This document shows positions 1-64,000 of a stretch of DNA of 64,000 bases, one piece after another. Under the pieces are notes generated by a model. The model ran no database searches and had not been told where the DNA came from. It saw only the letters and a program-made list of their open reading frames with translations. The stretch's first letter is position 1. Each line of letters opens with the position of its first letter. This DNA is from an uncultured virus (IMG/VR IMGVR_UViG_3300017917_004917). Lineage: Duplodnaviria; Heunggongvirae; Uroviricota; Caudoviricetes. The stretch lies in IMG/VR virus record IMGVR_UViG_3300017917_004917. One strand, given 5' to 3'. The translations under genes and the position numbers were made by a program.

Positions 1-1540
1 TAAAGGATGCATACCCAGAAGCCAAGTTGTTTGAGCCAGCTACCACAGAAGCTTGAGAGGTTGTTGCTGAGTTGTTATATCCAGCACCAACAAAAGAAAC
101 TGGTCCTGAAGCTAAATTAAATCTACCAGCACCAACAAAAGCTCTACTATTAGACGCCACATTGAGGGCTCCACCTCCAACAAAGGAATCTGGTCCTGAA
201 GCTAAATTTCCACTTCCACCGACAACAGAAGAAAAGTTGGTGGTTGCTGAGTTTTTGTAACCACCTCCAACAAAAGAAAATTGTCCAGAAGCTAAATTCT
301 GACGTCCACCGACAATAAAGGAAATATATCCAGAGGCTAAATTCTGAAATCCACCGATAACAGAAGAACGGTTTCCAGAGGCTAAATTTCTTTCACCACC
401 GACAACAGAAGAATATTGTGTTGTTGCTGAGTTTTCATTTCCAGCACCAACAAAGGAACCTCGTTCTGAAGCTAAATTCCCCCTTCCACCAACAACAGAA
501 GAATATTGTGTTGTTGCTGAATTATATCTTCCACCTCCAACAAAGGAACTTAGTCCAGAGGCTAAGTTAAATTGACCAGCACCAACAAAAGAATTAACCC
601 CAGTTACTTTATTTTTATTTCCAGCTCCAATAAAAGACTGTTGGCCAGATGCTGAATTCTGAAATCCACCGACAATTGTTGCAAAATAAGTTGAGGCTGA
701 ATTACTGCTACCACCTACTATAGTAGAGGCGTCTTTAGCAAAATTTAAATTACCTCCTACTATAATAGAGCTATTTAAAGCATGGTTAAATTGACCCCCT
801 ACTATAACAGAATAACTGCCAGAGGCATTATTATACTTACCGCCTCCAATGAAAGAAACAAAACCAGATGCCGAGTTTTTATATCCACTAACAATAGTTG
901 AGTAATAACTTGTTGTTGCTGAATTTTGTTTTCCACTTCCAACAAAAGAATAATATCCAGATGCTAAATTCTGCCTCCCACCGACAATTGAAGAGTTGAG
1001 TGTTGCTGCTGAATTTTTATATCCACCACCAATAAATGAAAGATATCCAGAATTAGTGTTATTACGACCGCCTCCAATGAAAGAAAAATTACCAACCGCT
1101 GAGTTGTTATATCCACCAACTATAGAAAAATTACCAGATGCTAAGTTACCGCTACCATTATTTGCAATGATTGAGTTAACTCCAGTTGAGGCGCTCCAAA
1201 GGTCTCCACTTGTTCCTCCGCTAGTAGTAGAAAATATATCATAAAGATTTGTTGAACCTGAGTAAATTGTATCTCCAGAAATTGTAGATGAATTTATAGA
1301 ATTAAGTGTAACATCATCACTTAGTGATACTTCATAAATTGGAGGTGTGCTAATTCCAGAAAGTGCAACTTGTATATTATCATCACCACCGACAACAACA
1401 GTACTACCTGTATTAGCTGATAATGATAGATTGACTAATGTGTCCTCTAAATTTTTAAAATTATTATTCCAAATATCCCTTCCCTCATTAGGGTTGTGAT
1501 AAGGATAAACAAATTCTATTGTACTACCTGTTTGTGGCAT
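1..1540 (-). CDS. Repeat-rich tail fibre/adhesin-like protein, 3' end runs off the window (not in the ORF track)
   Basis: Manual translation from ATG at 1540: MPQTGSTIEFVYPYHNPNEGRDIWNNNF..., then SGDLWSASTG.SIIANNG and about 15-aa repeats S(F/S/T)(I/V)xGGxxN(L/S)A(S/T). Paralog of 41105..43069. Confidence 0.75.
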   Translation of the reverse strand, partial: MPQTGSTIEFVYPYHNPNEGRDIWNNNFKNLEDTLVNLSLSANTGSTVVVGGDDNIQVALSGISTPPIYEVSLSDDVTLNSINSSTISGDTIYSGSTNLYDIFSTTSGGTSGDLWSASTGVNSIIANNGSGNLASGNFSIVGGYNNSAVGNFSFIGGGRNNTNSGYLSFIGGGYKNSAATLNSSIVGGRQNLASGYYSFVGSGKQNSATTSYYSTIVSGYKNSASGFVSFIGGGKYNNASGSYSVIVGGQFNHALNSSIIVGGNLNFAKDASTIVGGSSNSASTYFATIVGGFQNSASGQQSFIGAGNKNKVTGVNSFVGAGQFNLASGLSSFVGGGRYNSATTQYSSVVGGRGNLASERGSFVGAGNENSATTQYSSVVGGERNLASGNRSSVIGGFQNLASGYISFIVGGRQNLASGQFSFVGGGYKNSATTNFSSVVGGSGNLASGPDSFVGGGALNVASNSRAFVGAGRFNLASGPVSFVGAGYNNSATTSQASVVAGSNNLASGYASF

Positions 1541-1612
1541 TTTTGTTGATATTTACAATTTCTATTAATAAATATCTAAAGAAAAGTTTAAGGTAGTATT
1601 TTTTAAAAAAAA

Positions 1613-2362
1613 TTAAATATTATTTATATTAAAATCTAAATTTAGAAATTTTATAATTTCTAAATTGTTTAAATCTTTAAAGTTCGTAGCAAATAATGCA
1701 TATTCGCTATACATCATTAAATATTTGGATACAGGTGGCTTATTTCCCTTTCCATATTTCTGAATCACAGTCCTACTTTTAACATCAACTTCTATTGTGA
1801 CATGCGGCATATTGTTCTTATCTCTAATCGAGAGAATAATTGATTGCTTATTTTTAATCTTAGATTTATAGTTTGAGCCACCTACACAATGACCCATTAT
1901 AGAACCTTCAAATTTTAAATCATCTGGAGTTAATAAATATAAAAAATGTTCGTTATCGCTAAATCTAAACACAACCCTATCATTGTCAACATTAGGAATA
2001 TTTAATTTTTCAATATGATGTTTTCTCATCATTTCATCATGCCACTGCTGTTGCGCAATAAATGCAGATTCAAAATCATAGTTAAATATATCAATATTGT
2101 TATCTACGGCCCAATCTACTATTAGTCTAATTTCCAATAACTTATTTAATATATCATTATTTTTTTTTACCTCTTTTGAAATCCACACATCATATTTGTG
2201 TTTTCTTTTTTCAACTTTTGATTGGTCTTGATTTAAATTTGTACCTATAAACCCAATAGAGTCTCCTATCTTGGAAATTTTCTTAACCAATTCATATGCG
2301 TCATCATCTGATAAATCATTAAAAAAAGTTTTTTTTATATATTCCTCTCTATTAGTCAGCAT
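1613..2362 (-). CDS. PcfJ-like domain protein
   Basis: C-terminal LKFEGSIMGHCVGG..Y...ILSIRD..NMPHVTIEV...Q.YG..N motif set. Confidence 0.75.
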   Translation of the reverse strand: MLTNREEYIKKTFFNDLSDDDAYELVKKISKIGDSIGFIGTNLNQDQSKVEKRKHKYDVWISKEVKKNNDILNKLLEIRLIVDWAVDNNIDIFNYDFESAFIAQQQWHDEMMRKHHIEKLNIPNVDNDRVVFRFSDNEHFLYLLTPDDLKFEGSIMGHCVGGSNYKSKIKNKQSIILSIRDKNNMPHVTIEVDVKSRTVIQKYGKGNKPPVSKYLMMYSEYALFATNFKDLNNLEIIKFLNLDFNINNI

Positions 2363-2630
2363 TATTAATTTCTCCTATTATAATTCTCAAATTAATATTA
2401 TCATTATCAATTTCATCTACCTCAAATCTTCCACTATATTCCTTAGGGTCCTTCATCTTAAGGCCATTTATTTTATGAGTTTTTTTAAATTTAAACATCT
2501 GTGCCTCATCATCAATATCAAAATCAATAATAGTATAGCACTTCATTACAACTCTAAGTTTATGCTGCAGTGTAGACAATTTTCGTCTTCTGAAAATTTT
2601 TTTACTTATATTAAAATCTTTGATGACCAT
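2352..2630 (-). CDS. Hypothetical protein
   Basis: ORF overlaps its neighbour in an operon-like arrangement. Confidence 0.55.
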   Translation of the reverse strand: MVIKDFNISKKIFRRRKLSTLQHKLRVVMKCYTIIDFDIDDEAQMFKFKKTHKINGLKMKDPKEYSGRFEVDEIDNDNINLRIIIGEINNAD

Positions 2631-2682
2631 AGCTTACTTCTATTTATTTCAGTAAATCCAGAATATCACATTTCCGCAACTC

Positions 2683-3342
2683 TTATTTTTTCTTTTTTTT
2701 CTTCTTAAGACCAAGAGCGTTTATTTTTTTTTGCACAGAGCTCTCATTTCTGTTTAGGTGTGTTGAGCAATACTTTCTCCCCTTAGTTGGATAATTCTTC
2801 TTAAGAAAAACTAAGTCTTCCTCTGTCCACTCACCTTTAATAAATCCTCCCTCAACATATTGCTCAACTTCTCCCTCAATTATTTCAAGAATTGTTGGTT
2901 CACCCTCTTTACTCTTAACCTCAAGTCTATTTTGATTTTCCTCAACAGTAAGTGCAGCCATCAAATTTTTCTGAAAATATTTCATATCCTCATCAAGCAA
3001 AAATGCCTCATTATCTTCTGTTGTATTGAACTTGTCCAATATCTCATCATTATTAGAGTCCATAGTTTCATCAATTGTTTTATAACAGTCAGATTGAGCT
3101 GCATACTTATCTAATTTCTCTTGAGCATCTCCAAGCCACCCAAAAGAATCTGACTCAAATAATTGAGCTGGTTTAATTTCTATAAATCCTCTCTTAGCAA
3201 AAACCCTCATTGTCTTCGTTTCATATACGTCTACAACTACAGATTCTCCAGGTGGAATATGTACTTGCTCTTCGACTCCACCTCTCTTTACAAAAAGAGA
3301 TATTAATTCATTATGAATATTTTTAATTGATTGGTTTTTCAT
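2683..3342 (-). CDS. Protein with C-terminal Myb/SANT-like helix-turn-helix
   Basis: WTEEDLVFLKKNY...CSTHLNRNESSVQKKINALGL. Confidence 0.6.
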   Translation of the reverse strand: MKNQSIKNIHNELISLFVKRGGVEEQVHIPPGESVVVDVYETKTMRVFAKRGFIEIKPAQLFESDSFGWLGDAQEKLDKYAAQSDCYKTIDETMDSNNDEILDKFNTTEDNEAFLLDEDMKYFQKNLMAALTVEENQNRLEVKSKEGEPTILEIIEGEVEQYVEGGFIKGEWTEEDLVFLKKNYPTKGRKYCSTHLNRNESSVQKKINALGLKKKKKKK

Positions 3343-3400
3343 GTATATAATTTGTTTTTATAAATGTAAGTAATAGGGTAAAAAAAATCAAATAAAAGCA

Positions 3401-3432
3401 AAAAAAATCCACCTTTTGAGTGGATTCTTTTT
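3401..3432. terminator. Intrinsic terminator hairpin
   Basis: aatccac/gtggatt stem flanked by A and T runs, downstream of 3449..5146. Confidence 0.65.
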
Positions 3433-3448
3433 GCTTTATTATTTATTA

Positions 3449-5146
3449 TTATAGTTTAAAGTTTGGATTTCTAACTAATCTCCCAAGTTCTTGACTAAAG
3501 TAATATGCTGTATTAGGAATAGTAACCTCTGCCTTATGCTCAAAATTCTCATTTAAATTAATTTCTTCAACTGCAGTAACTTTTAATCCATTTTTATAAT
3601 TAGGATTATTAACAAGATTACCTGAGTTCATATCAAGAATAAATGCTTTATTTTCATTTAAGTAATCATCCTCAAAAACTTTAAATTCAGCTCCAGATAA
3701 AGAACCTGGCTTAGCAACAACTATAACGCTTTTACCATCTACAGTATCTCCATGGTCAACATTAGAATTTCTTTTCATAAAATCTATCTTATTTTCCTCT
3801 TCCCCTTGCTCTCTAGATACTACTTTTTCAGATTTACCATCTTCTATTGGACAACCGCAAGATTCAGCAATTCTAATTGTAGAATTTTTTTCGAAATTAG
3901 AAAGCTTAGACCACTTATTAACTTCCTCTTTTACAGTTGACTTGTGAGTTATAATATACCTCTTATTAACTCCTTTTTCTTCATTTTCAGATAGAGTAAC
4001 AAACTTTTTCTTAGAAGTATCTAAGCCTTCATTCATAGCTGCCCTACCCTTAGGAGAACCTTTAGAAAGCTTATCCTCCTTAGAACTATTAACATCAACT
4101 CCGTGAAGTCCAAGTGGATAATTTTTGTCCATACCCTTAGGTGCATATCCATCAGAATCAAGCTCAACAGTTGTCCATCCGTGAGTATTTTCTCTTTTAA
4201 GAGCTCTTTTCTTATCTCTTTTTGCATAAGGAGTAGATTCGAATTTCTCTTGAAGGTTTTCATGAACATTTCCTTTCATTTCTTCATCAAAGTCCCCACC
4301 TTTCTTAAATGCTCCAGGAGTTAAATATCCAGCTCCACCAGCACCTGCTGTAATTTCTTCAACTGTTTCATCTTCATTTTCTTTATCATCAAACAAAAGA
4401 TTTCCAGGAGAGTTAGCGTCTTTTACCTCTGGGTGATTCTTATCAACTTTTTTTGTTGATTCCATTATTTTATCAAGAGTTTCATCAAAGTTACCTTTGA
4501 TAATGTCCGTTAAACTTAGTTTTCTCATATTACTTTCAACCATTGAATTTATACTTTTTTCAGTTCTATCTTCTATTCCAAGCTTAGTGCTAACAAAATA
4601 AGCAGCTTCCTTATCTGCAAATTTATCAAGAACTTTCTTAATATTTTTTTTGAATTCAGATAGATTATCTATCTTAAATGTTTGCTTGTTATTTATCATG
4701 TATGGACCTTTTTTTTCATCCTGATAACCTCTAAACGCTGCTTGCTCAGTTGTTTGATATGTAAAGTCCATTGTCTCAGATTCTAAGTCGATGTCAACAT
4801 GAATTTCAGAAACCATCCTCTTCCCACCGTAACTTAAATTCTTTTCGAAGAATCCATTAGTAGCTTTAGGCCCCTTAACTCTCCCTACTGTGACAGAATC
4901 TTGACCCTTAGCAACTCCAGTTCCATAAGTAGAACCGTCTCCATACACACCTCTATTCCATCCTTGTTGACCTGCTACATCCTTTTGTTCACGAGTCTTA
5001 ATTCCAGCTGATTTAAATGCTGATTCAGTAGACTTTATAAGCTGCTCCTCAATTGAATCGTAAATTTCAGATTTAAGTTTCTGATTTTTTGCAAATTGAG
5101 AACTTTGTTTATCATTCTTTTCTGGGTTATTTTCTATATTGGCCAT
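3449..5146 (-). CDS. Large charged protein, possible internal head/scaffold-type protein
   Basis: 565 aa, many xxNE/xxEE sites, EEITAGAGGAGYLTPGAF motif, TATTTAT motif upstream. Confidence 0.5.
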   Translation of the reverse strand: MANIENNPEKNDKQSSQFAKNQKLKSEIYDSIEEQLIKSTESAFKSAGIKTREQKDVAGQQGWNRGVYGDGSTYGTGVAKGQDSVTVGRVKGPKATNGFFEKNLSYGGKRMVSEIHVDIDLESETMDFTYQTTEQAAFRGYQDEKKGPYMINNKQTFKIDNLSEFKKNIKKVLDKFADKEAAYFVSTKLGIEDRTEKSINSMVESNMRKLSLTDIIKGNFDETLDKIMESTKKVDKNHPEVKDANSPGNLLFDDKENEDETVEEITAGAGGAGYLTPGAFKKGGDFDEEMKGNVHENLQEKFESTPYAKRDKKRALKRENTHGWTTVELDSDGYAPKGMDKNYPLGLHGVDVNSSKEDKLSKGSPKGRAAMNEGLDTSKKKFVTLSENEEKGVNKRYIITHKSTVKEEVNKWSKLSNFEKNSTIRIAESCGCPIEDGKSEKVVSREQGEEENKIDFMKRNSNVDHGDTVDGKSVIVVAKPGSLSGAEFKVFEDDYLNENKAFILDMNSGNLVNNPNYKNGLKVTAVEEINLNENFEHKAEVTIPNTAYYFSQELGRLVRNPNFKL

Positions 5147-5196
5147 TTAATAGATATTTTTATATAAATAGGTCAAAAAAAATGTTTCACAATAGA

Positions 5197-5224
5197 AAAG
5201 CCTACTAAAAAAATAGTAGGCTTT
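5197..5224. terminator. Intrinsic terminator hairpin
   Basis: aaagcctact/agtaggcttt inverted repeat. Confidence 0.65.
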
Positions 5225-5231
5225 AATTTTA

Positions 5232-5531
5232 TTAAAAAAGACCTTTTTTCATCCAAGAGTCCCATGTCTCCTTATCAACTCTATGTCTGAATCCAGGATT
5301 ATCAAGATACATCATTCCATCATACATGTATCCAACAAATCTCCTCTTAACAATCTTTTTTTTTCTAGGAATTATTTTACCAGTAATATCAACATTATCA
5401 AGACTAAGATTATTATCATCAATATAATATGTATGAATCCTATAGATTTTTTCTGCAAATAGCCAAAATTTATAGTTCCAAATGCAATTTAATATATAAA
5501 ACCTAAGCTTTGAGTGTTTCCAGAAAATCAT
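5232..5531 (-). CDS. Hypothetical protein
   Basis: ORF overlaps the upstream stop (ATGA). Confidence 0.55.
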   Translation of the reverse strand: MIFWKHSKLRFYILNCIWNYKFWLFAEKIYRIHTYYIDDNNLSLDNVDITGKIIPRKKKIVKRRFVGYMYDGMMYLDNPGFRHRVDKETWDSWMKKGLF

Positions 5532-5758
5532 CCAATAGTTATTTTGACAAAAATAAAATAAATCAAAAATATAAATAAAGAAACCATACCAGTTAGCATA
5601 AAAAAAGATAATAAATTAAATTTTATCCTTCTCCAAATAGAAAGTTCGTCATAACCTTCTTGACTTCTCGTTGTCTTAAAATCTTTAAATACACTCCAAG
5701 AGGCAAAACCATCAGCTATAGATAATAGGCATAATATAATTTTAAGTAAAATTACCAT
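5528..5758 (-). CDS. Small two-TM membrane protein (holin-like topology possible)
   Basis: Two hydrophobic segments in 76 aa. Confidence 0.5.
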   Translation of the reverse strand: MVILLKIILCLLSIADGFASWSVFKDFKTTRSQEGYDELSIWRRIKFNLLSFFMLTGMVSLFIFLIYFIFVKITIG

Positions 5759-5768
5759 TTTTTATTTT

Positions 5769-6029
5769 TTATTTATTTTCTGAATCAGTTTCATTTTTTA
5801 ATACACCTTCTTGAATTGAATCTTTAGTTAATTGAATTATAAATGATTCACATTCCTGCATCTTACTATGTATAGAAGATAAAATACCAAGTTCATCCTT
5901 TATTTTTTTAAAAAGGTCAGTCTCTAAGTTTGAATTTCTTAATAATACATTTATATTATGCATACTATCAGATTGCTCATTTTTAAGAGACAACATAACT
6001 TGAGTTAATATTTCTAATTTACTCGACAT
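5769..6029 (-). CDS. Hypothetical coiled-coil protein
   Basis: ORF in operon context. Confidence 0.55.
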   Translation of the reverse strand: MSSKLEILTQVMLSLKNEQSDSMHNINVLLRNSNLETDLFKKIKDELGILSSIHSKMQECESFIIQLTKDSIQEGVLKNETDSENK

Positions 6030-6498
6030 TGGATACTGAATTATCTATTTTTGTTCTTGATAATTCTTTATCCAACTCTTCCTTAAAAGGGAAAACTTCT
6101 ACAATTGGAGATTTTTTAATTTCTGGAAGTTCAAAACTAACCAATAATGTTGATAGGCTTTCTTGAATTCTATCATAGGCTTCCTTACCAGTTTCAGCTG
6201 TAACCAAAAACTCTTGAGTTACTTTTTTAGATTTCTCATCTTCTTCATCAACAAAAGTCATTTTAACTTTAAACCAAGTATCTGAGTCATCGTAGTTAAA
6301 GATGTCGTGAATTTCCGTTCTTGTAATAGATACAATTTCAAACTCACCTCTAATTACAGAGCCTAATTCTTCATAAATCCTAGCCTCTGCATCTGTAAAT
6401 GTCATTGCCGCCAAAAGATAAGGCTCAGACACTCTCTTGAAGGTTCCATTATCTAACTGCTTAGTATATTTAACCTTTACTGTAAACCAATTGTTCAT
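6019..6498 (-). CDS. DUF4494 family protein (Bacteroidota-type)
   Basis: WFTVKVKY.KQ..NG..KRVSEPYL..A.TFTDAEARI.EE and WFKVK..F.DE...K signatures. Confidence 0.85.
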   Translation of the reverse strand: MNNWFTVKVKYTKQLDNGTFKRVSEPYLLAAMTFTDAEARIYEELGSVIRGEFEIVSITRTEIHDIFNYDDSDTWFKVKMTFVDEEDEKSKKVTQEFLVTAETGKEAYDRIQESLSTLLVSFELPEIKKSPIVEVFPFKEELDKELSRTKIDNSVSNVE

Positions 6499-6520
6499 AA
6501 AATATTGTTTTAATTTTTTA

Positions 6521-6528
6521 CAAAGATA
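6521..6528 (-). promoter_or_regulatory. Bacteroidota sigma-A -7 element (TATCTTTG)
   Basis: Matches TAnnTTTG about 23 nt upstream of the DUF4494 gene. Confidence 0.6.
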
Positions 6529-6555
6529 AAACTTTTTAAATAAAAAAACAAGAAT

Positions 6556-7197
6556 TTATCTATGAATTCTATGATTATTAGTACTCATCATCTTAGTATC
6601 AAAAATACCCATGCCCTTATTTGTCCCCGCACCACCAGCTTTTCTTAAATTTTTCTTTGTATTTAAATTACTTTGGTTTAATGTATCAAGCTGTTGATTT
6701 ACCCAATCTTTACCAGAATCGCCTCCACGTAATTCCCATGATTGAATTAAACCTGAGTTTTTAACTGTCTTGCCTGCAGATTTTTCAGCTCTATACGCAT
6801 CTTCTTGAGTATCAAAAAAAGACTTAATCTTTCTCATCTGGTCAAAACTTTGAGTTTGCTTAGAGGCAAGTTCTTTAGCTTTGGATAGACCTGAACCTAT
6901 ATCTGTACCAGACTGAGTTAAGTTATTTGAAGATACAACATTTAGCGCTTCCTGAGCTCTCTGAGCAACATTTGGAGGGGGTATAAAGGTTTTGTTGTTA
7001 TCAAAAGTTACAGCTTCTGACAAAACTTCTCTAACCATTTTTCTAATTTCATTAATTTTCATAGAATGTTCCCAAACATCTTGATTAAACTCTGGCTCCT
7101 GTGGTTTTTGCACTCCATTTTGTAAAACATAAAGCTGTTCCATTGGATAACCCATAGCTAGGTATGTGTCCAATTCATCTTCATATACGTAAGTCAT
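6556..7197 (-). CDS. Phage head-associated-type domain protein with internal leader motif
   Basis: FIPP.NVA..A..AL...G..KAKELA....S..QM.KIKSFF...W.L.GG..G..WV pattern, preceded by MKINEIRKMVREVLSEA; alternative start at 7062. Confidence 0.5.
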   Translation of the reverse strand: MTYVYEDELDTYLAMGYPMEQLYVLQNGVQKPQEPEFNQDVWEHSMKINEIRKMVREVLSEAVTFDNNKTFIPPPNVAQRAQEALNVVSSNNLTQSGTDIGSGLSKAKELASKQTQSFDQMRKIKSFFDTQEDAYRAEKSAGKTVKNSGLIQSWELRGGDSGKDWVNQQLDTLNQSNLNTKKNLRKAGGAGTNKGMGIFDTKMMSTNNHRIHR

Positions 7198-7682
7198 TAT
7201 GATATTAATTTAAGAATTGCTGATTTAATATCTTGTGGTAATTTAGATGGGAATCCTAATTGAGAAAGATTCCAATTTACTTCATCGTAAAAAGAAATAT
7301 TATTAATTGGAGCACCGCTATTAAGAGTTCTTTTAATAGACAATTCAAGAGCTTCTACATCTTTTAATGCTACATAATTACCTTGAGCCCCCTTGTATTG
7401 ATTTTGATTTCCGTAAAAGTTGTCAGCTATTGATGATACACTATTTTGTTGACTTAAACCATTAAACCCTGCCGCTTGACCTGATGCACCCATAAAATTA
7501 ACTTCTTGTGATTCTTTGATTGCAGCGGTTTCTTTACCTGAAGCAAGAGCCGATAATCTTCTAAACTCTTCTTGTAATTTTTCCGCATTAGTATTATCCC
7601 TATTCTCTTTAAACACTTCATTTTTTTGTTCAAAAGATTTAGTTAGCCTAATCATTCTGTCTTTTTCCTTATTTTCTTTCAT
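7197..7682 (-). CDS. Hypothetical protein, possible virion internal protein
   Basis: LQEEFRRLSALASG and IKES motifs. Confidence 0.5.
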   Translation of the reverse strand: MKENKEKDRMIRLTKSFEQKNEVFKENRDNTNAEKLQEEFRRLSALASGKETAAIKESQEVNFMGASGQAAGFNGLSQQNSVSSIADNFYGNQNQYKGAQGNYVALKDVEALELSIKRTLNSGAPINNISFYDEVNWNLSQLGFPSKLPQDIKSAILKLIS

Positions 7683-7693
7683 TTTAATTGTTT

Positions 7694-8257
7694 TTAAATA
7701 TTATTAATGATAAAATCTAGTGTTTCATCTTTACCTTGAAGTGTGGTCCAAAAGTTAGATGATATAAAATCATCATATAATAAATTCATATTATCATATG
7801 CTTCTTTCTCCCATGGTAGATTTTTGTATTCGCTAAAATTCTTCATAACTTTACTATATTCTCTAGCGCTTAATATAAAATCATCTTTCCAAATTATTGA
7901 CTTATAATCTTCTGAAGGTCTTAATTCACCTTTGTATACTTGAGATATATGAGTTAACTCATGTATAAGAGATTGAATCATTCTCTTATAGCTGCCATTT
8001 GGATTAAAGTGTAGTGTAAACTTATTATTAACAACAGAATTGTGATTTAATGAAATATCGCCAATCAAACTATCGTTTTGCTTTTTTTTAACTATTATTT
8101 TTACATCAAAATTCAACTTATTTTTCATAAATTCTATAACAGCATCAATAATAAATTTTTCATATTTTTTAACAGAATTATCAACTGTGAAAATGCCCTC
8201 ACTAATACCAGATAATTCTCTTAGTCTTTTTTTATATGATTCACTTAATAATAGCAT
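7694..8257 (-). CDS. Zinc metallopeptidase (HExxH)
   Basis: LIHELTHISQ ... LPWEKEAY; N-terminus LLSESYKKRLRELSGISE. Confidence 0.75.
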   Translation of the reverse strand: MLLLSESYKKRLRELSGISEGIFTVDNSVKKYEKFIIDAVIEFMKNKLNFDVKIIVKKKQNDSLIGDISLNHNSVVNNKFTLHFNPNGSYKRMIQSLIHELTHISQVYKGELRPSEDYKSIIWKDDFILSAREYSKVMKNFSEYKNLPWEKEAYDNMNLLYDDFISSNFWTTLQGKDETLDFIINNI

Positions 8258-8272
8258 GATACAATAATTTAA

Positions 8273-8728
8273 TTACCATGTAATTCCACCATAACCCCAT
8301 GTGCTATTGTAGAATCTTGTATTTTTTGGTAAAAGTGATTTAAATATTTTTTCTAAGTCAAATTTAGGACTCGTTACCATTGTGTTAGATGAATTATTTG
8401 GCATGTCATCGTCTGACATAATATCGCCATTATCATCAACTATCTCGTTTATATTTTCTTCAACCTCTGAATCTTTAAAAAAATCAATAATAAAGTACTT
8501 AAACACATCCTTAAATTTTCCCTTATTTAATTCAAGCCATTTTTTAAAGTCATTTGTTTTTATTATAAAACTAAGTTTTTTACCATAAGAAGTTTCAAAG
8601 TCAATTCTAATATCTTCAGAGTCAAAATTAACATCAAGCACTTTTCCTATTTCTTCAGGCGAAATACTAATAACCTCTTCACCCTCATTAATAAGAACAC
8701 TTAAGCATAAGTCCTTTAATTTTTTCAT
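8273..8728 (-). CDS. Hypothetical protein
   Basis: ORF with TATTTAT motif upstream and LINE/INE sites. Confidence 0.55.
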   Translation of the reverse strand: MKKLKDLCLSVLINEGEEVISISPEEIGKVLDVNFDSEDIRIDFETSYGKKLSFIIKTNDFKKWLELNKGKFKDVFKYFIIDFFKDSEVEENINEIVDDNGDIMSDDDMPNNSSNTMVTSPKFDLEKIFKSLLPKNTRFYNSTWGYGGITW

Positions 8729-8757
8729 TTACCACTTTTATCATAAATAGGATAAAA

Positions 8758-9162
8758 TTATAACTTATTTAAATATTCATCAATTAAATTTGATTTTATA
8801 CTAAAGGTATCAACTGATGAAGATTTACTATATTGTGGCTGACAACTAAAAAACTTATTTAAAATCACAGGATTTGTATATAGACCCTTATCTTCTCTGT
8901 ATTTTATTTGAACGTAGGTCTCTCCATTAAGTACAAGAGGAAATAGAACTACAGAGTCACTATACTCAACAATACCCTTTAGATTTTCAATATAGGGTTC
9001 TTCATCATTTCTAAAATCTTGTAAATATGTTTTCTTTACCATGTTACCATCAACAAAAAAAGAGCACTTTACATGTTCTCTATCATCAGTAAATTCAACA
9101 TAATCTATCAAATTATCAAATTTATCATAGTGACATAATATTTTATGACAATTATTCCGCAT
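8758..9162 (-). CDS. Hypothetical protein
   Basis: ORF overlaps the end of 9152..11122. Confidence 0.55.
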   Translation of the reverse strand: MRNNCHKILCHYDKFDNLIDYVEFTDDREHVKCSFFVDGNMVKKTYLQDFRNDEEPYIENLKGIVEYSDSVVLFPLVLNGETYVQIKYREDKGLYTNPVILNKFFSCQPQYSKSSSVDTFSIKSNLIDEYLNKL

Positions 9163-11122
9163 CTTCTTCTTTAAGTCTTAAATCTCTAATCGGCTGAAAT
9201 GATACATCCTTGTCAGTTAAATAATCCATTACAAGCCTTTTAAATCTATTGCTACCTAACTCATTTGCAAAGCCCTTAACTTGGTCAAAAACAAGCTCCT
9301 TATACTTCGAATCATATTTAAATCCAATAGTATATCTTTCTTTTTCTTTAGATGGTCTATTTGGGTCTCTATCAAAAACTGAACCCATAAGATATGTGCC
9401 CTGCGCTACGTTTACAGCATATTCAGATGCACTATGTCTCATTTCTGGACCCTCTTTCATTATCTTTCCAGCAGTATCAAATAAAACAACTTCAAGAGGT
9501 CCATCATAATCACCTTTGCCTCTTGTCTCAAGAAATCTAAATTTAGAAACAAATTCCTCAATTGCCCCAGACTTCTCTATCTCACTCTTAACTTTGTAGA
9601 ATTTAACAAGATTATCATGATACTCAACAAGTTCATTGTATGTTTTTATTTTATTAAAGTGTTTTTTAGGATTAAAATCCATTACCTCCATCATCAACTT
9701 AGCATCATCATATTCAACAAAAGAAAAGTGTTTAATATTACTATAATCTTTAAAGAAATATCTAGAATCTAAGTAGCTATCAATTATCTGTAAAATTCTA
9801 TCCAATTCATCATTTTCCATTTTATTTCTAAAATAAAAAGCATCAATTGCATTTGTCAGCAAATTAATATCATATTTTTGAAGCAGTGAAATAACTCCTT
9901 TTTTATCGTAAAATTTAAAATATTTAATTATCTGTTTATATTGAGAGAAATTTTCTATTTTTTTAAATATAAACTTAGAAATACTACCATCTTCAACTGC
10001 GTCTAATACTTGAAATTTACCTTCTGAATTTACAACCTTACCAGCTCTATAAGATTTATTTTGTCTAATAATGTATTTAGCCTCATTGTCTTCATCAAGT
10101 AATTTGTAACTTAAATCTTCTTCACTTTTATTTATTTCATTATCATATTGTACTCTGCCCTTTGATTTATAAGCAAAATCATGAGCCTCCCTATTGTCTT
10201 CGTTAACTTCTTCATTAAGTTTATTTATATATTTATTTACAAGAAAATTAAATATATTCACAGGAGATGTGGCTCCACTTTCATCCATTTCTTTAGAAGA
10301 TGGTATTTCACACTCCAACATTAATTCATATAAAAAACTTGAACTCTTGGTAAGAGCCACAGTTGAAAGATTACTATATTTAATAATGCCATAAAATATT
10401 GATAATAATTTTTTTATAAAATTAACCCCAACCTCATTAGGCGTATTTCTTATAAATTCAAGAAATTCATGTACTATATTTCCATTTCTCGTATCTGAAA
10501 CAAAATTAGCTAATCTATTTATGTACATATGTAATTTATAAAAATCTATAACCTTATCTGTTTCTAATTTAAAAAACTTATTAACATATAAAATAACTTT
10601 ATCTAAATCAAACTCTTCCTCCTTTGAAGAAAGACCAAATTCTCTATAAAACAATTTTTTACTACTTTTTTCAAACCTAATATATTTAATAGACTCATCA
10701 AAAACTATTTTATACTCAACATTTTCATCTTCTAATTCTCTTTTTGCTAATCCAGGGCAAACTTTTGAATAATAAATAACCAAATCATTATCAGTCTCTT
10801 GAAAGTCGTAGCCAGATATGAAATATTCACCAATTGATATCAACTTTCTTTTAATATCTATATTATTGAAGTTTTTATCACAATGGGGGCAAATAATTTT
10901 CTTATCTAAAGACAGCTTTATGTCTTTATAAATTCCAGAATATAATTCATCATTTTCACTCTCTTCGCTTAGGATTTGTTGTAAATCTAATATTTCCTCC
11001 TCATTTGAGGATAAAAATTGTTCACCGCAACTACAAAAGTATCTATCAGCTTTTTTTTCATCAAACACAAAAGAATATTCTTTTTCTATTTGGTCTAAAT
11101 TTAAAATAGTTTCTTTTACCAT
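9152..11122 (-). CDS. Large PcfJ-like protein with N-terminal Zn ribbon
   Basis: CSCG ... CPHC at the N-terminus; C-terminal EYHD.L...IMKEGPEMRHSASEY...RYTIGF...QVKGFAN. Confidence 0.65.
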   Translation of the reverse strand: MVKETILNLDQIEKEYSFVFDEKKADRYFCSCGEQFLSSNEEEILDLQQILSEESENDELYSGIYKDIKLSLDKKIICPHCDKNFNNIDIKRKLISIGEYFISGYDFQETDNDLVIYYSKVCPGLAKRELEDENVEYKIVFDESIKYIRFEKSSKKLFYREFGLSSKEEEFDLDKVILYVNKFFKLETDKVIDFYKLHMYINRLANFVSDTRNGNIVHEFLEFIRNTPNEVGVNFIKKLLSIFYGIIKYSNLSTVALTKSSSFLYELMLECEIPSSKEMDESGATSPVNIFNFLVNKYINKLNEEVNEDNREAHDFAYKSKGRVQYDNEINKSEEDLSYKLLDEDNEAKYIIRQNKSYRAGKVVNSEGKFQVLDAVEDGSISKFIFKKIENFSQYKQIIKYFKFYDKKGVISLLQKYDINLLTNAIDAFYFRNKMENDELDRILQIIDSYLDSRYFFKDYSNIKHFSFVEYDDAKLMMEVMDFNPKKHFNKIKTYNELVEYHDNLVKFYKVKSEIEKSGAIEEFVSKFRFLETRGKGDYDGPLEVVLFDTAGKIMKEGPEMRHSASEYAVNVAQGTYLMGSVFDRDPNRPSKEKERYTIGFKYDSKYKELVFDQVKGFANELGSNRFKRLVMDYLTDKDVSFQPIRDLRLKEEDAE

Positions 11123-11208
11123 ATTATTTTTTTTTAAATATATTAATTTAAAACAAAAAAACCAAGACCTTATAGCCCTGGTTTTAAATAATTTTATTAT
11201 TTATTTAA

Positions 11209-11436
11209 TTACTTACTCAAAACATCAATAGTTTTTTTTATTAAATCTTCTTCAGAATCTTCTATATGAGCTTCAGCTTCTTCTTTGTCCCATATAACAA
11301 TTGGACCTTTGGATTGAATGACGCTAACAATGCCTCTAGGACCTCTTCTAATGACCATTATTTTTTCTTCTTTTTCACCTATAGATATTACCTTACCTTC
11401 TGGTCTATATACAAATAATTGCTTTATATCAATCAT
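11209..11436 (-). CDS. Hypothetical protein
   Basis: ORF followed by a hairpin at about 11155-11185. Confidence 0.55.
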   Translation of the reverse strand: MIDIKQLFVYRPEGKVISIGEKEEKIMVIRRGPRGIVSVIQSKGPIVIWDKEEAEAHIEDSEEDLIKKTIDVLSK

Positions 11437-11446
11437 ATTTTATTTT

Positions 11447-12139
11447 TTAAATAAGTTTTGAAATTCTTTTAGCCTCTTCATTAATAAAGCTAATAAGTTC
11501 TTTTTTATTTTTAAAAGCCTCTGGTAATTCTATACCCTTTGCTATTCTTTCTCTTGTTTCTTCAGAAGCTGGAGCTTTCTCACTAGAAACTGCTCTTTTT
11601 TGTCCAGTAGTGTGTTTTTCTCTACCTGTAATCTCTCCACCAGCCTCAACATAAGTTTTAGCACCTTGGTCGTCAACATTTTTATCAAGAGAATTCATTT
11701 CAATCTTTTCTTTTCTATCTTCAAAAGGAGTTGATGATGAAGTTGATGGGTTTTTAGTCTTAGACTCAAAGTTACTATTCTTCATACCTTCAATATTTGG
11801 ATTGTCAGAAGTACCTTTTTTAGTAGAATTGGCGGCTGTCACTTTTACTGCAGCTGAAATTTCTTCATCATGACCTTGGTCACCATCTTTTCTGTTCATC
11901 TTAACATCAGTAGGCAATTCTTCATTGGTCATATTAGCCTTTTTCTTTTCGAATTTTCCGTCTGTATTTTTAGTATAAGCAGAACCATCTGAATTATCAA
12001 TTCTGTCCAATTGATTCATTTTAATGTCTATAGTATCACCTGCATTGACAATTTTGTCAGACTCTTCTCTAAGCAATTTAGAAGCCTCCTCTTTAATAAG
12101 TCTCTTAAGGTCTTCTGGAGAAATAGATATTTTCTTCAT
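11447..12139 (-). CDS. Leader-motif protein, low complexity, possible internal head protein
   Basis: EDLKRLIKEEASKLLREE at the N-terminus; KELISFINEEAKRI at the C-terminus. Confidence 0.55.
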   Translation of the reverse strand: MKKISISPEDLKRLIKEEASKLLREESDKIVNAGDTIDIKMNQLDRIDNSDGSAYTKNTDGKFEKKKANMTNEELPTDVKMNRKDGDQGHDEEISAAVKVTAANSTKKGTSDNPNIEGMKNSNFESKTKNPSTSSSTPFEDRKEKIEMNSLDKNVDDQGAKTYVEAGGEITGREKHTTGQKRAVSSEKAPASEETRERIAKGIELPEAFKNKKELISFINEEAKRISKLI

Positions 12140-12208
12140 TATGATATGTTTTTTTATATAAATATTAAATAAAAGATAAAATTAGATATTTAATATAAAC
12201 TTTTTTAA

Positions 12209-12216
12209 TATATTTG
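12209..12216 (+). promoter_or_regulatory. Bacteroidota sigma-A -7 element (TATATTTG)
   Basis: TAnnTTTG match upstream of infC. Confidence 0.55.
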
Positions 12217-12263
12217 CGTATAAGTAATTAGTTTGAATATTTATTAACTTAAAAAAATAAAAA

Positions 12264-12806
12264 TTGAATAATAACAAAAAAATAAAAGGAGAGAAATTTG
12301 GCTCTAATTATAAAATTAACAACAACATAGTACAAAAAGAAGTTAGAGTAGTAGAGGGTCTAGATATTGGCATATACAACACCATTGATGCGATAAGCGA
12401 AGCAGAATCTCTTGGTTTAGACCTAATATTAATAAATGAAAAAGTAAATCCACCCATATGTAAGGTGATGGATTTTAGCAAATTTCTATACGAAGAGAAA
12501 CAAAGAGAAAAGGATAATCTAAAAAATCAAAAGAAAACCGTACTTAAGGAAGTTCAATTTAGCCCAAACATTGGAGATAATGATTATGAGACAAAAAAGA
12601 AAAGTGTAATAAAATTTCTTAAAGATGGGAATAAAGTAAAAGTTAGTGTATTCTTTAAAGGTAGGACTATTATGTTTAAAGATAAGGGTGAGTTAATTTT
12701 AGCTAAATTAGCAACGGAAATAGAGGAACATGGCATTCCAGAATGCTTACCAAAACTTACTGGAAAGAATATGATGTTTATATTAAAACCTAAAAAAACA
12801 AAATAA
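12264..12806 (+). CDS. infC: Translation initiation factor IF-3
   Basis: IN..I..KEVRVV, AESLGLDLILI...NPPICKVMDFSKFLYEEK, KEVQFSPNIGDNDYETK, FLKDGNKVKVSVFFKGR. Confidence 0.95.
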   Translation: MNNNKKIKGEKFGSNYKINNNIVQKEVRVVEGLDIGIYNTIDAISEAESLGLDLILINEKVNPPICKVMDFSKFLYEEKQREKDNLKNQKKTVLKEVQFSPNIGDNDYETKKKSVIKFLKDGNKVKVSVFFKGRTIMFKDKGELILAKLATEIEEHGIPECLPKLTGKNMMFILKPKKTK

Positions 12807-13316
12807 ATGACTAAAGAAGAAAAATTTGAATTGAGGCCATTTATATCTCCCTCAGATAAGGAGTTTAAAAATAAAATAGGAAATGAATTGTGGAATAAAA
12901 TTAAAAGCAAAACATTTAGAGATGGTGGTTTTAAATGTAATGGTTGTGGATTTGAACCTTTTGATGTATCTGCAGATGAAGTATTAGACATTCATCTTGT
13001 AAGTGAGGATTTTGAAAGTCCAGAAGATTCAAAATTTAGAATAACTTGTTTACTTTGTCATGTAGTTGAGCATGCTGACGCAGCTATATCACAAGAATAT
13101 GTAGCATTGGTTAATAGTAAGTTCTCACAAGGAGAGCTTGTTAATATTTGCAGAAATGGTGGTCTATCCTCAAGTGTTGAGAATGGAGATATAAGATACC
13201 TAAGAAAAACTCTTCCAGAATTTTTAGAAGAACTAAAAGATGGAAGAGCTTTAGAAGGTAAGGTTAAATTTATATTTACAGATAAATATTTAAAAAAATT
13301 AGGAATTAATTCTTAA
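12807..13316 (+). CDS. HNH-fold Zn-binding protein, IcmJ/DotN-like
   Basis: RDGGFKCNGCGF...DIH...TCLLCHVVEH...VALVNSKFSQGELVNICR. Confidence 0.5.
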   Translation: MTKEEKFELRPFISPSDKEFKNKIGNELWNKIKSKTFRDGGFKCNGCGFEPFDVSADEVLDIHLVSEDFESPEDSKFRITCLLCHVVEHADAAISQEYVALVNSKFSQGELVNICRNGGLSSSVENGDIRYLRKTLPEFLEELKDGRALEGKVKFIFTDKYLKKLGINS

Positions 13317-14109
13317 TTTTGACTGGCACTAGCTTATAATACTTTCCATCTTGAGTCTTTATTACCTGACTTCCATCTTCAGTTTTAGCATTTATTTTTT
13401 CATAAGTAAGTTTGTCCTTATTTTTTTCTGTATAACTATTTAAAACTTCTGATATAGTATTTTTAGCTATTTGCTCCATCATTTTTTGCATATTTTGAAA
13501 GTCGAAATTTTGTTGATGTGTACTTGTATTAACTTGTTGGCTAAGTGGAGCTAGAGCGTTTTCAATAGTATCTTGTTGCGCAAATTGCATATACTGATTT
13601 TGTTGTAATTGTAACTTTTTCTTATTAAGCATACCAATTGGGTCAAAATCTGGACCATAACCCTCTGACTCAACAGAAAGCTGAGGCTGACTACTTTGAG
13701 GTACACTTAATTGATTTATTGGCTGTTGACTGTAAGATGGATAGGTTGCACCTCCCATCATAGCTTCAATTTCAGCAAGTTCTCCATTAACTGGAGATAC
13801 TGGGCCAAAATTATTTTCAACAGCAACTTTTTTTACTGGAGATGATTGTTGCCCTTGTGTATTAGGTCTTTTATTTTGCCTAACTTCTGGTATACCTTGG
13901 AACTCTTGGCTTGAACCTTTTGAGTTAACTAGCGTTTGTAATACTTGTTTGTTTGCACCACTCTTCAGCGCTTGGAGTCTAGCATGCTTATCTGCATTTT
14001 GAATTGTTACAGGTACTGCTGAAGCTGAGCCTTCGCTTAACGGAGCCTGCGTTATAGGCATAGGTATTCCAGCCTCTCTCATTCTTTTAATCCTTTCTTC
14101 TTGTGTCAT
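13306..14109 (-). CDS. Gln/Pro-rich, largely disordered protein
   Basis: Amino-acid composition. Confidence 0.6.
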   Translation of the reverse strand: MTQEERIKRMREAGIPMPITQAPLSEGSASAVPVTIQNADKHARLQALKSGANKQVLQTLVNSKGSSQEFQGIPEVRQNKRPNTQGQQSSPVKKVAVENNFGPVSPVNGELAEIEAMMGGATYPSYSQQPINQLSVPQSSQPQLSVESEGYGPDFDPIGMLNKKKLQLQQNQYMQFAQQDTIENALAPLSQQVNTSTHQQNFDFQNMQKMMEQIAKNTISEVLNSYTEKNKDKLTYEKINAKTEDGSQVIKTQDGKYYKLVPVKIKN

Positions 14110-14111
14110 AA

Positions 14112-14615
14112 TTATAAATATTCATCGTTATAATTTGTATCATCCAACTCATCCTCTAAATCAATAAGCTCATCAATAGAGCTCTCTATAATTTCCTCTT
14201 CTTCTTCCCCATCCTCTACAGGGTCAACTGATTTTTTAAACTTAATCTTCTCCTCCCTTGTAAGCTGTCTCATATTAGATACGCAGAAGTCATGAAGAAA
14301 ATTAAATTTTTTAATTTTTAATTCACCATCAGTGTCTAGATATTCTTCATTATTAACAATGCCTAAAAACAATTCATAATCACTTGAAGATATGTCCATT
14401 TTAATTGTTAAAATGTTACCACTCCTTCCAAATTTCCTAAACTTGATGGTTTTGTTAATTTTTTCAAAACTCATTTCCTTAAGGTCTATATAACTCTCTT
14501 GTTCTATTGATGAGTATGTGACTGAATCTCCATAAAACTCCTCAAATTTATTCATAGAAAATTTATAGTGCAAATCCAATAAAATATGGAGCATTTCTTT
14601 TTTACTTCTTGCCAT
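14112..14615 (-). CDS. Hypothetical protein with acidic tail
   Basis: ORF with D/E-rich C-terminus. Confidence 0.6.
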   Translation of the reverse strand: MARSKKEMLHILLDLHYKFSMNKFEEFYGDSVTYSSIEQESYIDLKEMSFEKINKTIKFRKFGRSGNILTIKMDISSSDYELFLGIVNNEEYLDTDGELKIKKFNFLHDFCVSNMRQLTREEKIKFKKSVDPVEDGEEEEEIIESSIDELIDLEDELDDTNYNDEYL

Positions 14616-14892
14616 AACTTAAAATAAATACTTCTTGCTCTTTAACATCCCACCAAGCATAAAATTCTTGATTTCTATTTGGATGCATAAAAAACAGTTT
14701 ATCAACTTCTTTTTTATATAAGGTCTTTTTAAATTTATTCTTTAATTTTTCAACCTCAGACTTAATGAAATCATCATTACTTTTTATTTCAAACAAAGTT
14801 TTCTTAGCTTCTTTCAATTCATTAGTAAACCACTTAAGAATTAAACTTTTATAGTCCTTTTGATTGTTAATTATTTTTTGAATAGTATTCAT
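14602..14892 (-). CDS. Hypothetical protein
   Basis: ORF in operon context. Confidence 0.55.
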   Translation of the reverse strand: MNTIQKIINNQKDYKSLILKWFTNELKEAKKTLFEIKSNDDFIKSEVEKLKNKFKKTLYKKEVDKLFFMHPNRNQEFYAWWDVKEQEVFILSYGKK

Positions 14893-14943
14893 AACCTATA
14901 AAAATATAATATATATACATCCTAAAGTAAATAGTTAAATTTA

Positions 14944-15585
14944 TTATGGGGCAGGTTGAGCTTCAACAGATGTCGATTGTTCTACTGATGGTGATTCTTC
15001 TTGGCTTTGACCTGGCCTTATAGTTAATCTCTCTCTCCAGTCTTTTTGCCAAGAGTTATAGTTATTATATAATTTTTCAATAAGATTTCTATTACCTTTA
15101 TCTACACTTAAATCTTCAGCACTTATAGTAAGACCATTTTTTAACGAATAAGACCAATTAATTCTTCCATTATGACCCATTTCAATAACACCAGAAGCTC
15201 CTGCTTCAATACCCTCAGGGCCAATCCACATTTTCAATGAATACCCATTAGATTGCTTATCAAAAACAACAGAAGCACCCTCAATATCACTAAGCATTTC
15301 TTCAAAAGAATCTTCAAATTGAGAAACTTCAGATGATTTTATCTGAGGAAGACCACTATCATAGCTCTCTTTAATGGTTGCGGCCAAAAAATTTCCAGAA
15401 CCAAAATCATCTGGCTTAACACCCCCATGAAACATACTTAACTCAACCTCCTCTTCAGAAAGACCCTTTGGCTTAAAAATTTTACTTTTCTCAGCCTCTA
15501 TTTTCTTAGTCTTATTTCTAAGCTCCTCAAAGGCAAGTGAGCGTATCTCTTGTCTAATCATTTCTGTTAATTCATTTCTAGTCAT
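14944..15585 (-). CDS. Leader-motif protein of unknown function
   Basis: MTRNELTEMIRQEIRSLAFEE. Confidence 0.6.
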   Translation of the reverse strand: MTRNELTEMIRQEIRSLAFEELRNKTKKIEAEKSKIFKPKGLSEEEVELSMFHGGVKPDDFGSGNFLAATIKESYDSGLPQIKSSEVSQFEDSFEEMLSDIEGASVVFDKQSNGYSLKMWIGPEGIEAGASGVIEMGHNGRINWSYSLKNGLTISAEDLSVDKGNRNLIEKLYNNYNSWQKDWRERLTIRPGQSQEESPSVEQSTSVEAQPAP

Positions 15586-15597
15586 ATTGTCGAAATT

Positions 15598-16494
15598 TTA
15601 TTTTTTATTAATTCTATTAAGCATATCAAATAATCTTTGGTCAGGATATACATCATACTTATCTTTTCTAACACTAGCATGCGTCCATATACCAGAGATA
15701 TTATTACTTATTAATTTTTCATTATATGTTGTCCAATCTAAATTAAAATCATCGTCTTGTATATTTATTTTATATTCACTTATAATCCAAATCAACAATT
15801 TTTCTAAGGACTCAATTTGCTTATCACTATATGAATGAAAGTGTATTTTTCCCCTCCATTCACAATCTAAAGTATAAACCTCGCTTAGGTCAACCTCTCC
15901 TCCATAAATATTAAAAAATTTATTTCCTTTCTTTTCTAGTGGGCCCCAAGAACAAATTTCAATTCCAATAGAGCTCTTATCTAACTTTCCCTTACTACCC
16001 TTAACGCCAAGGTGATAGCTCCAATAGTCTGGATTAAATGCCTCATAAATTTTACCATCATCAAGCCCTCTTCCACTTATAACAAAAGAAGATGATACTC
16101 TATCTACATTATTACTCCAATTATTTATAACACCTTTAGCATCTGGACCAGACATTGTATTATGTATAAATATTTTATCTTTATTTGTTGTTTGTCTTAT
16201 AAATTGCTCTGAATATTTTTTACAACTTACATCAACATTTAAATCTTTATAGTTTTTTGCGTATTTATTTTCATTCTGTTCCTTAGAAGTTCTTTTTTGT
16301 GCCGCCTTAATAGTTAATAATGTTTTTTGAACTGCGATTCCATCAATTGGTAAATTATATTTTTTTTGAAACGCCTTAAGCGACCTAAATGTTATGTTTC
16401 CAAAATAGCCATCAATAATTAAATCATAACCAAGTAGCGAAAGATTTTTTTGTAGTTGAGATACTTCTATTCCTCTATCTCCTAGTGTAATCAT
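15598..16494 (-). CDS. Endolysin: peptidoglycan-binding domain plus N-acetylmuramoyl-L-alanine amidase (Amidase_2)
   Basis: LGDRG.EVSQLQKNL..LGY...IDG.FG..T...LKAFQK.Y.L.IDG; IFIHNT, SSFVI, WSYHLG, SIGIEI, THASVR.DKYD. Confidence 0.9.
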   Translation of the reverse strand: MITLGDRGIEVSQLQKNLSLLGYDLIIDGYFGNITFRSLKAFQKKYNLPIDGIAVQKTLLTIKAAQKRTSKEQNENKYAKNYKDLNVDVSCKKYSEQFIRQTTNKDKIFIHNTMSGPDAKGVINNWSNNVDRVSSSFVISGRGLDDGKIYEAFNPDYWSYHLGVKGSKGKLDKSSIGIEICSWGPLEKKGNKFFNIYGGEVDLSEVYTLDCEWRGKIHFHSYSDKQIESLEKLLIWIISEYKINIQDDDFNLDWTTYNEKLISNNISGIWTHASVRKDKYDVYPDQRLFDMLNRINKK

Positions 16495-16632
16495 ATTGTT
16501 TTTTACTATAAATAGCGAATAAAAAGCTTTATATAGTTGATTTTATTGATGTATTTATAAAAAATAGTTTTTTTTTGAAACATAAAAATACAATGTTCGT
16601 ACAACAAGAAAGAACCAATAAAAATAAATGTT

Positions 16633-17037
16633 ATGATTTTAGTATTTAAAAACAATTTAAAAGCAAATCAAAGATTAACAAAGGCTTATAACTACTTGTG
16701 CACCCCTGCACTAATTGTACATGAACTTTTACATTATATCATGATTAAGTTAACCTTTACAAAATACGGTCATACAAGTATTTTACTGGGTCAAGATTAT
16801 GAAGAAACAGGAAATTTGTCAGTTGCCATTTTCTACATCCCATCAAACAAATTTCAAATCTTTATGATAAGCATGGCTCCATTCTTAGCTCTACTCATCT
16901 CTCCAGCTTTATTTATGTTTGATTTTAAGATTTTATCACTATTATACATTATCTACTCTATTTTATGCTTAAGAGTAGTTTTACCAAGTAAAGAAGATTT
17001 TGACGCCATCAAAGGAGACCAAAAAGCTTTTTCTTAA
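16633..17037 (+). CDS. Membrane-embedded HExxH zincin-like peptidase (DUF3267-like)
   Basis: LIVHELLHY, SMAPF, TM segments, PSKEDF. Confidence 0.6.
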   Translation: MILVFKNNLKANQRLTKAYNYLCTPALIVHELLHYIMIKLTFTKYGHTSILLGQDYEETGNLSVAIFYIPSNKFQIFMISMAPFLALLISPALFMFDFKILSLLYIIYSILCLRVVLPSKEDFDAIKGDQKAFS

Positions 17038-17056
17038 AAATAAAATATATAAACAC

Positions 17057-17089
17057 AAAAAAACCCTAGAAATAATTCTAGGGTTTTTT
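17057..17089. terminator. Bidirectional intrinsic terminator
   Basis: aaaaaaccctaga/tctagggtttttt between convergent genes. Confidence 0.8.
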
Positions 17090-17103
17090 GATTATTATTT
17101 TTA

Positions 17104-17565
17104 TTAAACTCCCAAACCTTGTGAAGCTCCTCCTGAACCAAGTCTAGAAGCCCCATATCTACCTGGCTTATAAATTACAGTTCCAGACTTAGGTTCTGAA
17201 ATAATTTGACCTGAATATCCATTTGCTTCCATAGCAGAAACAAAACCAGCCTCATCAAGAGTCTTTCCTTCAGAGTTAAACTTGGTATACCCCATCCCCT
17301 TAAGCTTTTCAATTCTAGCCATAAGAACTTCTTTTCTCTTATTTACTTCAGCATCATCATCTTTAAGTCCAAGAAATTTACCAAGACCTTCTTCAATCTC
17401 TTCATCTTCCATCTCACCCTCCATGTAAGATTCGTTCATAAGTTTTTTAAGCTCATTTTGAAGTGCTTTTTTTTCGTTTTCAAGAACCATTCTCTTTTTA
17501 AGCTTAAGAGCTTCTTCTCTAATAATTTCTCTGAACTCAGAGATTGTTAATTCTTTTTTTGCCAT
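17104..17565 (-). CDS. Leader-motif protein of unknown function
   Basis: ELTISEFREIIREEALKLKK...LMNES...IEEG. Confidence 0.6.
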   Translation of the reverse strand: MAKKELTISEFREIIREEALKLKKRMVLENEKKALQNELKKLMNESYMEGEMEDEEIEEGLGKFLGLKDDDAEVNKRKEVLMARIEKLKGMGYTKFNSEGKTLDEAGFVSAMEANGYSGQIISEPKSGTVIYKPGRYGASRLGSGGASQGLGV

Positions 17566-17643
17566 GACAGTATTAATTGTTAACGTTAATATACTTTGTT
17601 TTAAAATAAATAGTATTAAAAAAACAAAATTATATAAAATAAA

Positions 17644-17780
17644 TTACAACGTTTCACAAGTTTGTGTTCGGTGTTGGATTAAGAAAGTCAATTTCTCAAG
17701 TTATGATAATGCTTATAAGAAACACAAAGCTTAAATAAGCCACCAAGACCAACACTGGCACAAACTTGTTGTTGTGTGTA
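17644..17780 (-). repeat. attC-like cassette recombination site (long imperfect palindrome)
   Basis: On the minus strand TACACACAAC follows just after a stop codon and the site ends in GTTGTAA. Inner arms: acaagtttgtg (17656-17666) pairs with cacaaacttgt (17759-17769); gtgttgg (17671-17677) pairs with ccaacac (17749-17755). Confidence 0.75.
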
Positions 17781-18669
17781 GGTTTTTATTCGTCTATTGG
17801 GTCTATTTTATTAGTGTTCTCATCATCTTGGTTGTTCATTTTACTTAACTGAACAAATAATTTGTCCCAAGTAAATCCAACAACTATTGATGATACTATT
17901 TTTATATTGACAATTTCGGTTGTAGTTAAAATAAATGATATTAAAAACGAACCTACAATCCAAAGAAGTGGAATATAAATTTTTCCCCAGTTATATTTGT
18001 TGTTTTTATTATCACTATCATTTAAAGTCAGAATTTGTAATTTCAACAAATCTTTTCCTTTTGTTTTTATTAAAATACCATTTAATAAAACTAATATAAG
18101 TGAAATAACAAATGTTGTTATTGCAAAAATTAAGTGGGAATTACTTTGACTTGGTTCACCTTTTGAAAACCAAAATAAAACTAATTCTTTTAAAAAATCA
18201 GAGTTAAAACATGTCATAAATTATCTATTTTATCCCTTAAAAACTCTTTTGAATGAAAAAAACTTCTCGATATTTTTAAAGATTGTTTGAAATATTCAAA
18301 TTTTAATTCATAATCTTTATTACTGTTAATTATATATTTTAATTTCTCCATAGGACTCCTTAAAACAACTCTGATGTCTCCACGATTATCATTTATTATA
18401 AAAAACTCATCATTAGTTTTTAAAAGATATGTTCTCTGTTTTTCAACCTCAAATAATAATAAAACTCTACCTTTTAAATTATTTTCGTCTAAATCAAATA
18501 AGTCTGTTATATATTTAACAATCTTAGATTTTTCTTCAAATCGTCTAAAATTATCAATATGTTCTCTCATTTCTTTTGGCATACCTTCTTTATTTTCCTC
18601 AAATTTACCAATTTTCTCCTTCTCAGACAAATTGTTCTTTGTCGTGTCTTTTTTTAAACTTACACACAA
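17650..18669 (-). mobile_element. Integron-style gene cassette (two ORFs plus attC-like site) integrated at G|TT
   Basis: The cassette 5' end GTTGTGTGTA (18670-18661) is the exact complement of TACACACAAC (17780-17771). Removing the cassette restores an AAATTACAA/TTGTAATTT inverted repeat in the flanks. Confidence 0.75.
17786..18217 (-). CDS. Cassette-borne membrane protein
   Basis: Two to three hydrophobic helices; ends just before the attC-like site. Confidence 0.65.
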   Translation of the reverse strand: MTCFNSDFLKELVLFWFSKGEPSQSNSHLIFAITTFVISLILVLLNGILIKTKGKDLLKLQILTLNDSDNKNNKYNWGKIYIPLLWIVGSFLISFILTTTEIVNIKIVSSIVVGFTWDKLFVQLSKMNNQDDENTNKIDPIDE

Positions 18670-18729
18670 CCATAAATTATAAAGCATCGTTTTAATGTGC
18701 TTTATAAAAACTTGTAATTTGTTTTTCAT
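18214..18729 (-). CDS. Cassette-borne hypothetical protein, in-frame with a phage leader (own TTG at 18630)
   Basis: About the first 20 codons lie outside the cassette; internal TTG after an A-rich acacgacaaagaacaat leader. Confidence 0.6.
   Translation of the reverse strand: MKNKLQVFIKHIKTMLYNLWLCVSLKKDTTKNNLSEKEKIGKFEENKEGMPKEMREHIDNFRRFEEKSKIVKYITDLFDLDENNLKGRVLLLFEVEKQRTYLLKTNDEFFIINDNRGDIRVVLRSPMEKLKYIINSNKDYELKFEYFKQSLKISRSFFHSKEFLRDKIDNL
18670..18720 (-). repeat. Phage-side palindromic attachment site (left half)
   Basis: Perfect inverted repeat ttataaagca (18677-18686) / tgctttataa (18698-18707). The outer arm AAATTACAA (18720-18712) pairs with TTGTAATTT (17649-17641). Confidence 0.7.
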
Positions 18730-21725
18730 CTTATATCAATTTTTAAATTATTAATCAATTCTTTTATAATACTTGAATCTGATGAATTTACATCCTTTTT
18801 AACTACTTTTCCGTCTAAAACTTTAGATACAACATTTTCTTTTTGATTCAATAAGTCTCTAATAATTTCATCTATAGTATCAACACACACATAAGTTATT
18901 ATTTGAATGTTATCATGAGTTGTTGTAGCTCTGTGTATTCGGTCAGAAGCCTGTTCCATATCTCCTGGGGTCCATGCAAATCCAAGAAAAATTAACTTAG
19001 ACGCTTCTGTTAATGTAATACCAACTCCAGATGCTCCAATCATACCAGAAAATAAACAAACCTTTTTGTCTTCTTGAAATCTTTCTACAGATTGTTGCTT
19101 ATCCTCCTGATTCATACTTCCAGTGTGGATTACAGCTTTATCCTTATATTCGTTATATAAATGCTCTGCAATATTTTGATAGTCTGACATAACTACTAAT
19201 TTATCGCCATTACTTGATATATCATCTATAACACCATCGCTAATTAATCTATTTAATTTTACTTGACCAGTAAATTGCTTAAGTTTATGTATTTTTTCTA
19301 AATATGACTCCTCCTTTAATTTCTCATCACCACTATCTCCAATAACTTTTTTCATTTCCTTAAGAAGTTTTTCATATTCTTTTCTTTCTGTTGGAGTAAG
19401 TTCAATCTCAATTTCTGTATATGTCTTATCTGGAAGTTGACTTAACACATCCTTCTTAAGTCTTCTAAGAAAATATGGAGATATTCTTGTAAATAATTCC
19501 TCAAGATTTGATGCTCCGCTATAGTCCCAACCAAAATTTGTTTCATATCCAGCACAATATCTAACACCAAAGTCATGACTTGAATTCCACATCTCAGGGT
19601 CCATGAAATTAAGTCCTGAGAAAAATTCCATTGGCCTTGACTTAATTGCTGTACCAGAAATTAAAATTCTCTTGTCAACAACGTCTCTAAATGCCCTCTT
19701 AATAATTTGAGTCCAATCCGTCTTAGAACTCTTAATTCTATGAAACTCATCAATAACAATTAGACCATAATCTTCTGGGTCAATATAGCTACCATCTTTA
19801 TCTTCTATGTACACTATATTATTAATTTTTGATTTAAATGAATTTGTATTCTTACAATTTTCACATTTCTTATGCTTCTTATTTAAGTCTATTATTTCAA
19901 GTCCACATTTTTGCGTGCCCTTTCCAGGGACTATAATATTTCCACCACACTTATGCTTATACTCTATTTTAATATAACTTTGAATAGATTCATAATTTAT
20001 GATATGAAATAAACTTTCTTCCTTATTATAGTTTATATTATTACTTCTCTTACTTGGAGTATACTTGAAGATATGAGCTTTTTCATTGCTAAAATTTAAT
20101 ATTTCCTTCCTCCAGTTAAGCTTAAGAGAAGCGGGACATATTATAAGAGTCTTTAGCTTATGCTTGGCTGCATATGTAATTGGCGGCAATGTATTGTGAG
20201 TTACAATGTAGTGGTCAGTTATATATGTATGGTCTGGAGAATCTACTAGAATACACTGATGCTCTTCTTCTTTAATCTCTTCAACTTTTTTTATATATCT
20301 ATTTAAATAGTTAATAGTAGGTTTTTTCCAATTTTCTTTTTTGGAGGTTAAATGAAATGGACATATGTTTATTTTTATATTCACTCTCCATTCAGTATTT
20401 TTATTTTGATGTTTCCTATCGTATTTTTTTATTTTTGCAATACCACCTAAAGATTGAACTAACTCTGATATATCAAAAGCCAGTTTTTCTGAGTGAGTAT
20501 GGTAATTAATTCTATTATTTAAAGCGCTCCCATCTGTGTCCATCAAGCCTCGTAATAGTTCTGTCCTTTGTTCAACGCTACCATGTAGATATTCTGTGGG
20601 TATAAACTTATGTGTTGATTTGATATTTAAACCTAATCTTTTTATTTCTTTCTTAATTATATTTTCACCAACACTATGATTTCTTGTGATAGAATAACTT
20701 GGACACGAGCCATGTCTGTTTTCACATAACTTAAAGTCTTCTGGTAATTTGCTTAAAATTTTATCCCTAATTTCTAATTGAAAATCTGGAATTGAAATTG
20801 ATACAGTTTTTCCGCAAATATATCCATCACCTATTAGAGAGCCTAAAACATAAGGTTCAATAATATAATCTTTTTCTTTAAACAATATAGGAGAAACAAT
20901 GGGTATTTCCCACTTAAGAGATGGCTCTCTATTTGTTTTTAATCTACTTGGAGACATTTTATCAAAAATTCCAAGACTAACTATTTCTTTTAAAGTTTTT
21001 GTTGTCCAATCATCACCATTTTTTCTCCTTCTATTTTTATCTCTTACAGACCATAAGTGGTCAATGCTACATTCAGTGTGGAATCCATCACTAAAAGTGA
21101 CTTTATAGGTTTTTTTAATACCCTGTGGGTATATTTCTTTAACCGAACACACACCTCCATCTCTATGGAATATTTTGTCACCCACCTTGATGTCACCCAT
21201 TTTAATCCATCCTTTTGGGGTTGAAATTAGAGAACTTAAATTTTGGCTCTTACCTACACCTGGCTGGTCCCCAAGAATAGCCTTACCTTGATTGATTTCG
21301 AAGAACTTAACTGCCTGCTTCTGATAATCATATGGCTGAATCTTCATGAAACTGAAGTCCATATCATCAAAAACAAGAGTTTCCTCTTTTGCCTTTAAAG
21401 CTTCAGAAACCCTTTTTTGTCTTTCAAGATATTCTATTCTAAGAGCATTTAATTCTTCTGGCAATAGATTTTCAAATACAAAAGGAATTGAATTATCTAC
21501 CATAAATGATATTATATTCCCTATTTGAACCTCTCTTATTATCCTAACCCACTCATCCTTTGTTCCACCATTAACATCAAGAACATTGTCAACCCTAACA
21601 GACCTATGCTCCTTAGGGAGTGTTTTTATATATGTCGCTAAAATAGGTAGATAATCAAATCTTAGTTCATAATTTGTTCTTAGCTTTCTTAATTTAACTG
21701 TAGGTATTTCTTTCTTTTTTGCCAT
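18726..21725 (-). CDS. SNF2-family helicase with intein
   Basis: PYDYQ, LGDQPGVGK|T (Walker A interrupted), ICPASLK.NW, IDEFH, ISGT, LRRLKKDV..QLP.K, GVGITLT, WTPG..EQA.DRIHR. Confidence 0.92.
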   Translation of the reverse strand: MAKKKEIPTVKLRKLRTNYELRFDYLPILATYIKTLPKEHRSVRVDNVLDVNGGTKDEWVRIIREVQIGNIISFMVDNSIPFVFENLLPEELNALRIEYLERQKRVSEALKAKEETLVFDDMDFSFMKIQPYDYQKQAVKFFEINQGKAILGDQPGVGKSQNLSSLISTPKGWIKMGDIKVGDKIFHRDGGVCSVKEIYPQGIKKTYKVTFSDGFHTECSIDHLWSVRDKNRRRKNGDDWTTKTLKEIVSLGIFDKMSPSRLKTNREPSLKWEIPIVSPILFKEKDYIIEPYVLGSLIGDGYICGKTVSISIPDFQLEIRDKILSKLPEDFKLCENRHGSCPSYSITRNHSVGENIIKKEIKRLGLNIKSTHKFIPTEYLHGSVEQRTELLRGLMDTDGSALNNRINYHTHSEKLAFDISELVQSLGGIAKIKKYDRKHQNKNTEWRVNIKINICPFHLTSKKENWKKPTINYLNRYIKKVEEIKEEEHQCILVDSPDHTYITDHYIVTHNTLPPITYAAKHKLKTLIICPASLKLNWRKEILNFSNEKAHIFKYTPSKRSNNINYNKEESLFHIINYESIQSYIKIEYKHKCGGNIIVPGKGTQKCGLEIIDLNKKHKKCENCKNTNSFKSKINNIVYIEDKDGSYIDPEDYGLIVIDEFHRIKSSKTDWTQIIKRAFRDVVDKRILISGTAIKSRPMEFFSGLNFMDPEMWNSSHDFGVRYCAGYETNFGWDYSGASNLEELFTRISPYFLRRLKKDVLSQLPDKTYTEIEIELTPTERKEYEKLLKEMKKVIGDSGDEKLKEESYLEKIHKLKQFTGQVKLNRLISDGVIDDISSNGDKLVVMSDYQNIAEHLYNEYKDKAVIHTGSMNQEDKQQSVERFQEDKKVCLFSGMIGASGVGITLTEASKLIFLGFAWTPGDMEQASDRIHRATTTHDNIQIITYVCVDTIDEIIRDLLNQKENVVSKVLDGKVVKKDVNSSDSSIIKELINNLKIDIR
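20193..21248 (-). mobile_element. Intein with LAGLIDADG homing endonuclease (352 aa), class 3 signature
   Basis: GK|SQNLSSLISTPKGW...CSIDHLW...PYVLGSLIGDG...LLRGLMDTDG...HQCILVD..DHTYITD.YIVTHN|T. Confidence 0.9.
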
Positions 21726-21733
21726 TAAAATAT

Positions 21734-22102
21734 TTATTTAATTTTTTCTTTCTTTTTTTTAATTCTAAGATTCTCGGCTCTCTTAACAAAATTATCTTCC
21801 TTTTGATTACTCTCTTTCTTATCAATAATAGCTTTTTCAAGCTTAGTAAGAAATATTGTTTCACCCTTATATTCTCCAATCTCTGGCTCTTTAGAAAATT
21901 TTTTAATTTGAATTGACTCCCTAATAAACTCAGCCAAAAGTCGAATATCCTGCATAGAATGCCTAACATCAACCCCTGCCGTCTTGTTTCCTTTCAAAAA
22001 TTGCTCCGCTCTTTTTACATTACTCTTAGCAACTTCAATCAACTTATATAGCAAATCGAGTTCACTGTACTCTCTTAGCTCTTCTAGTTCATTCAACTCC
22101 AT
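21734..22102 (-). CDS. Hc1-like (histone H1-like) small protein
   Basis: AEQFLKGNKTAGVDVRHSMQDIRLLA..IR resembles the Bacteroidota Hc1 motif (F.KGNK.AG.R.RK). Confidence 0.6.
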   Translation of the reverse strand: MELNELEELREYSELDLLYKLIEVAKSNVKRAEQFLKGNKTAGVDVRHSMQDIRLLAEFIRESIQIKKFSKEPEIGEYKGETIFLTKLEKAIIDKKESNQKEDNFVKRAENLRIKKKKEKIK

Positions 22103-22493
22103 CTTTATTGATATTTTCTTCTATCCTTTTTTCAACATCATTAATGTTGATAGTGCTTCTTCTAGCTATTTCTTTTTCATGCTCCCTCATATTAATTATA
22201 TCAGTAACATTTAAACCCTCTTTCATGGCTTGATAAAGGTCTATAGCAAATCTATCGTCAGTATAAAGATTATTACTTATTCTATACCACATTTTTCCTT
22301 CCATTTTTATCTTTTGCCCTTCAATGGCTGAACTATCTAAATCAATCCAAAAAAAAGCAACTAAATCTTCTTCATCATTAACTCTCTTTATTGCTTCTAA
22401 TTCTGGATTTAATGGTTCAATGCCTCTAGATTTAATATCTGCCATATTTTCAGATATATAATCAAATATTTCTTGCTTATTATAATATGCCAT
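22089..22493 (-). CDS. Hypothetical protein
   Basis: Likely start MAYYNKQ at 22493, just after the upstream stop. Confidence 0.55.
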   Translation of the reverse strand: MAYYNKQEIFDYISENMADIKSRGIEPLNPELEAIKRVNDEEDLVAFFWIDLDSSAIEGQKIKMEGKMWYRISNNLYTDDRFAIDLYQAMKEGLNVTDIINMREHEKEIARRSTININDVEKRIEENINKDGVE

Positions 22494-22497
22494 GTAT

Positions 22498-23772
22498 TTA
22501 GTTTTTAATAAATTCTTGAATTTTATCTGCAGTCTTATCGCCAATACCCTTAAGAGAGGTTAAATCTTCAATTTTTTGAAGCTGACCATAAGTATTGATG
22601 TCATTACTTTGAAGCACTCTTAATATTCTCTCATCAAAAATAAACTCTGCAAGCTTTGTGTTAGCTCTTATGGTTTCGATATTGTTTTTCAAGTTAGACT
22701 TAATTGATTCTTTTTTATCAGCTGCAGTATCATTAATTTCATTGATTTCATCAATGTACTTCATTAAGCCAAATCCACATGCCTCAAGAACCTTGATAAT
22801 GTCAAGAATTTCTACAAATCCCTTATCAAAATTAAACCCATCAATATTAAATTCAAAAGTATTTATGGTTGCTCCATAGGTATCCATATTTAAGTCTAAG
22901 TTAAATTTGAATCCAAGGTCATTTTTATCATACTTTGCTTTTTCATAAGAAAATGTGTACACATTATCTTTTTTTCTTCTGTAGAAGATATTTTTTTCAC
23001 CCTTTTCAAGACGGTCTATTCCATCCTTAAGTTTTCCAATAAAAAATGATATTTCTTCTTTTCTTGATGGAGTTATTTTCGACATCTCAGTATTAATAAA
23101 ATCTCTTGATGATGGTACGGTATTTATAGAACTAAGTGAAGTTCCTGGTTTAATATTAAATCCTTGAGTATATTTAATAGCTGGAGGGTCCATTTGAGGG
23201 GCTGGTTTAGATATACGCTTCGCAAACTCCTCTTGCAGTTCCTTATTAGTGCCGCTCTTAATTTCTTTTAATTTTTCAAAAAAATCACTACCAGGATTTT
23301 TTAACGAATATTCTTCAGAAGCTAAGCTTTTGTCTTTTTTATTTGAGTCCTTAACTCTTTCTACAGCCTTTTCGGAGCAAGTTCTTTCAGTTCTTTTGCC
23401 AGTAACAATAGAACTCATCTTATCTACATCAAATCTAAAACCACTATACTCAAAAATTCTTCCAGGCTCGTGAGCTGTAGAAACCTCTTGTTCTTTTGAA
23501 TCTTCTGGAGCTTTAACTGGCGTATTAGAAAACTCATTTTCATCTACAGTATTTGTGTGAACAAAAGTTTGCTCTTTTTCAGTTGTTTCAGTAGTTTTAA
23601 TAGCTCCAAACAACTCTTCCTGCATCTCTCGTAAGATTTGCTTTCTAATCTTCTTAATTTGCTTCTTAGAGGAACCACTATATAGGTCCTTAATAATTGA
23701 TTTTTTTAAATCCTTTTCAAATTGCTTAATAGCTGACTTCTTAATAGTCTTAATTAACTTTTTATTTTCCAT
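22498..23772 (-). CDS. Protein with C-terminal RNAP alpha-CTD-like/HhH domain
   Basis: FDERILRVLQSNDINTYGQL...DLTSLKGIGDKTADKI. Confidence 0.55.
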   Translation of the reverse strand: MENKKLIKTIKKSAIKQFEKDLKKSIIKDLYSGSSKKQIKKIRKQILREMQEELFGAIKTTETTEKEQTFVHTNTVDENEFSNTPVKAPEDSKEQEVSTAHEPGRIFEYSGFRFDVDKMSSIVTGKRTERTCSEKAVERVKDSNKKDKSLASEEYSLKNPGSDFFEKLKEIKSGTNKELQEEFAKRISKPAPQMDPPAIKYTQGFNIKPGTSLSSINTVPSSRDFINTEMSKITPSRKEEISFFIGKLKDGIDRLEKGEKNIFYRRKKDNVYTFSYEKAKYDKNDLGFKFNLDLNMDTYGATINTFEFNIDGFNFDKGFVEILDIIKVLEACGFGLMKYIDEINEINDTAADKKESIKSNLKNNIETIRANTKLAEFIFDERILRVLQSNDINTYGQLQKIEDLTSLKGIGDKTADKIQEFIKN

Positions 23773-24677
23773 TACTTTTTATTTTTATTTAAAAAATCCT
23801 TGTATTGATTTTTATCATTATTGCACATAGGGTGTTTATTTCCCTTAAATCTACAAAACATACATCCTAAAAATACATTTCCAATATCTTTTACTTTTGG
23901 AAAAAATTTTTTAATATGTATAGACTCTATTGTTTCTGACAACTTCACTAGAGAGTTAAAAACCTCTTCTTTTGTTGATTTTATTTCTACACTTTGTATT
24001 CCTCCACATCCAGAGCCTTCTTTTTTTTTATTCTTCAATCTACTTAATACAATGTATTCGCAACTGACATCATCAAGAGGTATATTATTTTTTCTTGCCC
24101 AAAAATATTTATAAAATCTCATTTGACAAAGAAAAATCTCATCTTCCATTTTCTTGTTAATATTCCATTTTTGACCAGATGTTTTCCAATCAATAATTAA
24201 ATATTTGCCTGTAATTCTATCTTGAACCACGAGGTCAATAAACCCCTTAAAATAGAAATTGTCATAAATATTCTCAAACAAAGGTTCTTCTACTGATATT
24301 ATTTTATATTTTTTTAATATATCTTCAATGGAAAGGATGCTCAACAATTCCTCTCCTTGTCGAATATATTCATCTAATTTACTTTTAAAACCTAGTTCAT
24401 CACTTAAGTTATCAAGCATATCCTTTGTGAAAATTTGCTTAAAAATACTTATCCTATTACTTAATCCAACAGAATCCTTTAGTGTTTTTTCAATAGCTGA
24501 GTGTATTGCGTTTCCAAAAAATAAGTGAACAGTAATTTCGGGCTCAACTAATTTTAAATGTTTCTCAATTAAATGTTTATGCCCACATTGATTGAATAAA
24601 CTAAATTCACTAAAGCTAATATGTATTTTATTATCATATTTATTATTAAGTGCAATATAGTTTAATTCTTTATTCAT
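23772..24677 (-). CDS. PD-(D/E)XK exonuclease, RecB/Cas4-like
   Basis: ISFS.F..F.QC, FGNAIH, FKGFIDLV, IIDWKT, QMRFY, CMFC...C. Confidence 0.85.
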   Translation of the reverse strand: MNKELNYIALNNKYDNKIHISFSEFSLFNQCGHKHLIEKHLKLVEPEITVHLFFGNAIHSAIEKTLKDSVGLSNRISIFKQIFTKDMLDNLSDELGFKSKLDEYIRQGEELLSILSIEDILKKYKIISVEEPLFENIYDNFYFKGFIDLVVQDRITGKYLIIDWKTSGQKWNINKKMEDEIFLCQMRFYKYFWARKNNIPLDDVSCEYIVLSRLKNKKKEGSGCGGIQSVEIKSTKEEVFNSLVKLSETIESIHIKKFFPKVKDIGNVFLGCMFCRFKGNKHPMCNNDKNQYKDFLNKNKK

Positions 24678-24749
24678 TTAAAGCGTTTTAATAAATATGT
24701 GAAAAAAAAACCTAAAAATCAAAAATTTAGACGATTTTTATAAAAAAAA

Positions 24750-25439
24750 ATGAAAATAATTACTGAACATAAAATTAGAAAAATAATTAGAGATGTATTA
24801 AGAGAATCTCTAATCTTAGAATTATCCATAGAGGATAAAAATAAAATAATGAACAAAAGCAATGAAAGAGTTCCGTTTAGTTCAGAATTAATGAAACAAG
24901 CCATCCTACAAGGTAGAGAAGTTGGCATATCATATCGCTCAAAAAATGATAAGTATGAAATGCCAGTTACTAAGTATAGAATTATTCATCCAGTAGCAAT
25001 GGGTACTGATAAGAAAGGTAATCTTGCTATAAGAGGCTTACATATAACTGGTCAATCAGAAAAAGCAGCAAGAGAGACTGGGGTTAGAAGTGCTGAAATT
25101 GAGGCGGAAAAAGATGGAATGAATGCCTGGAGGTTATTTAAGAGTGAAAATCTAAAGTCAATGTGGTTTACTGGAAGGTTTTTTAATGATGAAATTCCAG
25201 GATATAATCCAAATGATAAAGGTATGTCTACAGTGATGGTCGCATATAATCCAAACACTGCAAAACAATATCAAGACCAAATTGTTGTACAATCTAAACA
25301 GCCTGATAAGAATATTGAGCCTTTTATTAATCAATCAAATGAAAATCCTAAGTCAATACCAAACAACAAAGATATTGAACAAATGGGATATGAAGACAAG
25401 GCAATACAAGAAAAAAATATTAGAGGCTTTTTTAAGTGA
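24750..25439 (+). CDS. WYL-like domain protein with leader motif
   Basis: V.ISY...RIIHPVAMG....NLAIRG...WRLFK.EN....TGRFF...PGYNPND; N-terminus KIRKIIRDVLRES. Confidence 0.6.
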   Translation: MKIITEHKIRKIIRDVLRESLILELSIEDKNKIMNKSNERVPFSSELMKQAILQGREVGISYRSKNDKYEMPVTKYRIIHPVAMGTDKKGNLAIRGLHITGQSEKAARETGVRSAEIEAEKDGMNAWRLFKSENLKSMWFTGRFFNDEIPGYNPNDKGMSTVMVAYNPNTAKQYQDQIVVQSKQPDKNIEPFINQSNENPKSIPNNKDIEQMGYEDKAIQEKNIRGFFK

Positions 25440-25480
25440 AAAAATACCATGTTATTTTAACTAATGAGATTATTTGTTAA

Positions 25481-25966
25481 TTATTTAGATTTATCAATAG
25501 TTTCCTTAAGTATCTTATCAGCCTTTTTCTTTAATGTAAACAAATCCACAGATGTACAAGTTGAGTGCTTCCATTTTTCTATATCAAGACTTTTATCTTC
25601 AACATATAAATGATATAAATTAATTCCCTTCTTAATTCTAAATGTATATTTATCATTATAGTGTCCCTCGTAATTAATACCCTTATTATCTGCATTACTC
25701 CAATTAACCAATAATTTAGGGTCTTGCTCATCTTTAACTATCTTTTTAGATTCCTCCTTCTCAAGCATTCTAAGTTTTCGCTTTATTTTTTGACTCACCT
25801 CTTCTCTAAGAGCTGCTTCTTTAGCTTGAGCTTCCTCTAGCATAGCTCTCTCTTCTCTTTCTTTTGAATGTCTTTCAGAATTTTTAATGGCATCAATCGC
25901 CTCTCTTGCAAGCTCCTCAACACTCTTGCTAGAGTCTCTATCTTGTATACGGTCTTTATTTGACAT
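25481..25966 (-). CDS. Hypothetical protein
   Basis: ORF overlaps the SbcC stop codon. Confidence 0.6.
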   Translation of the reverse strand: MSNKDRIQDRDSSKSVEELAREAIDAIKNSERHSKEREERAMLEEAQAKEAALREEVSQKIKRKLRMLEKEESKKIVKDEQDPKLLVNWSNADNKGINYEGHYNDKYTFRIKKGINLYHLYVEDKSLDIEKWKHSTCTSVDLFTLKKKADKILKETIDKSK

Positions 25967-28791
25967 TATGATATTGTAATTTTAGATAAACCAGCCTTAG
26001 GATTATTTATAATTATATCAGGGTCAAGACCATCAATAACCTTAGTAACTTCGATTACATTGTCAGCAAAATCCTTAATTTCATTCCTATGTGTAATGAT
26101 TAAAACATTTTTATACTTATTTCTTAAGTAATTCAATATATTTACAACACCCATTGTTAAATCATCATCAAGAGTTCCAAATCCCTCATCAATAATCCTA
26201 AGTGATGGCTTTGTAAGCCTACTCATATATCTAAGCGCCTCTGTAATAACTATTGAGGCTATAAATTTTTGACTTCCAGACGCAGAAGATAAAGGTAAAG
26301 CATCTGACTTATCTTCACTAAAGAAAAATGTTTCAACAATATCTCCATTAGTTAAAATTTCAAGTTGTATTTTAAAATCAACAACTTCAGATAGTATAGA
26401 ATTAATCTTGCTATTTATGATTGGTAGCTTTTTTCTTATTATTGCAGCTGGAATTCCATCTCTATGAACAGCTTGTAGGTAAATAGAATATTTCTTAAAT
26501 AATTTTTCCGAATTATTAATATCACTAAGTTTTTCATTATAGTTAATTTTATTATTCTCAAGAACCTTTATTTCACCAAACACTTTGTTGATATTATTAT
26601 CAATGTTAAATAATGATAATTTATACGCCTTAAGCATTTCCTTTTTATCATCAATTTTTAATTGGATTTCAGAATTATTCTTTATCTTATCCTTATTTAT
26701 CTCAAATTTAGATATTTTTTGCTTAAGCTCCTCTAAATTCTTAGTGATAGAGTTTAACTTATCTTTATTCAATCTAAGTTCAGCAGTTTTTTTATCAATA
26801 TTACTATTATGTTCAATAATATCACTAGAAGCTTCTATTAATTTAATTTTACCATCAATTATTTTAATAGAGTCGTTTTTAACAACTATAGTTTCTTTGA
26901 ATAAATTAATTTTATCAACATACTCGTCAAACCTCTTATTGTGAATTATTATTTCATTGTTTTTATCAATTTCACCTTGCTTAAATTTAATTAATTCTTC
27001 AAACATATGCATATCATTAATACACTCCTCTTCCTTAATAGGGTTCGCAGTTTGCTCTATATGTCCACAAGTAGGACAACTCTTACCTTGATATGTTTGC
27101 ACTTTATTTTTAAGTTCAGAAATTTTATCCTTTAATTGATTTATCTCATTAGAAAAATTATCAACACACAATTCTTTGACCTTTGGGTTTTTAGAAATAA
27201 AATCTTCAATCTTCTCTAAATTAGATTCATAATTTAATAAAGAAATTTTTTCTTCTTCTAGCTTTTTCTTAAGAATATTAACATCTTCAACTTCATTAAA
27301 TGGCAATTCTCTTTTGAAGTTATTAGATAGCCATTCTTCATCAGATAAAATTTTAGAATTAATAATCACTATTTCTTCATCAATTGACTTAAGTTTATTA
27401 TTAGCTTCAATAATATTAGTTATTCCAGAATCTTCAATCTTCTCTAACTTACTTGTTAAATTTAAAATTTCATCATTAATATCACTTTGCTTTATTTCTA
27501 TCAATGATTTTTCTTCTTTAAATGAATTATAATCCTTTTGTTTTTCAGAAATTTCAATATCAATATCTTTTATTTTATTTTCAATTTCAATAGAATTTCC
27601 AAGGTCCTTTTGTTTTCTCTTAATATCATTAAAAAAGTTTTTAGCATAATCATGCCTATCCTTATATGACTCTAGACCAAGAAATCTGCTTATAAGAGTA
27701 TTTTTTGGTTGTTGAGATTGACTAATATAATCCCCACTTCCACCCTGAGCTTGTAGTGATGTTTTTGTAAAATCATCAAAAGTACCAATAGCCTCCTTAA
27801 CAAGTTCTTGAACTTCTCTTTGCTCCCCAGTTTTTTTATCAGATAACTTATCTTCCCATTTTTCACCTATAACAACACCATCTTCACTATATTCCTTTAC
27901 AAGCTTTTCATAACTGGTATTGAATGTGTTTTTACCTCCTTTGCTTGTTATTTTTCTTATAATTCTATATTTCTCACCATTTATAGTTAAATATTCAGTT
28001 ACATAACCATAATTTGAATCTGTGTAAATATTTACCAAAAAATTAGAACTATTCTGATTTCCTCCTAAAATTTCCTTATATAGACCCCAAACTATGGCCT
28101 TAACAACATTTGATTTTCCATTAAAGTTTTTACCAAAAATACCAGTAAGACCAGATATGCTGTCAAAATCAATTCTAATAGGTTTTTTGTCAAAAGATAA
28201 TATATTGCTTATTTCTATAGAATTAAGTTCCCAATCATTGATGTAATTTAGTTTATTTTCATCAATTTCCAGAGCCTCATCAACCTCCCTTGAGAACTTA
28301 ATAAGTTCATCCATTAACTCACTATCAATATTGTACTCGCCTTCATTGACATATTCCTTAAAGATTTCTTCAAAAGTATATTGCCTTGTTTCATCATCCT
28401 CTGAAACTTCTACAATTTCTCTTCTTATTTCATTAAATTCTACCCTTACACTTTCACATCCATACTTATCCTTAACAAGCCTTTTAATTTGATTTTCCTT
28501 CTCAACAGAGTAATTCTCCTCATAGTCTTCCCAAATAATATAAACCTTTGTCTTCTTCTTGTTATTACTAAATCTAATATTATCAATTCTTTCTTCAAAA
28601 TCCTCACCCCTAGCTATATCAAGCTTAGCAAAACCATAATCATTAAGAATAAACCTTCTCTCATGCGTGCAATCATCAGTGTCCCAAAGGAGATAACCCT
28701 TATTAATTGACTCCCCGAAGTTCTGTTGTATTAAACTGCCGACATATGCCGCAGTAGGTGATTTTCTTCTTATTTTTATCTTATTTCCCAT
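25966..28791 (-). CDS. sbcC: SbcC/Rad50 (gp46-like) ATPase fused to the C-terminal fragment of SbcD/Mre11
   Basis: N-terminal AYVGSLIQQNFGE...KGYLLWD; Walker A GKNFNGKS; Zn hook CPTCG; signature ASGSQK; IIDEGFGTLD; IITH. Confidence 0.9.
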   Translation of the reverse strand: MGNKIKIRRKSPTAAYVGSLIQQNFGESINKGYLLWDTDDCTHERRFILNDYGFAKLDIARGEDFEERIDNIRFSNNKKKTKVYIIWEDYEENYSVEKENQIKRLVKDKYGCESVRVEFNEIRREIVEVSEDDETRQYTFEEIFKEYVNEGEYNIDSELMDELIKFSREVDEALEIDENKLNYINDWELNSIEISNILSFDKKPIRIDFDSISGLTGIFGKNFNGKSNVVKAIVWGLYKEILGGNQNSSNFLVNIYTDSNYGYVTEYLTINGEKYRIIRKITSKGGKNTFNTSYEKLVKEYSEDGVVIGEKWEDKLSDKKTGEQREVQELVKEAIGTFDDFTKTSLQAQGGSGDYISQSQQPKNTLISRFLGLESYKDRHDYAKNFFNDIKRKQKDLGNSIEIENKIKDIDIEISEKQKDYNSFKEEKSLIEIKQSDINDEILNLTSKLEKIEDSGITNIIEANNKLKSIDEEIVIINSKILSDEEWLSNNFKRELPFNEVEDVNILKKKLEEEKISLLNYESNLEKIEDFISKNPKVKELCVDNFSNEINQLKDKISELKNKVQTYQGKSCPTCGHIEQTANPIKEEECINDMHMFEELIKFKQGEIDKNNEIIIHNKRFDEYVDKINLFKETIVVKNDSIKIIDGKIKLIEASSDIIEHNSNIDKKTAELRLNKDKLNSITKNLEELKQKISKFEINKDKIKNNSEIQLKIDDKKEMLKAYKLSLFNIDNNINKVFGEIKVLENNKINYNEKLSDINNSEKLFKKYSIYLQAVHRDGIPAAIIRKKLPIINSKINSILSEVVDFKIQLEILTNGDIVETFFFSEDKSDALPLSSASGSQKFIASIVITEALRYMSRLTKPSLRIIDEGFGTLDDDLTMGVVNILNYLRNKYKNVLIITHRNEIKDFADNVIEVTKVIDGLDPDIIINNPKAGLSKITIS

Positions 28792-29666
28792 TTTCTTATT
28801 TCATTTATTAATATACTCTCGAAGGTTTCTTTTTTTATGTCACTTTCCCAAAATCTAACCAAATTATACCCTTTTTCTTTTGCTATATAATTCTTAAATT
28901 CATCATTTGCTTTGTTTTTTTGTTGAGTTTCATTTAAAGTTATAAATCTAATTGGATTTGAGTGCCAATAATCTCCATCGGCCTCAACCAACAAATTGTA
29001 TTCTTTTAAATAAAAATCAAACATTCTTTTTTTACCTTCAAAAGAAACGCAAAAATTCTTTTTAAATTCTATTTTATTATCAACTAAAATTTCTTTTATC
29101 TTTTTTTCTATATTAGTTTCTTTTTTTAATAAGAGTTTTTTTCTTGCTCTCTCATGTGTTGTTAACCCTGTGTTTTTGATGCTTGTAACTTCGCATTTTT
29201 CTCTTATTTCTTTATTTTTCCAATTATGGTCAACTCCATATCTTTCTAAATTTGTAATTTTTCTCTTATTTTTAGATTCTTCATCTGTGCCTGGCCAATG
29301 ACCATTTTCATCTCTAAACCTTTCCTGTCCATATTTAACCTTTTGTCTATGCTCATCACTTTCCCACATCTTAGTAACTCGCTCAGACTGCCACTTTTTC
29401 CACTCTTCAGTGTGCTCTTGTCCATAAACTGGATTTCCATCCCCTTGATAGAGCTCCTTCTGGTGAGTGTCCTTGCATTTCCTGGAGCAATACTTTTTAC
29501 CAATCGTATTAATCCTATACTCCGTATCTTCAAACTCATTATTGCAGAATATGCAGTTAGCTTTTATTCTATCGGACTTCTTCTCTCTATACCCTTCGTG
29601 TTGACATTCGGTTGAGCAATATACCTTATTCTTAGTCTCTCTCTTACAGACTTTGCATTCTTTCAT
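28776..29666 (-). CDS. Free-standing homing-type endonuclease (Zn-finger repeats plus Vsr/DUF559-like nuclease)
   Basis: CKVC..YCSTEC, CIFC..YCSRKC, GNPVYG..HTEE (NUMOD3-like), TNLERYG, FDFY....LVEADGDYWH...GYNLVRFWE. Confidence 0.8.
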   Translation of the reverse strand: MKECKVCKRETKNKVYCSTECQHEGYREKKSDRIKANCIFCNNEFEDTEYRINTIGKKYCSRKCKDTHQKELYQGDGNPVYGQEHTEEWKKWQSERVTKMWESDEHRQKVKYGQERFRDENGHWPGTDEESKNKRKITNLERYGVDHNWKNKEIREKCEVTSIKNTGLTTHERARKKLLLKKETNIEKKIKEILVDNKIEFKKNFCVSFEGKKRMFDFYLKEYNLLVEADGDYWHSNPIRFITLNETQQKNKANDEFKNYIAKEKGYNLVRFWESDIKKETFESILINEIRKWEIR

Positions 29667-29721
29667 TTCTCTTCAGTTTTGTTGGATTATCAATTATAAA
29701 TACCAATAAAAAAACTAAAAA

Positions 29722-30036
29722 TCAATCAATATTTTCTATGTCAAAACCAAGTCTATACATTCTTGCTTTACCTCTCCATTCAAGCTCTTCATCTATAAAT
29801 TTTTCATTAGCCTTAAATCTAATCTTCCTGGAATCGTCTGAATTTTTTATGTCATAATATATTCCTTCTTCATCTTCTCTATAGTCCCAGATACCACCAA
29901 GCTTTTCTTCTCCTTTTTCGTCAACAACAACTTCAATCGCCATCCCAAGTGGGTGAAGAAATCGTCTATTCAACTCCTGAACATATCCTTTCTCACGAAA
30001 CTCTTTAATATCAATCTTTTTAATTTCTTTTCCCAT
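29722..30036 (-). CDS. Conserved phage hypothetical protein
   Basis: QELNRRFLHPLGMAI motif. Confidence 0.6.
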   Translation of the reverse strand: MGKEIKKIDIKEFREKGYVQELNRRFLHPLGMAIEVVVDEKGEEKLGGIWDYREDEEGIYYDIKNSDDSRKIRFKANEKFIDEELEWRGKARMYRLGFDIENID

Positions 30037-30050
30037 AATAGTATTTTAAA

Positions 30051-30776
30051 TTATTCTTTTACAATTTCCCAACCTTTAGCTTCATAATACTCAAAATCAT
30101 CTTCATCAATTAATTTCTCTTCCCACCTATCAAATGTTTGATACTCGTGAATATCACCAAGCATTACCATATCGAAATTGCTGAATGTACTAAGGCGCAT
30201 TAGGTTATCTCGCTTATCCTCATATCCATTATCCATTCTTGCTCCATACACAGTTCCATGATAGAATGCTACATATTTTTTGCCTGGCTCCTTTTTTTCT
30301 AAACTTAGAATTTCATTATCCTTACAAGAGTAAACACCATAAACAAGCTCGTCATTAATGTTATAGAATCCGCTATCTGGATAATAGTAAACTGCATTAT
30401 GACTATAGTCTATATCATTTTTGTTTTCATTAGTAACAATATAAGCCTTCTTAGCATCTCCGTCTTCAATTAAATTAGCAAGATAGAAGATAGGAGAAAT
30501 AGCATCTCCTTGCTCCAGCTGCTGAAGATTAAGGTCGTGATTTCCAAGAATAACATCTGTTGGCGCTATCTTGGCTAAGTTTAATAAAAATTCAGCCAAC
30601 AGATTGAATGAGCCAGGTGACATATTGATTTTATGGTGCACAAGGTCTCCTGCTACATAAATTCTATCTGGCATCTGTTTTCTAATGTCTTCATATAATC
30701 TACTAAACACTTGTTTATATTCATCATGTCTTGACCCAAAACGTATTTGTATGTCTGCTAAGTGGCAAATTTTCAT
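30051..30776 (-). CDS. sbcD: SbcD/Mre11 (gp47-like) nuclease, N-terminal fragment
   Basis: HLADIQ, AGDLVH, LGNHD, FYHG, LGDIH motifs; lacks the following YxGS motif. Confidence 0.85.
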   Translation of the reverse strand: MKICHLADIQIRFGSRHDEYKQVFSRLYEDIRKQMPDRIYVAGDLVHHKINMSPGSFNLLAEFLLNLAKIAPTDVILGNHDLNLQQLEQGDAISPIFYLANLIEDGDAKKAYIVTNENKNDIDYSHNAVYYYPDSGFYNINDELVYGVYSCKDNEILSLEKKEPGKKYVAFYHGTVYGARMDNGYEDKRDNLMRLSTFSNFDMVMLGDIHEYQTFDRWEEKLIDEDDFEYYEAKGWEIVKE

Positions 30777-30804
30777 TTTTTTTTATTTTAAATAAATGTT
30801 AATG

Positions 30805-30812
30805 CAAAAATA
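30805..30812 (-). promoter_or_regulatory. Bacteroidota sigma-A -7 element (TATTTTTG)
   Basis: TAnnTTTG match upstream of sbcD. Confidence 0.5.
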
Positions 30813-30822
30813 AACAAAAAAT

Positions 30823-31884
30823 TTAATTAATTATCAATTTTTTATAAATTTGCATATTTAAATCAAGTCTGCTAATATTTTTTATTGCATTAGCAACTTC
30901 TTTCTTACCATAATCCTCATAAATTTCTGATATATCTCTATTGAGAATATAATCCCTTTCTTTACCTTTTATTGATGGGTTTTTTTCTGCAAATTCTTTG
31001 TTATATTTAACTAAATCTACAAAAAATACATTTAACCCAAGAGAAGATAGAGTAATGTATGTTTCAATGGTTTTTTCTATAGCATCTGGGTCAAAACATA
31101 TAATTACAGTACTATTATGTTTAACCAACTCTCTTATAAGTAGTTCAGAAATTTCTTTGCCAAGTACTGGGATTGAATTTAGAATCCTTAACATATCAAA
31201 AACACCCTCAACAAGAAAAACTGGTAAATCCCAATTTATAAAATACTCATTAAATATAATATCATTCTTATGCACCTCGTCTCCAGGAGGTTTTATGTAT
31301 GGAATTACTTTTGGACCTTTAATATAAGACCTAGCTTCATAGTAGTTAAATTTTCCAAGCGCATTCTTTGATGGTATTATTATTCTAAATCTTCTAGGAC
31401 CAGTCTCGGTATATCCTATTTGATACTTATCAATAAGCGATGGGCTAACCTTTCTTTCATTAACTAAATAATTCCAAGCAAGATTATAAAGCTTTGTGTT
31501 TGTTTTTTTTCCCATAGGAATATACCCTTCAGGGAGACTGCATGTAATAAGATGATGGTCAGTCTTTGGTTTATTTGAATTTTTATCACCAAGGTTCTTA
31601 ATCTTATTTTTAGGTAGAATTGACTCAACTCTAGAAATGTCAGATGAAGAACCATAATCTTTAACTAGTTGATGGATAAAACCCTTATACCCACATTTCC
31701 AACATTTAAATAGATGTTTTTCAGCATTGTATTCAAGATTAAATTTATCTAAGTCATGACGACACTTTGGAGTTGGACAATTAAATTGCCACTGTTTTTT
31801 AGATAATGCATCATACTCACTTTTAGGTTCGCCTAAAAATCCCTTAACAATCTGCGCTATTATGTAGTTATTATTCTCCTCCAT
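30823..31884 (-). CDS. DNA primase (DnaG-like, Zn finger plus TOPRIM)
   Basis: FNCPTPKC..CWKCG, YL..ER, RIIIPS, ARS, LVEGVFD, CFDPDA. Confidence 0.88.
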   Translation of the reverse strand: MEENNNYIIAQIVKGFLGEPKSEYDALSKKQWQFNCPTPKCRHDLDKFNLEYNAEKHLFKCWKCGYKGFIHQLVKDYGSSSDISRVESILPKNKIKNLGDKNSNKPKTDHHLITCSLPEGYIPMGKKTNTKLYNLAWNYLVNERKVSPSLIDKYQIGYTETGPRRFRIIIPSKNALGKFNYYEARSYIKGPKVIPYIKPPGDEVHKNDIIFNEYFINWDLPVFLVEGVFDMLRILNSIPVLGKEISELLIRELVKHNSTVIICFDPDAIEKTIETYITLSSLGLNVFFVDLVKYNKEFAEKNPSIKGKERDYILNRDISEIYEDYGKKEVANAIKNISRLDLNMQIYKKLIIN

Positions 31885-31888
31885 ATTG

Positions 31889-31896
31889 CAAATTTA
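31889..31896 (-). promoter_or_regulatory. Bacteroidota sigma-A -7 element (TAAATTTG), 4 nt from the ATG
   Basis: TAnnTTTG match immediately upstream of primase. Confidence 0.45.
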
Positions 31897-31920
31897 AAGA
31901 ATTTTATTGAAAGTGGGAAA

Positions 31921-32463
31921 TTAATTTATTAAACCCTGTTCTTTCATAATATTAATATGACATAATCCTATCACGAATGCGTCACACATGTCAAAATTTT
32001 CATCTACAAGCTTAGCTGTCTTTGGACCATACTTCCAAACTATATGTGGCTCCCTATCTCTGACAAGAGTCCAAATAGCATGCTTATTTGATGCGCTATC
32101 TTTTAATTGTTTGAAGTCTGGGAATGCTATTTTTCTGGCTGTATTCACATTATAGTGTATGGGCTCAATTCCAAACATTTCATGAACAGTTCCACTAATT
32201 ATTCCATTAAAGAAATTTAAAAGAGCAATTGTATCTGCACTTGAGAATTTACCTTTAAACTTTTTTAAAGGCTCTTCAATTACAATGTGTTGTATGTTGG
32301 AGTTTTCAAGAAATTTAATTTGCTTCTTAAATTCCAGCCTTTTTTCGAATAGGCTAATTTTACTTCTAAACTTTACGTAATTAAGCTCCATAAGCTCTTT
32401 GCCATCTTCGCTAAATAGCGAGTAACCAATGCAACTTGTAGATATATCTAATGCAAGAATCAT
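31921..32463 (-). CDS. RuvC-like Holliday junction resolvase
   Basis: MILALDISTSCIGYS, IVIEEP, DMCDAFVIG; start moved to 32463. Confidence 0.8.
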   Translation of the reverse strand: MILALDISTSCIGYSLFSEDGKELMELNYVKFRSKISLFEKRLEFKKQIKFLENSNIQHIVIEEPLKKFKGKFSSADTIALLNFFNGIISGTVHEMFGIEPIHYNVNTARKIAFPDFKQLKDSASNKHAIWTLVRDREPHIVWKYGPKTAKLVDENFDMCDAFVIGLCHINIMKEQGLIN

Positions 32464-32603
32464 ATTTTTGTTTTTATAAAATATAAAAAAAGCTCCTGAT
32501 AATATCAAGAGCTCTCTATAAATAAATAATCTGTAAATATTTAGAATGATGTTTATTTCTATATTTTATAAACTACAATCATAATAAATTGATAATCAAG
32601 GAT

Positions 32604-33689
32604 TTAGACATCAATATCAAGATTGAATGTTATCAGGTTTGTATAATTTTTTTCAACTGGCCTATCAAGCTTAGCTACAGCAATCAATTCATCATTTTTG
32701 TTATAAAGTCCAATTTCTGTAACTTGCACTGGGTCAAATCCATTTGTTCCATTGTCAAGCTCTTGAATGTTAAACTCCAAATTCCAAGATGGATTCGTAG
32801 AGAATACAAATTCAGCAGGAAGAGCTAAGCAAACAACAGAGGTTCTAAAGTTTATGTTAATATCATTAAATGTAACTTGAGAAACAGAGGCTCCGCCTGA
32901 GAAATACATATTTGTTGTTCCAGATGTTGCTACATTTGTATGAAGTTCAAGACCTTGATTCCAAGGTATATTATCAACAATATCTGGGTGTGTCAATACC
33001 AAAAATCCCTTATCTAAAGATACATATCCAACAGGTATATCATAATTATAGCCCTGATTTGTTGTTGTTGGATATTTTTCCTCTACTTGAACTGCTAAAT
33101 TAACACCACTCCAAGGTCTGTTGTCACTATTTATATCTACAGCAAATAAGTCACTATATGCATGAGCTTGAGGTCTATTAACAAAAGGAACAACATTCCA
33201 TGTTGTCCTAGGCAAAAAGCTAGTTTGTCCACCAGTTGTAGTTCCAGTCCTAGGTAAGTTAATATCATCTGAAAATAAAAATGCTATATTATTACCAAGT
33301 AAAGTTGAATTTTGATACTTCTTAAGCTCTGTATATGTAGATGACACAACTGTTATAGTTGAACCGCTGACTTGAGGGACAGTAAATGTTACACTCCTAC
33401 CATCAATCATTTCATGATAATATTCAGTTGGTATTGGGGATATAACCATCTTATCAACATTTAACTGTTGTATATGTGGATTATTTAAAGATAGTGTAGA
33501 ACCTGTAGATAGTGCACTTTCTACGTGAGGAATTCTAAGTGAAAGAAAATAATTAGATTCTTTACTTGCAAGGTCGGTTCTATCACATAAAGTATAAGTT
33601 AAACCACTATCACTAACTGTCTTGAAATTAGCTTCTTCATGTCTAGTAGAAATAATGCTTGTTATATTTTTATAAGGTATATTTGCCAT
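32604..33689 (-). CDS. Tail/baseplate structural protein
   Basis: C-terminal VTEIGLYNKNDELIAVAKLDRP...FNLDIDV, a tail-collar-type motif. Confidence 0.7.
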   Translation of the reverse strand: MANIPYKNITSIISTRHEEANFKTVSDSGLTYTLCDRTDLASKESNYFLSLRIPHVESALSTGSTLSLNNPHIQQLNVDKMVISPIPTEYYHEMIDGRSVTFTVPQVSGSTITVVSSTYTELKKYQNSTLLGNNIAFLFSDDINLPRTGTTTGGQTSFLPRTTWNVVPFVNRPQAHAYSDLFAVDINSDNRPWSGVNLAVQVEEKYPTTTNQGYNYDIPVGYVSLDKGFLVLTHPDIVDNIPWNQGLELHTNVATSGTTNMYFSGGASVSQVTFNDININFRTSVVCLALPAEFVFSTNPSWNLEFNIQELDNGTNGFDPVQVTEIGLYNKNDELIAVAKLDRPVEKNYTNLITFNLDIDV

Positions 33690-33722
33690 TTTATAATTTA
33701 TTAATTTACATTTTTAAAAGCC

Positions 33723-34268
33723 TTATATCGTTTTAGTACTTAATTGAGAAGTAACATCTGGATTTACAGTAGCTAATTGATATAAATATTTGAAGTTAAT
33801 TCTAAATTCAGTACCTGAGGATACTTGATTTGATTGAAGTCCGTAAACAGTAAATTTAACTGTTTTATTGAACGTTCTTGTTTGTGTTATATTATAGCCA
33901 ACATTATCTATAATCCATGTAGTAAGTGCGTTTCTAAATTCATCTGGAACACCTGTCTTAAAGTCGTAATACCCATCTGCCATAGAAAGATTCTTTTGAG
34001 CAAATGTTACATACATAACACTAGAATTTGGCTGAGGTAACCAAAACTTAAGCCAATAAGAACCAGGGGCTGTAGTTGTCTGTAGAGGCACTAAAACCTT
34101 ATTCCCACTAATTGTAGATGCATTTAGTGCTATATTAAATGACCCAATAGGAACAGGGCCAGATGCTGTATGAGGTTCAATGAAGGTGTCTCCATTTTTA
34201 AGATTAGTTGTTGTAAAATTAACTTTATAGTTAATTACATTTATAGGGTTTTCATTTGGTATTGCCAT
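33723..34268 (-). CDS. Putative structural protein
   Basis: Beta-rich T/N/S composition, located in the tail module. Confidence 0.5.
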   Translation of the reverse strand: MAIPNENPINVINYKVNFTTTNLKNGDTFIEPHTASGPVPIGSFNIALNASTISGNKVLVPLQTTTAPGSYWLKFWLPQPNSSVMYVTFAQKNLSMADGYYDFKTGVPDEFRNALTTWIIDNVGYNITQTRTFNKTVKFTVYGLQSNQVSSGTEFRINFKYLYQLATVNPDVTSQLSTKTI

Positions 34269-34298
34269 TTTTATTTTATTTTATTTTTTATAAAACTT

Positions 34299-34706
34299 CT
34301 ATTGAATGGGTGGTATAGAATTCAACTCTGTTGTTGATATAATTCGCAGACTAGAAGCATCAATAACTAAAGTCGGAGGTGTGCCTGTTGTTATGTCTGT
34401 GCTATATGATACATTTGTTGGAGTATTGTCAAAAACATAGGCAATAAGATTAGATTGAACGTAATTTGCTGTAGTCTTAAGACACCCTTCATTCTTACCA
34501 GTAACATCTGGAACTTCTCCAGATTCCAAGAGTTGTATAGATTGATAGTTTGTGTCTGAGTCTGAAAGTGTAAATTTAGTTATTTCAAATAAATCATTTC
34601 CAGAGCTATCAAATCTGTTATTATTTTTGTTAAATAAATAGTTTCTGCCTGTCTCTGTCAAATAAGCGACTGCATAAACTGTTTCCGCTGAAGGTATATA
34701 TCCCAT
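34299..34706 (-). CDS. Tail/baseplate structural protein
   Basis: AYLTETGRNYL...ITKFTLSDSDTNY, paralogous to the N-terminus of 34747..36798. Confidence 0.65.
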   Translation of the reverse strand: MGYIPSAETVYAVAYLTETGRNYLFNKNNNRFDSSGNDLFEITKFTLSDSDTNYQSIQLLESGEVPDVTGKNEGCLKTTANYVQSNLIAYVFDNTPTNVSYSTDITTGTPPTLVIDASSLRIISTTELNSIPPIQ

Positions 34707-34746
34707 TTCTTATTATTTTATTATAAATATATTTAATTAAAAAAGT

Positions 34747-36798
34747 TTAAAAATCAATCTCTAACTGAAATGCTAAATATCTTGATTCATTTTTTTTGAT
34801 TGGGTACGTAGGCTTACCTACAGCAACGAGTACATCATTACTATTTAGTATTCCTACCTCAGTCAAATATGTATTAGAATCAAGAAGTCCATCAAAACTT
34901 GAATTATTAGAAGTGTTATAATTAGGGTCTGGAGCTAAAATTGTCATAATAGACTTAAATGAGGTTGCCATTATAGCGGTTGTTATATTTCCAAAAAAGA
35001 AAGATTCATTACCAAAAGTGAGACCTGAAGCATTATAGTCATTATTATCATAAAATGTATTATCAAGCACATATGTGCTACCACTGTTCCAATCTTCCTG
35101 AGAGACTATGAATTGGAATCCCATTAAATTAAGTGGGTCAATTGTTGAAGAACCTGTTGCCCCTGTATAAATTCCGTTCCCAGTGGTTCCAGAGGACATT
35201 CGTCTCCATCCATCAGTAGGTATATTATCAAAGTTAGTATTTGTATTTACTGTTGAATTTACTTCATTAACAAGTAATTGAACCTTATTAGCATTCCACC
35301 CAGTTCCAGACAAGGATTCCATACTAGCTGAATTTCTCATATATGGAAAGAAAGAAGTATTAAAGAAAGCTCTAAGATATTGTGGATTACCTTGAGAATC
35401 AACTGAGCCATCTATTCTTTGTATATATTGACAAGGTAAAGATTGCGGATATCCGAAAGAAGTACCTGAAGAATACATAGGTTCACTCTCTGTAATATAT
35501 GTTACGTAATAGGTGTATCCACTCTTTAATAAACCTGTTGTATTTGATGTGTCTAAATTTATAGCTGAACATGAATTGTTAGGAACAGCCGATGAATCTA
35601 AATTTAAATTAGGAAGAGTGTATGACCTATTAGATTTATATGTTAATGCTGTAAGTAATTCTGGGTCAGTTATGACAATCATCTTAAGCTTGTGATAAAC
35701 TCTACCAACTACATAGTCAGAATCCGTTGAGCCATCTCTCAATTCTCTATATGTTGTTTGAGCTGCAGTATCAAAAATAGTTGAGCCTGCGTAGTCTTGT
35801 AGTTTAATTCCAAAGTTTGTCACTTGCCCAGCACTTCCTGAACTTCTGTGCCACATTATATTAGGAATATCTACAACTACAGTTTTTTCTACTAACTGTT
35901 CAGCATATGTATTCCCAGTATATTCATTAGTATAGTGAACAACTCCAACTTGTCTTGTCTCACTTCCGAATCCAAGATATTGCTTAGTACCATTATATTG
36001 AATTGAACCATAGGTTGTATACCCACTTATTGACGTGTCTGTACCCTCAACAGAACTTGTCCTAATGATATTCATGTTCCACACTCTTGTGTTTACAGTT
36101 GATGCTGAGCCATAATAACTCTCAATTCCATTAAATGGGTAAAAATAAGTATTTATTATTTGAGAAGATGGTGAAGCACCGAAATTTGGAACATTTCTAT
36201 CAAGAGTAACAACAGATGTGCCAGTATCTGCAGACAAAACTCTATACCATAAATTATTAAATGGAGCTCCAGAGTTTATTACAGTAGATGAGTCATATGT
36301 TAATGCGCTTGTAGCTATTGGCTGCCAAGGGATATACATCAACTCTCCAGAAGTAGGGAAAAATCCAGTACCACCTCCAGCTAAAGTTATATTGTTTGTA
36401 CCATCTGGTGTGTATATAGAATAGTCAATAGTATTTGAGCCCATGAATTCATCAGAATCTATAGCCCATGTTGTACCAGTTGTTGTACCTGTGAAGAATC
36501 CAGTAGTCTCAGTCTGCGCTGTTATTATTTGCTTCGCTGAGCCAACTGTAATTGGAAAGGCGTCTGAGCCATCGAAGCTTGTTGGCGTTGCAAATGTTGG
36601 AGACACATCCTTTGGTGATATAATTCTATTACAACATCCGATATCATAGGCTCCAGTCCTATCAATACCATAATTTATTTCTCTATCTGATAATACAGCC
36701 TTATCGAATGTTAATTTACCTAAAGACAAAAGTCTTCTACCATCATCGGTAAGTTTTATATTAATAAAAGTCTGAGGCTCATTTGGCAAGTATGACAT
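34747..36798 (-). CDS. Tail/baseplate structural protein
   Basis: N-terminal KLTDDGRRLL..G...F....LSD.EINY; C-terminal YLTEVGILN..DVLVAVGKP..PIKK. Confidence 0.7.
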   Translation of the reverse strand: MSYLPNEPQTFINIKLTDDGRRLLSLGKLTFDKAVLSDREINYGIDRTGAYDIGCCNRIISPKDVSPTFATPTSFDGSDAFPITVGSAKQIITAQTETTGFFTGTTTGTTWAIDSDEFMGSNTIDYSIYTPDGTNNITLAGGGTGFFPTSGELMYIPWQPIATSALTYDSSTVINSGAPFNNLWYRVLSADTGTSVVTLDRNVPNFGASPSSQIINTYFYPFNGIESYYGSASTVNTRVWNMNIIRTSSVEGTDTSISGYTTYGSIQYNGTKQYLGFGSETRQVGVVHYTNEYTGNTYAEQLVEKTVVVDIPNIMWHRSSGSAGQVTNFGIKLQDYAGSTIFDTAAQTTYRELRDGSTDSDYVVGRVYHKLKMIVITDPELLTALTYKSNRSYTLPNLNLDSSAVPNNSCSAINLDTSNTTGLLKSGYTYYVTYITESEPMYSSGTSFGYPQSLPCQYIQRIDGSVDSQGNPQYLRAFFNTSFFPYMRNSASMESLSGTGWNANKVQLLVNEVNSTVNTNTNFDNIPTDGWRRMSSGTTGNGIYTGATGSSTIDPLNLMGFQFIVSQEDWNSGSTYVLDNTFYDNNDYNASGLTFGNESFFFGNITTAIMATSFKSIMTILAPDPNYNTSNNSSFDGLLDSNTYLTEVGILNSNDVLVAVGKPTYPIKKNESRYLAFQLEIDF

Positions 36799-36934
36799 GA
36801 TTATTTATTTTTTTTATATAAATAGAGTGATAAAATTTAATTATTAAATATAATAAAATAAATAGTTAAGTTTGAATATTCTTTAATTATTTATATTCGA
36901 AAACTTTTTCATTAATATTTATATAAAAAGTTTC

Positions 36935-39364
36935 ATGGGAGAGCCAATAGGAGTAAATACAGCAAATACATTATCGACAGCATTCAGACCTGGTCAAGAT
37001 ATCAGATTCCCAAATACTGTGTCAGAATCCATATTTACGTTTGGAGACTATAGAATAGAAAGGTCTAATGAGCCAGACATAATAACTGGAACTCCTAAAA
37101 ACCTTTCATTTACACCATTTTCCACTCTTGATAATATGGGGGTTAGTGATTTTAATCCTCCACTAAATCTATCAATTCAAAATAATGAACTTAGACCAAT
37201 CAAGACTGACCCATATAGTTATTCTTACTTTGGTTCGTTCTATACAGAAGTGGCCCGTTCAATTAATAATATAATAGATACATTTCCATATGCTGCATTA
37301 GCATATGATGGCCCTAATGGAGTAACTATTTATGATTATGTTGAAAATTTTAATAATACAACTGGTAAAAAAACATCAAAATTTAAAATACCTGCAAGTG
37401 TAATAATTAATGAGGGATATATTTTATTTAATTCTGGTTCTCCAATAGGAAACCAAGTGAGTCTAATGACTCAGACAAATAAATTTGAAATACAATTAAG
37501 TGGCTCAACAACTGCGAAGACAGAAAGTTACTCAATTAATACATATTCATTCTTTCCTGGAGTATCTGCTTATCTTGAGTTTGAAATAGATGGTCACCTA
37601 TCAAACGGGTCTCCAATTCCTATTACTGGAATTTCAAGCAATGTACCAGTGTATATTAGACCATCAAGAAAGAGAATGACGGAATATACAATGAGACAAA
37701 CGAGACTTGAGGCTCAACTTCTTGGTGAAGGGTTATTTGATATTCCTGATATTGATGATGAGAAAAGAGATTTTAGATACAGAATTCCTTGGCCAAGAAC
37801 GATAGATGGATTTAATCCAGACACTAGAGGGGAAGCTTTTGAAAAATACAAGAGCAATATGTTGCTTCTAGCTGGCAATACTGATATGGATAAGACTGAT
37901 ATCATGGTTAAGACAATGATACCAGACAACTTTATTCAGTTTGATACAAAGACGCAGATTTATCAAAAATTAACAGCATCGTATGCTAAGCAATTTGATG
38001 AAATTAAACAATTTATAGATAACATAGCATATGCTCACTCAATAAATTATAATGACCAAGAAAGTGTTCCAGAAAAGTTTTTAATTAAACTCAGTAATCT
38101 ACTAGGATGGAAATTATCTAGTTCTTTTAGTAATATTGATTTATTTGAATACTTAGCAAGTGATGAATCTTCTGAAAAAAATCCATTTGCATATTATAAT
38201 GTTGAAATGTGGAAGAGGATTTTGATTAATATTAATTGGCTATACAAGAGAAAGGGAACTAGAGACGCTCTTCAGTTTATATTTAAATTAATGGGAGCGC
38301 CTGAGTGTCTTGTTGTTTTTGATGAATTTATATATGAAATACAATCAACTATATCCACCAATCAAGACCTAGCTAACGATGAAAGCAAGACAAATGAAAG
38401 AGGGTTTATAAACTATAATGCAAGTAAATTTATATTTCAAGAAGGAGGACTAGGAAGAGGGAATGGTCAAAATTATATTAATCAATGGGGACCAGAGTTT
38501 AATCCATCAAAAAAAGTAGATAATATAAAGGTTCAAGTTGGTGACACAGGATTTACTGGAAGTGAGAATATAATTAACAGTAAGGAGGCTTGTATAACAC
38601 TAAGCCCAGCAGAAGCTATAGAATGTGATGTATTTCAGTGGTATAAGCTAAGTGGCACCACTTGGGTGTGGGGAACACAAACTTCTCCTTATTTTAGTGG
38701 AAATACTGTTCCATATGAATATGTTATTGATGAAGTTGAATTTGTGGCTCCAGAATCAATAACTGGAATGTCGTTCAGTGATTATATGCAATTTGTTTAT
38801 ACTTCTAATATAGAACCTAGAAATAGAAAGACAAATCACCAAAGTCACACAACATTTGGGTATCCTGAACTTAAGAGGATATATATGAATTATTTCTTAA
38901 TGTCAGACCCAAGGTCAAATAAGCTTACTATAAAAAAACTAGAGGCATTCTTAGATTTAATGGAGGTTAATTTCCAAGATTATTTATTACAACTTGTTCC
39001 TGCAACAACTATTCTTGAGTGTCAAGGCACAACATATAGAAATACAGCATTTCAAAGACAAAGATTTGTATATAAGGAAGGAATAAACGATGGTTCTGAA
39101 TTTCAAATACCACTATCACCAGACTTAAGACCAAATTTAGAAACAATTCAGTTAACGCCTAAGGTGAATGATTTTTTAAGAAATTCACTAGAATCTGTTT
39201 CTATAAGTTGCAATGTAAGTCAAGGAATAAGCCAAAAATTATCTGGAGTTAAAATTAGTGGATATATAAATCAAAATAACTTTAGCTCACTTATAGAATC
39301 GAATGATATTTCTTCAGAGATTCAACCAGGAGTTTCTAATACAACAATAATTACGGGACCATAA
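36935..39364 (+). CDS. Baseplate wedge protein (P2 gpI/T4 gp7-like motif)
   Basis: VPEKFL..LS.LLGW...KRIL.N..WLYKRKGTRDALQFIF.LMG. Confidence 0.7.
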   Translation: MGEPIGVNTANTLSTAFRPGQDIRFPNTVSESIFTFGDYRIERSNEPDIITGTPKNLSFTPFSTLDNMGVSDFNPPLNLSIQNNELRPIKTDPYSYSYFGSFYTEVARSINNIIDTFPYAALAYDGPNGVTIYDYVENFNNTTGKKTSKFKIPASVIINEGYILFNSGSPIGNQVSLMTQTNKFEIQLSGSTTAKTESYSINTYSFFPGVSAYLEFEIDGHLSNGSPIPITGISSNVPVYIRPSRKRMTEYTMRQTRLEAQLLGEGLFDIPDIDDEKRDFRYRIPWPRTIDGFNPDTRGEAFEKYKSNMLLLAGNTDMDKTDIMVKTMIPDNFIQFDTKTQIYQKLTASYAKQFDEIKQFIDNIAYAHSINYNDQESVPEKFLIKLSNLLGWKLSSSFSNIDLFEYLASDESSEKNPFAYYNVEMWKRILININWLYKRKGTRDALQFIFKLMGAPECLVVFDEFIYEIQSTISTNQDLANDESKTNERGFINYNASKFIFQEGGLGRGNGQNYINQWGPEFNPSKKVDNIKVQVGDTGFTGSENIINSKEACITLSPAEAIECDVFQWYKLSGTTWVWGTQTSPYFSGNTVPYEYVIDEVEFVAPESITGMSFSDYMQFVYTSNIEPRNRKTNHQSHTTFGYPELKRIYMNYFLMSDPRSNKLTIKKLEAFLDLMEVNFQDYLLQLVPATTILECQGTTYRNTAFQRQRFVYKEGINDGSEFQIPLSPDLRPNLETIQLTPKVNDFLRNSLESVSISCNVSQGISQKLSGVKISGYINQNNFSSLIESNDISSEIQPGVSNTTIITGP

Positions 39365-39374
39365 AACTTTTAAG

Positions 39375-41078
39375 ATGAGTATAATTAAAAAATCTATACA
39401 AGAAACAACAGGTAACTCAAGTAATGTAGCTCAAAGCTTCAAGCAAAACATTTTTTTTAGTGCCAGCGAAGTAGCCACATCACCATTTACATTTAATGTA
39501 CCTATGTATACAACAATAGGTGGCACAAAGGATTATTATGGCCAAAACCCAAATGCTATATTTACAAGTCTTGTTAAGCCATTTGTTAGATTTAATTTTT
39601 CATCCAACATGTCAAGCTTCGGACCTAATACATATATTAAGCATGATATATATAGAATTAAGTGGGATGATTTTAATGCTGCTCAAAAAAAATTTAAGAG
39701 TGACTCAAATGAGTCAATAACAACAGAGAAGTTTACAACTGAAGTAATAGAAGAATACGATGAAGCAACTGGAAAGTATAATAAGAAGACAATAACAAGA
39801 AGAAATAATGAATCAGAAAGTGTTGTTAGAGCATTTAGAGATAAAAATTCATTTGGCCAACAATTGAGTAACTCCGAAAAGCAAATAACAAATCCAGACT
39901 ATGGCGCAAAACCTCTTACTAGAGAAGAACTTCTAAGAATTATTCAAGAACAGTTAGAAAAGCCTGTATATTCACTTACAGCAACAACAACTGGAATTAC
40001 CTCAAATATATATGACCTTATTCTTGATGAGTACGTTAAGAATAGTGGCGAATTTAAGACAAAGCTGTTCAATGATAAGGACCAATTCATAGTTGATACT
40101 AATTTTATATTTGATGTTAATTTAACACCAGGACTTACTGAACTTCAAGTATTAGATTCAAACAATAATTTAATTAATCAAACATATAGCTCAATAGTTC
40201 ATGGCGAGACCTCTTCTGAAACACTACAAATAGATAATGGTGAGTTCTTAGGACTTAAATTTAAGGCTGGAGAATATTTCTCTTATTTTGAGGTTCCTGA
40301 CAAGCCTGTGTTCGAATATCCAACACCAACTGGACAAACAAATACTTTTACTCCTGAGATATTTTGGTCTAACGGAGAAGGTGCAGATAGCTATATAGCT
40401 CAGGTAAATTATGACACAAGTGATACAGGATTTACTGGAAGCGTTTTTACGTATGTAATCCCTAAGACTGATGAGTATAAGGAAAAAGCTATGAGTAAAA
40501 CTGTAGATTCATCTACTGAATTTTCATCAGATAAGACAATAAGAAAATATCAATTATCTTTAAAATCAAACAAATGCTTGCTATATAGAATTGGTAACGT
40601 AAAAGAAATAGAGAATATTTTTGGTGTTAGACAAAGTGTTGTAACTTTCTCTGAGACACTTGGGTTATGTACACAAGTTGAGCCTATCAAGACATATGTA
40701 TACACCGAATCAGATAGTCCTTATTCAGTTAATATTACGGGTCCAGTTACCCCTCCTTCTCTTGAAGTTGAGAGTCCAATGTCAAGCTATTCATTCAGCG
40801 GCTTAGTATCTGGCTCAACAGTAACTGGAGCAACATTACAGCTTGTATATCCTAATTCAAACTTTGCAACAACAGTTACAAATGATATTGGAGAATTTTC
40901 TTTTGGAGATGTTCAGGAGGGAACATATACTCTTAATACAATGTATAGAGGCTATGCTCTTGATAGCAGACTTGTGGTTATAAATTCAAATACAAACTTA
41001 TTCTTTGATATACAAATATTATGGGATAATACTTTTGATATTTGGGCTAATAAAGAAAATGACATAATTAAATATTAA
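39375..41078 (+). CDS. Structural protein with C-terminal carboxypeptidase-regulatory-like (Ig-like) domain
   Basis: SG.V.GATLQL......TVTND.GEFSFGDV.EGTYTL...YRGY. Confidence 0.6.
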   Translation: MSIIKKSIQETTGNSSNVAQSFKQNIFFSASEVATSPFTFNVPMYTTIGGTKDYYGQNPNAIFTSLVKPFVRFNFSSNMSSFGPNTYIKHDIYRIKWDDFNAAQKKFKSDSNESITTEKFTTEVIEEYDEATGKYNKKTITRRNNESESVVRAFRDKNSFGQQLSNSEKQITNPDYGAKPLTREELLRIIQEQLEKPVYSLTATTTGITSNIYDLILDEYVKNSGEFKTKLFNDKDQFIVDTNFIFDVNLTPGLTELQVLDSNNNLINQTYSSIVHGETSSETLQIDNGEFLGLKFKAGEYFSYFEVPDKPVFEYPTPTGQTNTFTPEIFWSNGEGADSYIAQVNYDTSDTGFTGSVFTYVIPKTDEYKEKAMSKTVDSSTEFSSDKTIRKYQLSLKSNKCLLYRIGNVKEIENIFGVRQSVVTFSETLGLCTQVEPIKTYVYTESDSPYSVNITGPVTPPSLEVESPMSSYSFSGLVSGSTVTGATLQLVYPNSNFATTVTNDIGEFSFGDVQEGTYTLNTMYRGYALDSRLVVINSNTNLFFDIQILWDNTFDIWANKENDIIKY

Positions 41079-41104
41079 AGAAACTATTTATAATAAAAAA
41101 AGAA

Positions 41105-43069
41105 ATGATTGGAGAATTAATACCTACTGGAGTAACTTTTGGAACTGGAAGGAACTCTATAAATGAACAATTTAGCGGAACTGCTGAGTTTAATAATGTT
41201 AAACTTGAATCTGGGGGGGATTTTTCTGGCGGAACTGGTGGTGGTGTTATTTTTTCTGGCGGAACTGACCTTTATGATATTTTTGGAAGTACAAGTGGAG
41301 ACCTTTGGAGTGCTTCAACTGGAACAGGGTCAATAATAGCTAATAATGGAACTGGGAACTTGGCAAGTGGAGGGTTTTCTATTGCTGGAGGAAGTGCGAA
41401 TATTGCAGCTGGAGATTCATCTTTTATAGGCGGAGGTTCTTCTAACTCGGCAACAACTAAAAATTCTGTAATAACTGGAGGATATAATAATATAGCTGGT
41501 AGTGGGGGTCTTTTCTTTTCTACAGACTATTCGTCTTTTATAGGAGCAGGTCATAATAATAATGTATCAAAAAAATATTCATCAATTGTTGGTGGTAGAT
41601 TTAATAAAATAGGTGAAAGAGATGCATTTATTGGAGGTGGGTATGGTAACTTGGCTTCTGGAATTCAATCACTTGTTGTAGGTGGTTATAAAAACTCAGC
41701 GACAACATTTAACTCTTCAGTTGTTGGTGGTTTTAAGAACTTGGCGAATCAAAAATATTCTTTCATTGGAGGTGGTAAACAAAATTTATCTTCTGGTTAT
41801 TACTCACTTGTTGGAGGTGGGTACAAAAACTCGGCAACAACATTTTATTCTTCAGTTGTTGGGGGCTTATCCAATATCACTAAAGGTAGTGGTTCTTTTA
41901 TTGGGGGCGGAATTTATAATATTTCTTCTGGTGATTATTGCATTGTTATTGGCGGAACAGAAAACTCAGCAACAACAGTAAATTCAACAATTATTAGTGG
42001 ACTTGCTAACTTATCTTCTTCAAATCAATCTTTCATTGGCACTGGTATATTTAATTTAGCATCTAGTGATTTTTCTTTCATTGGTACTGGAAATCAAAAC
42101 TCAGCAACAACAACTTCCTCTACTATAGTTAGTGGGAGGCAGAATTTAGCTTCTGGACAATATTCGTTTATTGGTGGCGGACGTCAGAATTTAGCTTCTG
42201 GACATTATTCGTTTATTGGAGAAGGAAAACAAAACTCGGCAACAACATCATATTCAACAGTTGTTGGTGGTCGAAGAAATTTAGTTTCAGGAGCAGATTC
42301 TTTTATTGGAGGTGGCTTTCAAAATTCAGCAACAACACAATTTTCAACAGTTGTTGGTGGCTCACAAAATTTAGCTTCTGGACAATTTTCTTTTGTTGGA
42401 GGCGGTATTTTCAATTCAGCAAAATCACAAAAGTCATTTATTGGAGGTGGGAGTCAAAATTCAATAGACGCTAGTTCAAGTTATGCTTCTATTTTATCAG
42501 GTAGAGGAAATAAGATATATTCTTCTTCAAATTATTCTTCTATATTAGGTGGGTATAATAATAAAGCAACTGGATTTTATTCTTCTATTATAGGAGGGGT
42601 AAACAATGAAGCAAATGATTTTAAAACTTTTATTATAAATTCAACAAATAGTTATGCTATTGCTCCTAGTGCTTTTGTTATAGGTGGTATTAATAATGTT
42701 TCTCAAGGATTTTCTGGCTTTACAATAGGTGGTTCTAATAGCAGCGCAGGTTCTAGTGGCGGATTTGTAATAGGTGGTTTTGATAGTGGGACTATTAATG
42801 ATGCTGATTACCAATCTATAATAAACTCAACAAATTCACTTTTATCAAACTCACAAGGCTCAACAATAATATCTTCCTCAGGATTGACAGTAAGTAATAA
42901 AGAATGGACCACAATAATGCAAAGAGCATATGTTGATGAATATATTGACCTTAAACCATTAACCACATTACCTTCTCCAAGTCTTGGTAGGATATTTTTT
43001 AGTGGTTCTCCTCTTTTTAAATTAATGATAAATACTGGAGGCACTGCATCGAATTGGGTGGTAGTCTAA
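41105..43069 (+). CDS. Repeat-rich tail fibre/adhesin-like protein
   Basis: Long array of about 15-aa SFIGGGxxNLASG / STVVGGxxNSATT repeats; paralog of 1..1540. Confidence 0.75.
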   Translation: MIGELIPTGVTFGTGRNSINEQFSGTAEFNNVKLESGGDFSGGTGGGVIFSGGTDLYDIFGSTSGDLWSASTGTGSIIANNGTGNLASGGFSIAGGSANIAAGDSSFIGGGSSNSATTKNSVITGGYNNIAGSGGLFFSTDYSSFIGAGHNNNVSKKYSSIVGGRFNKIGERDAFIGGGYGNLASGIQSLVVGGYKNSATTFNSSVVGGFKNLANQKYSFIGGGKQNLSSGYYSLVGGGYKNSATTFYSSVVGGLSNITKGSGSFIGGGIYNISSGDYCIVIGGTENSATTVNSTIISGLANLSSSNQSFIGTGIFNLASSDFSFIGTGNQNSATTTSSTIVSGRQNLASGQYSFIGGGRQNLASGHYSFIGEGKQNSATTSYSTVVGGRRNLVSGADSFIGGGFQNSATTQFSTVVGGSQNLASGQFSFVGGGIFNSAKSQKSFIGGGSQNSIDASSSYASILSGRGNKIYSSSNYSSILGGYNNKATGFYSSIIGGVNNEANDFKTFIINSTNSYAIAPSAFVIGGINNVSQGFSGFTIGGSNSSAGSSGGFVIGGFDSGTINDADYQSIINSTNSLLSNSQGSTIISSSGLTVSNKEWTTIMQRAYVDEYIDLKPLTTLPSPSLGRIFFSGSPLFKLMINTGGTASNWVVV

Positions 43070-43083
43070 TAGTTATTAAAAAC

Positions 43084-43124
43084 AAAAAAAAGGTCAATTT
43101 ATTAATTATATTGACCTTTTTTTT
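43084..43124. terminator. Bidirectional intrinsic terminator
   Basis: aaaaaaggtcaat/attgacctttttt between convergent genes. Confidence 0.8.
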
Positions 43125-43137
43125 GTTTTGTAAATAT

Positions 43138-44016
43138 TTATTGAATTCCTTGAGAGATGTTAAAGAAAGTTTGAGTTCTATCTATAGTAGTTCTATTTTG
43201 CTTGATGTCTATATTACCATTGCTAAACTGTTTCTTCTGAGTAAGAAGAGTATATTGCTTATATAAATTTCCATTTTCATCAAATATAGAATAAACACCA
43301 GTCTCAAGGTCTCTTGTGGATTGTCCATATATTCCATAACTAAGTGTTTTTATGTTTTGGTCAACCATCTCAACTTCAATCATAACTGGGTCGAAAAATG
43401 TATTAGATAATAGTATTTTTTGCCCAGACTTACCAAGGTCCTTAGCCCCCTCATTAGTTATTAAACTAGATTCATCTGGTGTTAGTGTTATAAATAATTG
43501 ATTTCCATTAGGGTCCAAGACATAAGTTGTAGAACTTGAATTTGATGAGTTATTGTTTGGATTAACACTAACAAGGTCACTACTTGTTATAATTCTATGA
43601 AAGTTTTTTATTTTATTTCCATTGTCATCAAAGTATTCAACTTGATAGCCTATAAGTGAACCAGTACTTTGAAATTGCAACTTAGGAATAACTATACCTT
43701 TTTTTGATATTTGAATCTCTTGGTCATTATTTGTAATGATAAATGAACAATCTAAGATGTCAGTTTGAAATGTCTTAGGTCTAATTAGTATTGTATAAAA
43801 TCCTAACTTATTAAATACAGATGCTGGTAGTCTAAGTTTATATCCACCATCTCCTCCAAACATTTTTCTAAACTCATTATTTGTTACACTATTAAATAGC
43901 GGTAGGAACTGTGTATCACCAATAGATTCTCTATTTGGAGAGTACGCATATAAGATATCTAAGTCATTATAATCCGAGTCACTAAGCTTCACAGCACCAT
44001 ATGTACCTATTGCCAT
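43138..44016 (-). CDS. Putative structural protein
   Basis: In the tail module, TATTTAT motif upstream. Confidence 0.55.
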   Translation of the reverse strand: MAIGTYGAVKLSDSDYNDLDILYAYSPNRESIGDTQFLPLFNSVTNNEFRKMFGGDGGYKLRLPASVFNKLGFYTILIRPKTFQTDILDCSFIITNNDQEIQISKKGIVIPKLQFQSTGSLIGYQVEYFDDNGNKIKNFHRIITSSDLVSVNPNNNSSNSSSTTYVLDPNGNQLFITLTPDESSLITNEGAKDLGKSGQKILLSNTFFDPVMIEVEMVDQNIKTLSYGIYGQSTRDLETGVYSIFDENGNLYKQYTLLTQKKQFSNGNIDIKQNRTTIDRTQTFFNISQGIQ

Positions 44017-44107
44017 AATTAATTGTTTTTAAATAAATAATTAAAAATAAATTTATCAATATTATCGAGTGCTTACAATTTAATACTTTTTTTAACAAAA
44101 GTAAACA

Positions 44108-45943
44108 TTAAACCACGACAAATGGTATTGATTGAGTTTGAAGCTGTGGATTTATAACTCCATTTGTACTTTGTATGTTTACAGATGAACATCCACTAGA
44201 TGCTGCAGTCTGGCCATTATTAAGAAAATAGAAGTTCCCATACTCAGTCTTTGTGACACTTTCGCCATTAAAGTTTGATAGGTTTTGATTTAAAAATATG
44301 ACACCATCAATCATTACATTTTGTAAGTCTGTAGGATATGTAGGATATACAGGGTCTGGGTTTGATATATTTCCAGGAGCCAAGCAGTATGGAGCTGGGT
44401 TTGGCCATGTATTATTACCTTTCCAATATGGCCAAACATTTTTAAGCTCAGAAACCAAGTTATAAAAATTAGATGGTATATCTGCATCTGAACTTAAAAA
44501 TGTTTTATTAAACCTATATGTACCAAGATTAAATTCTTTGGACATAGAGATTGTATTGTCTGAATTTCTAAGCTTAAATCCTAATTCTTCATAGTCTACT
44601 TCGAATACAAATTCATATACACATTCTGTAAGAGTATTTTGAGATAAAAAACCACCTTCATAGAATGTGCCTCCAGATAGAAGATTATCATTTGCTGGAA
44701 GTTTTATTTTAAAATCAAAATTATCTATAGCAATAGTTGTAGTTTGACCTGTTGAAAGGGATATGTTATTAACTTTAGCTGGAAAATTACCAACATTCTT
44801 AATCCTAAGTCTAAGGTCTCCATATTTTTGTGTTTCTGGGTTTTTGCCAAAGAAAATTTTAGCATTTTTTTGCAAATTATCATCTTGGCCAGAAATGTAT
44901 CCACTAATAGAATTAATTCCATACTTAGGAGCTGAAGCAGAAGTTCTTGGAGGATTAAATGTTCTCCAGTTCTGTTCTATATAATTACCAAACTTTATAG
45001 ACATTCTCCAAGTGTTATCTACATCCTCTGTAACTGTATTTCTATTTATATGTCTAAGCTCTATATTAGGTAGGCTATCCCCTTTTTGAATATAAAATCC
45101 CTGGAAATTAGCTGTTGCATATCTAGTGCTTGGTGTTGCGTCTAAAATACTAAAAGTAGCCTCATCAAAAGTAACAATATTAACATTCTTTGGGTTTATT
45201 AGTTTTATTATCAAATTTTCAGTACTCTCTGCATTTGCATCAGAATTAGACTTTATAGATATAACCTTATCTTTTTCTCCAATGGCCCATGAAATATTTG
45301 AGGTTCCAACTAGTGAATAATCACTTGAGTTTGTTGTTATATTCGAAAATTGTACATCAACAGACTCGAATCCAAAAACACTTGGGGAATCTAATGATAG
45401 AATAATATTTTTTGTAGAGCCTTCGAAGGCTGAAAATTTTAAGTCAAAAGATATTATTCCATCAGAATTACTTCCAGAAACAACTCCACCTTGAATATTT
45501 ATACTTGCTGACTTTAAATTATTAAAGTCTATTATATTAACAGTTGTTGTTATAAATTGACCAGGGTTTACATTAGAGAATGATGCTAATATCAAATCGA
45601 AAGATTCAATACCCTCTAGTAAAGAATCTGAATTTGCAAAGAAGCTAAATATTTTTGTTTGTTCTCCTGGTGAAAATGAAATTGTTTGTGGATATAAATT
45701 AGTTAAAGTGCTAAAATCTGAAGCATTAGTATTATTTATAACAAGACCAATTTGAACCTCCTCTGAGCCATTAGTACTAGGGGAATCAAGAGAAATTTTA
45801 ACATCAATCTTTTGACCTTCAGATATAAAATAAGTTTTTTTTTCAAAACTTACCTTAGGCAATTTTATAAAAAACCCAGAGTTTTCATCTGTCTCAAGAT
45901 TTAAGTCAACAAAACATTGTAATATAGTATTTATTTTTGTCAT
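44108..45943 (-). CDS. Structural protein with two Calx-beta-like domains
   Basis: EGQ...V.ISLDSPS..G.E.V....ISFSPGEQTK......D...EG.E.F.L.L pattern occurs twice. Confidence 0.65.
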   Translation of the reverse strand: MTKINTILQCFVDLNLETDENSGFFIKLPKVSFEKKTYFISEGQKIDVKISLDSPSTNGSEEVQIGLVINNTNASDFSTLTNLYPQTISFSPGEQTKIFSFFANSDSLLEGIESFDLILASFSNVNPGQFITTTVNIIDFNNLKSASINIQGGVVSGSNSDGIISFDLKFSAFEGSTKNIILSLDSPSVFGFESVDVQFSNITTNSSDYSLVGTSNISWAIGEKDKVISIKSNSDANAESTENLIIKLINPKNVNIVTFDEATFSILDATPSTRYATANFQGFYIQKGDSLPNIELRHINRNTVTEDVDNTWRMSIKFGNYIEQNWRTFNPPRTSASAPKYGINSISGYISGQDDNLQKNAKIFFGKNPETQKYGDLRLRIKNVGNFPAKVNNISLSTGQTTTIAIDNFDFKIKLPANDNLLSGGTFYEGGFLSQNTLTECVYEFVFEVDYEELGFKLRNSDNTISMSKEFNLGTYRFNKTFLSSDADIPSNFYNLVSELKNVWPYWKGNNTWPNPAPYCLAPGNISNPDPVYPTYPTDLQNVMIDGVIFLNQNLSNFNGESVTKTEYGNFYFLNNGQTAASSGCSSVNIQSTNGVINPQLQTQSIPFVVV

Positions 45944-46683
45944 TATTCTATTTTTGTTTCTATATTAAAGGAGCCTAAGTTTATTATTGTAGAATTAGGT
46001 ATATTAGCATTTTTATCTACCACAGTCTCATCGCTAATAAAATCACTAGAAAAAATATTACTATTTGAACTGAATGTAAATGGTCCATTGTTTATAATCA
46101 AATTTATAGACTCATCACAATCATCAAAATTAATTCTAGCCATTTGCTTGTTATTTCTAGTTATGAAAACAGGAATATAATAACTCTCATCTGTAGTATA
46201 TGTTGTTATAGCTGTGTATATTTTTAAATCTCTACTACCACCATCTATACTAAGAGGAATATAATCAAGTCCCTTGATAGGTGAAATTCCATTATAATTA
46301 TAAATATGATTTTCTATAATTGTTGTTGCAGAAGTCCCAGTCAAGCTATTATTAATGACTGACATTGTTGGAACTTGGTTATTTAAAATACTTGATGTGT
46401 AATAGTCATTAAATACATCAGATAACTTTTGGTCACTATGATATATTTCAGCAAACTCAGAAGTAGTTGTTATACCTGTTAGATATGAGAAAAAATCATT
46501 TATTATAACCTCATTTACATCATCGTTCAAAAAACCTCTAACATTAGAAGAGTTGACAATTCCACCGCCAAGTCCTTGTACGTTATTTACTTGATATGTA
46601 CCAAGAGATGTTAGTGAAGAATTTACACTTGCAGATTGAGCTGAGAAACTTTCATTAATTATTATAGTATGTCTTTGTATCAT
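45943..46683 (-). CDS. Putative structural protein
   Basis: Operon context; YIPVFIT motif shared with the neighbouring ORF. Confidence 0.5.
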   Translation of the reverse strand: MIQRHTIIINESFSAQSASVNSSLTSLGTYQVNNVQGLGGGIVNSSNVRGFLNDDVNEVIINDFFSYLTGITTTSEFAEIYHSDQKLSDVFNDYYTSSILNNQVPTMSVINNSLTGTSATTIIENHIYNYNGISPIKGLDYIPLSIDGGSRDLKIYTAITTYTTDESYYIPVFITRNNKQMARINFDDCDESINLIINNGPFTFSSNSNIFSSDFISDETVVDKNANIPNSTIINLGSFNIETKIE

Positions 46684-47195
46684 TATTTATTTATATCTAT
46701 ATTAAAAAACTTAGCCTTTGACACAATGTTAGATACAACAAATGTAGACTCATCAATATCACTAGCAGTAGTCTCAATAGCTGTTCCCTTATTCCAAGGA
46801 AACTCATTAACACCAATATCATCATACCACCTTCTTAGCTCATTATCACTTAAATTAGACACATCCTGTCTTCTAATTCTTATAAAGTTAATCATAGCAG
46901 AAGTTAATTCAGAACCATGATTAACTTTATTTCTTTTTATTGTATCAAAGAATCCAAATTCAATAAAAAAAGGATTAAATTCTTGTCTTTCTATAGGCTG
47001 AATACCTTCTTGCTTATCTACTTGTACATATTCAAATATATCATAAGTTTTTGTTAAAAAAATAGGCACATAAAAATCAAACTCTGGAAATCCTGACCTG
47101 CTACCATTAGAATGGACAAATTTCCAGAATCCAGGAGAATCCGCCTCAGCATCTACATAAATTTCATATCTTTGTATATTATCTATTTCTCTCAT
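46683..47195 (-). CDS. Putative structural protein
   Basis: Operon context; YVPIFLT motif. Confidence 0.5.
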   Translation of the reverse strand: MREIDNIQRYEIYVDAEADSPGFWKFVHSNGSRSGFPEFDFYVPIFLTKTYDIFEYVQVDKQEGIQPIERQEFNPFFIEFGFFDTIKRNKVNHGSELTSAMINFIRIRRQDVSNLSDNELRRWYDDIGVNEFPWNKGTAIETTASDIDESTFVVSNIVSKAKFFNIDINK

Positions 47196-47230
47196 CAATT
47201 ATAAATAATTAAAATTAATTATATTGTTAT

Positions 47231-49855
47231 CTAAATATCAACAACATACCCGCCCATCCAATTTTTAGCAAAATTTAAGTCAACACCAGATACTCCATTT
47301 TTTACAATTTCTTCAACCAATATTGGACCTATGGTTTGACCAGCTACTATTGATGTTCCGAATGGCCCAGAATTAGCAGTTGTATGCACATAAGAGTTAA
47401 CTATATTTTTAACTTCAAAAGGAACTCCAGGAGTCTTAGACTTAAGAAATAACGTCTCTGATGAACTTGATTGGTCTAATGGTTGACCATTAGAATCTAA
47501 TCCAAATAATGGTCCAGGCAATATAGAAATAGAGGAATTACCATAATCTAATATTTCTCCCAACTTTACAGAACTTGAATTTGTTGCACCACTAGCGATA
47601 ACATAATTATTCCACCTAATATCTTCTGAAGTCTTAAATTCATTATTCTTTTTGAAAATAGTTGTAAATGGTCCAGTTGTTCCTGTTCTAAAATCAAAAG
47701 AACGAAAAGATTCAGCATTATCCTTATATAATATTCTGTTAATTTCATTATTTTGACCTATACTTGGTATTGATAATTTAACTACCTGACTTATAGACTT
47801 ATTAAGCAAGTTGTTGTTTGTACTAGGCAAAACAACTATCGGAAAACTTCTAAATTCAACACTATTAAATTTAGTTAAATTAAACCTAGTATTTGGCAAA
47901 TTATTCGCAGACAATAAAACAGAACCATTTATATAGGCTCTACCTACTGGGTGTAAAAAATTAAATTGATTTGGTGTATCTCCAGATAGTTCAGTTATAA
48001 TGTTTCCATCATATCTAGTGGCAGCAGTGGAATATATAGTATCATTAATTGTTTCATCCCAGTTTCTGCATACATTTTTTAACTCGGTGACTAAATACTT
48101 ATTTTCACCAAGCACTGATGCCTCTTGTAGCTTAGCTGGAGCAAATGCTCCAAAATAACCAGATTTTATAAATCTAAAGTCATAAAATGTAAATAGATTA
48201 TCTACATCATTTGAATATAAGGTTAATTTTTTGCCTATTTGTTGCCTCTCTATAAATGGATTCACCTCTTCTATAATTGGAGTTGCTAGAGGGTCTGGAG
48301 ATAATGGAGATGGGTATCCGAAAGAAGACGAAGTCTCAACTATACTAATCTTAACTGGAAGACCTGTAGTCTTTGATTCAATAGTTATAGCACTAATTCC
48401 GTCACCAACTGCCGACCAATCCTTATCTATTCCCACTGTGGGTAAATAATCTTGAGGTGAATTGTCAAATATAGAATTGCCCACAGAAGAATAACTAAGG
48501 GCGTCAGATTCTAATGGTATATTAACACCATTAATCATAATCTTACCATTATTATGAGGAACTCCTTGAGGGAATATTATTCTAATTTTATGCTTCTCAC
48601 TTCCATTATAGTTAGTGTCAAGATTAAAAGTCTTATCTTCACCAGATGGCCACATCTGTTGACTATTAATTCCGAAATCTGGATTAATTGGCAACACTGT
48701 ATCAACACCTCTATTTGTAACAACAAGCTTATATGTGTCTCCAGGATAAAATTCCTCATTTAAATTTCCAAAATGTAACCCATTTCTTAATATAGAATAT
48801 GATGAATAATTTTCTAACGGAGAACCTGAGCCAATTTGAACAGTTCTACCTGTAAATTGAGCTCTATTTTTATAAATCTCACCTAAATTATATATGGTTT
48901 TTTTCTTAGGAATAAATTCTTCTATCGTTGCATAGTGAGAAGTTGTAAATCCTGAATTACAAAATTGAAAATTATAAAGGTCAAATTTAATTGTTTCAGA
49001 CATTTCATAGACATTATCTTGAATTGCGTCAAAAGTTAGTACCTTATTCTGCTCTCCCTTTGACCAATCAAGAGTTATTGGAAAAACTACTGTTGAGCCA
49101 CTAATTGATAACTTGAATTCAGATGGTATTACAGTGCCTAGAACAGCATCTAGAACAACAGATTCATTACCAAAAGGACTTGGCTTATCTATTGATATTT
49201 CTATATCTATTGATGTGCCTTCTTGAATTGTAGATAATTCCTTTGAAAATTGGATTTTTGTGGGTTTCTCTTCAACTATGTCTAAATCTTTTTTAATCCA
49301 ATGCTTATTATAAAAGAAAGGGAAGTCATTTTTTATATCAGAAAAATCATCAATATTTAATCCTATATCTACAGTATCTGTTCCATATTCTATAAATTGA
49401 CCATCAACACCATAGAAAACTAATTTTTGCTCAAAAACCTGGTCTCCATACTTTAAGTTATCTCCTAAAATCTTAAAATATACAGAATTCGCATCGTAGT
49501 TATTAAGTTCAAGTAAATATTTACCTCTTTTTTTTGAGTAAACGTTTTTTTCATTATAAACAAGTGGAGATGTTTTTATAACACCTATAAGTTGTGTTAG
49601 TTGAGAGTCCTTATACACAAAAATGTTAATACTATCAGTATTTATTATACTTGAGTTTACAGTTCCATAAATTCTAAAATCTCTAGACGCATTTCGTTCT
49701 TTTCTAAATTGCTGTAATAGGTCAAAGTTGTTATCATACTTATCCTTCTTTATTTGATTAAAAGTTCTCCTTAGGCTTATATTTAAAAAAATATCACCCA
49801 ATCCCTTCGTTAGAATATCTTCACTGCCTAATACTATCTTTTTCTTATCATCCAT
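47231..49855 (-). CDS. Large structural protein with a Calx-beta-like domain
   Basis: IQEG.SIDIEISIDKPS.FG.ESV...LDWSKGEQNK..TF....DNVYE..E. Confidence 0.6.
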   Translation of the reverse strand: MDDKKKIVLGSEDILTKGLGDIFLNISLRRTFNQIKKDKYDNNFDLLQQFRKERNASRDFRIYGTVNSSIINTDSINIFVYKDSQLTQLIGVIKTSPLVYNEKNVYSKKRGKYLLELNNYDANSVYFKILGDNLKYGDQVFEQKLVFYGVDGQFIEYGTDTVDIGLNIDDFSDIKNDFPFFYNKHWIKKDLDIVEEKPTKIQFSKELSTIQEGTSIDIEISIDKPSPFGNESVVLDAVLGTVIPSEFKLSISGSTVVFPITLDWSKGEQNKVLTFDAIQDNVYEMSETIKFDLYNFQFCNSGFTTSHYATIEEFIPKKKTIYNLGEIYKNRAQFTGRTVQIGSGSPLENYSSYSILRNGLHFGNLNEEFYPGDTYKLVVTNRGVDTVLPINPDFGINSQQMWPSGEDKTFNLDTNYNGSEKHKIRIIFPQGVPHNNGKIMINGVNIPLESDALSYSSVGNSIFDNSPQDYLPTVGIDKDWSAVGDGISAITIESKTTGLPVKISIVETSSSFGYPSPLSPDPLATPIIEEVNPFIERQQIGKKLTLYSNDVDNLFTFYDFRFIKSGYFGAFAPAKLQEASVLGENKYLVTELKNVCRNWDETINDTIYSTAATRYDGNIITELSGDTPNQFNFLHPVGRAYINGSVLLSANNLPNTRFNLTKFNSVEFRSFPIVVLPSTNNNLLNKSISQVVKLSIPSIGQNNEINRILYKDNAESFRSFDFRTGTTGPFTTIFKKNNEFKTSEDIRWNNYVIASGATNSSSVKLGEILDYGNSSISILPGPLFGLDSNGQPLDQSSSSETLFLKSKTPGVPFEVKNIVNSYVHTTANSGPFGTSIVAGQTIGPILVEEIVKNGVSGVDLNFAKNWMGGYVVDI

Positions 49856-52680
49856 TATAAATCGTAGCTTGAATTGTTATTTTGAATTTCGACTCCAGCA
49901 ATATCCTCACTAGCATTTCCTCCAAATAGAGTATTTATTCCACTACTAATTCTACCATGAGGTCCACCTGTATGATGTGTTTTCATATACCATGTAGGGT
50001 TTGATGTTAAGGCTGGCTTATTAAATTGAACCGTTAAGTAATTCCCATAAACTGTTGGATTTGATACTGTGAATTTTAATTCATAGCTAGCAATTTCATA
50101 CCTATTAGTAATTGTATTATAATCTTTGTTTCCTGGTAAATTTTGGCCTGTAAATCCAATAATTCCAGAACTGTTGGTTGTATATGACTGACCAGGCTCT
50201 AATGTAATAAACTGACCTGCAGCAACTATAGCTCCAGTAGATATTGTTACACTTCCATATAGTGAATTTTTAAATTTAATTTTAATATCACCTGTATTCT
50301 TAAGTGTAAACACCAAAAGTCTCTCATCTGTACCGCCACATTCTAGCCTAACTCCAGTTGGGATTGTAAATTTACTTAATATATTAAGATTATTAGGATT
50401 AGAATTAATAATCCTATAGGCTTCAAGTGTTCCATGCTTTATTCTTGCATTCTCATCCATAACTAATGCAAGGTTTATGTTATTTAAGTTATATACATCA
50501 TTTATATGGGTGTCATAACTATGAACTCCATCGGAATCTTGTGGATTTGTAACTCCTGGACCAGGACTCTCTGGGTTACCATTTAATCCGTTTCCAAATG
50601 ATATGTCTGGTCCAAAATGAGTATCTGCACCCCAAAGCGTCCTATATACTCTAGGCCAACCACTAGGCTTAAGAAAATATCCATATCCAGATTCAAATCT
50701 TTGATATTTTTCTCCATTAACAACTTTAGATACTCCAGCAAACCTTGGGTAGCCTGGATTTGATGGTTGATATCCGTTGGCATATTCCTCGCTCCAAGCT
50801 ACTCCAGATTCATACTTATACATATAGTTCTTTGTAGCAACTTGAGATATTCTATTTCCAATCCACTGACCAAATGATGATTGAGAACCAAACCCTCCAA
50901 CTTCAGGCCCTGGAACCTCATACCCAACAAGGTCTCCATCATTATAGGCTGGCTCATCAATATAATATACGCCAGGTGTTGATGTAGGTGTTCTATCTGG
51001 CTCATATTGATATCTCTGACTAACAGGTTTCCTAGGTATTCTATATTGCTCTGGATAATCTGTTGACCATGGTTTCTCGTATGGAAAACTTCCAAGACCA
51101 AGACCTTCTTCTGGTTGAGGTCTTATATCTGGAACTGATGATGAAAAATTTAAGTCAAAATGACTCTTTGTATACATTGAGGAGCCATTCCATGCATAAA
51201 TTGACCCAGTCTTTCTATCAACTTCTGTATTAGAATATATCTTTAGTTGATATGCTGATAGCCAAACTCCCCTACTGGTTGTAGGATTACCATCAGAATC
51301 TGTTCTAAATCCATTTGGGTCATATATATTTGCTGGTAACTTAACTATGGGGCATCCAAACTTAAAAAACTCAGCCTTATTTTTTATTTGAGCGAACTCA
51401 AGCTGCCAATTATATTGTTGGCCCAAAACCTTATCTAAGTCATTAGGTATTTGTGTAATCTTTATATCAGTCTTAGGAAATCCCTCCTTAGACATATCTC
51501 TAACTTCGACTTTAACAATATTAGATGCATCTTGAGCAACAGCAGTCTCAAGATTAAATGGTCCGTTTGCTATAGGTGGAAATATATATGTTGTCCACTT
51601 TCTAAGGTCCATATTAACTGTTACGTTTAATTCTGTATACCCAGTTTGAAGTGTTCCCCAAGCTGGAACCACGTCAATAGGAAATTGCTTAAATGCAAAA
51701 TTTGGCACCTGGTCAAGTATAGCATCTTCATTAGGTGGAAATGGGAAAAAGTTTAATGATATTTCATCTCTTGTTAAGCCTTGCTTTAGCAGGTCAACTT
51801 CAAACATTACAATTTGAGTCCCAACTGGAGCATCATATATCACAAACTCGCCTTCATCATTAGTAGTTGTTATATATTTATATTGAGGAGGGACTGATGT
51901 AAATTGAGATGCTGACCTTAATAACTTATTCTTATCTAAATCAAACGATTCTATGTTGAAATATTCTGACTGTACACTTGATTCTTTTATATTTAAAAAA
52001 ATCCTATCTCCATTATCAGATATACTTGATGGTGATGGGTACTCGTCTGATGGATTAAAAATTCCAACAGGCACATTTTTAAGAGGTATTCTTATACTAT
52101 TTCCTTGAGCATCTTTTATATTTTGAAGAGCTACAAGTTTACCAAAAACAACGCCTGTAGAAGCTTCTTGTGACGGGAAGCTATTTGTTAGATTATTATA
52201 TACATTTAAAGTATCAAGAGTTCCGAATGTTCTATTTAATTTAACATTTACATAAAAGTCTTCAATTTCATTATATTTTAAAAAAACATATTCTGTATGT
52301 CCAGATATTATTGGCTCTCCACTTGATGTGTTTCCAGTATTTAGTGCATTGGTAATATTAGATTCGAAATTTGTCTTAATTCGATTGTATATAGCTTCAT
52401 TAACAGTATAGTTAACGCTTTGGCTATATGAATATCCTGTAATAAAATTATTTGTAAGACTCTGAATTGGAACATAATTATTTTCAGAATTTAGCGCCCA
52501 AAGATTTTGGCCATCAAAAGTAGTTATATTAAATGGTATATTAAAGTCATTAATCCAAACAATAGATGGTGAATATTGCAACCCTGTATTTTCAAGATAA
52601 TTTAAGTGAGTACTAAAAAAAGTAACTGTAGTTCCAGTATTAAACTCTTTTAGCAATATTTCCTCTTGTTGAATGTTCAT
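49855..52680 (-). CDS. Large tail/baseplate structural protein
   Basis: GVVFGKL...IPLKNVPVGIF...YKYITTTNDEGEFVIYDAPVG.Q....EVDL. Confidence 0.6.
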   Translation of the reverse strand: MNIQQEEILLKEFNTGTTVTFFSTHLNYLENTGLQYSPSIVWINDFNIPFNITTFDGQNLWALNSENNYVPIQSLTNNFITGYSYSQSVNYTVNEAIYNRIKTNFESNITNALNTGNTSSGEPIISGHTEYVFLKYNEIEDFYVNVKLNRTFGTLDTLNVYNNLTNSFPSQEASTGVVFGKLVALQNIKDAQGNSIRIPLKNVPVGIFNPSDEYPSPSSISDNGDRIFLNIKESSVQSEYFNIESFDLDKNKLLRSASQFTSVPPQYKYITTTNDEGEFVIYDAPVGTQIVMFEVDLLKQGLTRDEISLNFFPFPPNEDAILDQVPNFAFKQFPIDVVPAWGTLQTGYTELNVTVNMDLRKWTTYIFPPIANGPFNLETAVAQDASNIVKVEVRDMSKEGFPKTDIKITQIPNDLDKVLGQQYNWQLEFAQIKNKAEFFKFGCPIVKLPANIYDPNGFRTDSDGNPTTSRGVWLSAYQLKIYSNTEVDRKTGSIYAWNGSSMYTKSHFDLNFSSSVPDIRPQPEEGLGLGSFPYEKPWSTDYPEQYRIPRKPVSQRYQYEPDRTPTSTPGVYYIDEPAYNDGDLVGYEVPGPEVGGFGSQSSFGQWIGNRISQVATKNYMYKYESGVAWSEEYANGYQPSNPGYPRFAGVSKVVNGEKYQRFESGYGYFLKPSGWPRVYRTLWGADTHFGPDISFGNGLNGNPESPGPGVTNPQDSDGVHSYDTHINDVYNLNNINLALVMDENARIKHGTLEAYRIINSNPNNLNILSKFTIPTGVRLECGGTDERLLVFTLKNTGDIKIKFKNSLYGSVTISTGAIVAAGQFITLEPGQSYTTNSSGIIGFTGQNLPGNKDYNTITNRYEIASYELKFTVSNPTVYGNYLTVQFNKPALTSNPTWYMKTHHTGGPHGRISSGINTLFGGNASEDIAGVEIQNNNSSYDL

Positions 52681-52744
52681 TAGTCTTTTATAGTAAATAT
52701 AGTTAAAGAAAAAACTTAGATAAATAGTTATTTATAATATTATA

Positions 52745-52775
52745 AAAAAAAGTCAGAACTTAAATTTCTGACTTT
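52745..52775. terminator. Intrinsic terminator hairpin
   Basis: aaagtcagaa/ttctgacttt immediately after the stop of 52776..53414. Confidence 0.7.
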
Positions 52776-53414
52776 CTATTTTGAATTATAATATTCTCTA
52801 AAAACAGGAATTGAAAGTAGATAATCTAATTCCCCACCAGTAATTTCAATAAATGAGGCAATCATTTCTTTGTCTATGTATGGCTCCATCAAATTTCCTT
52901 CATCATCATAACTATCTTCATCATTAGGGTCCATATCTCCTCCAAAAAAATCATCAAGTGATTCAAAGTACGATTCCTTATCTCCTACAAAAGTCCAATT
53001 CAAAATTTCAACATTATCAATTTGATTATTTGGTACAACAACAATATCTGAATATGTAGCTCCATCAACAACTTCTCTAACGATATAAATTTTATTATCT
53101 TCAAGAGCCCTCTTCATAACAGTTGGTGGATGGGTGCTTTTTAATGGGTCTTCGTCAATATTGTTTATTTTAACTTCAGCGATAAACCATTCAGTATAAA
53201 ATTCTGCATTGTCAAAATCGCTTGTAAAAAAGAAACCGCCATATTTCTTACCGCCAGAACTAGCTATTCCACTACCATCTAAAGATTTATCAAATTTTTG
53301 AAATGGGAACTTAGAGCTGGTTCCATGATAAAATTTTCCATTATTAGAGTTTTGTTCAAAAACATATTCAATTTCTTCTCTAATTATTTTACGTATTTTA
53401 TTTTTATTTATCAT
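52776..53414 (-). CDS. ADP-ribosyltransferase-like protein with leader motif
   Basis: FYHGT....FQKFD....G.G.....GGFFFTSD...AEFY; N-terminus KIRKIIREEIE. Confidence 0.6.
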   Translation of the reverse strand: MINKNKIRKIIREEIEYVFEQNSNNGKFYHGTSSKFPFQKFDKSLDGSGIASSGGKKYGGFFFTSDFDNAEFYTEWFIAEVKINNIDEDPLKSTHPPTVMKRALEDNKIYIVREVVDGATYSDIVVVPNNQIDNVEILNWTFVGDKESYFESLDDFFGGDMDPNDEDSYDDEGNLMEPYIDKEMIASFIEITGGELDYLLSIPVFREYYNSK

Positions 53415-53421
53415 GAAAAAA

Positions 53422-55299
53422 TTAATTAGAGCCAGAGCTTGTTCTACATAGAATATCCTTATCTGAAAATTTCACCTCGAACATAGATGTAGGAGTTCCA
53501 AATATAGCATTATCAATATATGAAAATTGAGTCCTGAAAGTTCCTGTTGTTGGGTCTTGAGTTCTGTTAAAGTTAGCTTGAGAATGAATAGTGTCAGAGT
53601 AGGCACCACCCTCCATGTTAAAGAACCTAATATCAACAACGTTGATTACACCAGGTATGTCTCTTAAGAAATCAGTAACTTGAGATACAAATATATTTTG
53701 ATTCATTTGCCATTTTTCTATGTTAAAATATTCTTTTATAGCATTTATTGATTGAGCCTTAACTTCACTTGAGTTAAATGATTTGTCAATAAATAAATCA
53801 ACTTCTATTTGCAGATTTATGACTTTTCCATCATTAATTTCAACATAATCATTCAACATTCTATATGGAACTAAGAATCTCTCTATATTTGACTTAATAG
53901 TGCTAGTAGATACTTCATTAAGTTTTCCAGCGCCATCTCTTGTTAAGATGTACATTTTAACCTTGTTATCTTCTACTTTACCAAATATTCTAAAAGGTGC
54001 CCCAAACTTACCAGGCATTTGGAAAGCTCTAGCTATATAGTCATCTAGAGTTACTGCTCTATTCTGAGAATTATAATTTGCTGCAATATAACTCTTAATT
54101 TCTTCAACAGATGGCAAACCAGTTCCTCCTATAGCTGGTATCGGGTTATTTGCTCTTGTAGATGATACTACACTTTGAACTATAGATTGATTTGAGCCTG
54201 CCATTTGACTTTGTATATTAGACACTTCATTAAGAACATTTGAGCCTACATTGCTAAGAGCTCCGCCTCCAGCTCTATATTTAACGAATATCGTAGAATT
54301 AGGTGGAACCTTAACTCCAAGAGCAGTATTATTAAGTATAACAGAAACATCAAGAACACTAGAATCTGGACACTTAACTGTGTTAGTTAAACTAGAAATA
54401 TACGCATCATACGCATTATAATCTTCAACACCACCTCCAAAGGTAAGAACACATGAGCCATCGGAAAGAAACTCTTTTTCAAATCTTTTCTCAACTTCAA
54501 CATACTTTCCAGACTTAACACCATTTACATCATCAGATGTATCATCACTCATAAATATTTTATCTGTAGCTAGTGAATCAACCTCGTAATAATTTAACTG
54601 AGGGTCATTAAATTCACTATAACTAGGCGTTCTATCTATTCCTAAGCTAGGAAGAACAATGACATTAATTATTTCAAGAACATTCTTATCAGGTAGTTCT
54701 AATTGATAGAATGGCTCTGATTCATTAACAGTAACTTCTGCCTTAAAAATTTTTGTAATTCCAGCCTTTATCTTTTCTCTCTTAATAATTCTATATCTAA
54801 TTAAATCTTGATTTCCATTAAATATTGGTTCAATAATTCTATTAGCAATTCCATCTTCACTAAAATCACTTGAGAAGTCTATATCACTTGTTGTCTCAAA
54901 AACCTGACTTGCTCCCTTAATTTTAAATCCTGCTCTATATATTGGCAGGTAATTAGAGTCTGGACCGTCAGCTGTTACTGGCACCTCTATAATAATATCT
55001 GCAATGCTTATAGCTGGTCTAACACCTTGAGGCTTATATCCAAAAGTTTTAGCTAATCTATATACAGAATTCCTTTCTTGAACTCCGTCAATAAAAAGTT
55101 CATTATATTTTTTATCAGTAGCATATGATAATAGGTCACCAACATATGCATTAAGCTCTAGGAGTGCCATCCCTGGAGAAGTGACATTAAAATCTTGCCA
55201 TTGCTCAGGAAAAAAAGTCTTTAAATAATTAACTAAGTCAGCCCTTATTGAATTAAAGTCTCTACTTAAGTAATTTACTGTTACAGTTTTTTGTGTCAT
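53422..55299 (-). CDS. Baseplate wedge subunit (T4 gp6/baseplate J-like)
   Basis: NYLSRDFNSIRADL..Y...FP....DF...SPG..LLEL.AYVGD.LSY; QNRAVTLDDY. Confidence 0.88.
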   Translation of the reverse strand: MTQKTVTVNYLSRDFNSIRADLVNYLKTFFPEQWQDFNVTSPGMALLELNAYVGDLLSYATDKKYNELFIDGVQERNSVYRLAKTFGYKPQGVRPAISIADIIIEVPVTADGPDSNYLPIYRAGFKIKGASQVFETTSDIDFSSDFSEDGIANRIIEPIFNGNQDLIRYRIIKREKIKAGITKIFKAEVTVNESEPFYQLELPDKNVLEIINVIVLPSLGIDRTPSYSEFNDPQLNYYEVDSLATDKIFMSDDTSDDVNGVKSGKYVEVEKRFEKEFLSDGSCVLTFGGGVEDYNAYDAYISSLTNTVKCPDSSVLDVSVILNNTALGVKVPPNSTIFVKYRAGGGALSNVGSNVLNEVSNIQSQMAGSNQSIVQSVVSSTRANNPIPAIGGTGLPSVEEIKSYIAANYNSQNRAVTLDDYIARAFQMPGKFGAPFRIFGKVEDNKVKMYILTRDGAGKLNEVSTSTIKSNIERFLVPYRMLNDYVEINDGKVINLQIEVDLFIDKSFNSSEVKAQSINAIKEYFNIEKWQMNQNIFVSQVTDFLRDIPGVINVVDIRFFNMEGGAYSDTIHSQANFNRTQDPTTGTFRTQFSYIDNAIFGTPTSMFEVKFSDKDILCRTSSGSN

Positions 55300-55310
55300 T
55301 TTTATTTTTT

Positions 55311-55721
55311 TTAAAAGTGTTGACTATTTTCAGCATCCTCACCTGGCTCAACAGGCACTACAATACTAACACTATCTGAAATATCACCAAGGTCTACTAT
55401 ATTATATTCAACTTTAACTTCAAGTAAATTTTCTTGTTCATTAAATGTAAATAAAATATCAGTAACATCAACTTCCCTTATATATTCAGTTATTTTATCT
55501 ATTAACTCATCCTTAAGTCTAGATGATGATATATCATCCCATGGTTCAAATATATAATCCCAAAGAGGTGAATAAAGACCACTATTCATAACTCTATTTC
55601 TTTTTTTTGTTGTAAGAAGTGATATGAGATTTGTTTGAATTGCTTCAGAAGTTGTTTTATTAGACAAAAATACACCACCATCTTGTGTTTCTTTGAATGG
55701 GAATTTTATACTTATTGGCAT
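55311..55721 (-). CDS. Baseplate wedge subunit (gp25/GPW-like)
   Basis: I.FPF...AIQTNL.SLL.T...RVM....S.L..YIFEP. Confidence 0.8.
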   Translation of the reverse strand: MPISIKFPFKETQDGGVFLSNKTTSEAIQTNLISLLTTKKRNRVMNSGLYSPLWDYIFEPWDDISSSRLKDELIDKITEYIREVDVTDILFTFNEQENLLEVKVEYNIVDLGDISDSVSIVVPVEPGEDAENSQHF

Positions 55722-55819
55722 ACTTATACTTTGTTTTAATATAAATATACTTACAAAAAAAATAAAGACTTAGATATGCATAAAAATATTTACTTAATAT
55801 TTATAATAAAAACAAAGTC

Positions 55820-57256
55820 ATGATATTTAGAATATATCCAACTAAGAGTAATACTATTGCTTCTGGAGTTTATAAAAATTATAATAGTGGACAGAATCAT
55901 GTAACAGACCTTTGGTTTGGGGGTGGTGGTACTGATACTGCACCAGAAAAAAGAAATTCTATTAGTAGATTTATTATTAAATTTGACCTCAGTGAGCTTA
56001 CAGAAAAATTTAATCTAAAAAATATAAATCAGAGTCTTATTTCTTCGTATAGATTAAAAATGAAAAATGCAATACCAAGTGATAGAATACTTGAGCCTGA
56101 ATATGAGTTTGATGTTCTTGATAAGAGGATATCTTCTTCATATGACTTAATCGCTTTTCCTATAAATAAAGATTGGGATGAAGGTAGAGGATATGACTTA
56201 TATAAAGAAAATTACTTAGTTAAGCAGTATGGAAATCCGATAACATCTGGTTATTCTAATTGGGATTCAGCTACGCTATCTACAAGCTGGGATGAACCAG
56301 GGGTTTATTTAAACCCAACTGCCTCTACGGCTGTAACTCAATACTCAACTCAACACTTTGACCTTGGAAATGAGGATATTGATATGGATATTACTGTAAT
56401 TGTAAATGACTGGCTTAGTGGTGGTTCTCAAAATTTTGGGATTGGAATTGCATATAGAAGGGATTATGAATTACTAAGCACAGATACAAGATATATAGCC
56501 TCTTTCTTTACTGAAAAAACAAATACAGCATTTAAGCCATACTTAGAGGTTAATTATAACCAATCTTTTCAAGACGACAGACTTCAGGTTACAAATAATA
56601 GAATGTCAAGATTATTCTTATACACTTATAGTGGAAATAATTCTGTAAATTACTTCTCAGCTGGAACTGTGGATATTGAGAGTATTTCTGGAGTACCAGT
56701 TATAACAGGATTGACGCCAACTCATCTAGAGAATGGTGTTTACTATGTTGATGTCTTGATGAGCTCAGCAACTCGTGGACAACAGTACAAAGATATATGG
56801 AGAGGAATTACTTTTGTTCCTGGAATTGACCAACAGGATATTACACAAATATTTACAATTAAGGATAATTACTATTTAAATAATGTACCTCAAGTAAATG
56901 ACTATTCTATTTCTGTTTATGGAATTGAAAATAACACTACACTATCAATTGGAGAGACGCACAAAGTATTTGTTGACTTAAGAGTTAACTACAGCAGTAG
57001 AAATCAACCTAGCACAGCTTATGATATCAAATATAGATTAGTTATGAATAATCAAGATGAGGTTATACCATGGACATCTATAAATCAAGCTGTAATAAAC
57101 AAGTGCAAGCAAAACTATTTTGTTCTAGAGACTGGTTGGTTATTACATAATCAGACTTATAAAATAGAATTTAGAATTGACGAATTTGGAACTAAGAGAG
57201 TTATGCCTGACTATATGACATTTAAAGTTATAAGGCCAGATGGTTTCATTAATTAA
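55820..57256 (+). CDS. Virion structural protein (DNRLRE-like jelly-roll N-terminal domain)
   Basis: SRFIIKFDL...WDEG.G...DMDIT.IVNDWL....NFG...F..PYLEV.Y. Confidence 0.6.
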   Translation: MIFRIYPTKSNTIASGVYKNYNSGQNHVTDLWFGGGGTDTAPEKRNSISRFIIKFDLSELTEKFNLKNINQSLISSYRLKMKNAIPSDRILEPEYEFDVLDKRISSSYDLIAFPINKDWDEGRGYDLYKENYLVKQYGNPITSGYSNWDSATLSTSWDEPGVYLNPTASTAVTQYSTQHFDLGNEDIDMDITVIVNDWLSGGSQNFGIGIAYRRDYELLSTDTRYIASFFTEKTNTAFKPYLEVNYNQSFQDDRLQVTNNRMSRLFLYTYSGNNSVNYFSAGTVDIESISGVPVITGLTPTHLENGVYYVDVLMSSATRGQQYKDIWRGITFVPGIDQQDITQIFTIKDNYYLNNVPQVNDYSISVYGIENNTTLSIGETHKVFVDLRVNYSSRNQPSTAYDIKYRLVMNNQDEVIPWTSINQAVINKCKQNYFVLETGWLLHNQTYKIEFRIDEFGTKRVMPDYMTFKVIRPDGFIN

Positions 57257-58220
57257 TCCTTACATGGTTTGATATAATTCTCTGTAGATTACCATCAACT
57301 GTATACTTTGCCATTTCATCTGATTCTGGAATTGACAATAGGGGCTTTTGTGGGGTATGAATGTGATTTAATAAAACTTTTATAATTAAATCTAAAAGCT
57401 TTATTAATTCATCTCCAAAAACTGCTGGATGGAGTGTGTTAGCTAGTTCTCCAAAAGATTTTAAATCATCATTCTTTTCAAAAACAGCAATAGAATTTTC
57501 TCTAAACTTACCTCTATTTGAATAAATATTTACATTTGTAGATATCATATTTGATTGAGAATATCTTGGTAATAGTTCGCTATTTTTACTTAAATCATTC
57601 TCTAATTGAATTATTTGTAGCCATGATGGCGTCTCTTCATTTAACTCAAGAGTTCCCTTGTTAAACTTTCCAGCAACAAGAAGAGCTTCCCTTGGTTTAA
57701 GTATTAAATCAGAATCTGAACGACCTTGGATTGCTATATCACCGTTTTTAGGCAAAATAGTATATGCCTTTAAATTATTATCTTTATTTGGATTTAAATT
57801 AAATTGAGTATAGTCAAAAATTCTATTTGCCTCACTATAAGATTGAAATTTAAGTTTAAATGGACTATTTATTTGAGAACCCATATAATATCTTGGTGCT
57901 GAATTATCAGAAGGGTTTTCTAATAAAATATAAATCATTTCATCAACAAGCGGTACTATGTGAAAATGATTAGGCATCATTGGAACACAAAAAGGCAACT
58001 GTTCATTAGGGGTATCTCTATCTCTACCACCTAATATTTTACCATTTTCATCTAAAGACACTATTCTAGCAACAACCCTCTTCATACCTAATGGGTCCTC
58101 ATTATTTACAACTATTGCTGGGTATATATTTCTTGAAGCGGGGTTTCCATCAGAAGAAATACCTCCACTAATACCTTGAGATTGCAATGTTGCTCTAGCC
58201 AACCTATCTAATCCTGCCAT
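57249..58220 (-). CDS. Baseplate spike/hub protein (gp5/gpV OB-fold)
   Basis: AIVVNNEDPLGMKRVVARI...P.MP....VP.VDE.I.I...YYMG; C-terminal HIH apex motif. Confidence 0.75.
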   Translation of the reverse strand: MAGLDRLARATLQSQGISGGISSDGNPASRNIYPAIVVNNEDPLGMKRVVARIVSLDENGKILGGRDRDTPNEQLPFCVPMMPNHFHIVPLVDEMIYILLENPSDNSAPRYYMGSQINSPFKLKFQSYSEANRIFDYTQFNLNPNKDNNLKAYTILPKNGDIAIQGRSDSDLILKPREALLVAGKFNKGTLELNEETPSWLQIIQLENDLSKNSELLPRYSQSNMISTNVNIYSNRGKFRENSIAVFEKNDDLKSFGELANTLHPAVFGDELIKLLDLIIKVLLNHIHTPQKPLLSIPESDEMAKYTVDGNLQRIISNHVRIN

Positions 58221-58454
58221 TTACGATTTTTTTATTTGTTCAAATATTAAAGATTGCTCTTGCTTAATTTGGTCAAGTTCAATAAACAATTCTTCAATTA
58301 TAGCCATTCCATCAATGTGCTCTGGTCCTATATTTTCTTTAGAATCAAGGCTATCAAGAGCAGTGTTGATTATAGCTTTTTTTTCATCAAACTTATCTGC
58401 GAGTTTTTGAGCCTCAATTATAAGTTCTTTCTTAGTTTTTTTAATTTCTTCCAT
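58221..58454 (-). CDS. Hypothetical coiled-coil protein
   Basis: Operon context. Confidence 0.55.
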   Translation of the reverse strand: MEEIKKTKKELIIEAQKLADKFDEKKAIINTALDSLDSKENIGPEHIDGMAIIEELFIELDQIKQEQSLIFEQIKKS

Positions 58455-58870
58455 TAGCTTGCTATTCCTGTTGCTGAGTGAGGAGCAGTTGTAGCACCTA
58501 CAACAGATACTGGACCACCAGCATTAGCCCCTGCTGCTGTAACTATAGCTCCAGCATCTGTTGCTATATCAATTCTCATATCTGTTTGTATTGCTGTCAC
58601 TATTTCTTCACAAAGTATTTTTACAAAATTTTCCATAACATTAGGGGTACCTCCAGCTAAGGTCCCAGTTGGTATGCCTGCCTCGTTAAATCTAGAGGTT
58701 ATTGATGCTGTTAAAATTTGAGCATTTAAACCTGGTCTTGTTTTGGCTAATAGTATTTCAGGAATACTAGGCTTAGGTACAGGCACTCTATCTTCCTTTA
58801 GTAGGAATAATAAAAAATCAGCTATTTCTTCTGATTTTTGTAAGTCTTCGCTAATTGGTATTACTGCCAT
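58454..58870 (-). CDS. Putative baseplate-associated protein
   Basis: RPGL.A..L.ASI..R..EAGIP.G...GANAGGPV.VVG; lies next to the spike gene. Confidence 0.55.
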   Translation of the reverse strand: MAVIPISEDLQKSEEIADFLLFLLKEDRVPVPKPSIPEILLAKTRPGLNAQILTASITSRFNEAGIPTGTLAGGTPNVMENFVKILCEEIVTAIQTDMRIDIATDAGAIVTAAGANAGGPVSVVGATTAPHSATGIAS

Positions 58871-58876
58871 AATTTT

Positions 58877-60187
58877 TTATTTTTGTGATGTTGCTACTGT
58901 CCCTATTATAGAAGCTATAGTCGCTGCTGCTGCAGCATATTTTTTTGCCTTATTAGCGATTTCAGCAGCTTCTCCTAACTTATTAAATATTGCAAATTTT
59001 TGTTTTATCTTTTCAGCTGCTCTCTTTTGTTTTTCTATTGCAGTTCTAGCAAAATAATTTGCTATAAGTTTCTTAAATTCCTTTATAGTAAAAACAAGAA
59101 GCATTCTTAATAATTCTTTCAATAGAGCATTTGCTAGACTCTTAAAAAATTCTTGTTTTTCTAATGGATTCTGTGAAGGATTTCCATCAGAATTCATAAT
59201 TTCACAATTACTATATGCAACATTATTTGCATCAAGACCAAAAGAACCACTACTTGCATTGGGGTCTGAAGATATTGCTGTAAATATAGGGCCTAAATAT
59301 GGAAAAACTAAAGAGGAAATGTAATTTAATAGTTTTACAATTAATATTTCAAAAAAACTTTTTCCTATAGAATTTGAGTTTTGTTCATTATTTATTCTTT
59401 GACCTTGATTTTTAACATGTTGAACCAAGATTGACAAACTTTGAGCTGGAGTTGGAGGTAAAGCGGAACTGGATGTAAATAATCCACCACCCTCAAATAT
59501 GTACCCTGGGTCTTCTGGTAATTTTATTTTAACATCTTGACAATTAACTTCAAATATAACTTCACCTTTCTCAAGCTGCTTTCTAAGAGCTATTCTGTTA
59601 TATTCAACATCCTGTTGTAAAATAATTGGGTCACTAGACAAGCTAAATAAATTAACACCACAAATAGCATTCTCAAACAATCTTTCCCTTTCTGATGCGC
59701 TTGGATTTAAAATATCAGCAGCACCACCATTCTTTGGGCCAAAAATCATTAATGTTAAATTTTTGGCCATCTGCTGCTTTACAGCTTGAAGAAATGTTTG
59801 TGGAACCAGACTGGAAAGATATGCTCTATTACTTATTTTATATTCATCCTTTTCTTTTTGAGAAGCTGTTGGGTTGTTTAACCCAGGCAATCTTCTGCCC
59901 TTTTGACCTATAGAGTCAGCGACTGCATAAATAACTTTTTCTTCTAAAAAAGTACCACCAACATCAAAAACTTTATCTAAAAATAAATTAAAAATTAACT
60001 CAGGCTCAATACCTAAAGCTCTCATAACCTTTATTAAATAATCATAGGTAGATATTTGTTTATCCTTTGGTATATTTAAATTTTTATCAATAGGTAGTGA
60101 AAGCAAGCTTTTCATTGACCCTATTTTTGACGTCAGTTCAGCTTGAGACTCTGTAAGTGGAGATGATATTGGTATTTTTAATGACAT
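58877..60187 (-). CDS. Hypothetical helical protein, tail module
   Basis: 436-aa ORF in operon context. Confidence 0.55.
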   Translation of the reverse strand: MSLKIPISSPLTESQAELTSKIGSMKSLLSLPIDKNLNIPKDKQISTYDYLIKVMRALGIEPELIFNLFLDKVFDVGGTFLEEKVIYAVADSIGQKGRRLPGLNNPTASQKEKDEYKISNRAYLSSLVPQTFLQAVKQQMAKNLTLMIFGPKNGGAADILNPSASERERLFENAICGVNLFSLSSDPIILQQDVEYNRIALRKQLEKGEVIFEVNCQDVKIKLPEDPGYIFEGGGLFTSSSALPPTPAQSLSILVQHVKNQGQRINNEQNSNSIGKSFFEILIVKLLNYISSLVFPYLGPIFTAISSDPNASSGSFGLDANNVAYSNCEIMNSDGNPSQNPLEKQEFFKSLANALLKELLRMLLVFTIKEFKKLIANYFARTAIEKQKRAAEKIKQKFAIFNKLGEAAEIANKAKKYAAAAATIASIIGTVATSQK

Positions 60188-60192
60188 AAATA

Positions 60193-60561
60193 TTATTTAT
60201 CTTCTAAATCTTCATTATTATTCTCTCTTTCTTCTTGCTCCTTTATTGCATCAATAAGCGCTCTCTTAGTTGCATCATTGAAATTAACTTCAACACTTGA
60301 TGATGAATCTTCCTTATATACTATTGATTTTATTTCTTTAGCTAATCTTTCGATTCCATCAGAAGCACTAGATGCTTGCTTAAGAAAATCAATCGCATTC
60401 TTTCCCATTAACACAAAACTTTCAGCACTATCCATTTGAGAATCAACTCTTCTATATCTATCAAGAGCCATATCTCTTTCTTGTATCTTATATCTATATA
60501 CTTCAGACATAAGTTTTTCATACAATTCTTTTGTTGGATTCATTTTTTTATCATCTTCCAT
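60193..60561 (-). CDS. Hypothetical protein
   Basis: Likely start MEDDKK at 60561, with TATTTAT 20 nt upstream. Confidence 0.55.
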   Translation of the reverse strand: MEDDKKMNPTKELYEKLMSEVYRYKIQERDMALDRYRRVDSQMDSAESFVLMGKNAIDFLKQASSASDGIERLAKEIKSIVYKEDSSSSVEVNFNDATKRALIDAIKEQEERENNNEDLEDK

Positions 60562-60597
60562 TTTAATAATTTTTATATTAATAAATAAATAAAAATA

Positions 60598-60636
60598 AAA
60601 AATCACCTCTTAAATATAATAGGAGGTGATTTTTTT
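60598..60636. terminator. Intrinsic terminator hairpin
   Basis: aaaatcacctc/gaggtgatttt. Confidence 0.7.
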
Positions 60637-60653
60637 ATTTGCATAAGTACTTA

Positions 60654-61562
60654 TTAATAATAAGGAAAAATATCATCATCATAACCATAATATTTATCTT
60701 GATGTTTATCAATAAAATCTTGTTTCTTATGCTTGTACAATACTTTAAATCTATGTAGAGAATAAGTAATGTCTTTTGTCTCAAGATTTGTATGCTCCTT
60801 TATTAATTTATAAATTGAGCTCTTAGAATATACGCCAATTAACTCATGATTTTTAAAGATATCCACAATTGCCTCTGCAACTTTTGCATCATTTTTTGAT
60901 ATATCTGACCTACCTATTTCATTCTCAAATAAATCAGTTATATAATTAAATAAAGCCATGGAGCTATCTAATTCAGACTCCTCATCTATTTCAAATGTCG
61001 AGGATTCATCAGCTTCTTCGCTATGACTCTCATAACTCAAAATGACTCTAGTACCCTTATCAACTTCCTTTTTTTTATTTTGAAGGTAGTGCTTAGCTAC
61101 TGTACCATAAAAAGAAAAAGACTTAGTATTTTGTTCTGGGTCAAAATTACAAAACTTTTCAATAACATGAGACATGCAATCATTATGAAGAGTTTTAATG
61201 TCAACTCCAGACCTAAATAGCTTAAAACTAAATATAATATTTTCAATCAACCTAGTAAGGGGCTTATGAATGTCTTTTCTAAATATTTCTTCCTTTTCTT
61301 TAATTATATTAATCCTGCTAGTATAATCTACCATTGATTGGTTGATTAAAATAAATTCTTCATCTAATTTTATAATTTTAAACTTAGAATTTATTTTATT
61401 TTTTTCAATACTCTTCTCAACATCCTCAATATGTTTGTCAATTTTGTATTGATAATAATTAAAGTCTTTTTTTAAATATTCTTTAACGGCCTCTTCAGTA
61501 TTTATTGTCCAATATTCTTTCTTTTTAGCTACCTTATCATTATTTTTATGGTTGCTATTCAT
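60654..61562 (-). CDS. Phage sigma factor, T4 gp55-like (late transcription)
   Basis: EYWT..TEEAVKEY...RLIENII..F...EKFCNFDPEQNTKSFSFYGTVAKHYL, a sigma region 2-like segment. Confidence 0.65.
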   Translation of the reverse strand: MNSNHKNNDKVAKKKEYWTINTEEAVKEYLKKDFNYYQYKIDKHIEDVEKSIEKNKINSKFKIIKLDEEFILINQSMVDYTSRINIIKEKEEIFRKDIHKPLTRLIENIIFSFKLFRSGVDIKTLHNDCMSHVIEKFCNFDPEQNTKSFSFYGTVAKHYLQNKKKEVDKGTRVILSYESHSEEADESSTFEIDEESELDSSMALFNYITDLFENEIGRSDISKNDAKVAEAIVDIFKNHELIGVYSKSSIYKLIKEHTNLETKDITYSLHRFKVLYKHKKQDFIDKHQDKYYGYDDDIFPYY

Positions 61563-61579
61563 ATATTAAATATTTTTAA

Positions 61580-62521
61580 TTATACTGCTTCAGAAAAGGT
61601 CTTACATCTATCTTCATCAAAAAAATATTCCTTCTTAGCTAATTCCATCCAAAAAGAAGCTTCACTAGGATTTATACCTCCTTTTTCTTCGGGAATAGCT
61701 GTAATATTACTTGGAACTTTTGATGATGAATGACTAAATTCGTTTGTGTTATTTACTCTAAAATCATATCCAATCCTAGGGATTGTCATCATTTTAATGT
61801 CATTATAAATCATTCTTAAGAAAAATTCATAGTAGTGACTTAATTTAATACTCTCTTTCATAGGGCATAATCTACCATCTTTATCTTCACTAAACTCTTC
61901 TAACGAACTTACTCTATAGACACCTCCAAGTGGATTTGCGCAATTAAATCTCAATAAAAGATTCATATCAAACTTACCTGCTTCCTCAGAAATACCCTCA
62001 GCCCAACAAGCTTCATTCATCATACCTGCTAATGAACCATTTTGGAAATTCCTAATCATAGGTAGGAAGAAGCCTATTTCACCATTTTCTTGCATGTACT
62101 TATTTGCCACATTATACCAAGAAGCTCCTACTGTATCTTCACACTCAATAATAGAGAATGCCTCATAACCACCTTCTATTGATAGGTTAAAAATTGTATT
62201 GAATATTTTTGAGAAATTACTAATTTCTGTTTTAACTAATTGAATGTCAATGCTATTTTCAGAATCAATTATCTCTTCAAAAACTTTACCTTCTTCATCA
62301 GTTCTAACAGTTTTAATAGAAGGTTTTTTAGATATATTCATTAAAGCTTCAACTTCTTTATCTGATAAACCAGCATCTAGTACAACAACGTCAACAGGGT
62401 AAGTTTGATTAGACAATCCATAAAGACATTCTGCCAATTGGCCCTCATGTTTAATCTTATCAAGATATAATCCTACAAGAATATTACTGTTTGTAGCTTT
62501 CAAGTTCTTTGATTCTTTCAT
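61580..62521 (-). CDS. Glycosyltransferase family 2-like protein
   Basis: LAECL.GL..QTYPVDVVVLD, IIECED (degenerate DxD), YYEFFLRM...IPRIGY. Confidence 0.6.
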   Translation of the reverse strand: MKESKNLKATNSNILVGLYLDKIKHEGQLAECLYGLSNQTYPVDVVVLDAGLSDKEVEALMNISKKPSIKTVRTDEEGKVFEEIIDSENSIDIQLVKTEISNFSKIFNTIFNLSIEGGYEAFSIIECEDTVGASWYNVANKYMQENGEIGFFLPMIRNFQNGSLAGMMNEACWAEGISEEAGKFDMNLLLRFNCANPLGGVYRVSSLEEFSEDKDGRLCPMKESIKLSHYYEFFLRMIYNDIKMMTIPRIGYDFRVNNTNEFSHSSSKVPSNITAIPEEKGGINPSEASFWMELAKKEYFFDEDRCKTFSEAV

Positions 62522-63701
62522 CTTTATATTCATTTAAAAGGTTTGTGATATTTTCTTTTTCTCCCTCAGAAGTATATTTACTAAGAGTTTTTTCATAGTT
62601 TTCTTGGATTTGTGGACTATCCATTTCTCCATTAAGCCACTTATCAATAGCAATTCCAAGGATTTCTGCAGTCTGGAATATATCTCCATTATTACACCAA
62701 AATCCATTTTCATTAGTCATATATTCTTTCCCACCAAATGAAGCCCATCCTATTGTATGAGTTCCGCAGGCCATAGCCTCAAGCGGGGCTGTACCAAATC
62801 CAGCGATGTCATCAGTGTATAGATAAAATGCACAAGAAGCAAGTCTTTCAGCAAATTGTTCTCTATCCATACCTTCAAGTTCTTGAAATCTAACCCACTT
62901 AAGGTGTGGATAAAATGCATAAAATGTCTTAATAATATTATAAGTCTTAAGTTTATTTTCTGGACCTCTTGATGCCGTGAAGGCAACCATTGGAAGTTTA
63001 TCAGAAATTTTTTGTGGAACTTTAAAAACTTCTCTGTTAATACCTTGCTTGAAGTCTTTTATATTAAGACCAGGCATTACAGATACGATATATTCAGTAA
63101 TAGCATCAGATACAGATATTACATCATTAATTCCATAGTGTTGCCACTTCTCACCTGGCTGCATTGCGTTTAATATATAAAACCAACTTTGTGCAAATAC
63201 AATCCTCTTACAAGGTACTTGCATTGTTTTTTTCATGATATCTGGGAACCCTTCAGGAATAATTAAAAAATCTTCAATCTTAACATTAAGTTGAGAACCA
63301 AATTGAGATGTTCCATCACTAAAATTCATTTCTATAGGATTTCCTTTATCATCACGCAAATCACCAAGAGGCATAAATTTAATTTTTGATATGTCGAAAT
63401 CTACCCACTTAGGATTAAATTTCTGAAAAACATCAACTTGTTTTTGAGCTTTAGCGGAAGCTTCATAAGAAGCTCTCTGGTCGTGTATTGGCTCATAAAC
63501 AATAGTGACATCAAATCCATTGTCGCTAAGATTCTTAGCAGCTCTAAGAAGAACTCCAACTCCACCGCTTGGTAAATTCATAGGTGGACAATAGAAATAG
63601 GTTTTAAATGCATTATCTCTAAGCTTACCAATAGCATTGTCGATAATTTCATTGTGAGTAGGACTTTTTACCTCCTCTTGTAATTCAACATTTTTTTCCA
63701 T
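62484..63701 (-). CDS. Glycosyltransferase, GT-B fold (family 4-like)
   Basis: SGGVGVL, DFLIIPE, IAGFGTAPLEAMACGTHTIG. Confidence 0.75.
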   Translation of the reverse strand: MEKNVELQEEVKSPTHNEIIDNAIGKLRDNAFKTYFYCPPMNLPSGGVGVLLRAAKNLSDNGFDVTIVYEPIHDQRASYEASAKAQKQVDVFQKFNPKWVDFDISKIKFMPLGDLRDDKGNPIEMNFSDGTSQFGSQLNVKIEDFLIIPEGFPDIMKKTMQVPCKRIVFAQSWFYILNAMQPGEKWQHYGINDVISVSDAITEYIVSVMPGLNIKDFKQGINREVFKVPQKISDKLPMVAFTASRGPENKLKTYNIIKTFYAFYPHLKWVRFQELEGMDREQFAERLASCAFYLYTDDIAGFGTAPLEAMACGTHTIGWASFGGKEYMTNENGFWCNNGDIFQTAEILGIAIDKWLNGEMDSPQIQENYEKTLSKYTSEGEKENITNLLNEYKDERIKELESYKQ

Positions 63702-63788
63702 GAAAACTATTTATTTCGATTAATTTTAAAGTATTATAACTTATTAAAATAAATATATAAACGTAATTAAGTAAAATAAATAGTTTTT

Positions 63789-63829
63789 AAAAAAAAAAGA
63801 CCATGAAAATAATTTCATGGTCTTTTTTT
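63789..63829. terminator. Intrinsic terminator hairpin
   Basis: aaaaaagaccatgaaa/tttcatggtcttttttt. Confidence 0.75.
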
Positions 63830-63842
63830 ATTTTTATAAAAT

Positions 63843-64000
63843 TTATTTTTTTTCTTCGACAAATATTTTTTCTAAAAAAGAAGTACTAATTTCTGACAAG
63901 GACTTAAATGAATATTCTGCATTATCCCACTTATTAAATCCATGTTCGATTTTAATAACTGTCTTTCCACTTGGAACATTTTGCAATATTTCAGGAACAC
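63843..64000 (-). CDS. C-terminal end of a gene continuing beyond the window
   Basis: Manual translation ...VPEILQNVPSGKTVIKIEHGFNKWDNAEY...EEKK*. Confidence 0.5.
   Translation of the reverse strand, partial: VPEILQNVPSGKTVIKIEHGFNKWDNAEYSFKSLSEISTSFLEKIFVEEKK

Follow-up and report, generated by a model that had tools for sequence, protein, structure and literature searches.

A short leader reading frame across an attC-like hairpin runs on into the cargo of a gene cassette in an uncultured phage

The window analysed here, a stretch of 64,000 nucleotides (64 kb), is likely part of a large AT-rich phage genome, which encodes a helicase, an SbcC-like ATPase, an amidase and a baseplate J-like protein; related sequences occur on viral and metagenome contigs. 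The att family and the type of promoter, both described below, lead us to infer that its host probably belongs to the Bacteroidota. The helicase gene (18726-21725, minus strand) contains an intein-like insert with a LAGLIDADG domain at approximately residues 160 to 513, and the gene directly upstream of it (21734-22102, minus strand) matches the histone H1-like Hc1 family (PF07432, 27.8 bits against a cut-off of 23.5). Elsewhere in the window, two tail-fibre-like genes on opposite strands (80-1150 and 41548-42621), about 70% alike, carry coding repeats with a 45-bp period. A phage-encoded translation initiation factor IF-3 (12264-12806, plus strand; Pfam IF3_N and IF3_C both above cut-off) lies 6 kb from the entry site and could bear on start-codon choice. 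The features behind the helicase gene are collected in Table 1.

Table 1. Features of the helicase locus, entry site and inserted cassette (positions in the window)
Feature	Position	Strand	Basis or remark
SNF2-family helicase, 999 codons	18726..21725	-	Pfam SNF2-rel_dom, Helicase_C, LAGLIDADG_3; stop overlaps leader ATG
Leader ORF, 21 codons, ATG at 18729	18667..18729	-	rejoined empty site; codon 21 lies across the crossover; A at -3
Entry-site hairpin, left part	18670..18726	-	fold of rejoined site, family alignment, covariation, model match of 71 bits
Outer arm of entry hairpin, with degenerate R'' box TTACAAG at 18717-18711	18726-18711	-	rejoined-site fold
Inner stem of entry hairpin	18707-18698 / 18686-18677	-	rejoined-site fold
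Crossover G of entry hairpin	18670	-	GTT motif
Single two-gene cassette, 1020 bp	17650..18669	-	own ends complementary at 11/12 bases; rejoined attC z -5.6
Predicted Bacteroidota sigma-ABfr promoter in cassette	18600..18631	-	consensus match; function inferred
-33 box TTTG	18631-18628	-	consensus match
-7 box TAAATTTG	18607-18600	-	consensus match; predicted transcript start near 18595
Cargo gene 1 from own start, 122 aa, weak PH-like fold	18214..18582	-	family start at ATG 18582
Cargo gene 2, 143 aa, hydrophobic	17786..18217	-	ATGA overlap with gene 1; 11 relatives, 53-86% identity
Long attC-like site of cassette, 134 bp, crossover G at 17650	17644..17777	-	fold
Right arm of entry site, complementary to 18726-18711	17636..17649	-	rejoined-site fold; GTTGTAAT after cassette at 4/4 leader sites
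Native phage DNA after entry site: conserved intergenic motif and 153-aa gene	17104..17635	-	153-aa gene directly behind helicase in most relatives

Two crossover-type GTT motifs, at 18670 and 17650, lie 1020 bp apart and mark the limits of the cassette. The 12 bases from 18670 are complementary to 17782-17771 at 11 of 12 positions, and none of 300 shuffles folded as well as the attC obtained by rejoining these ends. The long hairpin at 17777-17644 has the properties of an attC site: AAC...GTT boxes, ends that match the cassette start, and a bottom strand that folds better than the top (-23.4 kcal/mol, z -4.0, 0 of 200 shuffles as good, against a top-strand z of -2.4). When the cassette is removed by script and the flanks are joined (18726-18670 with 17649-17636), the empty site also folds, as a 71-bp hairpin with z -4.2 on one strand and -3.9 on the other (equalled by 0 and 2 of 300 shuffles, respectively), while the left half of the site alone forms no hairpin (z -0.8 and -1.1). 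The matching right arm after the cassette indicates that the phage hairpin served as the target site. This empty site at the helicase locus is a reconstruction by script; no natural empty copy of a leader-bearing site was found, at the helicase locus or elsewhere in the sequences searched. Rfam gave no match for either the entry hairpin or the long attC-like hairpin. On a possible transposon reading, the arms would be terminal repeats beside a target duplication; the short A/T-rich direct repeats that flank the unit (6 bp in the window, 9 bp in locus L129) are not distinguishable from chance.

The entry site is foreign to the helicase locus: the hairpin model matches at none of the 25 helicase loci of related phages that were searched, out of 31 identified. 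At 18 of these 31 loci, which form a redundant set, 55 to 77 bp separate the helicase stop from the conserved 153-aa gene; the remaining loci have other genes or spacers behind the helicase. The two closest helicase relatives end two residues past a shared NNLK and have no hairpin, which suggests that the ATGA overlap probably arose with the insertion. In one relative (L020, 3727-5273) the helicase 3' end is duplicated, with a window-like end, two extra genes, a second 74-codon end and then the conserved gene, an arrangement that marks the position behind the helicase as an insertion hotspot. Another (L004, 4727-4900) has a 175-bp spacer behind the helicase with a GC-richer segment that is missing from its relatives and is possibly a structured RNA.

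On the minus strand, the ATG at 18729-18727 overlaps the helicase TGA. With the cassette in place, the frame that it opens continues for 171 codons; after scripted joining of the GTT at 18670 to the GTT at 17650 it comprises 21 codons followed by TAA. Both lengths and the overlap, as an earlier note on this DNA had given them, are borne out. The leader is very nearly the exact translation of the 71-bp hairpin, whose outer arm its ATG abuts. Overlapping neighbours are common in the window (15 of 52 minus-strand ORF pairs in a hand-picked list), and 4-base overlaps occur at 2 of these 52 pairs, the helicase/leader junction being one of the two. Less usual is that the 87 nt from the crossover to ATG 18582 are open in this frame: of 20,000 base shuffles of these 87 nt, 3.5% were open.

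The same arrangement recurs elsewhere. When the 171-aa protein served as a profile query, it retrieved short matches covering its first 64 residues, each continuing into unrelated sequence, and a second protein search brought 15 more leader-bearing sequences. The total is 27, about six of them with a variant hairpin, and by cargo they form 16 unrelated clusters. Such a set is biased, a protein being recorded only if the gene caller had continued through, and we therefore scanned with a frame-blind DNA pattern that omits the ATG, itself designed from the leader-bearing proteins. Six loci were obtained: three antisense without a leader, and three (L129, L133 and L134) like the window. Each of the latter three consists of the stop of a co-directional gene, an ATG 6 to 17 nt later, the hairpin, one cassette and GTTGTAAT. 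The genes in front are unrelated (one metallophosphoesterase and two unknown), the leader starts ORFs of 284, 177 and 256 codons, and the cassettes, of 936, 994 and 830 bp, have ends that match each other at 10 to 11 of 12 bases. An in-frame ATG, an A at -3 and fusion to the cargo are found at all four leader sites, a count that does not amount to four independent trials and carries no p-value, because the sites have a common ancestry and L133 closely resembles L134 in both hairpin and 5' region. The check that the earlier note had called for, whether the frame is conserved with alternative cassettes, thus came out positive at 3/3 other co-directional phage sites found with the ATG-free pattern. 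Its proposal that the leader is coupled to the helicase as part of a replication operon did not survive: related phages lack the site there, and the other sites follow three unrelated genes at the variable gaps given above.

Rejoined empty sites at the four leader loci fold with z scores of -4.3, -4.9, -2.3 and -4.8, and in them the leader stops right after the crossover in L133, L134 and the window, and some 17 codons later in L129. By sequence comparison, four different cassettes appear to have entered between the G and the TT of the same site, since one and the same pair of arms encloses each of them. Their long attC sites are of three different types, and in L129, the most telling case, where the hairpin is 2 nt shorter before the crossover, the cassette start differs and the frame is still kept; these differences imply that the cassettes were inserted separately. 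A first reading of the leader as a local accident was dropped once the leader-bearing sequences and the L129, L133 and L134 sites had emerged. Among the four leaders, the distinct codon changes are 5 synonymous and 15 non-synonymous, and similarity among leaders follows the DNA stem. From these sequences there is no sign of selection on the amino acids of the leader peptide, while its start and open frame look kept. The idea of a signal or lipoprotein peptide was dropped by eye, the middle of the leader being charged. Several further proteins (P0057, P0059, P0063, P0064, P0020, P0033 and P0019) have longer hairpin types with the same first leader codons, reading into cassettes; judging from these proteins, the leader start module may be common to several hairpin families.

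By its sequence and fold, the 71-bp hairpin is a member of a common family of short, Bacteroidota attC-like sites. Across 19 sequences, 94.7% of stem cells are paired and 14 cells are changed on both sides; none of 500 shuffles reached as high a covariation, for a structure derived from the same alignment. Within one family of the same phylum, 37 of 151 genomes have a match to the hairpin model, and at the 30 bacterial matches for which loci were fetched, the hairpin is an ordinary cassette-end site. Its core is also present in other phage contigs, mostly antisense to neighbouring genes. The core pattern matched 5 of 401 genomes of the phylum, one match being real; when phage and plasmid collections were queried by BLAST with the attC and with the leader region, only short matches appeared, one of which was a true family hairpin (L138); an inner-arm scan of viral contigs gave seven matches, none with att context; and the leader region, searched in 301 genomes, gave 17 matches, of which two were cassette starts and none had the leader hairpin.

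No recombinase was found near the phage sites. Across the 64-kb window, tblastn with two Bacteroidota recombinases gave no match better than E 0.76, and PF00589 has no match in five partial phage contigs, of which three carry the entry site. In two bacterial loci, L119 and L124, a tyrosine recombinase gene lies directly upstream of cassettes with the same first bases. These recombinases score 220.3 and 215.7 on NF040815 (XerA/integron-integrase; cut-off 220); on TIGR02249 they reach 210 and 199 bits, short of the cut-off of 265. Both loci (L119, 354-1500; L124, 252-1500) are integron-like platforms, in which the XerA-like recombinase gene is co-directional and the first site is not a hairpin; L119 has a 14-codon ORF across the crossover that stops inside the cassette, like ORF-11 of class 1 integrons, and L124 has none in that frame. 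These platforms share with the phage sites the first cassette bases and the same kind of long attC; they differ in that their first site stands behind the recombinase gene and gives no hairpin-model match. Platforms of this type are the likely source of both cassettes and enzyme, a XerA/IntI-like enzyme presumably acting in trans on the phage entry site.

Taken together, these observations lead us to favour, with rather more credence than doubt, a reading in which the entry hairpin captures a cassette and the leader ATG is translated in frame into the cargo. The 71-bp hairpin would be an entry site derived from an attC and equipped with a start codon of its own, located just behind the stop of a co-directional phage gene, here the helicase, the site itself having presumably arrived at each of its loci. 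A host recombinase of the Bacteroidota XerA/IntI-like type would then insert, in trans, one cassette between the G and the TT of the crossover. Translation of read-through mRNA would begin with the leader ATG, and ribosomes would pass over the hairpin into the first cargo gene without a change of frame; the resulting cargo protein would bear about 49 additional, loosely structured residues at its N-terminus. What would matter is the start and frame of the leader, and not its amino acids.

The cassette has predicted expression signals of its own. The earlier note had taken it to be promoterless, a view that gives way to the presence of TTTG-N20-TAAATTTG, which matches the Bacteroidota housekeeping promoter consensus as given in the accessible text of PMC6847099. 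This motif, with 17 matches in the 128 kb of window strands, sits inside the cassette and not upstream of the entry site. It is kept in the window, L133, L134 and the cassette of a Bacteroidia genome (L069), and is missing from L129; the first three of these cassettes combine it with an internal ATG. From the predicted start near 18595 to the cargo ATG the 5' UTR would be 13 nt, short but near to a median of 24 nt in the part of PMC9723704 available to us. A scan for sigma-70 promoters stayed at chance level (15 found against 11.9 expected), and phage promoters may differ from the sigma-70 consensus. TTG 18630, which the earlier note had set up as the competing start, lies inside the -33 box and upstream of the predicted transcript start; the competing start is instead ATG 18582, where the cargo family begins.

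These signals are the core of the first alternative, which we think doubtful though worth serious attention: the leader may be a by-product, its ATG inherited with the hairpin and its frame kept by selection against out-of-frame ribosomes that would obstruct the cargo start or by shared descent of one block, with the cassette expressed only from its own promoter and ATG 18582. In keeping with this, the promoter motif is preserved at the DNA level, the 5' region of the cassette being conserved up to TAAATTTG and no further, where peptide similarity also ends. The residue before KF varies among G, S and C and the one after it among E, G, D and V, all compatible with a fixed TAAATTTG. The column of ATG 18582 (Met50) holds Met in 9 of 14 aligned members of the cargo gene 1 family, whose core begins there, and several relatives are called from this start; a structure model of the 171-aa form is poor at residues 24-46 (pLDDT <50) and high after about residue 55. 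The absence of codon-level selection on the leader fits as well. Against a by-product, L129 is in frame despite having no promoter motif and a different junction geometry, selection against interference would still require the leader to be translated, and the leader ATG has A at -3 at 4/4 sites whereas ATG 18582 has G. The L129 cassette, lacking a promoter motif of its own, is possibly served by the leader. For the window, where promoter and ATG 18582 are both present, leader-driven translation as we favour it would supplement expression while the phage is being transcribed, probably without being its only source.

The cargo itself resembles little that is named. The PH-like fold of gene 1 is weak (best Z 7.4), with no Foldseek match at E 0.001 or better. 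The ESM Atlas gave no named family. Gene 2 has no Pfam, NCBIfam, PHROG or PADLOC match and was not found in the viral or genome contigs searched. PADLOC gave no match for 12 proteins, which leaves a defence role of the cargo unsupported. The L069 cassette has the attC family and 5' region of the window cassette with other cargo, and keeps the leader frame open without a leader in front; the long attC pattern matched seven genome sites, of which only L069 belongs to the family, and neither the long attC arm nor the cassette start was found when viral contigs were scanned for exact DNA matches. A 5' region of about 75 bp is common to cassettes with unrelated cargo (L069, 138-250; window, 18669-18583; L133; L134), with length differences of 6 and 12 nt. 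This shared region with its promoter motif, together with the similar long attC sites, resembles a reusable backbone and is of interest for the origin of cassettes. Unrelated to the window cassette is a 125-bp palindrome that recurs in a Gemmatimonadota genome (L068, L071, L072 and L073).

Two control sets speak for the favoured reading. A leader fused to at least 80 codons was seen at 0/16 other hairpin loci and 0/29 bacterial family sites, two sets that share one site (L089 = L142). Excluded from the counts were L080 and L087 (duplicates of L078 and L086), L083, L088 and L090-L092 (chance matches), and L170, whose crossover the script did not find. The cassette start recurs at 21 bacterial loci, at least two of them chance matches; of these loci, L069 alone has an open leader frame that leads into a long ORF, and most stop within 4 to 13 codons. 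The entry site would thus not fuse to most cassettes. By analogy, such early stops would suit re-initiation in the style of ORF-11; no leader site holding an early-stop cassette was found, and one leader ORF (P0030) ends at 76 aa. Of the earlier note's expression platform, then, one part stands, namely that start and frame are kept with other cassettes, while its reach is curtailed by the 1/21 of bacterial cassette starts that are open.

A second alternative accepts that the leader is translated and denies that the site still works as a platform for new cassettes: the hairpin would be locked together with its cassette and right arm in a moron-like block, moved between phages by illegitimate recombination. 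We hold this to be rather improbable, to about the same degree as the by-product. The four sites occupy unrelated positions with exactly one cassette each and one site per contig, an empty copy has not been seen, and no recombinase was found nearby in the window or the five partial phage contigs. The R' box is present in the window's entry hairpin and the AAC of R'' is not; R'' reads TTACAAG in the window and TTACAAA in L133 and L134, against AAC in 27 of 29 bacterial members of the family, and L129 has AAC at R'' but ATT at the crossover. With R'' degenerate at three of the four leader sites, these sites may no longer recombine. On the other side, four cargoes, three attC types and two cassette starts, each combination self-consistent, lie inside the same two arms, which implies repeated insertion between the G and the TT at some time, and cassette-free family hairpins do exist in phages (L131 and L132, nearly self-complementary, without cassette or leader). 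The last alternative, a lone cassette inserted at a chance GTT in ordinary phage DNA (an attG event leading to a SALIN), with the 171-aa ORF as a gene-calling artefact, is very improbable and largely refuted: lone cassettes at non-att sites are documented in bacteria in the available part of 10.1101/2022.09.11.507474 and ATGA overlaps are common in the window genome, but the target here is a structured attC-family member foreign to the helicase locus, and the same arms recur in three other phages.

Within the favoured reading of capture followed by leader translation, a bolder version is that phages of Bacteroidota carry a portable, integrase-free landing pad of 70 bp, which could stand behind any gene and join captured host cassettes to one common leader, and whose hairpin hides the start codon when empty and frees it when filled, so that capture would switch translation on. 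In RNA folding of short windows, the right arm pairs over the leader start only in the empty site at three of the four sites, where the predicted unpaired probability of positions +1 to +18 rises from 0.25-0.36 (empty) to 0.70-0.76 (filled); in L134, predicted accessibility of the leader start is unchanged between the two states. On the strength of these models we advance the switch only tentatively.

Among known systems, class 1 integrons offer a close parallel. As set out in the available text of PMC8876359, attI1 carries a short ORF across the crossover, ORF-11 (also ORF-17 and ORF-18), which has been proposed to deliver ribosomes to the first cassette. Going by that text, ORF-11 and the phage leader are alike in that the ORF, with its own start, spans the crossover, has its end set by the inserted cassette and depends little on its amino acids. 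ORF-11 lies in a non-hairpin attI beside intI1, under Pc, has a Shine-Dalgarno sequence and usually stops at the crossover; the phage leader, in contrast, lies in an attC-family hairpin without an adjoining integrase, would be reached by read-through from the upstream gene and forms a continuous fusion at 4/4 sites. The phage site is thus neither part of a complete integron nor the attI-type site that the earlier note had seen in it, since it folds as an attC-type palindrome and has no integrase beside it. By analogy, the phage entry element may work like attI1 with its ORF-11, an attC-family hairpin being its structural basis. Translation of the next cassette has also been described as aided by short ORFs within attC sites (Jacquier et al., as cited in the same available text of PMC8876359). 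There, as proposed for the phage leader, ribosomes resume translation just past the stop of a preceding gene and proceed across an attC hairpin; this attC is part of the preceding cassette, whereas in the phage the preceding gene is a core phage gene.

Clusters of attC sites without an integrase (CALINs) have been reported in phages, including a Polaribacter phage (Qi et al. 2023, PMC9892861). In the accessible portions of PMC9892861 and 10.1101/2022.09.11.507474, CALINs and SALINs resemble the window in having attC-like sites and cassettes with no integrase nearby, and neither a recurrent self-complementary entry site nor a leader ORF is described in those portions. The latter source, in the part available, describes attG sites as recombining double-stranded and as unlike attC and attI; the window has two att-like hairpins, and its target is a recurrent structured site. 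Bacteroidota are listed among the phyla with integrons in the text seen of PMC8618304. A search of full-text literature, with most subscription journals and supplements outside its coverage, found no published description of a leader-type hairpin site.

For annotators, these results mean that dozens of database proteins with this leader share a DNA structure and a promoter, and not a protein domain. If the favoured reading is right, a 70-bp site would suffice for a lytic-type phage to acquire host cassettes and express them without encoding a recombinase itself. Such a site would merge two jobs that are divided in integrons, that of attI (entry and expression) and that of attC (folded substrate), and would provide a small, testable construct for the sampling of the Bacteroidota cassette pool by phages.
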